Positions 1 through 64,000 of a stretch of DNA of 64,000 bases are shown in pieces. Positions within the stretch are counted from its first letter, which is position 1. Each line of letters opens with the position of its first letter. The stretch comes from Haliotis rufescens (taxonomy: Eukaryota). Under the pieces are notes generated by a model. It was not told the origin of the DNA, did not search any database, and saw only the letters and a program-made list of their open reading frames with translations. The translations under genes and the position numbers were made by a program. The stretch covers positions 7,378,001 to 7,442,000 of the forward strand of contig NW_025963890.1 in the NCBI RefSeq assembly GCF_023055435.1, written 5' to 3'.

Positions 1-3
1 GTT

Positions 4-112
4 GTCTACAGTTCGGTATTGCCTGTAGGTGTATGTCTACAGTTCGGCATTGCTTGTAGGTGTATGTCTACAGTTCGGTATTGCAAACAATTAGGTGTTT
101 ATCGACAGTTCG
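4..112. repeat. 31-bp tandem repeat (about 3.5 units), probably continuing upstream of the window
   Basis: Unit gtctacagttcggtattgcctgtaggtgtat recurs at 4, 35 and 66, with a degenerate copy near 100. Confidence 0.8.
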
Positions 113-1694
113 ACACTCCTAAAAATCGGTTTGTCGAGCCACCTGTCAGTGCCGTTGTGTACTTTTGAGATAGTTAGCTGATAAGACAACCCCATCTTCA
201 CGAGATAAGGGAGTTACCAGACTTTAAAAGTCCATGCCAGATTGACTTTAGTAAATATGAAAAAATCTATCTACCCCTCGTCATTGCCATTTATTGACCT
301 TTGTCGTGACAGATTTACTTTAGTAATATGAAATAATAGGGTGGTCCTTAACTTCTTTTGAGTAGTATATTACCGGCACACTGTTTGCCCATACCCTAGC
401 ACTCCCGAAACCCTGACTTCTGGATCATTACTACAAGCAATGCTAAACAGCAGTCTCCGTACCCATGATTCTTAAACCCGGGCGTACCCACGTGGAACCA
501 TCATAGTTGGTTAAGAAGCAAATATGTTTATTTTGTTAAAAATAATAAAGAGCATTGTTCGTGCATTCTTGTCTGGTGTTTTCATATTACTTGATACTCG
601 GGGCCCGTTAGTCGCCTCTTACAAGCATAGGTTGCTGAAGATTTGGGCGCAAAAACGTTTTTGAGATTATGAGTAGATCACAGAAAATCAGTGATGACAC
701 CAGGTGTTCGCGAAAGGGGTAAGCATTTTTTGTCTACCGGTATGCAACCGCCACTCACATATTTTGCATAAAAAAGTATGTGTTTGTTTCCTGACACGAG
801 AGATGTTACCTTCCTCAACGAATGTGTTGATGTTCAAAAGATCCATTACATTTCCGCGAAACCTAGTGGTGCACATGAACAAACATTGAAGATCGAATTG
901 AACTGACGGGCAAAAGAAATGAAACTAGCAAGAAATGATTATTCGATGGTGATGTAATTGATTCGGGTAACATAGTTGTGTTTTTGGACCTTAAGTTTGC
1001 AGTATTTCGGCGACTGTTTTCAGCCAAGTAACGTTTTGATAACATTTGCAAATTTCAGTCGTGTTCTTTCTTTCGCCCGGCAGTTTGTGTGTTACATTTC
1101 CACAGAAAACTAAAAACTATTGAATAAACGCAACAAAATTCTTTCCATCGTCACACGAAAACTCTACTAAAAGCAAAGTCGATTATACGATTCAGATTGT
1201 ATCGTGAGCATTTGTTAATGAATCATTTTCGAATAGTGATGATACCAGGACCTGATTTTCGCGAAAAGGTGATCGTATCTTTCCCCACCGGTGGCACCCG
1301 TTACAAACACATGCAAAGGCAAGTCAATTGTTCTCCTTAAAAATAACGGGGATATATGTAACAAGTCAAAATAGGCATCGCACATAATTTTGGTCACGGG
1401 TGTGTCAAATCTTTAAATGTCTTCCACATGTCTACCATAAAATGTTTTGAAAGCTTTACTGGGGCCTTGGGTGTTGTAAACTTGCTCTAACATCTTTTGA
1501 GCAAAAGTCATATAACGCTCTTTGAAATCGTCGAAGAAAGAGCATGCTCGATTGCACCTCAAAAATTGTGGAATATAGACACCAAAGGCTGGAGCTTCTG
1601 GAATATTGTTCGACATGAAGGGAAAGTTTACTCTTGCCATACAGTCTTGTGGGGAGGGTTTTGTCGCTCTAAATCTTTATGCTTAGCTAAGTAT

Positions 1695-1972
1695 GAGTGA
1701 GTGGGTTATGGTTAACGCCGCTTTTAACAGTATTCCTGTTAGATCACGGCGTGTCAGCTTAATGTATGAGGTAAGCCCGAGGTGATGCAGGTCTTAGACG
1801 TTTACCACTTCGGTGAAACCCTCGAGCACGGGTATGGTGCTAACAAACCTAGAAACATAATCGGGACGAAGTGGGATTCGATCCCACAATCATAGGTTTC
1901 TGGCGTGCCCAAGGGACGCAACTCTGAACAGCGAATTGCGGCGCCTTAGACGACTGGGCCACCCGTGCCCCC
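1695..1972 (-). mobile_element. SINE family B (tRNA-like head, about 275 bp)
   Basis: Head ggggcacgggtggcccagtcgtctaaggcg..gggatcgaatccc and actca-type tail. Other copies at about 4352-4585(-), 20303-20580(+), 26899-27110(+), 28336-28890(+, interrupted), 37105-37347(-), 45265-45437(+), 50527-50793(-), 53470-53897(-). Confidence 0.85.
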
Positions 1973-2842
1973 AGCTCTAAATATGAAATAGATGGGGCGG
2001 TCTCACTAGTCTCCGTTATTATCACATAATGGGTAGGTTTCTCGGCAGGATAAAGCCAACGGATAAAAACGATATCCGTTGGGGTCATATGCGGATAGAG
2101 ATGCAAATATCAAAGGTCAAGTTGGACTACTAAAAATGGCGTCGCCCTCGTCATTCGGCGATCGAGTCAGAATTAACCATCGGGAATCTGGAGAACTACA
2201 GGGATAGTTGCTATTATTATCAAAAGAACAGTCTAATATACTGAAAATCAGTGTCTAACTGTGACGTAGCTAAGGTATTTTATAAGTTTTGGCAACTTTC
2301 GAGATATAAACGAGGCCTAGCCAAGCGGGATCAGTAGCCATATCTGTGCTTGTAGACCTTTGCGGCCTGAAACCTTATCCACAAATTTAAATAGTTGGAT
2401 TTTGCCGAAATATGTTTGAATTGTTACCTTGTTTCGTTTTGTCGCTCTGTGTACATCTGACTACACTTCTTAACGTTATAACAGGACAGACCGAGTGTCA
2501 ACAACGTCTGACCGTGGCCCCGACGTCTCAAACTAGGGTTAGAGTAGCTTCCCTTTGACAAAGGGCAGTTACTCTAGCGGACAGACCGATGGATTGCCGC
2601 GAAAGGCAATTACAAACAACTGTTGTTTTGCGTGTATATGTTGCTTCGCCACTGTATAAGAAACAGATTTCAGTTGGAACTATATTGGCTACTGTCACTG
2701 TCCGACTGACACATCAGTTACCCTGTGACGTAATAAATATTAATGCGTGCATTCCAGGAAAACTCGCAATGTTTCGGTAATGTTTGTGAGAGAGGGAAAG
2801 CTATTTTCAAGCACAGAATTAAAGAATGACATTATATGATAA

Positions 2843-2995
2843 AGAGGTTATCACGCTTTTGTGTTTGGGGATGGTAAATATCCTGTATTAGGAATAAACA
2901 CTATGTATTTAGCTCGCCAAGGCCCGCTAAATACAATGTTTATTCCTAATGCAGGATATTTACCATCCCCAAACACACTCGCGTGATAACCTTTA
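2843..2995. mobile_element. Palindromic MITE
   Basis: Inverted ends agaggttatcacgc / gcgtgataacct with an internal palindrome; second partial copy at about 42348-42470. Confidence 0.7.
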
Positions 2996-3101
2996 TTTAC
3001 TGGTTCATGTGGGTAAATCAGTGGAAGGGAATTAGCTATTTGACCATTACTGGAAGACATCACATCATTGATATAGTTCAATTAATCTGCTTGGTCAAAT
3101 T

Positions 3102-3580
3102 TAGGGGTGTCACGATAAATCGAAATATCGATATATTGCTATTGGTAAGCACTTAAAGTCAATAAATCAATTGTTAAATCAGTTTCCGATCAATAGTATC
3201 GATTTCAGTTAGGAATATCAAGTTTCGATTGTATTTAGCATATCAATAAAATACATGCAATGCTGTTCAAATTTGTCATGAGTGGTAGTAATTTACACAT
3301 GGAAATGTGGAAGTTTCTTTTTCTTAAATTATTAGGGTAAAGAAAATACAAATCAGTCATATCTCAAACTTTACTTTTTATTTCTTATTATCGTTATGAC
3401 ATTCAAAGGAAACTTCAGTTCCAAGGTTTAATTCAACTCTAAAATCCATCTGAAATGATACACTGAAAACTATCGATATTTAAGGCAATAGTTGCTTGCA
3501 ATATCAATAGTTATCGCAATAGTTTCTTTCAATATAAATAGTTATCGCAATAGTGATTTCCAGACCAATAGTCACCCCTA
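3102..3580. mobile_element. Non-autonomous hAT-type MITE, copy 1
   Basis: TIR taggggtgtcac / gtcaccccta; 8-bp TSD gtcaaatt/ttcaaatt; closely similar copy at 21425-21917. Confidence 0.85.
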
Positions 3581-5639
3581 TTCAAATTTCCTTGTTTTGA
3601 TTGTGCAGAAAGAAACCGATCAGCAAGAAGTGAAGCACAGTTGGCGCTTATGGGGATGCCTACTTGTCTTACCCCCATATCTTGCATAGATGGTTCACGT
3701 ATAAACCTTTTCCAATTCTCTTTCCTCTTTTACAATTCACCGAAGTGGTAAACGTCTGAGACCTGCATCACTTCGGGCTTTCCTCCCACATTAAGCTGAT
3801 ACGCCGTGATATAACTGGAATAATGTTAAAAGCGGCGTTAAACCCAACTCACCCACTCACTCCTCTTTTTCAGTTTGTGCATTCTACTTATAACAACATC
3901 GCGCACTGACTTAAAGCTTTTGTCAGATTAGTGATTGGGCTAAAGAGAGGGTCAATGTCACTAGGTGTGGACTAGGCATAACAAATCACGTGTATCTTGA
4001 GTGGACGTGAAACGTGATATTCCTTATACCTGCTTTGGGGTCTGGACCAATTCAGATCTCGCGTGACATCCAAGAGGAAGGCCAGCAGATGTCATGTTAT
4101 GTGTTATGAAAAATTGTCGTAGACTTCTGTAATATTTGGATTAATTCATGATCAAACTTAACATTTCAGTCTGTGAAGATAAACTATAAAACTATAAATA
4201 ACCAAATATACACCAGTCATCGTGATGTCATCATATTCCTGCGAGTGGTTGGCGAAGCTTAAAGGTCCGTGTCCCACTTTTTGGCCTTGTGGTAATCCAA
4301 AACATTTGCGAATAGTTTTAATAGGACAAAGGCCAATTGTACAGACATTGGTGAGTGAATGAGTTGAGTTTAACGCCGCCTTGAACTGTATTCTAGTTAT
4401 GGTCCGGTGTGTCAGCGTATTCTTGGAGAAACGCCCTGAGCGATGCAGATCTCAGACGTTCACCTTTGACAACAGCGAAACATAATCGGCGCGAAACGCG
4501 ATTCGAACACACGTTCACGGGTTTCTGACGTCCCCAGGGGACGCAACTCTGTACAACCTTGCACGATTGGGCCACCTGTACCCCTGACATACATGATCAC
4601 TGTGGCGTTATCAAGACAAAATTAGAACTTAACTGACGTGAACAGATTTTTAAATATGTTGAATCGGGAATAGTTGGGATTTTTTAGAAAAACAAGCATA
4701 TTTCAACGATTGGCAAAATATTAACACATCCATCAACCATGCTAATATATTTCAAGATCGTTCTGCATTTACAGAAGGCTATAATAAAAGATAATTTATC
4801 TGGGCATGCAGTTTGAAATGTCCTTGCAACTGTCACAGAATATCTTAACAGCATTCTATTTTGATAACGTATATATATGTATTTTATGCATTATTACTTC
4901 TAGACAAGTGTTGAGTTAGTAGTCAGAGTAACACATCGTTGAGGGAATCCAGAATACTTTCTATGCTGTAATACATGCGTGTAACAGCGGTCACTTGCGC
5001 CATTGTCCAGCATGACAATTAATTACATAACATTATGACATTATAGCCTCTATCAGTTATCCCCTGGATACCATGTAATCACATCCACACGTCCCTTGTC
5101 CAGGTGGTCACGCCATTGTCCTCATGTAAAACCTTTACCAGTTATCCCATATGTTATATCTGTATTAAGAATCTTGCAATTCCATTGGTTAATCCGTACC
5201 ATTTGACGAAACATTACATTTGAATGTTGACCCCAAAATCATGTGACTGAGACGCCCTCGAATATTGACTCGTCACATGATCAGTATTGACCCGTCACGT
5301 GATGAAAATTGACGCGTCTGCTAGAAAACAAGATGGCGTCCAAGGCCGTAGTAAACTTTTTTTGACAGGGGTGCAAATATTTGTACAAGTCTCACTTGTC
5401 CCCAACTTGATTCAAATAAAACTGTTTTCTATATAAAAAAAAATAATCGATATTTACAGACCGCCGTCATATAGCTGGAATATTGCTGAGTGCGGCCTTA
5501 AACAACAAACAAGCATTATCTTAAAATTTCAACTCATTATCTTGAGATTCCACGATCATTTTCTTGGAATTTTCAACTTATGTATCTTGAAAATTCCACT
5601 TTTTATCTTGACCTTTCATGAAAAAAATGAGAATGTAAG

Positions 5640-5880
5640 TCTTCAGCAACCAATGCTTGCCGTAAAAGGTGATTATGCTTGTCGTAAGAGGCGACGAACG
5701 GGATTTGGTGGTCAGGCTCGTTGACTTGCATGGTTCACCATGTCATCGATCCCAATTGCCTGGTTTTATGCTCATGATGTCAGTCACCGGATTGTCTTGT
5801 CCAGACTCGATTATTTACAGACCGCCGTCATATAGCTGGAATATTGCTGAATGCGGCGTTAAACAACAAACCAACCAACC
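5640..5880 (+). mobile_element. SINE-like family C (non-tRNA structured head, caaa/caac tail)
   Basis: Core atgcttgtcgtaagaggcgac..gggtggtcaggctcg..gctggaatattgctga. Other copies at about 16755-17040, 27530-27788(-), 37647-37920(+), 38597-38834(-), 39435-39687(-, TSD cccaggtagagg), 41546-41772(+), 47585-47790(+), 54915-55140(-), 63842-64000(+). Confidence 0.85.
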
Positions 5881-8244
5881 ATGAAAATAATTTTAAAAAA
5901 AGCATATGGCCCTAAAATACTTCCGTAACATATCAATCCAGCATAAAATGATTACCTGTCTTACACAGATATAATATTGAAATTGCAAACAGGACAAGGT
6001 ACCGCACAATAATTATTAGGAGGATGAGGAGCACGTTATTAACTTAGAACATACAACATGTACATAGGAATATACCTTTGTTCGTTTTAAGTGTCTCACA
6101 TTCATATTTTGGTCTTTTTGGACGACCAGTTGTCGTTTTTTCGTATATAATCCATTTGGTGTATAACACCATGATGAGAGAACAGTATGATATTGACAGG
6201 GCGGCAGTCCGCATCAGGCGTTAAATCGTCTTGTTGGCGCAACAGCTTGCTTATTGTGCAAGCAGCATGCATTGTTCATAGTGTGTAAAGGAATACTGGC
6301 CGTATTTATAAACTTATTGAGCTATTTATGAATATATATTTTTTAATATTAACGGTTGGCGAGAGATCCATAAGAAATACCAACCATTAATTTCGTTTTC
6401 AATTTGATTCAAAGAAAGGTAGTAAAAGGAAATTGTAATTATTCGGGTTCGAACTCTTCTTTCATATATAAAATAGGATAAAGGCGATAAGTCGTGTAAA
6501 TAATGGATTACCTCCCTTGAAATATGGACGCTCCGTGCTGTCGTAAGATGTGACGAAGAAACCATATTGTGAATAACAGTGAAAGAAACATGTTTTGCAT
6601 TTGACTGACGGCTTTCTCAGATTCACTTATTTATTATCATGAAACTATCCAATGTATTTCCCTGTACTTGGATGTAGTTTAGACAATGGAAGTTACAAGC
6701 AGGGATCTACCCCCGGCTTTCAGAAAACTGAGACAGGTTTGTTGAAACACACTATAGCCTACTTCAACTGCGAATCATAACTTTTGTAAACATGTATTTA
6801 TTGCAGGATAGCATGCGGAAATATGGCAAATTTAGAAATTTATGAATTCTGATTACACGTAGACCATGCACATAACATTGAGGTGCTATCAACTGGTTAT
6901 TGTGTTTTGTTTTGAACTTATGAAACTGTCATTAGGCCAAGGCTAGCTGGCCATTGTCAAACATTAGGCTATTCCGTGATAGTTTTGATCTGTGAACATG
7001 GTGAGAGGTGTTTCAGTTCTGAGCATGACTTTATGGGGAATTAATCTCTCAGTAGGGAATGCGAAATAAGCACCAACCATACATGTTTGGTAGTAATGTG
7101 GGCCTACATTTAGTACAATATGTATCTGCAACTGCATGCATTTGTATTGTTTGGTACTATCACAGGACCATGGAAGTAACATTCTATACTAACAAACTCG
7201 CAGAGGAGGCCCCTTCTGCACCTTTGTTATTATATGGCCTCGTCTGTGAGTTTGAAAGTCTAGAATATAACTTACATGGCCCTGTGTTATTATTCAATCC
7301 AAATCATAAACGTGATAAAAGAAAAACAAATGCTAAGTTGACTGGCTTCACTTAAAATCACCAGGAACAATAGCAACCGAGTTAAAAGATTCTGATAAAG
7401 CTGAAAGAGAATATGAGATAAGTATGTATAGCCCCACCCCTTCCTATACCTTACCAAAAGGGTGGATTGTATCCTATCCATGTGATCCATCAAAATAGAC
7501 AAGTTCAATATAGTTGCCAGCTTGTTGCCAGCTTGTTGCCATCAGTCATCAGAAGTAGAGCATGTAAAATCAGGACCCCAAATGTTTAAATCGAAGGTCA
7601 ATATCACTGCTTATGACAGGAGTTTTACCTATATTAACTTATCATACATGCATGATCTCTTGAGTAGGTTCTGCTGATATTGGTAATTGAAACCAAATTT
7701 TCACCTCGCCCACAGGACCATGTAACTAATATTCTATCTGTACTAACAAACTCATAGATGAGGTCAAAGGCCCAGTTTGAAATTTCCAAAAGTCATATTA
7801 TTTGAGGATTTAAACTTCAGCAGCATATGTCACATGTGACGTACTATATGCCTCAGCAGAGTAATAAATGTAGTTATAAAAACATCAAGGTAGTTCAACG
7901 TACTGTTTTCTTAGTTAAGTTATTTTGTACACAGCCTGTAACAAATGCAGTCATTGTCTGACTGATGTCGTAAGCTTGGAAAGGGAGACAACTCATGTTG
8001 AGCTTATTGTTCCTTGACAGCCTTTTGTTTGCTCTGACATATTTACTTTCAAACATATCAAGCTTATGATATTGTGGAGCATAAATTTTTTACCCCTCAG
8101 CTGCATTTTGTGAGTATGCGAAGAATTGCTTACAAACTAACCACAAGTTTTTATTTTATCATGCTTCTTATAAGAATGATTCTTTAACACTGTTAAAGCA
8201 TGATGCTTCTAATTTCAGATTTCCCTTTGAGTTATTGATAGACA

Positions 8245-9456
8245 ATGGCTGAACACCAAGAACAGCCAGAGACACCACCAGAACCAAAGACGATAGCAAC
8301 TGTGAAGTCTTTCGAGCAGCTGTACAGCCTGATCTCTAGTGGTGATGCCAAAACTGTCATTGAGTACCTAGATCACAACCATATCACACCAGAAACATAC
8401 ACATCACTTGTGCAAGATCGTTATTACTCACAGCTAAGATATTCTCCGGTGGCCACGGCAGCCAGAACTGGACAACTTGACATCATGAAGGCCCTTATTG
8501 CTCATGGGTTCAACCCAGAGGAAACAAGTAGAAACCTTACTGGGAAGAATGAGTACCCAATTCATCTTGCATGTGCTGCAAACCAGATAGCTGTAGTGAA
8601 ATCTTTGATTGAAGATTATGGTGTTTGTGTTGATACCAGGGACTCGGGTGACTCAACTCCCATGTTCTGGGCAATATTGACGGAAAATATGGATATGTTG
8701 AAACTATTGGTAGATGCAGGTGCTGATGTAAACAGCACATTTCATGACACCATGACACCCCTACTCTTTGCAGCGTTCATGATAAATTCATTAATGTGTG
8801 AATACCTCATGGAAAATGGTGCAAATGTTAATGACACTGGTGACTGTGGTAACACTCCTCTTTGTCTGTCTGTCAGGTGTGTGAGCACCTCTCGCGTTCT
8901 GATTGATGCTGGGGCAGATATCGATCATATCAACAGTCAAGGTGACACCCCACTTATTCTAGCCAGCAAGAGGAACTACAGGAACACTGTAGAACTGTTA
9001 GGCTCTCGAGGAGCATGTGCTGACATTCAGGACAAGGAAGGACGCACAGCTTTGCATCATGCTGTGGACAGAGATCATAACAAGATTGCAGAGTATCTCA
9101 TTGGACACCTTAATGTTCAGTTGGATGTGCTGGACAATTTAGGAAGGACTGCTTTCTATATGGCATTTTTTCAAAGAAATGCTGAACTGGTTGAACTCTT
9201 AATCCAGGCAGGAGCTGACCCTGGCAAAGAAGATATAGTGTATGAGGACGATCCAGGAGACAAGGAGCATCCAGTCTGGTATGCAGTGGTGAAAGACTGT
9301 AGGCGTATTGGAAGAAATTCAAGGACACTTCAGCACCTGTGTAGATTCAAAGTTAGGAGCATGTTTGGTAGGGATATCAACACAGCTATCAAGACTCTGC
9401 CTCTGCCACAGACTGTTAAGGATGACCTTGCATTGCTTTATTACATAGGTCATTGA
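8245..9456 (+). CDS. Ankyrin repeat and SOCS box-containing protein (ASB family), 403 aa, single coding exon
   Basis: About 8 ankyrin repeats (SPVATAA, YPIHLAC, TPMFWAI, TPLLFAA, TPLCLSV, TPLILAS, TALHHAV, TAFYMAF); C-terminal SOCS box TLQHLCRFKV..LPLP; splice acceptor tttcag at 8217-8218 just before the ATG. Confidence 0.92.
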   Translation: MAEHQEQPETPPEPKTIATVKSFEQLYSLISSGDAKTVIEYLDHNHITPETYTSLVQDRYYSQLRYSPVATAARTGQLDIMKALIAHGFNPEETSRNLTGKNEYPIHLACAANQIAVVKSLIEDYGVCVDTRDSGDSTPMFWAILTENMDMLKLLVDAGADVNSTFHDTMTPLLFAAFMINSLMCEYLMENGANVNDTGDCGNTPLCLSVRCVSTSRVLIDAGADIDHINSQGDTPLILASKRNYRNTVELLGSRGACADIQDKEGRTALHHAVDRDHNKIAEYLIGHLNVQLDVLDNLGRTAFYMAFFQRNAELVELLIQAGADPGKEDIVYEDDPGDKEHPVWYAVVKDCRRIGRNSRTLQHLCRFKVRSMFGRDINTAIKTLPLPQTVKDDLALLYYIGH

Positions 9457-10277
9457 TTCATTAAATGTACTTCATGGAGTTGTTTCTCATCATTTACCTT
9501 CCCTGAATCTACAGTTCACTTGTGCTGTTAGTGTGGTGAGGCAGCTGTAGCTATTGCAGAATGGTTGTTATCAGAAATTTCTAGAAGATCCTTTTTTAAA
9601 AAGATTAATTATATAGAACCAGGAGAATGTCCTGCAAAGACTTGATAAAATGTCATAGGATGTAATAAATTGTTTCCTGCCAAAATCACTGCAAATGTAA
9701 AGATCACTTAAATATAACATAAAAATTTATAATTTTGATAGAAACAAACAAATTTATTTAATCTAAAAGGAGACCCATTGAGATGGGAGATCCTGAATGT
9801 GTGGAAAACTGCTTCATTTAGAGATGTAGCAATATGGTTCAGGGACAGACAGACTAATAAAGCATGTTTTATTGGGTCATACATACAATGATCATGATAA
9901 AGTCACTGTTAGATTGTGAGATACCTTCAAATTTCCAGACCATTAACATCGCACATTAGTATTATTGCACGAGATATACTGTTCAATTTTATCCTGTAGA
10001 CTCCCAAGCATAGTCTGTCAGACGTGTCAATTGAAAACAAGCATGTAGTGCAGAGTTGACGCCCTTGATTTGAGCCATAGTTTATCAAAGGAGGAATGAT
10101 GGTATTTCTCATGTTTGGGTCCAAAAGCATGATACAGATTTGCATGTGTCATCTTTTTTCTAATAATTATAAGTGGATAATAATCTGTTGTAGATCTGCT
10201 CCAAAGTTTCCCTGATGTATTTAAGTTAATCATTTGGAGAAATTTCATTTTGACAAAATCATATTGTTCTTTCACAA

Positions 10278-10610
10278 CCGCCCCCATGGTGTAGTGGATA
10301 GAGAGTCTGCCTCGAGAGTGGAAGGTCGGTTGTTCAATCCCTGGTAACGTGTTACCAAATGATATTTCGAGATGGTACCAGTTAGTTACCTAGCCAGGTG
10401 CTCTGCATTAATAAAATAAAACAAGGGCTGGTTGGCTCCATATACTTTGTCTGAATGGGGTATCCATATTAGACTGCAGCATGGTATTTTGGTGGGCTAG
10501 CACTATAAAACCAGCATTAATCCAGATTAGCACAAGACACACGCACACATGCATGCATATCTCAAGTGCAATAATCTAGAACAAAATGTTAAAGCCTGAT
10601 TCAGTTGCCC
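10278..10610 (+). mobile_element. SINE family D (tRNA head), degenerate copy
   Basis: A/B-box-like tggtgtagtgg..gttcaatccc; central gctagcactataaa shared with the copy at 28370-28727. Confidence 0.7.
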
Positions 10611-11336
10611 TTTCAGTTTTTTATGTTTAATATATTTTCTGACATTAGTCATGTGACTTATTGTTGAAGGGGCTTTACTTGATGAATTAAAAGACATTGA
10701 TCTTTATTCATTTTCTGCCCAAGTGAGCTTACTATCATGACTATGGTATGGCACATTGTCCATAGTCTGCCCATCTTTCGTAGGTCAATCATAGTCTGTT
10801 AATCCCACTTTATTGAAAATCTACTGGACCTAATCGTTTTCTCTTATAATATAGTCATTTTACATAAACCATTATTCCGAAAAAAGGACCAGTTGGATAT
10901 GACCAATGGTGTCTACCAGTGTCAAACTCAACATGCACAAAGATATTAACTTTTGACTTTTTTTCTCAAAATTCTTTCATGGGACTAAAGTCAACAGTAG
11001 TTTTTACAGGACAAAAAGTGAAAAGTAACAAATTTTATCATACAAAATGTAGGATTTTGACATTTGGGTATACCATGTAGTAGAACAAAGGGACTAAAAT
11101 TCTAAGAATACTTTTTTATCTAAAGAACAGTAAAATAAGACAAATTTGTACTTGTTCAAAGATACAAATACATTAATATTAACATTGAATAGTTTTGAAA
11201 TAGTTGATAAACAGAACATTCAAAAAGAGTATCTAAAGGTTTCTCAATATGTGTATTGTTTAGAATGGAAGTTCCACATGTTGTGGGCCGATTGTTATTA
11301 AATTAACTCCAAATGGATTTTAGGGCAGACAATCTA

Positions 11337-12817
11337 TACTGAACCACAAAAGAAACATCACCATGGATAAATATATTAGATACCTTATTTGTCCAAACAC
11401 TGTAAACATACTTTGAGACATATCAAAAAGATGAAACTTGGCAACACTGATCATCCAGGTTGAAATTAAAGTGTCAAATGTTCTCAAAGTGAAACACAAC
11501 ACTATTCTCTGAGAAAATGGAATCACAAGTCAGTACTAGTATCTCCTTTGTCCGCCATGTGCATTGATGACTGCTGTGCAACGTCAATACATGGAATGGA
11601 AGAGGCGGTTGATGAAGGCCATAGGCACTTGAGCCCACACTCTGAGGAAAGCCTGACGTATTTCAGCTGCAGTTGTCGGCCTTGGTCGGACGTCATTCAG
11701 TCGTCTTTGAATCTCGTCCCACAGGTGCTCAATGAGATTTAAATCGGGACTGAGGGCAGGCTATTGCACGGTTCTGATGCCATTCTGCTGTAGGAAGTCT
11801 CTTGTTGCTCTCGCAGTGTGGGCACAGGCGTTATCATGCTGAAACTTGCGGCGACGTGCCAAATGCATGAGGTGTGGCGTTTGGCCTCAAGACTTGATCA
11901 ATGGACCGAGGTGCTGTGACACCATTGCCTCTCCCTGGAAGACCACAGGGACGACCCTCTGTGCAAAACCAATTCCACTCCACACCATGATGCTCGGACC
12001 ATCCCCCGAATCTCAACAACACAAGCATCGGAATAACGTTCACCACGGCGTCTGCCATCTGCTGTTGAGATACAGTAACGGCTCTCGTCTGAGAAGAGGA
12101 CTCTTCTCCAATGCTGGTGGCGCCAAATGCTGGTGCTGTTACCAACCGAGGACGGTCCCGGCGATGACGTGGTGTCAGAATGGGTCCTCGGTGTGGCCTG
12201 TGACAGTGGAGGTGTCTGTTCGTCAATGTGTCGCTGGTGTGTCCCCATGGTCTGTCGAGCAGTTTCCGCAGCAGTAACAAAGCAATCTTGAAGATGCTGT
12301 CGCACAATCTGACGATCCTGACGTCGGGTGGTGACCCTAGGTCTTCCACGACGTGGTCGGGCATCTGTAGTGTTGGCGGTCTGGTACAGTTGCTTGATCC
12401 CGTGTATGGTCCTTACGGAGACTTGAAATGCTTTGGCTACTTGCCGGGTGGTTTGTCCAGCTTGCAATCGTCCAAGTGCTTGGTGTCGCTGATTTCTTGT
12501 CAATCTTGGAATGTGGTTGCAATTCAATAACAAATGAATGTTATCTGGGTTGATATTTATAGGGCAAGAAATGGGGGAACACATGTGCATTTCAATTTGC
12601 ACGGAACTCACGTGCATCTGGTTACCATTGCCGTTGCCGTGATGCGTTTGGGCGATCGGTTTTATTGTCATCTGCTTTGTTTTTTTATCATCAAAGTTCA
12701 TTATTCCGTACAAGGTAATGTTAAATTTAAGAAACTTTGACAAAAACTACCCAGATATTTAAATGACAACTTTTCATGCAATGTTACTTGGGGTGACGTT
12801 TCTTTTGCGGTTCAGTA
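11337..12817 (-). mobile_element. Tc1/mariner DNA transposon, full-length but defective
   Basis: TIRs tactgaaccacaaaagaaacatcacc / ggtgacgtttcttttgcggttcagta with TA flanks; frameshifted transposase with HTH (QALGRLQAGQTTRQVAKAF), GRPR, WRRVLFSDESR, QHDNA and SPDLNLIEHLWDE. Confidence 0.92.
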
Positions 12818-13295
12818 TATTTGATGCCTTGATAAAAGGAACAGGAATCTTCTTGATCATGCATGATGTCATGGTGACCACCCATGAAGTCCAACTACTT
12901 AGTTGCAACCTGGCTTGTTTGGTATGTCATCCATTGATTGGTTGTCACAGTTTACATTTTACAACTATTTTCTATTTTACATCATATATTAGCTCTTTCT
13001 TTCCTCCACACTTAAAACAAGACACTGTCTCTTACAGAGGCTCGTGCCCTGGTTATGTTCGCACTACCATCGTTTTGACAACAGGTACACGTAAGTCTGC
13101 ACGTGAGTTGCGTGCTGAGGTCACGTGCATTGAGCACTAGATTCGAAATCCGTGCCGGTGGAATGTATTATATCAGGATGGATTGCAAAACAATGGAAAA
13201 CCTTATATCAAGCATACTGCGTTGTTCGAATACTTTGCAGTGCATGCATTGCGACGACGTATGTAATCTTTGTTTGTATTGCCGCACCACCCGAC

Positions 13296-13322
13296 CCCCC
13301 CCCCCCCCCCCCCCCCCCCCCC
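13296..13322. repeat. Poly-C homopolymer (poly-G on the minus strand)
   Basis: Run of about 27 C. Confidence 0.9.
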
Positions 13323-13518
13323 TCATCTCTCTCTCTTTGTTAGACAAGGCTGGGAACCCATGATAGAAACTAAGCGTTCCCTTACTCATTTCTGCAGGAA
13401 TAGTATAAATTATTAATACCAGAGAGAACCAACCACCTCAGAATCAGCCAACCGCATCGTATATCCACAGCCCTGGTCAATTATCAAATAACAAGATGGT
13501 CCACTCACAAACTATTTC

Positions 13519-13672
13519 GGGGCGGTCGGGTAGCCTAAAGCGTTCGCTCGTCACGCCGAAGACCCGGGTTCGATTCTCGACATGGGTACAATGTGTGAGG
13601 CCCATTTCTGGTGTCCCCCGCCGTGATATTGCTAGAATATTGCTAAAAACGGCGTAAAACCATACTCACTCA
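13519..13672 (+). mobile_element. SINE family A (tRNA-derived, about 165 bp, (actc)n tail)
   Basis: ggggcggtcgggtagccta..gggttcgattc; TSD ctcacaaactatttc. Other copies at about 29068-29232(+), 30646-30812(-), 31094-31245(+), 31595-31750(+), 36605-36959(-, tandem pair), 41348-41500(-), 46668-46831(+), 62882-63027(+); several have clear TSDs. Confidence 0.9.
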
Positions 13673-14779
13673 CTCACAAACTATTTCTCTGAAACATCTC
13701 CGCGCACAATGTTATCTGAAACACCTCCAAATCATCCACTGTTGCTACATAAGGATCTTTTCTTACATCACGTGATTGTTTTGGCTGTCGTTTGACTTTT
13801 CGTGCATAAGATGTTCGTGTTTTCTTAATCACACCAAACTTCAATAGTCTGCCAATCGTAACGCCTCGGCGTTTGGCTGTTATGTAAACACAGCTCAATG
13901 AGGTGTGATAGCTCAGTGTTATGTCATCTCAATACCCCGTGATTGATGTCACTGCTGCGGAGATAACTATGTTCTGGCAGTAAGTAATTGAGAAATCCCT
14001 ATCAAAATATTTTGCTGAAATGAACTCAGTGTCTCTTCATTTGCATGACATATGTGTGGTCACTGACAGTGTCACTGCAGAAGGACTGCTCCAGTTAACA
14101 TATACACCGAGGTGACTTTCAGATCTTATAAAAAGGTACGTAGTCATCATGAACCATTGTTCACATTATGATCTTCTGGCTTGTTGCTGTACATTTTCTC
14201 ATTAAATCTTCAAACGCTCATTTTAAATCTCCGTCCAGGCATTTTGAATCTTCTCTAGAAGGAAGGGCGATAGCCGAATGGACGGGGTCGGTGTGTAAAT
14301 GTGACATCATCAGCAGATACTTCTATGTCACCTGCTCTTGACTGACCCACGGCAGGGATCTCAATCTAATCTTTTTGACGTTAAGTGGGAGTCCCATTTG
14401 GTAAACTTATAAGGTAAGTTATACCCTGGTTATTTGGACGACTGAGTCAAGACAACATCGATACAAAGGCTGCGGGAACACCTAATATAACTTTAGACCG
14501 TATTAAATTATCACCCTCATAATCAGGGTTTTGTGTCAGTACGCTTGATGTCGTAGAAGTTTACATGATAAATGTGTACGGAGAGTTGTGTGGGTTCGAA
14601 TCCCGGATGGAACTCAACCCCTAAAAGTACTAGAATCTGTACTTTACTAAGAAGGTGTTATCCCAAACATACATGTGTTGCATTAACAGTTGTTTTATGT
14701 AATTTATATGAAGATTTTGTAAGTTTTGTGTCGTCATTTATCTATCAATTCCCTCACGCAGGTCGGCCGAGATCGGGTG

Positions 14780-14849
14780 ATGGAATCGACACAACTCGAT
14801 GATTTTGATGCCGAAGTGTGGAGCTGTTTCCGTGACAACGACGTGAAAG
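14780..14849 (+). CDS. Uncharacterised coiled-coil protein (266 aa), coding exon 1 of 4
   Basis: Acceptor cacgcag at 14761; ATG 14780; MESTQLDDFDAEVWSCFRDNDVK; donor AG|gtatac, phase 1. Confidence 0.65.
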
Positions 14850-15098
14850 GTATACAACGATAAGGCCAAAAGACCCAGTGTGCATAACTGGAAGCGCTCG
14901 TAGAATCCCTTAGAAGCCAGTCAATCAAACGTATCCTTCCTTAATTGTCATCGTGTCAGTGTAATCAGGTGGTACTCAATTGTACATTCTTTTGTCATTT
15001 TCACTCAGTTGTCAATATAAAGGAAAGGTTCCAACTGGACATAATACATTTCACTTCATTCATACACAACGATGAAATATGAATTGTCATTTTTTCAG

Positions 15099-15266
15099 AA
15101 TTCACCAGTTCGCCTCCTGAAACTGGCTTGATTAGACCAATTCCAGTTCGCCTTGAACCGCCATTCCCTTGGGATTGTGGGATCGAATTCGATGCTATAC
15201 ATACATTTGAAACTGCACCAAAGAGGTTTTCGGCATTTATCCCAGTTTCTAAAACTGCTGACAGAG
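15099..15266 (+). CDS. Uncharacterised coiled-coil protein, exon 2
   Basis: tttttcag acceptor; open phase 1 to 1 (EFTSSPPETGLIRPIPV..RFSAFIPVSKTADR); donor AG|gtaagt. Confidence 0.7.
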
Positions 15267-15508
15267 GTAAGTCACGGAAGCCTTTTAGGGCCATTTGTTG
15301 TTTTTTTAAATACTAAGTTGAATTACTAACTTGAAAATTCAAGATGTTAGTTGTTGATTCAAGCATAAGTCTCACCTATTTTCAAACTTTCGATTCGGTC
15401 GTGTTCATTTATCATGCAATAATCTTTAGAGCGAGAAAGCTTTATCAAAATCATGATTCGAAATATGGTTTCAACTGCGATAAATTATTGACATGTTCTT
15501 TGTTATAG

Positions 15509-15611
15509 CTGTCGGAAACCCTGGTTCTTTCGAGAAAGCTCAACCGACACTGCAACCTCTAATTGTCAAGGACACGCACCCAAGTCTGCAAAGGTCCATT
15601 TACTGTAAAAG
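15509..15611 (+). CDS. Uncharacterised coiled-coil protein, exon 3 (GC donor)
   Basis: ttctttgttatag acceptor; open frame AVGNPGSFEKAQ..SIYCK; donor AAG|gcaagt gives phase 2, matching exon 4. Confidence 0.65.
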
Positions 15612-16109
15612 GCAAGTGCTTTAATTTAACAAAACAACATTTATTTTTGGGATTGACTTGGACTTTTTACAGAGACGGGATGATGTTATCGGTTCAACGT
15701 TTTGTGGGGTAAAACCTGAAGCAAATAAAACGTGAAGTCTTAACATATTGTTTATGTTATACTTTAAAGTTAACCCAACATATGGCTAATATACACACGT
15801 GTGACCTTAACGTACACAGATGCTTTATGTCTTGGTGCTGGTTAGAATGAGGATGTTGGTCGTTCCAATTGGTATGGGACGCTGCGCATGCTGTCAACCA
15901 ATCATTGATGATGATAATGATGATGTTGTAGATTTAACGAGCGCTTCCGGTGTAGCCGATTTCGCACTCGGAACCAATCATTTGTTTCGTTATGACTCGA
16001 TTACAGTATTTAAAGTCGACCGTGATATAGCTGAAATATTGCTGACTGGTGGAAAATAACACCCACTGACGTCATACAACCGCCTAATAACACTTTTGTC
16101 TTTCATCAG

Positions 16110-16569
16110 TGACCCTGTCGAGGCAGAAGTGTCGGACCTGCTGCAGAGGCTGACCACTACTCAGGCCGAACTGGACAGTGTACGAGACGATCTCACAGAC
16201 GCCCGACTCAATGCCCAGTGCCTTGAGCTGATGAACAAACACCTGACGACAAAACTTCAGCTGATGGAGACAGAGAAGGAGAACCTTAAGGAGAATGTTG
16301 ATGATCTGAAAAAGGAGAGTGAATGGTTGAAGTTAGAACTGAAGCGGACACAAGATGCAAGACGGCATTGCGGAAAGCCAGATGAACACGTGGATGTCAA
16401 ACGATTCCAGCAGGCGCCTGCTGCAAGTGACAAAAAGTACCCTATGGATGGGAAAAGTGCATTGTCCAATGATCTGGCTAGTGCAAAGGACAGTGTCGAA
16501 CCTAAAACGAAAAAGAAGAAATTTGTTCTGAAACAGCTCAGAAAAGCCTTTAGGAAGATAACTAGGTGA
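16110..16569 (+). CDS. Uncharacterised coiled-coil protein, exon 4 (terminal)
   Basis: ttttgtctttcatcag acceptor; heptad-rich VSDLLQRLTTTQAELDSVRDDL..LKLELKR; basic C-terminus; TGA. Confidence 0.8.
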
Positions 16570-18304
16570 AACGAAGAACTACACTATCCACTGTGATGCA
16601 GTTATGCCAGTTGTACTCATATTACTGTTTGTTATTATTTATGTTATAAAATATATTCCAAATTGACTTGTTTGAGTTTTGTTTCATCAAAGAACTGTAG
16701 CGGTATAAATTGTAGTCAGCTGAGCTTTACTGAAGATAGTACTGCTGAATGATTGTTTGTTTGTTGTTTAACGCCGCACTCAGCAATATTCCAGCTCTAT
16801 GACGGCGGTCTGTACATAATCGAGTCTGGATCAGATAATCCACGCAATTGGGCACGAGGCGACTAACGGGATCGGGTGGTCAAGCTCGCTGACTTGCATG
16901 TCATCGTATCCCAAATGCGTAGATCAATGCTCATGATGTCAATCACTGGATTGTCTGGTCCAGACTCTATTTTTTACAGACCGCCATATTTAGTTGGAAT
17001 ATTGCTGAGTGCGGGATTGAACAATAAACAAACAAACAAAGCATTTCCGCGGCAATGCTCACCTTCCCCATGCGTACATGTATGTAAATACATGTTCAAG
17101 TCAACGAAGTCGCTGTTTTGAGAACAATGATGACAATGTTTCTTTTACCTAGGATCTAAAGGTGCCTTTTCGTTGACATATGATCTTTTATATATCTTCA
17201 GTATATACTTCCAGCTTCTAAACATTTTGTATACAGTATCTATTTTACTTTTGTCCAAGTTAATGAGCATAACATATAAAGCCATATTTAAATATACGAG
17301 GTTTCGTCATGTCGCCGTTGTGCTGTTATACTTTAGGGCGTCGTGAGTCAAGAGAAGTCCTATTTTCACACAACACATTGACTTGAGTTGATAAGAATCA
17401 CGAAAAAAGGTTTTATTGCAAAAAAAACCAACATCGTTTAGATAACAGAAGAAAATATGTTACAGAGGGTAAGTGCTGTCCATGCTAAACAGGAAGTTGG
17501 TAGGTAGTAACTTTACCATTTTCTTGTAAAAAATACATTGATACAAATATCCGTATAGCCCAATAGCCTAATCAAGCTAAAAAATATATATTAAAAATGC
17601 ACTGTATTATATAAAAAAAACGTCGTTTTAATGCTGAAAAGGATTTAGTTTTCGATTCGTCCCTGTCTCGCCAAATGACATCAAAAGTGAAAATAAAAAA
17701 TATTAAACTTTTTATTGAGTGTCCTATATTCATATTGTAAAGATTATGGCCCGGAAGCCCTTCGGTTCAGGATGTACGACAGATTTAGTTCAAAATATTT
17801 ATTAAAACGGCCAAAAACGGGTGAAATCAAACGTTTTACTGCCCAGCAAGAAAATGGTACGTTACGCTGAAGGTTGCCGCCAATATACAGCATGGACAAT
17901 GCGCTTTAGCATAACGTGTATCCATTGGATACATACAAACATTAAAAATGAAATTTAATGAAGTGGGGTAAGAGAAAACAAAATGAAAAATAACATCTGC
18001 TTCGTGATATGCGAGGTTTATTTCAGGACCAAATATTTGTACCTGTTCGGAAAGAAAATCAACACAACGAGTGAAAGATTAAATGAGAGAAATTAAATTG
18101 GTCACAACATTAAGATTCTATTTATTTATATTAAAAAATATTGCCCTTTGCCATGTTTGCACCGACCAGGAACCATCATCATAAACTGGTTCCATTGTTG
18201 GTATGCGACATCAAATGTTTAAACGAGCACAAGTATGTAGTGGAAATGATGCAGCAAGAGAGTTACCTTCCTTGTGCTGTCGCTAGGTGTCAGTGGCATC
18301 CAAT

Positions 18305-18387
18305 ATGGCTGCACCCTTGAAGCCGTGGGAAAGAGCTGGTGTTAACAGTCAAAATCCAGGCCCTGCTCCTGTCAACAGCATGTCTGG
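18305..18387 (+). CDS. PEX13: Peroxisomal membrane protein PEX13, exon 1
   Basis: MAAPLKPWER contains the conserved PEX13 KPWE motif; donor GG|gtaggt, phase 2. Confidence 0.9.
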
Positions 18388-19558
18388 GTAGGTAGCAATA
18401 ACATGTACATATATCTGCATCAAAAGTACGGGTTGACACATGATATTTTGTCTCAATAATGAGTATAAACCCACACTGGACTTTGGCCATGACGGTGGTT
18501 GCCCACGATCAGTCACTATGCTACTGTGACTGAGTAGGTCAAACGTAAATGAATTTTTGTTTATCACCACAGTCAAACAGAAAATGCCCAGGTAGACTTG
18601 CCATGAAGGAGTGCAGTGGATCAAACTTTCGCAATGAGTGATTGAATGTGACACTGGTATCGTTTCCTGTAGCGCTTTGATAAGAATACATTTTACCGGA
18701 CACTTTCCGCTCAGTCTGATTCTGAGCATGATTCCATTATAAATTATTCTGTATTCACGCAATTATAATGATTACGACCTTCGCGAACTGAGCTGAATGT
18801 CTGCTAGGATACAGGGAGACGTGGAGGAACTATAATTTCGCCTGAAAAGTGCCCGTCAAAACCAGATTTAACCAGAAACAATGGCACCGAAACAGTTGAT
18901 TATCTCATACTCTTATCACATTAACTTATCCTGATAAGAAAGTTGTTTTAACAATGCAATTTTTTCAAGGTATGTTTCAGGAAATTAACAGTCCTAGCCC
19001 GACCCAATAAGTGTACTTCCTCGATTACATCCCCGGCATTTAATCGCAAAGATAATAGTGGGGAGAATTCCATGCATAACAACTACCTGTTGTTTAATTC
19101 AGACCCAGCATTTATTCAAGCCATCTGTTTAATCGAGGAGATACAGTGAATGAATATGCTTGAATACCTCACCAAAGCATCTTTACAATGTCATGCTTAT
19201 CTGTGTCATGTTTTCTTGTATTTAGCTTAAAGAATATTGCTTTGAGGTCATACTGTCATCTCTTAGAGGTATCACGATGTATATAGATGAAACAGACAAT
19301 AACTATTCTGCGGTTGGCAATGACATTCAAGATCCTCCTTACAATTTTGTTTAGCCAGTTGCACTGACTGGAATTACACTAGCAACAGTTTTATGAATTG
19401 CTGCACAGACTTATGTGATACCATGCAGGTCCATCAGATAGTGACGGTGTGAAGCAAAAGGCAGAGATTTACCACAAAAACATGTAAATATTTAAGATTG
19501 GCTTAACTTTTGTGTATATAAAGGTATCTTTTTGATTATTGAACTTTACTGTTTTTAG

Positions 19559-20250
19559 GAGCCCACCTGCACCCTGCTGTGTTCAGGGCACAACCAGTGC
19601 CCCACCCCCAGTTCCAGCCCGCCCCGCCCAGAGTACAATCGGAGCCCGCCCCTATGCAGGAGGGTATGGTATGGGGAGCTCAATGGGTTACAGCCCTTAC
19701 TCCTCCTATGGTGGTGGGTTATACAACAGCCCATATAGCTCCTATGGCAGCTATGGGTACGGAGGTTATGGAGGAGGTTACAATCGATTCGGTGGTAACC
19801 AGGATTCAATGAGCGGATTTGCCCGCCATGCAGAGGAGAACTCTCGGCCAGCTTTCCAGGCTATTGAGAGTGTTGTGAGTGCAGTCAGCTCTGTAGGAAT
19901 GATGATGGACTCGACTTTCCAGGCAGTGTATAACTCTTTCCGGGCTGTGATCGGTGTGGCTGACAACATGTCCAGACTGAAGAGTCAGCTGGTTTCTGTG
20001 ATATCTGCTTTAGCTTTCATTCGGACCCTTAAATACATCTACAGGCGTTTCTTGGAACTGCTCCGTCTGCGACCACCAGGTCATGCAGCCCAGGCCTGGA
20101 ATGATGCTGTGTTCCAGGCTGCAGCCAACATGGCCCCTGGGGAACCCTCTCCCAAGAACAGTGCCTGGCCAATTATCATGTTCTTCAGCATCATCATGGG
20201 AGGTCCCTGGCTTATCTGGAAGGTCATCAGGTCCTTCTCAGATGGCAGTG
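19559..20250 (+). CDS. PEX13: PEX13 exon 2
   Basis: Y/G-rich region, then AEENSRPAFQAIESVV..MMDSTFQAVYNSFRAVIGVA and the TM segment WPIIMFFSIIMGGPWLIWK. Confidence 0.97.
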
Positions 20251-21154
20251 GTATGTATTTCATTAAATCATTATGCCTTTTGTAATATTCATCTTTCTTA
20301 TCAGGGGGCACGGATGGCCCAGTCGTCTAAGACGCCATGATTTGCTGTGCAGAGTTGCGTCATTGGCTAGCCAGAAACCTATGATTGTGGGTTCGAATCC
20401 TGGTTCGCCTCAATTATGTTTCTAGGTTTGTCAGCACCATACCCATGCTCCTGGATTTCACCGAAGTGGTAAACGTCTGAGACCAGCATCACTTCGGGCT
20501 ATCCTCCCACATTAAGCTGACACGCCGTGATATAACTGGAATACTGTTAAAAGCGGTGTTAAACCCAACTCTCTCACACTCTTTCTTATCAATGCATTAC
20601 TGTTAATGTTGTCATGGCAGTGTTGTGAAGTACACAGTTTCAAGGCAATTATTGGGTTAAAAAGTAATTGGTGATCAATGATGGAGATGATAAAGGGAAG
20701 AGTGAGTGAAAATTGTTTACATCGCAGTCAGCAATATTCCAGCTGCATCACTGTGGCCTGTAAGGGTACTGGTAATAATCAACCTGTTCATGCTGACTAG
20801 GGAAAAAAAAATAACTGAAGGCATGGGCAACAATTTACAATCAAGCCAAATGAAAAAATGAGTAGAGGGCGTAACATGTTTGCGAGACAACTGAGAGACG
20901 GTCACTTGTATGTGTGATTAGGAGCATGATTATGTGATTTCTCACTATACATGTTAAAAGCAATGATCAAAATCATAAAATTGTAAAACTTAGACATTCT
21001 GTTTCATTGATTATTTTTATTTCTACTTGTGTTAAATTAGAATGAGTGTCCTATATCTTGTTAATAGTTGTTATCGTGTATGTAAGTGCTGTAGATAATT
21101 GCCAACTAGGAAATATTATACACCTGTACATCATTAATACCTTGCTGCATGCAG

Positions 21155-21283
21155 TCGAGAGCAACAGCTGGGCAAATGGGGACGAGGATCACTTTGTTGC
21201 CCGAGCTGAGCATGACTTCCGTGCGAGCAACAACACTGAAATATCCTTCACTGCTGGACAGATGATCAACATTGCTCCTAAAG
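21155..21283 (+). CDS. PEX13: PEX13 exon 3 (SH3 N-terminal half)
   Basis: WANGDEDHFVARAEHDF..EISFTAGQMINIAPK; phase 1 to 1. Confidence 0.95.
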
Positions 21284-21424
21284 GTTGGTGTGCATTCTTT
21301 TGTTTCACTTGCTTTTTGTGCCTGTAGTTTCAAATTTGTACAAGTCCTTATGGCCTGCTGTAAATATATGTGTCGATTAATTTGTCCCAATGAGGTGCAT
21401 TTTTTTAAATGAGGGCCTGAAGAG

Positions 21425-21917
21425 TAGTGGTGTCACGATAAATCGAAATATCGATATATTGCTATTGGTAAGCACTCAAAGTCAATAAATCGATTGTTAA
21501 GTCAGTTTCCGATCAATAGTATCGATTTCAGTTAGGAATATCGATAGTTTCGATTGTATTTACGATATCAATAAAATACATGCAATGCTATTAAATATTG
21601 TTTTTCTTTTGATCATGAGTGGTAGTAATTTACACATGGTAATGTGGAAGTTTCTTTTTCTTAAATTATTAGGGTAAAGAAAAAACAAATCAGTCGTATC
21701 TCAGACTTTACTTTTTATTTGTTATTATGGTTATCACATTCAAAGGAAACTTCAGATCCAAGGTTTAATTCAACTCTAAAATCCATCTGAAATGATACAC
21801 TGAAAACTATCGATATTTATTGCAATAGTTGCTTGCAATATCAATTGTTATCGCACTAGTTTCTGTCAATATCAATAGTTATCGCAATAGTGATTTCCAG
21901 ACCAATAGTCACCCCTA
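21425..21917. mobile_element. Non-autonomous hAT-type MITE, copy 2 (PEX13 intron 3)
   Basis: Closely similar to 3102-3580; perfect 8-bp TSD ctgaagag. Confidence 0.9.
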
Positions 21918-24216
21918 CTGAAGAGTTTAGCCAGGACCTGCAGCTTCTAAAGTCTGTGGGTCCTGATGGCAGCCTGGCAATTTCTTTTTATATTTCTAAG
22001 TTCTAACACTGCCAGGCATACAAACAAGATAGTTTAAGATCATTCTTTGTCTATTATTTTATGTTCCCCAGAGCATGCAGTGTACATTCTCGTGATTGCG
22101 GAGATCTCATTTAAAACAAAATAAGACATACACTTATTACTTAGTGAATAAAGCCCAATTCGTTTAGTGTTGTCCACAGATATTTGCAGACAGCACTGAG
22201 AGTTTGGTTTGGGGACAAATCACAGGTAGGGTGGTGGGAATGGCTACAGGAATTGAATGTGTGGAAAATTAGTTGAAAGCAAGCTGGAAGATAAAACTTT
22301 TAGAACTGTTACAGTCTCAAGGATTATCCTGAAAGTTTTGCCCCTGGTCCAAAGCAATGATATTTAGATATGATAATTATATTTTGCTAATTATCAGATA
22401 TTTCCTCTTTTGCTAATTATCATTATCATGCAGGAGACAACAATCTGCCATTATCAAATTTCAATGTGTGTTTAGATTGTAATTGTCTATATTTAAGTGA
22501 TAAGACATGAAATAATGACTGTTGTAAATGGTGTAACAGTTTGCTGATATTTTATGACACACACTGCTTTTTTCAGTTCGCTCTCTATTTCATCGGTAGT
22601 GTGTGCCGTATCGAAGGCAATATTGTTGAATTTCCAGTTTTTTAGTGGTGACCGTTCATAATATTTTCGTTATACAATGAATATTATACCAGGTTCAGGC
22701 TTTTGTTATGCCCCTGGCGAATATGGCGAATAACATCAAAAATATGATTGTCTGTGAACTGAAATTTGTATATCATTATGGAGAAAGAGTTGTAGGTAAA
22801 TCCATTTATATTTTGTCTTGTCATTCCAAAATCTAAATTTGTGTCTGTTTTTAAAACTTTACCCATGATTGTTTTCTTTCCTTGATTTATGGAAAGATTT
22901 AAGTGACCAAAAATATGTTTAAATACACTTTGGTGTTGTAGAGCACTGTTTTAAACGAAATAAGACTTTGGTCCGCTACCAAAGTGTTTGTTGTAAAAAC
23001 AAACACTTGTTTTGTCAATCCCTGCAGTGTGTGCGTGTTTGTCATGCTTGACTGGCCTGTTCATCAGATTTGCATAATAAGGGCTTGATTTAAGGAACTT
23101 GATTTAACTTGCACCCATCTTCCAGAGGCAAGGGAGTTACAAGACTACAATAGTCAAGTTTCCAGCCTTGCTGAACTAGACTGGAATTTTGGAATTATTT
23201 GGCTGGACTAACAGGTCTATAGCATGGTCCAATCAGAATCTTGTAACAAAGTCGACATCCTGTTCATAAACAACGGTCAATTGCGGGATTTGCTAAGCAT
23301 GGGTACCTTCAACTGGGCGTCAACAGATGTTTTCCAACTCTTTTTTTGTTTTTAATCAAAGTGCTCGAGTGTTGTGCTACAATACACAAACTCTGGGTGT
23401 CTGTGAGGCAGGGAATGTGAAACTTTTCCTCGATCAACTTGATGGTTGTCTTGACTGGGCGCCGCCATTTTGTTTCAAGCAAATACAAGTGATAACAGAG
23501 TTGGGCTTGCATGTCTAGTCATTGAAGATTGGTCGTGACTTCGCCACTATTTTAAATAGTATAACATTGTGAGAGGGCCCATCCTCTGTATCTCCAGGGC
23601 CCGCTTGTCGGTAAACGTACACTAACATCTGGACCCATGCCCGTGCTTCCCGCAATCTTAAATTACCGGCCTTAAGTTTCCTTATGACAATTTGATTGGC
23701 TACTCTTTCCGTCTAACATAACAATCAGAATGTGGGTTACAAACTAGTCTCAATGTTGGGTTGGTGATAATAACAACATAGCGTCCAGTCCCAATGATTA
23801 CGATAAAGTTTGCGAGAAATTCAACGTTGAAAAACAGACAGACACTCAAAAGAAAGTCCTCAAAAATCTTTTTGATGGAAAGGATGTCTATATGTTCATC
23901 TAAACTAGCAGTGGCTTTGGTTTCTAGGCAAATATGAGTTACCTCCCTTACACATTTTCCTTTTCCTCATCTCGACGTTTCATTGGTCGGTAAAATGTTG
24001 ATGAAAATCAAGATCAGGTAATGTAAGATCCATGAAAACCATGATCCGTGAATGGTTCCAAGGGTTAGTGTAGGTTTACCAAAATGCGAGCCCTGTAATA
24101 AGAGGAATGATAAGGAACAGACTAGTTAATTACTCATTCAGTAAAAAATTCTGTGAGTATGCACCAATCGCCAGCTTTGCAAGTCTGAGATAATACCTTG
24201 TGTTTGTGTTTTGCAG

Positions 24217-24602
24217 AGATGCAGCCCAAGGTAAGAGGATGGCTACTTGGATGTGCAGATGGAAGCAATACGGGGCTGTTGCCAGCAAACTATTTGAAAG
24301 TATTGGGAAAAAGAAGAGGAAAGAAATACCAGACCCCCACCCCCCAGGGTGTCCCAGCCCCACCAGCCAGCATCACCCCATCAGAAAGTGCTTTCTCCCT
24401 TACTGGGCCCACACCTAGTTCCACAACCTTGAACTCTGTACCAGAAAGTAACCTTGACACTGTCTTCAATGAGGCAACTTCTGCAGAGCTGGATGCATCC
24501 GATATTTTAGACAAATGTGGTTCCGAGGGCAATGACTGTGAATGTCCTTCCGTGTCTCAGCCTGTGCCTACAAAGGACTGCTGTGCTGGCAAGTCAACGT
24601 GA
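24217..24602 (+). CDS. PEX13: PEX13 exon 4 (SH3 C-terminal half and tail)
   Basis: QPKVRGWLL..TGLLPANYLKVLGKRRG; total CDS 1290 nt = 429 aa; AATAAA near 24733. Confidence 0.95.
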
Positions 24603-27600
24603 AGATCCACAATGGATTGTTTTATTTGATTTGTACATATGCAAATCTGTAAGATTTGTTAATGTTTGTAAATTATGATTTTTTTAATATATATTAATAA
24701 TGCTCCTCAGCAAGAAATAATAATTTCCAATTAATAAAAACAGGTGCGGTTTGTTATGTTAATCATCTGTGCTGCTTATTTCAGTACTTCAGCAGGCAAA
24801 GAAGCTTTCCCTTTACTGCTGTTTCAAACCCCCTCAAATGGGAGATGTTCTCAGTTTATCACCTTGATTATATGATAAACTTTGTTTCTCACTCTTTGCT
24901 TAAGAGCTGGAAACAGTCATGTTTGTTGTCATCATGATGGTATCAAATGGCATCAATATTAGTATCGCATTTTTAGCTCACCTGACTGAAAGTCAAGTGT
25001 ATTTATGTCTGTTGACTGTCTGTCCCATTGTCTGTTTGTCAAAGATGGAACTTTGTGTAAATGATCTCAGCTATGGTGTCGCTACATATTTGTTCGCATA
25101 ATTCTGATACAATATCAAACATGGCCACCATGCTGGCCATATTTAGAAACTAATTAGTGGCTATTGATCGGCCATCAGTTTTCAAAATGTATTGAAATGT
25201 GGCATACATGTAGTTCGTAGTGGGGCCAAAGCGTAAAAGTTGATGTCGCAAAAGTGAAAATGCTGTCATGCAAACTTTGGAAACCATATCTCAGACCCCA
25301 CAGCACACTTGCTTGCCACCATGTTATCTGCATACATTGGGCAGGAATGGCAAAGAGCAGTCGAAAGAAATGGTTCGAGCAACATCCCACCCAGAACAGA
25401 CACTGAAGTTGTTGGTAGGATGATGAAGACAAAGTTTGATCATCATTCACCTTTTGATATAGGAGAAAATAGTCAAACAAGTTCAAGCAGACCCAAACTG
25501 TCCCCGGACAACCAGTCAGCATTTTTGCGTTTTTGACTAGTGTGTCTGTTACCCCTTGGCTGGTCTCAGTCATAGAGGCAAGAGCTACAGGTCTCCAGTA
25601 TCTCAAAAGGGGCCCCATTCTCCTCTGTCCCTGTTAACCTTGAAACTGACCATTGCAGTTATATTTTATCAGTACTGGTATTTGAAAATTCAAATTTATG
25701 ATTTCAATAAATATTATTTTTATATCTTGTTCTCCAGAACCACTTTGCACAGGACTCAAACTTTGTGTGAATGTCATGACCGTAAGGTGATCAACGTTTG
25801 TTCAAGGCATCACTATTTGCACCCGTCCTTGTCCTAAACTATGTCACAAAAATACTTTTATTTCTTTTTCCCAGAATCTTTTCTATAACTCACGAAATTA
25901 AGGTTGTGAAATTCCAACTTCATAAAGTGAGGTGAGCTACAGTCTTGAGGCTTGATTTTTATCATTTTATTGCCTTAGTTAACATAGATCAGCAAGGGAG
26001 TTTTGAAGCTGTAATCTGGGTTTTATCCACAAATTTTGTCTCTAAAGGTATGCAATATGTATATGTATATGTATGCTGGTATCATAAGATTTTCGTTCAG
26101 ATTGACAACATCTACTCTAGACACTACATATGTTGTGCTCTCCTGTGCACATGCTGCATATAATTATACATTGAAATTTTGTTTGATTTAAAATCTGCCT
26201 ACCCTATTTTGGTTGATCTGAAATCATGAACACTCATGTATTTTTGGGGCCTGTTGTGAATGTCCAGGAAAAGCATGCTACATATTTTGGTCACTTACAG
26301 AGTCCTGAGCTCCACACAGTACTGATGAAGATGCTGTCAGTACTGTGTGGAGCTGAGACAAGCAGGAATTGTACATTGGCCTGGGCCTAGTACATCTTAA
26401 AAAACAATTGAACATTTTATGTGATGTTGGAGATCAATTTTCAGGAAACACATTTCCAAATGTCAAAGTATATTCTGGATTTATTGCATTTTGATATATT
26501 TGACACTTAAATAACTTTGTAGCTAAAAACATTGATTTTTCATGAGCTCACTGGCAGTTATTAAATAGTAACCAGCTGATGACAGTGTATTGGGATTGTG
26601 ACATATTTTATTTATATACCTTGATTATGAATCTGATTCTGTGGAGTTTTCATTAAATTGAATGAAACAGCTGCTCTGACAAACCTCCCAATGCTGCTTA
26701 TTTTACTAAGCGTCATTTTATTAAAATATTACATCAGATATTGTGTTTTGTGTTTTATTCGATGATACAGCTGAACAATGGTTGTGATCTTGGATAGGAA
26801 CATTTTTTCTTCAAAATGAGTTTTCTATTATTCAGTTACTGATAATGGTACATTATTGTATCATAGATGCTTGCAATATACTATTAACTTTGAAATATGG
26901 GGCACAGGTGGCCCAAACATCTAAGGTGCCGCAATTTGCTGTACAGAGTTGTCGGTTTGGCACACCAGAAACCAATGATCATGGGTTTGAATCCTGGTTC
27001 ACCCTGATTATGTTTCTAGATTTCAGCACCATTCACAGCTGACACGTTTGTGAAATACTGGTCAAAGTGAAGTTAAACCCATCTCTCACTCACTCACTCA
27101 CTCACTCACTCTATGCTTGTCGTAAGAGGCGACTAAAGGGATCAGGTGGTCAGACTCGCTGACTTGGTTGATGCATGTCATCGATCTTAATTGCATGGAC
27201 CGATGCTCATGATGTCAATCACTGGATTGTCATATAGCGACGTTAAACTACAAACAAACAAAACCCCGGGAGTGCTTATAACCACCTTCATTAGAGTAGC
27301 TAGAGGCGTGGGACTTTCTTTTTCCATGGTGTACTGCATGGGCTCATGTATTCCCAATTCTTAAATGATGTCACTAGACCGGAAGTGCACCCCTTGTTTG
27401 TCATACGGTAGCTAAACAGAAAAGGAATGGGACTGTTTATATTAAAGTTACACTGCATTAGACATGTGTTTGTCCAAACCAGAAGTGTTGTCATTACAAG
27501 GGAAGTGCTTATATCTTTGTCATTGTAGTTGGTTGGTTGGTTGGTTGGTTGATTTGTTGTTTTACGCCGCACTCAGCAATATTCCAGCTATATGACTGCA

Positions 27601-28369
27601 GTCTGTAAAATAATCGAGCCTGGACCAGACAATCCAGTGGTTGACATCATGAGCATCGATCCACGCAGTTTGGACATGATGGCATGCATCAACCAAGTCA
27701 GCGAGCCTGACCATCCGATCCCGTTAGTCGCCTCTTACGGCAAGCATGGGTTGCTGAAGACCTATTCTACCCCGGATCTTCACGGGTCTATGGTAGCTGG
27801 AAGACTGGGACTTTCCGTTTCTATGTTGTATTGCTTCAGAGATGTGTTTTCTAGTTATGGTAACTAGATACATAGGATTTGCTTTAAATGATGTACTGCA
27901 TTAGGGGTCGTGGATGAATATTGATGGGCACAGCTGTCAATTGAATTTCAAATGGTTCAGGATACATGCTTCTGGTCGGAAGGTGTGGCATCAGGATAAG
28001 GGGGGGGATAAGGCTTTCTAGTTCCTTTAGTTCCCTCTTTGATGATGTGGTGGCCCACTGGTAAGAGTGAGTGAGTGAGTGAGTATGGTTTTACGCTGCT
28101 TTTAGCAATATTCCAGCAATAGCACGGTGGTCCGTCACTGCTAATGGTGGTCATACCCGATACTGACTTGTGAACTGACAATTGACCCCACGCCACTTTC
28201 AATTTGAGATGACGTTTACAGAAGACGTGTGGAAACTGCCACTCACCAGACTGGAGCGGAAAAGGCACTGTACATGTGAAGTTTCTGATATATTGCTATA
28301 AGCACCAACAAGCCTACCCACTCTATCACTCATACGGGTCACGGATGGCCCAGTCGTCTTCGGCGCCGC

Positions 28370-28727
28370 GACCGCCTCCGTGGTCTTGTGGTAGAGCGTC
28401 CGCCCGGAGAGCGGAAGGTCCAGGGTTCGATCCCGGGCCGCGTCATACAAAAAGACGTTAAAAGATTGTACTTGTTGTTACCCTGTCTGGCGCTCGGCAT
28501 TAAGGGGCTAAAACAAGGACTGGTCGGCTCGGAGTCAGTATACTGTGTCTGAGTGGGGTATTCATGTTAAACTGCGGCATGGTATCTCAGTGAGCTAGCA
28601 CTATAAATCGGCATCAGTCCGGACTAGTACAAGCAGCCACACACACACATACACGTGCATGCACGTCGCTATATAAGTGCAATAATCTTGGACGCGACGT
28701 TAAACCCAATTTCACCTCACCTCACCT
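28370..28727 (+). mobile_element. SINE family D nested inside a family B SINE
   Basis: tRNA head tggtcttgtggtagagc..gggttcgatccc; 13-bp TSD tcttcggcgccgc duplicated from the host SINE. Confidence 0.85.
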
Positions 28728-30163
28728 CTTCGGCGCCGCAATTTGCTGTGCAGAGTTGCGTCCCTTTCGCACGCCAGAAACCTGTGATTGTGGGTTTGAT
28801 TCCCGGTTTTCCCCGATTATGTTTCTAGGTTTGTCTGCACCATACCCGTGCTCGTGGGTTTCACCAAAGTAGTATACTTCTGAGACCACCGCTGAAATGC
28901 CGTGATATGACTGAACTAAAGTAACTCTTGGAAATGAAAAAAAACCTGCTTTGCTGGATTTAATAATCGACACAAAGCATTACGTAGATGTAAATACGAA
29001 ATAACAAAACAACTGGAAAAATACTAGTCTGGATTTGCTAGTTTTATCTCAGTGCTCAATACAAAATGGGGTGGTCGGGTAGCCTAGTGGTTAAAGCGTT
29101 CGCTCGTCACGCCGAAGACCCGGGTTCGATTCCCGACATGGGTACAATGTGTGAAGCCCATTTCTGGTGTCCCCCGCCGTGATATTGCTGGAATATTGCT
29201 AAAAGCGGCGTAAAACCATACTCACTCACTCACTCAATACAAAATGTACTTTACAGGAGTTTATTTGTAGGCACTTTCAACATTCAATAATAAAACTAAG
29301 TCCAAATTGACATGGCAGAAACAGGCTATAGGCATTATGCAAATTAGCCTGGAAAAAAGTTATCAAAACAACAATAAAAATAACAACTATGTTTATGTAC
29401 ATAATAATAATGACATGTAAGTTTGAATGAGAAGGGAATATGTTACTTTTACGTTGATATTTTGACGATGATTCACTATCCCACAATGCCACTCACAAAT
29501 CACTAACCACTGACAAATCACATGCACGTGGGTTTCAAGCACCTGTTTTCACCTGTCGTCAAGGTGTCATAGGTCATGGACATTCATCTTGATCTACTAA
29601 CACCTGGTTATGCTCAGTTTCACAATAGTCTGTTTTGTTCATATTTTTACACACTTTTACGTGTAAAAAGACATAAAAACCTTTGATACGCTGTATTTGT
29701 GCCAAGGTCCAATTAGTACTAATTGAGTTGTTTGAATATTTATATATTTTGTATATTAACTGCATTTATTTAAAATCTGAGATCGAAAAAACAGGGTTTT
29801 TTTAATATTAAAAGCCGTGTTAAACCCAACTCACTCACTCACTCATACTGCAGAGATTAGTGCTGGCACATGGACTGATTTGTCAGGTCTGCAAGCCATT
29901 GTGACATAGCAGTATCTAGTAGTCACTCACTCCAGGCCAAAATTCAGGAAACAGCTGCTGTAAAGGAGACATGCAACGCTATTCTAAAGAATGTTTAATA
30001 AATATTTTACAAACTTCAAAATTTCTGTTTTATATTAAAAGGTAGGATTACAAAAATAAATCTAGATTCATGAAACCGTTAAAAGATAAAATTCCATGGA
30101 CATGCACTTTATATAAACATGTTGTATGTATCGTTTTTAACTTCACATCACTCAGGATAGAGT

Positions 30164-30315
30164 TCACTTAAAGCAGGTTGAAGGTATCTGTATTCCCCTG
30201 TCCTTAAAGAGCTTGCACCATAGGCGGAGTAAGATCAGGCTTGCAACTACTCTGGGACTGGTTCCATTCCAAGGTTGTCGTTTGGAGGAAAGGACCCTTT
30301 TTCCTCTAGCAAATC
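30164..30315 (-). CDS. Secreted peptide precursor 1 (73 aa), exon 2
   Basis: Acceptor ttgacatatccag|GA; FARGKRVLSSKRQPWNGTSPRVVASLILLRLWCKLFKDRGIQIPSTCFK*; homologous to the 38925 and 44999 exons. Confidence 0.85.
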
Positions 30316-32301
30316 CTGGATATGTCAAGAAAAGCATGCTGAAGGAATCATATGAAGAATGACACACTTACACATCAATATACCCAGGTAGAGACACAAT
30401 TAAGGAATGAAGCAATAGGTACATAAAAAATGCTGGCGGTCAGACGGAATAGTTGCTCTTCAATAGTATAAGCTAATAACAATAACAAGCTAACGACGTT
30501 AAAGCTGGTCAGTCGGTCTTATCGCGTCTTTCCCGACCTGATAGAATCAGTAACAAAACACGATACGGTTTCATGGGGATGGGAAGTATCTATGAAAAGT
30601 GAATGTGGGACACCAGGGGTAGAGGTTTATGAAGACTTGCACAAGAGTGAGTGAGTGAGTATGATTTTACGCCGCTTTTAGCAATATTCCAGCAATATCA
30701 CGGCGGGGGACACCAGGAATGGGCTTCACACATTGTACCCATGTCGGGAATCGAACCCGGGTCTTCGGCGTGACGAGCGAACGCTTTAACCACTAGGCTA
30801 CCCGACCGCCCCACTTGCACAAGAAGCAGGTTATAATGACGTTTGTGAAGATAGTTCGGCGACTCTCGGGTTATTATCCATTTTTAAAGGCTTACGTCGG
30901 TGGAGGTAACAACTTTCGCTTTAGTTTATTATTTTGTAAAGACATGAATTAAATTTCTATTTAATTTAAGGAAGTCAGTTACAACTAGAAGGAGAAAAGG
31001 GGGAGGAAAGAGAAAATTTGCCTTCTGGTAACATCGTGTAATAAACTTATGTTAGGGTTGTTATCAAGAATGACCAGACATCTTAATACTGCTGGGGGCG
31101 GTGGATTAACTAAGTAGTTAAAGCATTCGCTCGTCACGCCGTAGACCCAGGTTTAATCCCCGTGAATATTTCTGGTATCCCCCGCAGTGATATTGCTGGA
31201 CTGTCTCTAAAAGCGGCGTAAACCTCAGTCACTCACTCACTCACTTCAAAGTCCTGTCTTAAACCAAAGAACGAGTGATGAATGTGCTGTGCCCTCATCT
31301 GGTACTATCTCGGGGTTTGATTAACACTGGCTTTATAGTACACGTTTCCTTCTTTCAATCTTAAGGTGTACCGGGGAGAGTTGCATCCCTTACTCGTGCA
31401 AGGATCTGCTAATCGTATGTTCATCCCGGATTCGCCCGGATCAACATCTGCATTCTCGCAATTTTCACTACCTTGTAGTGGTGCACTACCTTCGACACTT
31501 CTGGTTTTTCTTCTCTCAGTACTGTGACACGCTATATACTGTCAACTGAAATACTATCAACGCCGCGTCAAACCCAACTAATTAGAAACTGAGGGCAGTG
31601 GGGTAGCCTAGAGATTAAAACGTTCGTTCGTCACGCCGAAAGCCCGGGTTCGATTCCCTACATGTGTACAATGTGTGAAGTCCATTTCTGGAGTCCCGCG
31701 CCGTGATGTCGCTGGAATATTGCTAAAAGCGGTGTAAAACCATACCTAACCACGTTAGAAGCTAAGCCACGACACAAACGGATGTAATGGGTGTCGCAAT
31801 GAAACCTGTTATGTCAGGTCCGAAAACCCCGCCTTCCGGATGCTTAGAGTTGAACGAATTATCATTACACGAGTCGTTGTTGGAGTAATTCTGAAAGATT
31901 ACCCTTCCCAAAAGTGCGCATTGACTTATATTTGATACTTCCAAAATATTTGTCCCATATTTCATGCCCCTTTTCAAGGCGCCCGAAGACGCCATTTGAC
32001 TAAGATAGTTTGCTGTCGAACTGGAGATGATGAGATAGTCAATTGGTTAAAGCGTTGGCACGAAACACGGGAGGTACAAGTTAAATGTCTGCAACGGTGT
32101 CCCTACCAATGTCTCTAATAGCATTAGAAGCTCACTCACCCACTTGACCATGGTGCTCTAACGGAGATATCCGGAGTTAATTGTTAACTATCTGCAATGT
32201 TGCTCCATGTTATCAACGATGAAATATTCGTCGGATTCCTTGACATACATACACAAACAAACGTAGGAATTTGATTAGAATTGACTTATAATAAGACTTA
32301 C

Positions 32302-32371
32302 CCGAAACACAGCAGGAATGAACTGTCATTAACAGGAACACGAGGGTCAAAGCGTACTTGACTGAGGCCAT
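32302..32371 (-). CDS. Secreted peptide precursor 1, exon 1 (signal peptide)
   Basis: MASVKYALTLVFLLMTVHSCCVS+G|gtaagt; 70 nt, phase 1. Confidence 0.85.
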
Positions 32372-32813
32372 CTTCTTCCGCTCTGATGAAGCAATAACCT
32401 TCACTTGATTTTGAGTTGGTGCGGGCACTGATATAAGAAACAGCAATACAAGTATTAGTGCATGAATTTTATGTGGCTAACGGCGGTGGATGGTTAATGT
32501 AGCCCACACAACATCCGTAGTGTCGGGGTGGGGATGGAAGTTAACCCCTGAGGGGGGGTGGTGTGTCACATCCAAAATTAGCTCTGGTGACGTCAAAACC
32601 TTTTTTTCTCTCCCATGCTTTATTGCGTTCAATAAAGCGTATCTGTCACACCCGTTATATCATCATCCGGATATCGCCCAGTACAACATTACATATATCT
32701 TTATATGTGTTTCACTGCTGTCGAAAATGTCGTGGTCTTATGTGGATGTACAGGGACTTCCATTTGTTCCCGATGGGGTGACGCTGGTGACGCATCTGGA
32801 TTGATGCCATAGT

Positions 32814-35774
32814 AGACACTCGTCCACAAGAATTTGCTAGCAGGGTAGAACCGATCAGACACTCAATCACAAGAGTTGGTTAGCAGGGTCCAGCCAATCA
32901 GACGCTCACCCACCAGAGTTGTTAGCAGGGTCCAGCCGATCAGACACTCGCCCACAAGAGTTGTTAGCAGGGTCCAGCCGATCAGACACTCGCCCACAAG
33001 AGTTGTTAGCAGGGTCCAGCCGATCAGACGCTCGCCCACTAGAGTTGTTAGCAGGGTCCAGCCGATCAGACACTCGCCCACAAGAGTTGTTAGCAGGGTC
33101 CAGCCGATCAGACACTCGCCCACAAGAGTTGTTAGCAGGGTCCAGCCGATCAGACACTCGCCCACAAGAGTTGTTAGCAGGGTCCAGCCGATCAGACACT
33201 CGCCCACAAGAGTTGTTAGCAGGGTCCAGCCGATCAGACACTCGCCCACAAGAGTTGTTAGCAGGGTCCAGCCGATCAGACGCTCGCCCACAAGAGTTGT
33301 TAGCAGGGTCCAGCCGATCAGACGCTCACCCACCAGAGTTGTTAGCAGGGTCCAGCCGATCAGACACTCGCCCACAAGAGTTGTTAGCAGGGTCCAGCCG
33401 ATCAGACACTCGCCCACAAGAGTTGTTAGCAGGGTCCAGCCGATCAGACGCTCGCCCACTAGAGTTGTTAGCAGGGTCCAGCCGATCAGACGCTCGCCCA
33501 CTAGAGTTGTTAGCAGGGTCCAGCCGATCAGACACTCGCCCACAAGAGTTGTTAGCAGGGTCCAGCCGATCAGACACTCGCCCACAAGAGTTGTTAGCAG
33601 GGTCCAGCCGATCAGACGCTCGCCCACTAGAGTTGTTAGCAGGGTCCAGCCGATCAGACACTCGCCCACAAGAGTTGTTAGCAGGGTCCAGCCGATCAGA
33701 CACTCGCCCACAAGAGTTGTTAGCAGGCTCCAGCCGATCAGACACTCGCCCACAAGAGTTGTTAGCAGGGTCCAGCCGATCAGACGCTCGCCCACAAGAG
33801 TTGTTAGCAGGGTCCAGCCGATCAGACGCTCACCCACCAGAGTTGTTAGCAGGGTCCAGCCGATCAGACGCTCGCCCACTAGAGTTGTTAGCAGGGTCCA
33901 GCCGATCAGACACTCGCCCACAAGAGTTGTTAGCAGGGTCCAGCCGATCAGACGCTCGCCCACTAGAGTTGGTTAGCAGGGTCCAGCCGATCAGACGCTC
34001 GCCCACTAGAGTTGTTAGCAGGGTCCAGCCGATCAGACGCTCGCCCACAAGAGTTGTTAGCAGGGTCCAGCCGATCAGACGCTCGCCCACAAGAGTTGTT
34101 AGCAGGGTCCAGCCAATCAGACGCTCGCCCACTAGAGTTGTTAGCAGGGTCCAGCCGATCAGACACTCGCCCACAAGAGTTGTTAGCAGGGTCCAGCCGA
34201 TCAGACACTCGCCCAGAAGAGTTGTTAGCAGGGTCCAGCCGATCAGACACTCGCCCACAAGAGTTGTTAGCAGGGTCCAGCCGATCAGACACTCGCCCAC
34301 AAGAGTTGTTAGCAGGGTCCAGCCGATCAGACGCTCGCCCACAAGAGTTGTTAGCAGGGTCCAGCCGATCAGACACTCGCCCACAAGAGTTGTTAGCAGG
34401 GTCCAGCCGATCAGACACTCGCCCACAAGAGTTGTTAGCAGGGTCCAGCCAATCAGACACTCGCCCACAAGAGTTGTTAGCAGGGTCCAGCCGATCAGAC
34501 ACTCGCCCACAAGAGTTGTTAGCAGGGTCCAGCCGATCAGACACTCGCCCACAAGAGTTGTTAGCAGGGTCCAGCCGATCAGACACTCGCCCACAACAGT
34601 TGGTTAGAAGGGTCCAGCCGATCAGACGCTCGCCCACAAGAGTTGTTAGCAGGGTCCAGCCGATCAGACGCTCGCCCACTAGAGTTGGTTAGCAGGGTCC
34701 AGCCGATCAGACGCTCGCCCACAAGAGTTGTTAGCAGGGTCCAGCCGATCAGACGCTCGCCAACTAGAGTTTTTAGCAGGGTCCAGCCAATCAGACGCTC
34801 GCCCACTAGAGTTGTTAGCAGGGTCCAGCCAATCAGACGCTCGCCCACAAGAGTTGGTTAGCAGGGTAGAACCGATCAGACACTCGTCACAACAGTTGGT
34901 TAGCAGGGTCCAGCCGATCAGACGCTCGCCCACAAGTGTTGGTTAGCAGGGTAGAACCGATCAGACACTCGTCACAACAGTTGGTTAGCAGGGTCCAGCC
35001 AATCAGACGCTCGCCCACAAGAGTTGGTTAGCAGGGTAGAACCGATCAGACACTCGTCACAACAGTTGGTTAGCAGGGTCCAGCCGATCAGACGCTCGCC
35101 CACAAGTGTTGGTTAGCAGGGTATAGCCAATCAGACACTCGCCCACCAGAGTTGGTTAGCAGGGTCCAGCCAATCAGACGCTCGCCCACTAGAGTTGGTT
35201 AGCAGGGTATAGCCAATCAGACGCTCGCCCACAAGAGTTGGTTAGCAGGGTAGAACCGATCAGACACTCGTCACAACAGTTGGTTAGCAGGGTATAGCCA
35301 ATCAGACGCTCGCCCACAAGAGTTGGTTAGCAGGGTAGAACCGATCAGACACTCGTCACAACAGTTGGTTAGCAGGGTATAGCCAATCAGACACTCGCCC
35401 ACCAGAGTTGGTTAGCAGGGTAGAGCCAATCAGACGCTCGCCCACTAGAGTTGGTTAGCAGGGTAGAGCCAATCAGACGCTCGCCCACTAGAGTTGGTTA
35501 GCAGGGTATAGCCAATCAGACGCTCGCCCACTAGAGTTGGTTAGCAGGGTCCAGCCGATCAGACGCTCGCCCACTAGAGTTGGTTAGCAGGGTCCAGCCG
35601 ATCAGACGCTCGCCCACTAGAGTTGGTTAGCAGGGTAGAGCCGATCAGACGCTCGCCAACTAGAGTTTTTAGCAGGGTAGAGCCAATCAGACGCTCGCCC
35701 ACAAGAGTTGGTTAGCAGGGTAGAACCGATCAGACGCTCGCCCACAAGAGTTGGTTAGCAGGGTGGAACCGATC
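32814..35774. repeat. 42/43-bp minisatellite, about 70 units
   Basis: Unit ttagcagggtccagccgatcagacactcgcccacaagagttg with point variants; 43-bp variants dominate the right third. Confidence 0.97.
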
Positions 35775-38700
35775 CTCAGGCGTTAGTGGGTGTCCGGGGT
35801 CACTGTGCTTGTAAGATGGGAATAGTTACACACTGTGTGCCTGCGTGTGCCCACTGATGAACGTCCGGTGACATCTGTAAATGCTGATATGTATATAGCC
35901 ATGAACACTCAATTTCAGTTGAATTTTCTTGCCAGTGAAGATCTGAAGGTTCTTGACAATTGTATTGTATCTGTGTGTATTTCCCCAAAACATGTACATG
36001 TCCTGCCATTGTTTATTGTTGGTCAAGGTTGAATCTACGCCTTTGATGATCGATCCTGACTTTCAAGACAAGATCGAAAAGATCTTTGATCTCACAAAAC
36101 TTGTCTCCTGCTAATTTCAATAATAGTTGAAGCTTTACATTGTTATGTGAAGCCCATTTCTGGTGTCTCCCGCCGTGATATTGCTGGAATATTGCTAAAA
36201 GCGGCGTAAAACCATACTCACTCACTCACTCACTCACTTTACATCGTTAGAAACGGCAGCATCTGCAGTGTTGTGCACGACAGGGTCAGTGCTTTCATGT
36301 GTATTTGTGAAATTTTGCGGTGAACAACGTGAGAGAGTGGGTATGGGTTTACGCAACAATATTTTAGCAATATTCCATCAATTTCACACGGCAGGGGAAT
36401 CGAACCCGGCTCATGACGGGCGACACTTTTTTTTTACCAGGTTACCCACCCGCCCAAACGGACATGATTAAGATATTTTGAAAGTTCATTTCCACGATTT
36501 GATCATAGCAATAGCGGCAAATTAGAGGCTTTCGATTAATTATATATTATACACCTTCACAATGCCTTGAGATAGACATGTACCAGTATTCGTGACGTTT
36601 CTTATGTGAGTGAGTGAGTTTGGCTTTACGCCGCTTTTAGCAATATTCCCGCAATATCACGGCGGGGGACACCAGAAATGGGCTTCTCACATTGAACTCA
36701 TGTCGGCAATCGAACCCGGGTCTTCGGCATGACGAGCGAACGTTTTAACCACTAGGCTACCCGACCGCCTCCTTTTTTCTTATGTGAGTGAGTGAGTATG
36801 GTTTTACGCCGCTTTTAGCAATATTCCCGCAATATCACGGCGGGGACACCAGAAATGGGCTTCTCACATTGTACTCATGTCGGCAATCGAACCCGGGTCT
36901 TCGGCGTGACGAGCGAACGTTTTAACCACTAGGCTACCCGACCGCCTCCTTTTTTCTTATGTAATAGATTAAATACAATAATGCAGTATCCCGATTGAGC
37001 AATTTCTTGAAACCTGTTCATGGATTAAACACTCGGTGTAAGTGTTAATCCAATTATTAAGTATCTGCCTCATCTGTGATCTAATTAATGTGTTTACTCA
37101 AGAGTGAGTGAGTTGTGAGTGACAGTATTCCAGTTATATGACGACGTATCAGCTTAATGTGGGAGGGAAGCCCGAAGTGATGTAGGTATCCTACGCATTC
37201 CACTTCGGTGAAACTAACTAGCACGGGTATGATGCTGACAAACCTAGAAACATTATCTGGGCAAACCGAGATTCGAACACACAATCATAGGTTTCTGGCG
37301 TACCAAAAGGACTCAACTCTGCACAGCGAATTGCGGCGCCTTAGACGAAAAGGTGTACGCGAAAAGGTTAGCGTATCCTGCTCCACCGATGGCACCCTTC
37401 ACAGACAAATGCAAACGCAAGTCAATTGTTCACCTGAAAAAACACGGGGACATATGGTACAAGTAAAAAAGGGAATTGCATCGGACATACCGGACAGTTT
37501 TATCTATAAGTCTTTTGTGGGCATATATGACAAAATATGATCACATTAAAAAAAGACATTACAACATGTTTTGAAGATATATCTTATTTATAATTGAATT
37601 TTGTGTTTTTACAACATCTTGGTACAACATCTTCACCTCCTAAATGGACCCATGAAGATCCAGGGTAGAATAGGTCTTCATCAACCCATGCTTGCCGAAA
37701 ATGGCGACTGTGCTTGTCGTAAGAGGCGACTAGCGGAATCGGGTGGTCAGGCTCGCTGACTTGGTTGATGTATGTCATGGTATCCCAATTGCGTATATCG
37801 ATGTTCCTGATGTCAATCACTGGATTGTCTGGTCCAGACTCGATTATTTACAGACCGCCATCATATAGCTGGAATATTGCTGAGTGAGGAATTAAACAAC
37901 AAACAAAAACAAAACAAAAACCTCCTAAATGTCACCCCTCAAATAAAGGTGAGCTTCCGTACCTGCGTTACTCAGGCTTCTTTCGTGCACTTGCAAGTTT
38001 TGAACATGAACAATACATTACTAGCGCTACAATTAGAGGACATCCATTTGATTTCTGAATCGTTTGTGTTTAAAGTGAAAGTGCATAGATTGTTTGATGG
38101 TGCTCAATGCATAAACAGTTTGTTGGGGGAAGGGGGAGGGGGATTGTTGTCAAACAAATTAAATAAATGCTCCTTCAGTGAAAATGACTGATTACTCAAA
38201 CTTTCAGCGAAACTTTGACTATGACTAAGTACCTGACACATATGTATTTTAATGTTGTTTGTATGTTTGTCTTCACCTACATCTACATTATAAGTAAGAC
38301 ATTTGGGCCAAGGACTGGTGTTCAAATATTAGAGAAACGCTTCGTTAGCTCTTAGATCAGTCTTTCTCGCACATTTTAGCCTTACCTATACATTTAGAAT
38401 TGCTACTAGTCCATAACGTGCAAGTGTTCAAATTCTCAAAAGATGCACTTTCATGACGATTTCTAAATGTTTTCTTCATTTCTTAAATTATTTAGATCAC
38501 TTTGGCCAAAAAGGCTCCCATAATACCCTGGCCTTAATGTTTTACACGTGAGGGTAGGATTACAAATACACATTGAACTGGATGACAGGAATACGATTGG
38601 TTGGTTGGTTTGTTTGTTGTTTAACGCCGCACTCAGCAATATTCCAGCTATATGACGGCGGTCTGTAAATAATCGAGTCTGGACCAGACAAGCCAGTGAT

Positions 38701-38924
38701 TAATATCGTGTGCATCGATCCATGCAATTGGGATCAATGACATGCATCAAGCCTGACCACCCCATCCCGTTAGTCGCCTTTTACGACAAGCATGGGTTGC
38801 TGAAGATCTATTCTACCCCGGAATCTTCACGGGTAGACAGGAATAAGAGAACAATACATGAAACATCCACTTTATATAACCATTACATGTATGTTTATGA
38901 TCTTCACATCTTATAGGGGAGGGT

Positions 38925-39352
38925 TCAGTCCGTGAAGCAGCCTGAAGATATCTGTATTCCCCTGTCCTTAAAGTACTGGCACCATAGTCGGAGAAGGATT
39001 AGGCTGCCTGCAAAACCGCTAGCTTGACCAGACCAAGGATTCAATGGTTCAGAAGAGTTCGCCATCATTCTTTTTGACCAAGGATTCAATCGTTCAGAAG
39101 AGTTCACCAGCATTCTTTTTGACCAAGGATTCAATCGTTCAGAAGTGTTCACCAGCATTCTTTTTGACCAAGGATTCAATCGTTCAGAAGTGTTCACCAG
39201 CATTCTTTTTGACCAAGGATTCAATCGTTCAGAAGAGTTCACCATCCATCTTTTGGACCAAGGATTCAATCGTTCAGAAGAGTTCACCATCATTCTTTTG
39301 GACCAAGGATTCAATCGTTCAGAAGAGTTCACCATCCATCTTTTTGAAAATC
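38925..39352 (-). CDS. Secreted peptide precursor 2 (165 aa), exon 2 with 7 x 45-bp coding repeat
   Basis: Acceptor ttgacttttccag|GA; FSKR-(xxVNxSERLNPWSKR)6-MMANSSEPLNPWSGQASGFAGSLILLRLWCQYFKDRGIQISSGCFTD*. Confidence 0.85.
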
Positions 39353-40478
39353 CTGGAAAAGTCAAGAAAACCATCGTCAATGAATCATGTGAATACTGAC
39401 CACACTGATACATTACATATACCCAGGTAGAGGTTTTTTGTTTGTTTTTGGTTTGTTCTTTAACGCCGCACTTAGCAATATTCCAGCTATATGACGGCGG
39501 TCTGTAAATAATCGAGTGTGGACCAGACAATCCAGGGATTGATATCATGAGCATCGATCCACGCAATTGGGATCGATGACATGCATCAACCAAGTCAGCG
39601 AGCCTGACCACCTGATGCCGTTAGTCGCATTTTACGACAAGCATGGGTTGCTGAAGACCTATTCTACCCCGGAATCTTCACGGGTCCCAGGTAGAGGATT
39701 CTGGGAATGAAGCAGTAGGTGCTTAATCTCAATAAAATCAGATCTTTTACTCTGATACGATAACTCCCTGCTTGAAGATATAGGACACGTCAGGCAAACC
39801 CTGAGTGAACCTGGACGCCCAGTCTAAATGAATGATACGTCGGTTCTTTAACCACTCAGTTTCCTAACATGAATCGCTTCATTGGTTTGCAACTTCGGCT
39901 AGGACGTAATAAATATACAGACCACAAATATCTTGGCGCTCAGGAACAACAATTATCTTAACTATCTGCATCGGATCTAGTCGGTTTGGTTCGTTTCCTT
40001 TGACCAATGAAAGCCTGTGTGGGCGTGTCATGAAGAGGCATTTAGCCTTGAGTTCTTAATCATTAAGTGTCTATTTTGTCAGGAAAATCCGACCGTCTGA
40101 TTGGTTAAAAATGTAGGTTGAGTTCTAAATACAGAAATCAGATATGCCGTTCTGACTGCTTCGCTCACTCGTTCGCAGAACTGGGAAGCCTCGAGGCTGA
40201 TTTTGAAAATTCACCTGCCTCGACCTCCGATAGATGTGTCGTCAGAGTTTCACGTACCATGGCATTGTATAGGAGTAGAATATCTCATTTATATCAGATT
40301 GAAAAGGCACTGTGCATGACATAACTACATCTGCAGCCGGTCCGCCAGACCAATAGCTCGATAGTAATATCCAGTGTCTTGGATAACTAGCCAACAATGT
40401 AACAGACCATTTGCAACAATGTAACAAACCATTTGCAACAATGTCAAGTTCAAGCAGGCAATCATCATAGATATGAAT

Positions 40479-40682
40479 TACCGTATTCGACGTAATAAGG
40501 GCCCAGAGCGCTCTCAAAATTAGAAATAGGGGGCTCTATTAGAATATTATTTTGTTGAATAAAACATGTGACATGTATATGTACGACGGGGTGCTAATTG
40601 GGAGTGTTCACGAGCCAATATATTAGCAAATATCGCCGTGGGCGCTTATTAGAGCGGGGCGCTTATTACGTCGAATACGGTA
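40479..40682. mobile_element. TA-flanked MITE (Tc1/mariner type)
   Basis: TIRs taccgtattcgacgtaataag / cttattacgtcgaatacggta. Confidence 0.8.
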
Positions 40683-53375: not shown

Positions 53376-53529
53376 CTGAAAAACAACAAAAATATATCAA
53401 TCACTTGAATAACTGTCCCAGGTAAGACTTACATGTGTCTTTGATCAAAACACCTAAACCTAAAATCTGAGTGAGTGAGTGAGCGAGCGAGCAAGTTTGG
53501 TTTAACGCCACTTTTAACAGTATTCCAGT

Positions 53530-53692
53530 TACAGTAAACTACGGTTATAACGAACACGCATATAACGAACTTACTATTTTGGTCCCGAACATTTGCTGTT
53601 GTTATGCTGTATATATGCTTATAACGAACTACGGATATAACGAACTAAAATTAGTAGTCCCTTTGAGTTCGTTATAACCGTACTTTACTGTA
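53530..53692. mobile_element. TA-flanked MITE nested in a family B SINE
   Basis: TIRs tacagtaaactacggttataacgaac / gttcgttataaccgtactttactgta; second copy at about 47078-47245. Confidence 0.8.
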
Positions 53693-55947
53693 TATCACTG
53701 CATGTCAGCTTAATGTGGGAGAAAAGCCCGACGTGATGCAGGTCTTAGACGTTTACCACTTTGGTGAAACCCACGAGCACATTATCGGGGTGAACCGGGA
53801 TTCGAACCCACAATCATAGGTTTCTGGCGTGCCTAAGGGATGCAACTCTGCACAGCGAATTGCGGCACCTTAGACGACTGGGCCACCCGTGCCCCCCACC
53901 TAAAATATGAAATCAAGGACCCTCTTCTGTAAATTGATACATCACGGTATCATTAATTGTAAATAGTTAATAGTTATTTCCTTGAAAATGTTGAAATTAG
54001 ATAATAAATAAGTGAGCAAATGTAGTTTAAAGCTGCAGTCAGTAATATTGAAGCAAATTCATAGCAGATTGTAAATGATCAACTGTGGGCAAGTCAAGAC
54101 AGTACTGGTCAAACTGGTCAGGAAGAAAAATGAAGTGAAAATGATCATGGAAAAGTCAACATAGACACAAGAAATATCAAAATGTTCATGACTGACTTTT
54201 AGTTCTATATATTCAATACTTTTTGTATTTCAAATAATAAATAATTATGTTTCAAGTTGTTTATCTAGATTGAGAACCTTGCTAATCCATACAGCTTTTT
54301 TTGGCTTGTGGATTGCTTAGCACCTAAGAACCGTATACATATAAACACATATCAGTGACAGTGAGATCTATCTGCAGTAAACACAGAAGTAATGAGACCT
54401 GCATTGTGACCTCAATATGAACACGTTGCGCAGTCCAAATTGTAGTATGTGTTATGAGTGTGCTTTGGCACAACAAATGTACATGTTACACTGCTCAGCT
54501 ACCAGTATTCTAAACACTGGTATGTGAGCAGTGTCAGTAGCCCAAGTAAATGTGCACAGAAGCAATCCTCGCATAAGAGTGGCAATGTCCCTATGGTCAC
54601 CAGTATTGTGGGTGTGGCTGACAGGTGCGTAAATACATATTTCACAGGTACCCTGTACCCAAAAGCATACTGACAAAAATATTAGAATCATCCCAATGAT
54701 AAAGAACACCTGATTTTCACAAATGCATCTGCACAATTTCAACGTATCTGTATCTATTTATTGTTTTATTACTAGATGCCACAAATATTAGCCAGAGCTA
54801 AGGTTGGAAAGTTAATTATCATATTGGAATTACTTGGCTTAAAGACAAGGTACTGCACTGTAGTAATGACTGTATAAAGTAGACTGCATTCTATCTACTG
54901 GTGTGCACATGACGTTTGTTTAACGCTTCTCTAAGCAATATTTCAGCTATATAAAAATCGGGTCTGTAAAAAATATTTGGACCAGACAATCCAGTGATTG
55001 ACATCATGAGCATCAATCCACACAATTTGGATATGACATGCATCAACCAAGTCAGCTAGTCTGATCACCCTATCATGTTAGTCGCCACTTCCAACAAGCT
55101 TGGGTTACTGAAGGCCATTTCTAACCCAGATCTCCACAGGGATTAGATAATTCTTAAAGTGTGTTATGAAAGTGAGGATTGTTTTCATGTATGTGAAGTG
55201 AATGACAGTTGATGACACCATTCAATACATCAGATAAGGATTTGTAAAACACACTAATGATTTTATTATCAACTATGCAATAATTTCACATCATTGACAT
55301 GGTGAGAACTAAACTCAAAAGCTTTACTTGGTAACAAAAATATGCCCTTGTAATGTTAACAATGGAGAAAACTGAACATTAGTACTTGTCTGCATGAATT
55401 TGTACTAGCTCCGAAAAAGTTAACTTATATAGTGTTTATACATTAAAACATGTCCTTTTCAATGTGGGTGCTTTTTAGATTTCTATAATACTTCTGACCC
55501 TTGGCAATTTTGACTTGCTGGCACTGTATATCCAGATATTTAGGGCCTGCAAACAAAACATCGCTAACTGGTGTATTTTCAGCGCATTTGAGACCTGTCA
55601 TTGAAAACATTCCCGATTTGTTTCTAAAAAAATGAATTGGCAATGATTATTACTCTACATATGACTTTACCCAACTACATGTGGCCCACTTGAGTACTTA
55701 GCCCTTACAGATTTGACGCAAGTTGTTCTTTGCTCTTCCTAAACTAATGATAAACATGTGCAAAGGCATGAAGAGTTCGTCATAATCCACGGCATATCTC
55801 TCGCATAACGAAGCATCTACTTGATAATATCTACACAGTGGTTTTGACTTTAATTGTTGTATATGGCTGGACAATATAGTTCTAAAAAATCTCTTTATTT
55901 GTGGTTTATTTTGATAATATGTCTTGATGCCAACGATATGCACTAAC

Positions 55948-55974
55948 CCTCGGCAATGGCGGCGACGGAAAAGG
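55948..55974 (-). promoter_or_regulatory. RPS7: RPS7 non-coding exon 1 with 5' TOP/TCT initiator and YY1-like motif
   Basis: Minus strand CCTTTTCCGTCGCCGCCATTGCCGAGG|gttagt: pyrimidine-tract start typical of ribosomal protein genes, followed by a donor. Confidence 0.8.
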
Positions 55975-56402
55975 CCTGATTTTAGCAGGTGCGCAGTGAA
56001 TGGGAGTTCCGCTTGACGAGTAATGTAGCATCAATATTAATGCTTTATTGTATGAAATAAAATTTCATTGACACAGAAATTGTACAATTATAACCAAGTT
56101 CTAAGGCCCTACATGATTTGTCACAAATACATTTACTCATACCGCATATAATCAAATAATATTTTCCATACCACATCATCGCTACATAGATCGATGTATA
56201 TAAACCATTTTCCCTTAAAAAAATGATATATCTGTGCCATATGACATATATGTCATTTTTACATTTCATAATGTGTTAGTTCTCTCAAAATATCTCCAAA
56301 AATCAATATGGGAATCTAATATGTAAATGGTACAAAAATAATTCGCAGCAAAGAAAGTAAGTTGATAAGACAGCACCACGGGACAGAAGCTGTCTGCTAC
56401 GA

Positions 56403-56527
56403 ATGTCCTCGTGGACGCGAACTTTCGTTGTGGGCATAAACATCGCGACTAAAACTTACAATTTCCTTAGGAATAGTATGTTCTATGCTGTTAGAGTTGG
56501 TAGAAATCCAGGAATATACAGAACATG
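56403..56527 (+). CDS. RNASEH1: Ribonuclease H1, exon 1 (putative mitochondrial presequence and start of the hybrid-binding domain)
   Basis: MSSWTRTFVVGINIATKTYNFLRNS-MFYAVRVGRNPGIYRTW; TG|gtaata, phase 2; not in the ORF track. Confidence 0.9.
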
Positions 56528-57937
56528 GTAATAGACGTTTTGTGACATGATTCAATAAGTCTGAAGTAGCCAAGTAAACTCGAACACAATATCGAAAGCA
56601 GGAAATATTTTAGGAAATACCGAAATTCGATCATTCATACGTCAGACGTTGGCTCAGAACGAGAAGGGTCTTGGGCCTACAAGATCAAACAACGGTAACA
56701 GTAGCTTTCGTTCCCTCCATGAAATATAATGTTTTGACACTTTCAGAAAAGTATGCAAATAAGTTACCTGTGCAAACTTTACCCCCTAGTGGGCTAGTGT
56801 GAAATGTATAGCGTAGGCGTTAGCTATATCAAGCACAGGTCAGCGTGCACTAGAAAGGGAAATGTGATACACTTCTTGGCGCCAAAGGAGAGAGGAAGGG
56901 AAAGGAACTACTGCACTCGGACTACATACATTTGTTGTGTATTGTTTGTATTACAGCTCGTAACTTTTGTTTGTTTGTTACAATTCCTTGCACGGGAATT
57001 TCAAGGGTGTGAAATATGGACAAGGCGAGATCGGTATAGGGGAGATAATCGGGATTTTTTTGATGACACTACATGTGCTTGGGTGTGGTTTCCTATTTTG
57101 GATACTAACAGTTGTGTTTGACAGAAACTTATGAGAATGTTATGATGTATTGTTATGAATATTGCTTACAGAACCCGTACCTTGGAAAATAAAGGTTCTC
57201 ATGTGGATGTGTATGCGATGCCATCTGGGTACCTTTACTAATGACACATTTTAGTGTTAATTATGAACTGTCATAGGCTATCATCATGTTATATACATAA
57301 ACTTAATAAAATCATGAATGTCAAATATAAAAAGAATTTGAAACTCTGCTGATGAATATATTATTTTAGAATTTACCAATGCCTCATAGTTTTGTTAGGA
57401 TGCTCAATAGGTAATAGACCATGACCCAAACAAGATTGATAAAGAATTGAAATGATATATTCGAGACTACACAAACCAAATTGAATGAAAAATAATCATA
57501 AAATAGTTTGAAAAATATAAATTCTAAAATTGCGAACCTGCAGATGATGCACAGCTAAAAATTGGTCATTGCTATATACTTTTAGCATGTTTAGACTAAA
57601 TTATTTTCATCCAAATACACATCACATTAGCATGATTTTCAAGATCATGATATTATATTATTAATAGAAATATTATGCATTAAGCAATTTAAAGAAGTAG
57701 AGGCAGATGTGAGGTTTTGTTGCAGGTATGGAACTGAGCCTTCTTTGTTCAACTATTGATAATACTTTTTTTGTATGTCTTTCATCGAACAGCTAGGCAC
57801 ACAGATTGCATAAAGTAAGTTGGAAAGGCAGCTGATGTATTTTTGTCAAATATTTCTGAACACATGTTACCCGTTAGCCTTGTGGTCACAGAGTGGACAA
57901 AGCAATCTTTGTGTAGCATTGATCATTCATGTTTCAG

Positions 57938-58029
57938 GTTGGAGTGTAAGGCGCAAGTATCTGAATTTCCCTGTGCAAGATACAAAAAATTTGCAACTGA
58001 GGATCTAGCCTGGGATTTTGTGAATTCAG
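57938..58029 (+). CDS. RNASEH1: RNase H1 exon 2
   Basis: [28 protein letters not shown] completes the hybrid-binding domain. Confidence 0.95.
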
Positions 58030-59403
58030 GTGAGCAGAATTGGTAATCGAATTGCTTCATAAATTAAACTTAGATATTTTATTGAATGAGTGTTGTTCAA
58101 CAGTGTTCTTTCATGCATAACGTAAAATCATTTGGTTTGTCAGCTTTGAAATGTATTATTTTCAGCACTAGAATACAAACTAGTGCACTCAAGAAAATAC
58201 TAGTGTCCACTAGTAGTGCAGATATCAAATATTTGAAAAAAAACCACATGAAAATGTCCTAATGCCCTTTGTATTTGTCAAAAGCACTAGCCATGCTTCA
58301 GCTCTACCTAACAATAGGAGATAATTGAAATTGTTCTCAATGATTAGTGTTTACCTAATGATGCTGATCAAGTCATTATTATGTTGACAAATGTACTGAG
58401 TTTTTGTCAGTATGGACAATAAAAATCAGTTGTTTAGCATATATGTCCATACTTTAATTGGCATTCTAGGAGTTGATCTAATTAATCACAAATACTGGTA
58501 TGGATGTAGCGGCTTGTTTTTTACATTTTATGGGATATTTTGGGCAGATTATTAAGCCAACATTTAAGGGACTGTCCAGCTTCAAAGTGTATTTACAGGA
58601 TGGGATGTTTATGCATAAATTACAATAGGACTATGGCTTTGACTACAAAGGGAAGCCTGTTTGTACATACCCAGAAGCCATATCCTTTGGTAATCTAATG
58701 TGTACACACCACACCCTGTATATATATATATATACTCCTACCTGGACAGTGTCTCTTTTGTTTGACAAAGCACTAGTCTCTGGTTTCTGCACAGAAATGT
58801 TATATATCCTGTAAATAAAGAATTGTAATCTCTGTCATTGCTTTTTATTAACTCAACTGGTCTAAGACCAGGAAAACTATCACATCCATTGTCAGAATGT
58901 CCTTCTGTAGCTTCATTTTAGATCTTCACAGTTTTCAACCAACCCACTGACAAATGATACTGAAACTGGACATTTCATCTCACCACCAGTGTTTCATAAG
59001 ATTGTGATTTGTTTGTTTTTTAATCCAAACTGCAGTCATTAGTGCATGTATTTGGTATAATAGGATTTTTTATTCTGCTATATTCATGTTTCTTATACAC
59101 ATGTATGTAGAGTAATTTTGTGAAACAAATGGCTTTGGGACATTTTCATGATATTATCAACTTTTGATAGGATATCTTTATTATCATCACCATATGACCC
59201 TTAGGACATTTAGGATGACAATCAGTCAATGTCCTGGGAAATGAACCCATCTGAAATCCTGATGTGTATATGTTATTATAAATTGGAAAGTTTCCAAATC
59301 ATGACATGTCACACAAGGTCTTTTTTATTTATTTTTTGTCTTTGTTTGTAAAATGATCCAAGCTAGAATGCTTTCATTACTTCCTTCTTCCATTTTTTCC
59401 CAG

Positions 59404-59673
59404 GTGAAAGTACCTTCTCTCATCACATTTTTCCTGTACCAAGTATGGCAGACTCAACAGCTTCTTTGAATGCAGTTCGCAAAACAGCCAAGAAATTACA
59501 GAGTCAGCATGAAGTGATGTTATCAACCTATGGGACACTGTGTGAGCAGATTGATTCCCTAGAAGAAGCACAAGGGGGGTCCAGCCTTAAGCGATCCAGC
59601 TCTGATGGACCATCGGACAAGGGAAGCAAGAAACTCAAAACTGAAGACTCCTCTGATGCTACCGGCTGGTCTG
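59404..59673 (+). CDS. RNASEH1: RNase H1 exon 3 (connector)
   Basis: Strong acceptor ttttttcccag; open phase 1 to 1; donor G|gtgggt. Confidence 0.75.
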
Positions 59674-60189
59674 GTGGGTGCAGTTTGGTTCATTTGTAAA
59701 TTTGAAACATGACATAATTTGTTTCTTACCTTTGGACATGTGAGTCTCTAGTGTTTCTATCTTTATCATGTTGACACTAATCTGAAGACCGAGTACATTC
59801 TGTTCGATCTTTGCTGATAAATGTCATATGATAACACTGAAACAGACCATAAATGATGCTAAGTTTGGCCTAGTGAACTCAAATGATTTTGGCACATACT
59901 GTTAATACACTGTTTGAAATTGAGAGAAAGTCACTTTGTCAATGTCATAGACTAAATGTTCAAATTGATCAAGTTAGTGGGTGCTTAACTTCAAATACAT
60001 GTAGTATGGCTAAAATCATCAGAGATTCCAGGAGCCTTCTGAATTTCTTACACTGTTCAGCTTGTGTGGGTAGGTGCTATTGGTAAAGTAAACTCTTTCT
60101 ACTGAGTTGTAGAGAATACACATTATTTTTATGTTATTTTGCATAAGCTACTTCCGCATTCTTTGCACATTTTACAACACTAATTTGCG

Positions 60190-63160
60190 GTGAGGATGGG
60201 TACTGAACATGGATAAAATTTGTCTACATTGCCGTCGTACTTAGACCATGGGCCACTGCTGATCCTCACAACCATTTGGTGTGATTGCCGTGGCTGACTC
60301 TGCTGAGCGATCATTGTCTCAATATCACTCCCCTTCTACAAGTTAATCGGATTGTCGAAAAGTCGGGATCCTTCCCTTTCCTACAACTCCAACCATCAGC
60401 GACAAGACTTTCAGCGTTTGTCCCCGGACCACCTTCAGCACAGCGAATACAAGGATCGTCCACACAGCTGGGATTGATACCCCACACATCTGGATCCATA
60501 TCATCATATGTTCGATTACCATATGTTCGATTTTAACCGGTTGATCGACTCCCTGAACTTCCAAATCAGAGCGACACACATTCCTGGAATCAACTGTGTC
60601 ATAGCTGACTCTCTCTCCCAACCAGACCAACCCTCTCCAACGGAATAGCATCTCCACCTGACAAATTGTCCAGTGGATTTGCCAACTTTACACAAGCCAA
60701 GACATCAACCTCTCTGCAACCGGGTTCAACGCTCAGCCATCTTGGTCATGTCACTCTGGCCATGTCGTGGAAGAACCTAATGTCTAAACCTTTACCCAAC
60801 CCTCATTCCACCTCAGGTAATTCAGAAGGCCAACCACCGCTTTTATAGCTGGTATAGATGGCAGAAAAAAAGTCACACCGTCTGCCTCTGCAGGACGATC
60901 TTCTGCTCCAGCCTCACTCTCACCTACTGCATCCATCACCTGAAACCCTCCCATCTTTGTGTTTGGCACACCTCCAGAAGTCCCTTGTCGCCAAAGGGTA
61001 TTTGTCTATGCAAAGAGAGTAGCCAAGACTATCACTGAGGCTCACCGTTCCCCCACTAAAGCCTTTAACGACTATTAGTGGAAAGCGTTCAAAGCCTACT
61101 GTTGTGCTTGTGACGTCTTCTAGATCTCAACAGGTTCGGAGTATCTGCATCATCAATCGGCGCTCTACTCTGAAGCTTCAAAATTCTACTTTGGCTACTT
61201 ATCTCACTGCAATCAACTCTGTCATTGTCACTACGACCAGATGAAAGATCACCACAGTCCTTAAATCAAGCCCTGATTTGCTAGGAAAGGACTTTAAGCT
61301 GATCCCCCCTAAGACAGTATTACTCCTGGCCCCTGCCACTGCTGCTAGAGTCAGTGAAATCCATGCTCTCATCATTAACATGGTCAAGTTTGAGAGAATA
61401 CAGAATGGGAAGGTCTTTCTGTGCCTTCGCTGGGACTGTATCGCGAAGAATAAGCTTGCGGGACACCCAGACCACTCATTTGCATCCATCCTGAACCCAG
61501 ATTACCTTGAAGTCACAACCTTATGCCTGGTTAGAGAGTATCTACCTTGAGGCTAAATGGCCACTTCGGCTCGCCCGTAAGAGACTCTTCATCCCCACGT
61601 CAACAGCGGCCACCACTGAAGCCCCCTGTACTACAGTTTGCTTTTGGCTTTATTCGACTATCCTGCAGGCCTACGCCTTCGCTGGATTGCCACTGCCTGT
61701 GACATCAAATCCTCATGAGACTAGAGCCATCGCCTCTACCATGGCCTGACACAGGAATTGCACCCTGTCTGTCATCATGGAGGGTTGTTTTGGGAAATCT
61801 GATACTGTCTTCACTTCCCGCTATCTCTGTGACATCTCCATCACCAACATGCAGGGCCTCCACCAGTTTGGTTCGTTGGTCCTGGCGCAACAATTTATGA
61901 CCGCACACTAGGCCAGATAGACGATACTGGTATTGGTGCCTGCTATCCGGTACTCTGTATCCTGTATATACAGTATAAATATTAGAATTGTCGCTCCTGT
62001 GTTTATTGTCTTAATAATTTTGGTTCCTAAACTGAGTACCCAGTGGAGGTCGAGCATCCTCGTCTGTAGAGACTCCGGTAGAATTTGCCCAAGGCGTGAC
62101 CATTTTGGCGGTGTCCCATTCCCTTACCCACTCACCTCTGCTTAAAGAATGTGATGTTTTGATATGGGTTTGAAGATCCTCTTGTGGATGTTGTCGATCC
62201 TTCCTCTTCTCGCATCTTAACATGCTTCAATCCCGCAGGCATGGTTGATAGCTTTGAAGAAGCGGTAAAGGAGATACCAAGCTGCCCCACCCTATTGGCC
62301 GTCGGGGATAGTGGTGTTATCTGTGATGTAGAACCGATTTCCTGGAGACCCCTTCCAGAGCACTTATAAGTCATACGCTGAATTGAATCCTATCCAAGCA
62401 ATTCTGTCGTTCTTTTAACGATATCCTACTTGAAAACATGTAACACGTCTTCTATCCAATTTCAGGTTGTTACGTCTGATTAAAATAAAGGGGCTATATC
62501 ACCTGTTAAGGTGTTTTTACCAGCTCACGAGTTTGTGTCTTATGACACTCGGCAGTGTTATAGATTCTCTTATTGGTATATCTGTTTAACACCGGCTACC
62601 TCATGTCTGTCTCACGGTTGTAGTCTCTACAGGGTAGGGTATCTGTGCCCCACAGTCCAACTGTGGGATTAATGCATTTATAAGATGGGATAAGTGTTAA
62701 AACTTGTAAATTTTACATTAAATTGTATATTTATATAGTTAGCCTATTTCACATGCTATATGCCCGCCCGACCATTACCCACATAACAGCTCCTCTTGCC
62801 TGTCGGCTCTAAGAAAGAGAATGGTGTGGCAGGGGTAATCAGGTGATCAGATCGTGTAAGGTCAAAATGTACAGGATTACAGGGGGCGGTCGGGTAGCCT
62901 AGTGGTTAAAGGGTTCGATTCCCGACATGGGTACAATGTGTGAAGCCCATTTCTGGTGTCCCCCGCCCTGATGTTGCTGGAATATTGCTAAAAGCGGCTT
63001 AAAACCATACTCACTCACACTCACTCACAGGATTACAGTGCGTGACCCGTTTGTTGTGGTAGTGACTATGGTGTTCTGGGATGGGTTTTTTTAAGCTGGA
63101 AAATTTGTTCAATGCATTGTGTGAGATAGGATGTGTATATAAATAGAATATATACTCGGA
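60190..63160 (+). mobile_element. Decayed DIRS-type tyrosine-recombinase retrotransposon in an RNASEH1 intron
   Basis: RNase H remnant HIPGINCVIADSLS (about 60576-60617); YR motifs LLLAPATAARVSEIHAL and PHETRAIAST; inverted terminal-type segments at about 62720-62760 and 63115-63155; boundaries approximate. Confidence 0.8.
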
Positions 63161-63672
63161 CCCGTGGTACTGCGGCTTTCATCGTATCTCGGCATTTGTG
63201 GTTTCTGGTAGTTCATGCGGGACACATATCCTAGCAGCCATTTACTAATGCAAATTAGTAACCAGGAAGTGCTTGTTACATAAATAATTTCAATTTCTGC
63301 AGAATGTTCCGTCTACAGTAAGGATTTATTAACATGTTGATACTTACTTCCGACATCTTTTTAATATTGCCTTAGCCCCATATATCTATGGACTATGATA
63401 TAACACACAGTTTACCAAGTGAATGCAAGGCCCGGTTTTCACTTGGCGCGACTTATGTAAATAATGAACTTTTATCGGTAAAATATGCATTGTTAGATAA
63501 AATAAATGACATCTGATATAGAGAACATGAATATTCCATAAAGGTTAGTGAGTGTGTTTTGTTCCGTGTAGCGTACATGACAAGTACCGCGATACCCTGA
63601 GGTTGCCGGCTTAAATTTAGTGTAAAATTTATATTTCAGTGAATATTAAATATAGTTTTCTCCATAAACCAG

Positions 63673-63790
63673 GTACTCCATTCACCGACTCCAGTGCTCC
63701 CTCAGTCTACACTGACGGGGCATGTTTCAACAATGGAAAGAAAGGAGCAGTGGCTGGGATAGGGGTTTTCTGGGGCCCGGGACACAAGAA
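63673..63790 (+). CDS. RNASEH1: RNase H1 exon 4 (start of the catalytic domain); the gene continues beyond the window
   Basis: [27 protein letters not shown]; donor |gtaagt. Confidence 0.95.
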
Positions 63791-64000
63791 GTAAGTCCAC
63801 AATAACTGTTGAGTGTGTGGATGGTTTTCATACAATCCTGGGACCCGTGAAGATTCCGGGGTAGAATAGGTTTTCAGCAACCCATACTTGCCGTAAAAGG
63901 CAACTATGCTTGTCGTAAAAGGCGACTACCGGGATCAGGTGGTCAGGCTCGCTGACTTGGTTGATACATGTCATCGATCCCAATTGCATGGATCGATGCT

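What the first reader, a model, noticed from the sequence alone, without database searches (positions are those of the whole stretch)
39028..39346. Apparent birth of a multi-peptide prohormone by in-frame 45-bp repeat expansion
Seen in sequence: in gene 2 a 15-codon segment is present 7 times, and each unit boundary carries KR. Processing would release six 13-mers (WMVNSSERLNPWS x2, MMVNSSERLNPWS, MLVNTSERLNPWS x2, MLVNSSERLNPWS) plus a 47-aa Cys-loop peptide. The paralogs have a single equivalent segment (gene 1 KRVLSSKRQPW, gene 3 RRIMFSKQLFPS), so the ancestral one-copy state sits next door. Substitutions between units change residues near the N-end but leave KR, SE and LNPWS intact and introduce no stop. 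Every unit has an N-x-S sequon, and none has the Gly needed for amidation. Established knowledge: molluscan neuropeptide precursors such as FMRFamide, myomodulin and pedal peptide are dibasic-punctuated repeats. Inference: either a new NPWS-peptide polyprotein or a glycosylated spacer.
Basis: partly seen in the sequence, partly recalled or inferred. Interest (0 to 1): 0.85.

Follow-up and report, generated by a model that had tools for sequence, protein, structure and literature searches.

The report
Repeat-expanded abalone secreted peptide gene
A red-abalone gene for a small secreted peptide has multiplied, in frame, a 15-codon piece carrying a Lys-Arg cutting site (7 copies here, 3 in black abalone), so it could yield several extra small peptides, but nothing yet shows that it is expressed or cut.

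Summary
A 45-bp unit is repeated 7.0 times with no indels at 39031-39347. It is open in the minus-strand frame that continues into a conserved C-terminal Cys-loop block, and every unit starts with KR.

It lies in the last exon of the middle gene of three tandem two-exon genes in Haliotis rufescens. Each gene has a signal-peptide exon, a phase-1 intron, and an exon with a dibasic site before a 42-47 aa peptide with C-x13-C. A frameshifted relic of a fourth copy is also present.

The only relative among billions of public proteins is a black-abalone RefSeq "uncharacterized protein". It has the same exon join but three units, so the array predates the split or turns over, and copy number is labile.

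The repeated module is the ancestral KR site plus the first 13 residues of the C-terminal peptide. KR at every boundary is therefore inherited, not independent evidence of selection for cleavage.

Changes between units avoid KR and LNPWS, which is only suggestive (p about 0.003-0.03). The gene changes about 7 times faster than its neighbour PEX13.

There is no homology to any neuropeptide, and no expression or peptide data could be obtained. "Prohormone" is plausible but unproven. The scan had noted the three-gene family before, on this same window only.

The parts
39030..39344 (-). Seven in-frame 45-bp units (KR + 13 aa each). TRF coordinates are 39031-39347.
38925..39352 (-). Gene 2 last exon, coding part. 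The AG acceptor ends at 39353, the exon starts with 'GA' (codon positions 2-3), and the stop is at 38925-38927.
   Evidence: the join is confirmed by P0001
38928..39029 (-). Gene 2 C-terminal tail after the last unit. It contains the conserved block SLILLRLWC-x13-CF; with the last unit it forms the 47-aa peptide.
41991..42060 (-). Gene 2 exon 1 coding part: ATG, a 23-aa signal-peptide region, and the first base of a split codon. The GT donor is at 41990-41989.
42118..42125 (-). TATATAAG, 65 nt upstream of the gene 2 ATG. It is conserved in gene 3 and is a putative TATA box.
   Evidence: sequence inspection only
38871..38876 (-). TATAAA about 50 nt after the stop, conserved between genes 1 and 2. 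It is a possible variant poly(A) signal.
   Evidence: inference
32302..32371 (-). Gene 1 exon 1 coding part (signal peptide). The donor is at 32301-32300.
30164..30315 (-). Gene 1 last exon coding part: a single segment, an RGKR site and an SKR site, and a cationic Cys-loop peptide.
45743..45812 (-). Gene 3 exon 1 coding part (signal peptide). The donor is at 45742-45741.
44999..45150 (-). Gene 3 last exon coding part: a single segment, an RR site, and a Cys-loop peptide.
44836..44929 (-). Frameshifted relic of a fourth last exon. SLYFIRIWCKYL is in one frame and ..VISCFD-stop in the next.

Best explanation
Gene 2 is one of three tandem, abalone-restricted, two-exon genes for small secreted peptide precursors. 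Each consists of a signal peptide, a short pro-piece ending in a dibasic site, and a 42-47 aa C-terminal peptide with an about 19-residue helix and a C-x13-C loop.

Replication slippage or unequal crossing-over has multiplied a 45-bp module. That module holds the ancestral KR processing site plus the first 13 residues of the C-terminal peptide. There are 7 modules in red abalone and 3 in black abalone.

The conserved, and therefore probably principal, product is the C-terminal Cys-loop peptide. If KR-specific convertases (PC1/3- or PC2-like; the sites lack the furin P4 Arg) cut the precursor, six 13-mers ending in RLNPWS are co-released. Whether those have any activity is open.

Shown: the array, its frame, the gene structure, the family, the orthologue with 3 units, and the fast divergence. 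Inferred: secretion, cleavage, the disulfide, and which product matters.
For: - Array and frame.
- Three homologous signal-peptide exons, each ending in a phase-1 GT donor, matched by phase-1 AG acceptors.
- XP_071118289.1 of H. cracherodii (P0001) joins the same two exons and has 3 units.
- The C-terminal block is the best conserved part among paralogs (16 invariant positions). Its dN/dS is 0.25-0.5.
- AlphaFold2 gives a helix at residues 20-38 of the gene 1 exon product (pLDDT about 75) and a disordered N-terminal part.
- A dibasic site sits at the same place in all members: KR, KR, RR.
- With one unit kept, gene 2 aligns collinearly with genes 1 and 3.
- The array is unique in the genome.
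- Nonsynonymous differences between units all fall in codons 3-10. None falls in KR or LNPWS, while the only synonymous site is in LNPWS.
Against:
- None of the three H. rufescens genes has a protein in the public collection, although that species' RefSeq proteome is there.
- The gene changes fast: 7 of 59 non-repeat residues differ from black abalone, against 7 of 429 for PEX13 (p = 5e-4). That is also what a drifting, weakly constrained gene would show.
- The statistics on unit variation rest on 6-10 non-independent events.
- The structure model is of low to medium confidence (mean pLDDT 64).
Confidence: 0.5

Rival explanations
1. One reading: the 13-mers (x7-RLNPWS) are themselves new bioactive peptides. 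Gene 2 would then be a young multi-copy neuropeptide- or hormone-type polyprotein whose dose or diversity is raised by the expansion.
For: - There are seven KR-punctuated units behind a signal peptide.
- KR and RLNPWS are unchanged in 9 of 10 units across two species, while the N-terminal half varies.
- The nearest named clusters by language-model features are all neuropeptide precursors, but the scores are only 0.82-0.84, below the tool's 0.9 threshold.
Against: - KR and LNPWS identity can be explained by recent copying and homogenisation (94% unit identity).
- The segment is poorly conserved among paralogs.
- There is no Gly for amidation.
- There is no homology to any peptide family.
- It is absent from abalone ganglia precursor and peptide lists.
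- Interspecific change is fast and the family is lineage-restricted. From general knowledge, that is unusual for neuropeptides.
Confidence: 0.2
2. In red abalone, gene 2 is silent or effectively neutral (an orphan gene drifting or dying), and the array is simply an unstable coding minisatellite with no selected role.
For: - Genes 1-3 are not annotated as proteins in the public H. rufescens set.
- The cluster shows birth and death, with a frameshifted relic at 44836-44929.
- Amino-acid divergence is high.
- The region is repeat-prone: a 42-bp x 70 satellite lies next door and SINEs flank the exon.
- 'No stop' is uninformative.
Against: - Both exons are intact, with an ATG in a good context, canonical splice sites and a TATA-like box.
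- The orthologue is kept in frame with KR sites in a second species and is in RefSeq. From my knowledge of NCBI's pipeline, an orphan model needs transcript support to be retained.
- dN/dS is below 1 in the C-terminal block among paralogs.
Confidence: 0.2
3. The repeat is an uncleaved, N-glycosylated, disordered spacer, so the product is a single secreted glycoprotein carrying the C-terminal domain.
For: An N-x-S/T sequon is present in all seven units. The KR sites lack the furin P4 Arg, so cells without PC1/3 or PC2 might leave them uncut (sequence inspection). The N-terminal part is predicted disordered.
Against: One black-abalone unit has lost the sequon (NSF). Genes 1 and 3 have no conserved sequon at that place. 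The dibasic site before the C-terminal peptide is conserved in all members.
Confidence: 0.1

Closest known systems
Molluscan multi-copy neuropeptide precursors (FMRFamide, myomodulin, pedal peptide)
   Same: A signal peptide followed by tandem near-identical short peptides, each bounded by KR. The copies arose by in-frame tandem duplication.
   Different: No sequence homology. There is no amidation Gly. The family is restricted to Haliotis and changes fast between sister species. The best conserved part is a non-repeated C-terminal Cys-loop peptide. Neural expression is unknown.
Yeast prepro-alpha-factor (MFalpha1 with 4 copies, MFalpha2 with 2 copies of a 13-mer after KR spacers); comparison from general knowledge
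   Same: 13-residue non-amidated peptides starting with Trp, repeated after KR sites. Copy number differs between paralogs, and N-glycosylation sequons are present in the precursor.
   Different: It is unrelated in sequence and kingdom. Here the sequon lies inside each unit, there is no Glu-Ala spacer, and a distinct C-terminal peptide follows.
Honeybee apidaecin multipeptide precursors (host-defence polyprotein with variable unit number); comparison from general knowledge
   Same: A lineage-specific secreted peptide gene in which a module of processing site plus peptide is tandemly multiplied with variable copy number. The gene cluster evolves fast.
   Different: The 13-mers here are net neutral rather than cationic and Pro-rich. 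No immune induction data exist, and there is no homology.
Precursors with a C-terminal disulfide-loop peptide after a dibasic site (allatostatin-C/somatostatin type; frog 'Rana-box' antimicrobial peptides); comparison from general knowledge
   Same: The mature peptide sits at the very C-terminus after KR or RR, with one disulfide loop near the end and a ...CF ending. The genes have two exons, with the signal peptide in exon 1. The gene 1 peptide is strongly cationic, with an amphipathic helix.
   Different: The loop is C-x13-C, not C-x6-C or C-x4-5-C. The gene 2 peptide is net neutral (47-mer 0; +2 for the 49 aa scored). No sequence relationship was detected.

Membership tests
Multi-copy neuropeptide/prohormone polyprotein | N-terminal signal peptide | tested here: met
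   MASVRYTLTLLFLVMTVQA|Y has a hydrophobic core and small residues at -3/-1. It is homologous in three paralogs and the orthologue. This was judged by inspection; no signal-peptide predictor was available.
Multi-copy neuropeptide/prohormone polyprotein | Several similar peptides, each flanked by dibasic sites | tested here: met
   Seven KR + 13-aa units.
Multi-copy neuropeptide/prohormone polyprotein | Sequence homology to a described peptide family | tested here: not met
   No Pfam family above cut-off. The HMM search of 1.84 billion representatives found only the black-abalone orthologue. PDB search found nothing. Literature motif searches were empty.
Multi-copy neuropeptide/prohormone polyprotein | Expression in neurons or endocrine cells, and detection of the processed peptides | not testable with these tools
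The peptides are absent from the H. discus hannai ganglia precursor and peptidome supplements, which is weak negative evidence from another species.
Multi-copy neuropeptide/prohormone polyprotein | Mature peptide conserved between related species | tested here: inconclusive
   RLNPWS is kept in 9 of 10 units across two species, but positions 1-8 vary. The clustering p of 0.003-0.03 rests on non-independent events.
Allatostatin-C / somatostatin-type peptides | C-terminal peptide after a dibasic site, with a short C-x6-C (or C-x10-C) loop and family sequence motifs | tested here: not met
   The position after KR/RR is met, but the loop is C-x13-C and there is no profile match.
Cationic amphipathic host-defence peptide precursor | Net positive, amphipathic mature peptide | tested here: inconclusive
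   The gene 1 mature peptide is about +5 to +7, the gene 3 peptide about +2, and the gene 2 47-mer 0. Maximum helical moment is 0.43-0.53. A helix is predicted at pLDDT about 75.
Coding minisatellite (in-frame VNTR) | Unit length a multiple of 3, with copy number differing between genomes | tested here: met
   The unit is 45 bp, with 7 units in H. rufescens and 3 in H. cracherodii. Within-species polymorphism was not tested.

The most novel reading that the evidence does not exclude
Within the short time separating red and black abalone, an in-frame minisatellite has turned a single-peptide precursor into a true polyprotein. Its RLNPWS-ended 13-mers would be a new class of bioactive (signalling, pheromonal or defence) peptides. 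That would make it a caught-in-the-act example of how multi-copy peptide precursors are born and how copy number is tuned between sister species.
Probability: 0.2. Interest if true: 0.7.

Novelty: new variant of a known kind. Interest (0 to 1): 0.45.

Why it matters
Multi-copy peptide precursors are common, but their origin is usually ancient and has to be reconstructed. Here the one-copy paralogs, a 3-unit orthologue and a 7-unit gene exist side by side in very close species (PEX13 is 98% identical). The step from single-peptide precursor to polyprotein can therefore be studied directly.

The family is also an undescribed, abalone-only set of secreted Cys-loop peptides. It evolves fast, as immune, reproductive or pheromone proteins often do. 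If the gene is not expressed or not cleaved, it is just an unstable coding minisatellite in an orphan gene.

Tried and rejected
Only its protein was compared.
- The joined (spliced) protein models were not searched or looked up. Exons were searched one by one by reference.
- Weak own-genome look-alikes (L004, L005, L007-L012; E 0.2-9) were inspected. They show no exon features or lie in repeats and are treated as chance.
- The Pfam '2C_adapt' hit (21.5 bits, below the cut-off, no passing stretch) is a repeat artefact.
- P0002 (465 aa, ENA) is a low-complexity repeat ORF, not a relative.
- ESM Atlas: all scores are below 0.9. The C-terminal part alone gave nothing, and the Atlas model has pLDDT 0.58.
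- The PDB profile search gave only chance Sec61-beta hits at E about 1.
- Literature searches for LNPWS, RLNPW, LLRLWC, VNSSERL, LLRIWC and MASVRYT found nothing relevant.
- The greenlip abalone genome paper (main text) and the Pacific abalone ganglia paper with its supplements do not contain the motifs.
- A neutral divergence figure for the two species was sought in a paper and not found.
- A gene 1 word search found no protein of 27-86 aa.

Full report
**1. The observation**

Tandem Repeats Finder reports one array at 39031-39347: period 45, 7.0 copies, 94% matches, no indels, score 543. The repeat finder shows the same 45-nt spacing.

On the minus strand, only one of the three frames is open. 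It reads seven units of KR + 13 residues: WMVNSSERLNPWS twice, MMVNSSERLNPWS, MLVNTSERLNPWS twice, MLVNSSERLNPWS, and a last MMANSSEPLNPWS. The last unit continues without a basic site into a 34-residue tail with two Cys.

Two cautions apply. Three of the six frames (one minus, two plus) are open across the array. With only seven variable nucleotide sites, the lack of a stop is expected by chance (P = 0.58). The neighbouring 42-bp x 70 satellite at 32814-35764 is open in all six frames, which shows how little an open frame in a repeat means by itself.

The 45-bp array occurs only once in the 1.33-Gb genome.

**2. What it sits in**

The window is from red abalone, Haliotis rufescens. A PEX13 exon at 19539-20282 is 100% identical to XP_046374823.2. 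Earlier scan notes had named that species.

The array lies in the last exon of the middle gene of three tandem minus-strand genes. Each gene has the following parts:
- an exon 1 with an ATG in a good context and a 23-aa signal-peptide region: MASVKYALTLVFLLMTVHS.., MASVRYTLTLLFLVMTVQA.. and MASVMNAVALVFLLMAAQA..;
- an ending one base into a codon, at a GTAAG donor;
- a last exon that starts after a conserved ..YYCAG acceptor with the remaining two bases of that codon.

Homology between the three units covers about 150 nt upstream of the ATG, the start and the end of the intron, and about 100 nt after the stop. A TATATAAG box is shared by genes 2 and 3.

A frameshifted relic of a fourth last exon lies at 44836-44929.

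The exon 1 region and the C-terminal profile match nothing else in the genome at significance. The weak look-alikes proved to be chance.

**3. The orthologue**

A word-based search with the gene 2 last exon found one protein, XP_071118289.1. It is an 'uncharacterized protein' of black abalone, H. cracherodii, of 104 aa.

This protein joins the same two exons at the same split codon and has the same tail, but it carries three units: MLVNSSQRLNPWS, MLMNSFQRLNPWS and MMVNTSERLNPWS.

An exhaustive profile search of 1.84 billion cluster representatives found nothing else credible.

The family is therefore known only from Haliotis. None of the three red-abalone genes has a protein in the public collection, even though that species' RefSeq proteome is included.

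From my knowledge of NCBI's pipeline, an orphan model such as the black-abalone one is kept only with transcript support. That is indirect evidence that the orthologue is transcribed and spliced as modelled. I could not check this.

**4. What was duplicated**

With the array collapsed to one unit, gene 2 aligns collinearly with genes 1 and 3 (protein alignment A2).

All three genes have a dibasic site at the same place: RGKR in gene 1, KR in gene 2, RR in gene 3. It is followed by a poorly conserved stretch of about 10-13 residues and then the conserved block SL[IF]LLR[LI]WC-x13-CF.

The repeated module is therefore the ancestral cleavage site plus the N-terminal 13 residues of the ancestral C-terminal peptide. 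KR at every boundary is a consequence of what was copied, not independent evidence for selection on processing.

Units 3 and 4 are identical, and units 0 and 2 differ at one synonymous site. Units resemble each other more within a species than between species. This pattern fits recent slippage or unequal crossing-over, with lineage-specific turnover.

**5. Signs of constraint**

Among the seven red-abalone units, six variable sites are nonsynonymous. All six lie in codons 3-10. The only synonymous site lies in the LNPWS part.

Given mutational opportunity, the chance that all nonsynonymous events avoid KR + LNPWS is about 0.03. It falls to about 0.003-0.01 if the black-abalone differences are added. 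The events are few and not independent, so this is only suggestive.

Among paralogs, the C-terminal block has 16 invariant positions and dN/dS of 0.25-0.5.

Between the two species, the non-repeat parts of gene 2 differ at 7 of 59 residues, plus one terminal indel. The neighbouring PEX13 differs at 7 of 429 (Fisher p = 5e-4). This roughly sevenfold faster change fits either relaxed constraint or the diversifying selection typical of immune, reproductive or pheromone peptides. It is unlike most neuropeptides.

**6. Structure and properties**

AlphaFold2 on the gene 1 exon product, with a three-row alignment, gives a helix over residues 20-38 at pLDDT about 75. Elsewhere confidence is low (mean 64). 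The Atlas model of the orthologue has pLDDT 0.58.

The helix is moderately amphipathic, with a moment of 0.43-0.53. From the residues listed, the mature peptide of gene 1 is strongly cationic, that of gene 3 is about +2, and the gene 2 47-mer is net neutral (the 49-aa stretch scored there is +2). The 13-mers are also net neutral.

The internal KR sites lack an Arg at P4. Cleavage would therefore need PC1/3- or PC2-type enzymes rather than furin. Only gene 1 has a furin-type RGKR site.

**7. Comparison with known systems**

No Pfam family passes its cut-off. There is no PDB relative, and no paper contains the motifs. The ganglia precursor and peptidome supplements of Pacific abalone do not contain them either.

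Language-model features place the orthologue nearest to assorted neuropeptide precursors. The scores of 0.82-0.84 are below the level the tool calls more than a lead.

The architecture works like several known kinds of precursor:
- a dibasic-punctuated polyprotein such as the FMRFamide or myomodulin precursors, yeast alpha-factor, or honeybee apidaecin;
- precursors with a C-terminal disulfide-loop peptide.

It is a member of none of these families.

**8. Verdict**

Most likely (about 0.5) this is a real, fast-evolving, abalone-only secreted-peptide gene. In that reading an in-frame minisatellite has multiplied the cleavage site plus the peptide N-terminus, the conserved C-terminal Cys-loop peptide is the main product, and the 13-mers are co-products of unknown value.

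The rival readings are:
- the 13-mers are a new bioactive peptide class (about 0.2);
- the red-abalone gene is silent or neutral (about 0.2);
- the repeat is an uncleaved glycosylated spacer (about 0.1).

The joined spliced protein was not searched; exons were searched separately by reference.

Noticed in passing
window 32814-35764: A 42-bp satellite of about 70 copies (93% matches) lies just upstream of gene 1's exon 1, between genes 1 and 2. It is open in all six frames, which generates long spurious ORFs.
   Followed up: partly
window 38609-38834 and 39448-39685: Two copies of the same tRNA-derived SINE, 92% identical, in direct orientation and sense to gene 2. They bracket the last exon about 90 nt from each end. 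The upstream copy is absent at the equivalent place in gene 1, so it was inserted after the gene duplication.
   Followed up: partly
window 44836-44929: A frameshifted relic of a fourth family member's last exon lies directly downstream of gene 3. This shows birth-and-death turnover in the cluster.
   Followed up: yes
window 8245-9456 (+): A single-exon ORF of 403 aa has ankyrin repeats and a C-terminal SOCS box (an ASB-type protein).
   Followed up: partly
window 19539-24600 (+): PEX13 gene (Peroxin-13 N-terminal exon and an SH3 exon). It is 100% identical to H. rufescens XP_046374823.2 and 98% to the H. cracherodii orthologue, and was used here as a divergence yardstick.
   Followed up: yes
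window 11898-12743 (-): An ORF with helix-turn-helix domains of transposase type, probably a DNA-transposon remnant.
   Followed up: no
window 30164-30315 (-), gene 1: Gene 1 has a furin-type RGKR site and a second SKR site followed by Gln, which could cyclise to pyroglutamate. Its predicted mature peptide is strongly cationic (about +5 to +7), which makes it the most antimicrobial-peptide-like member of the family.
   Followed up: partly
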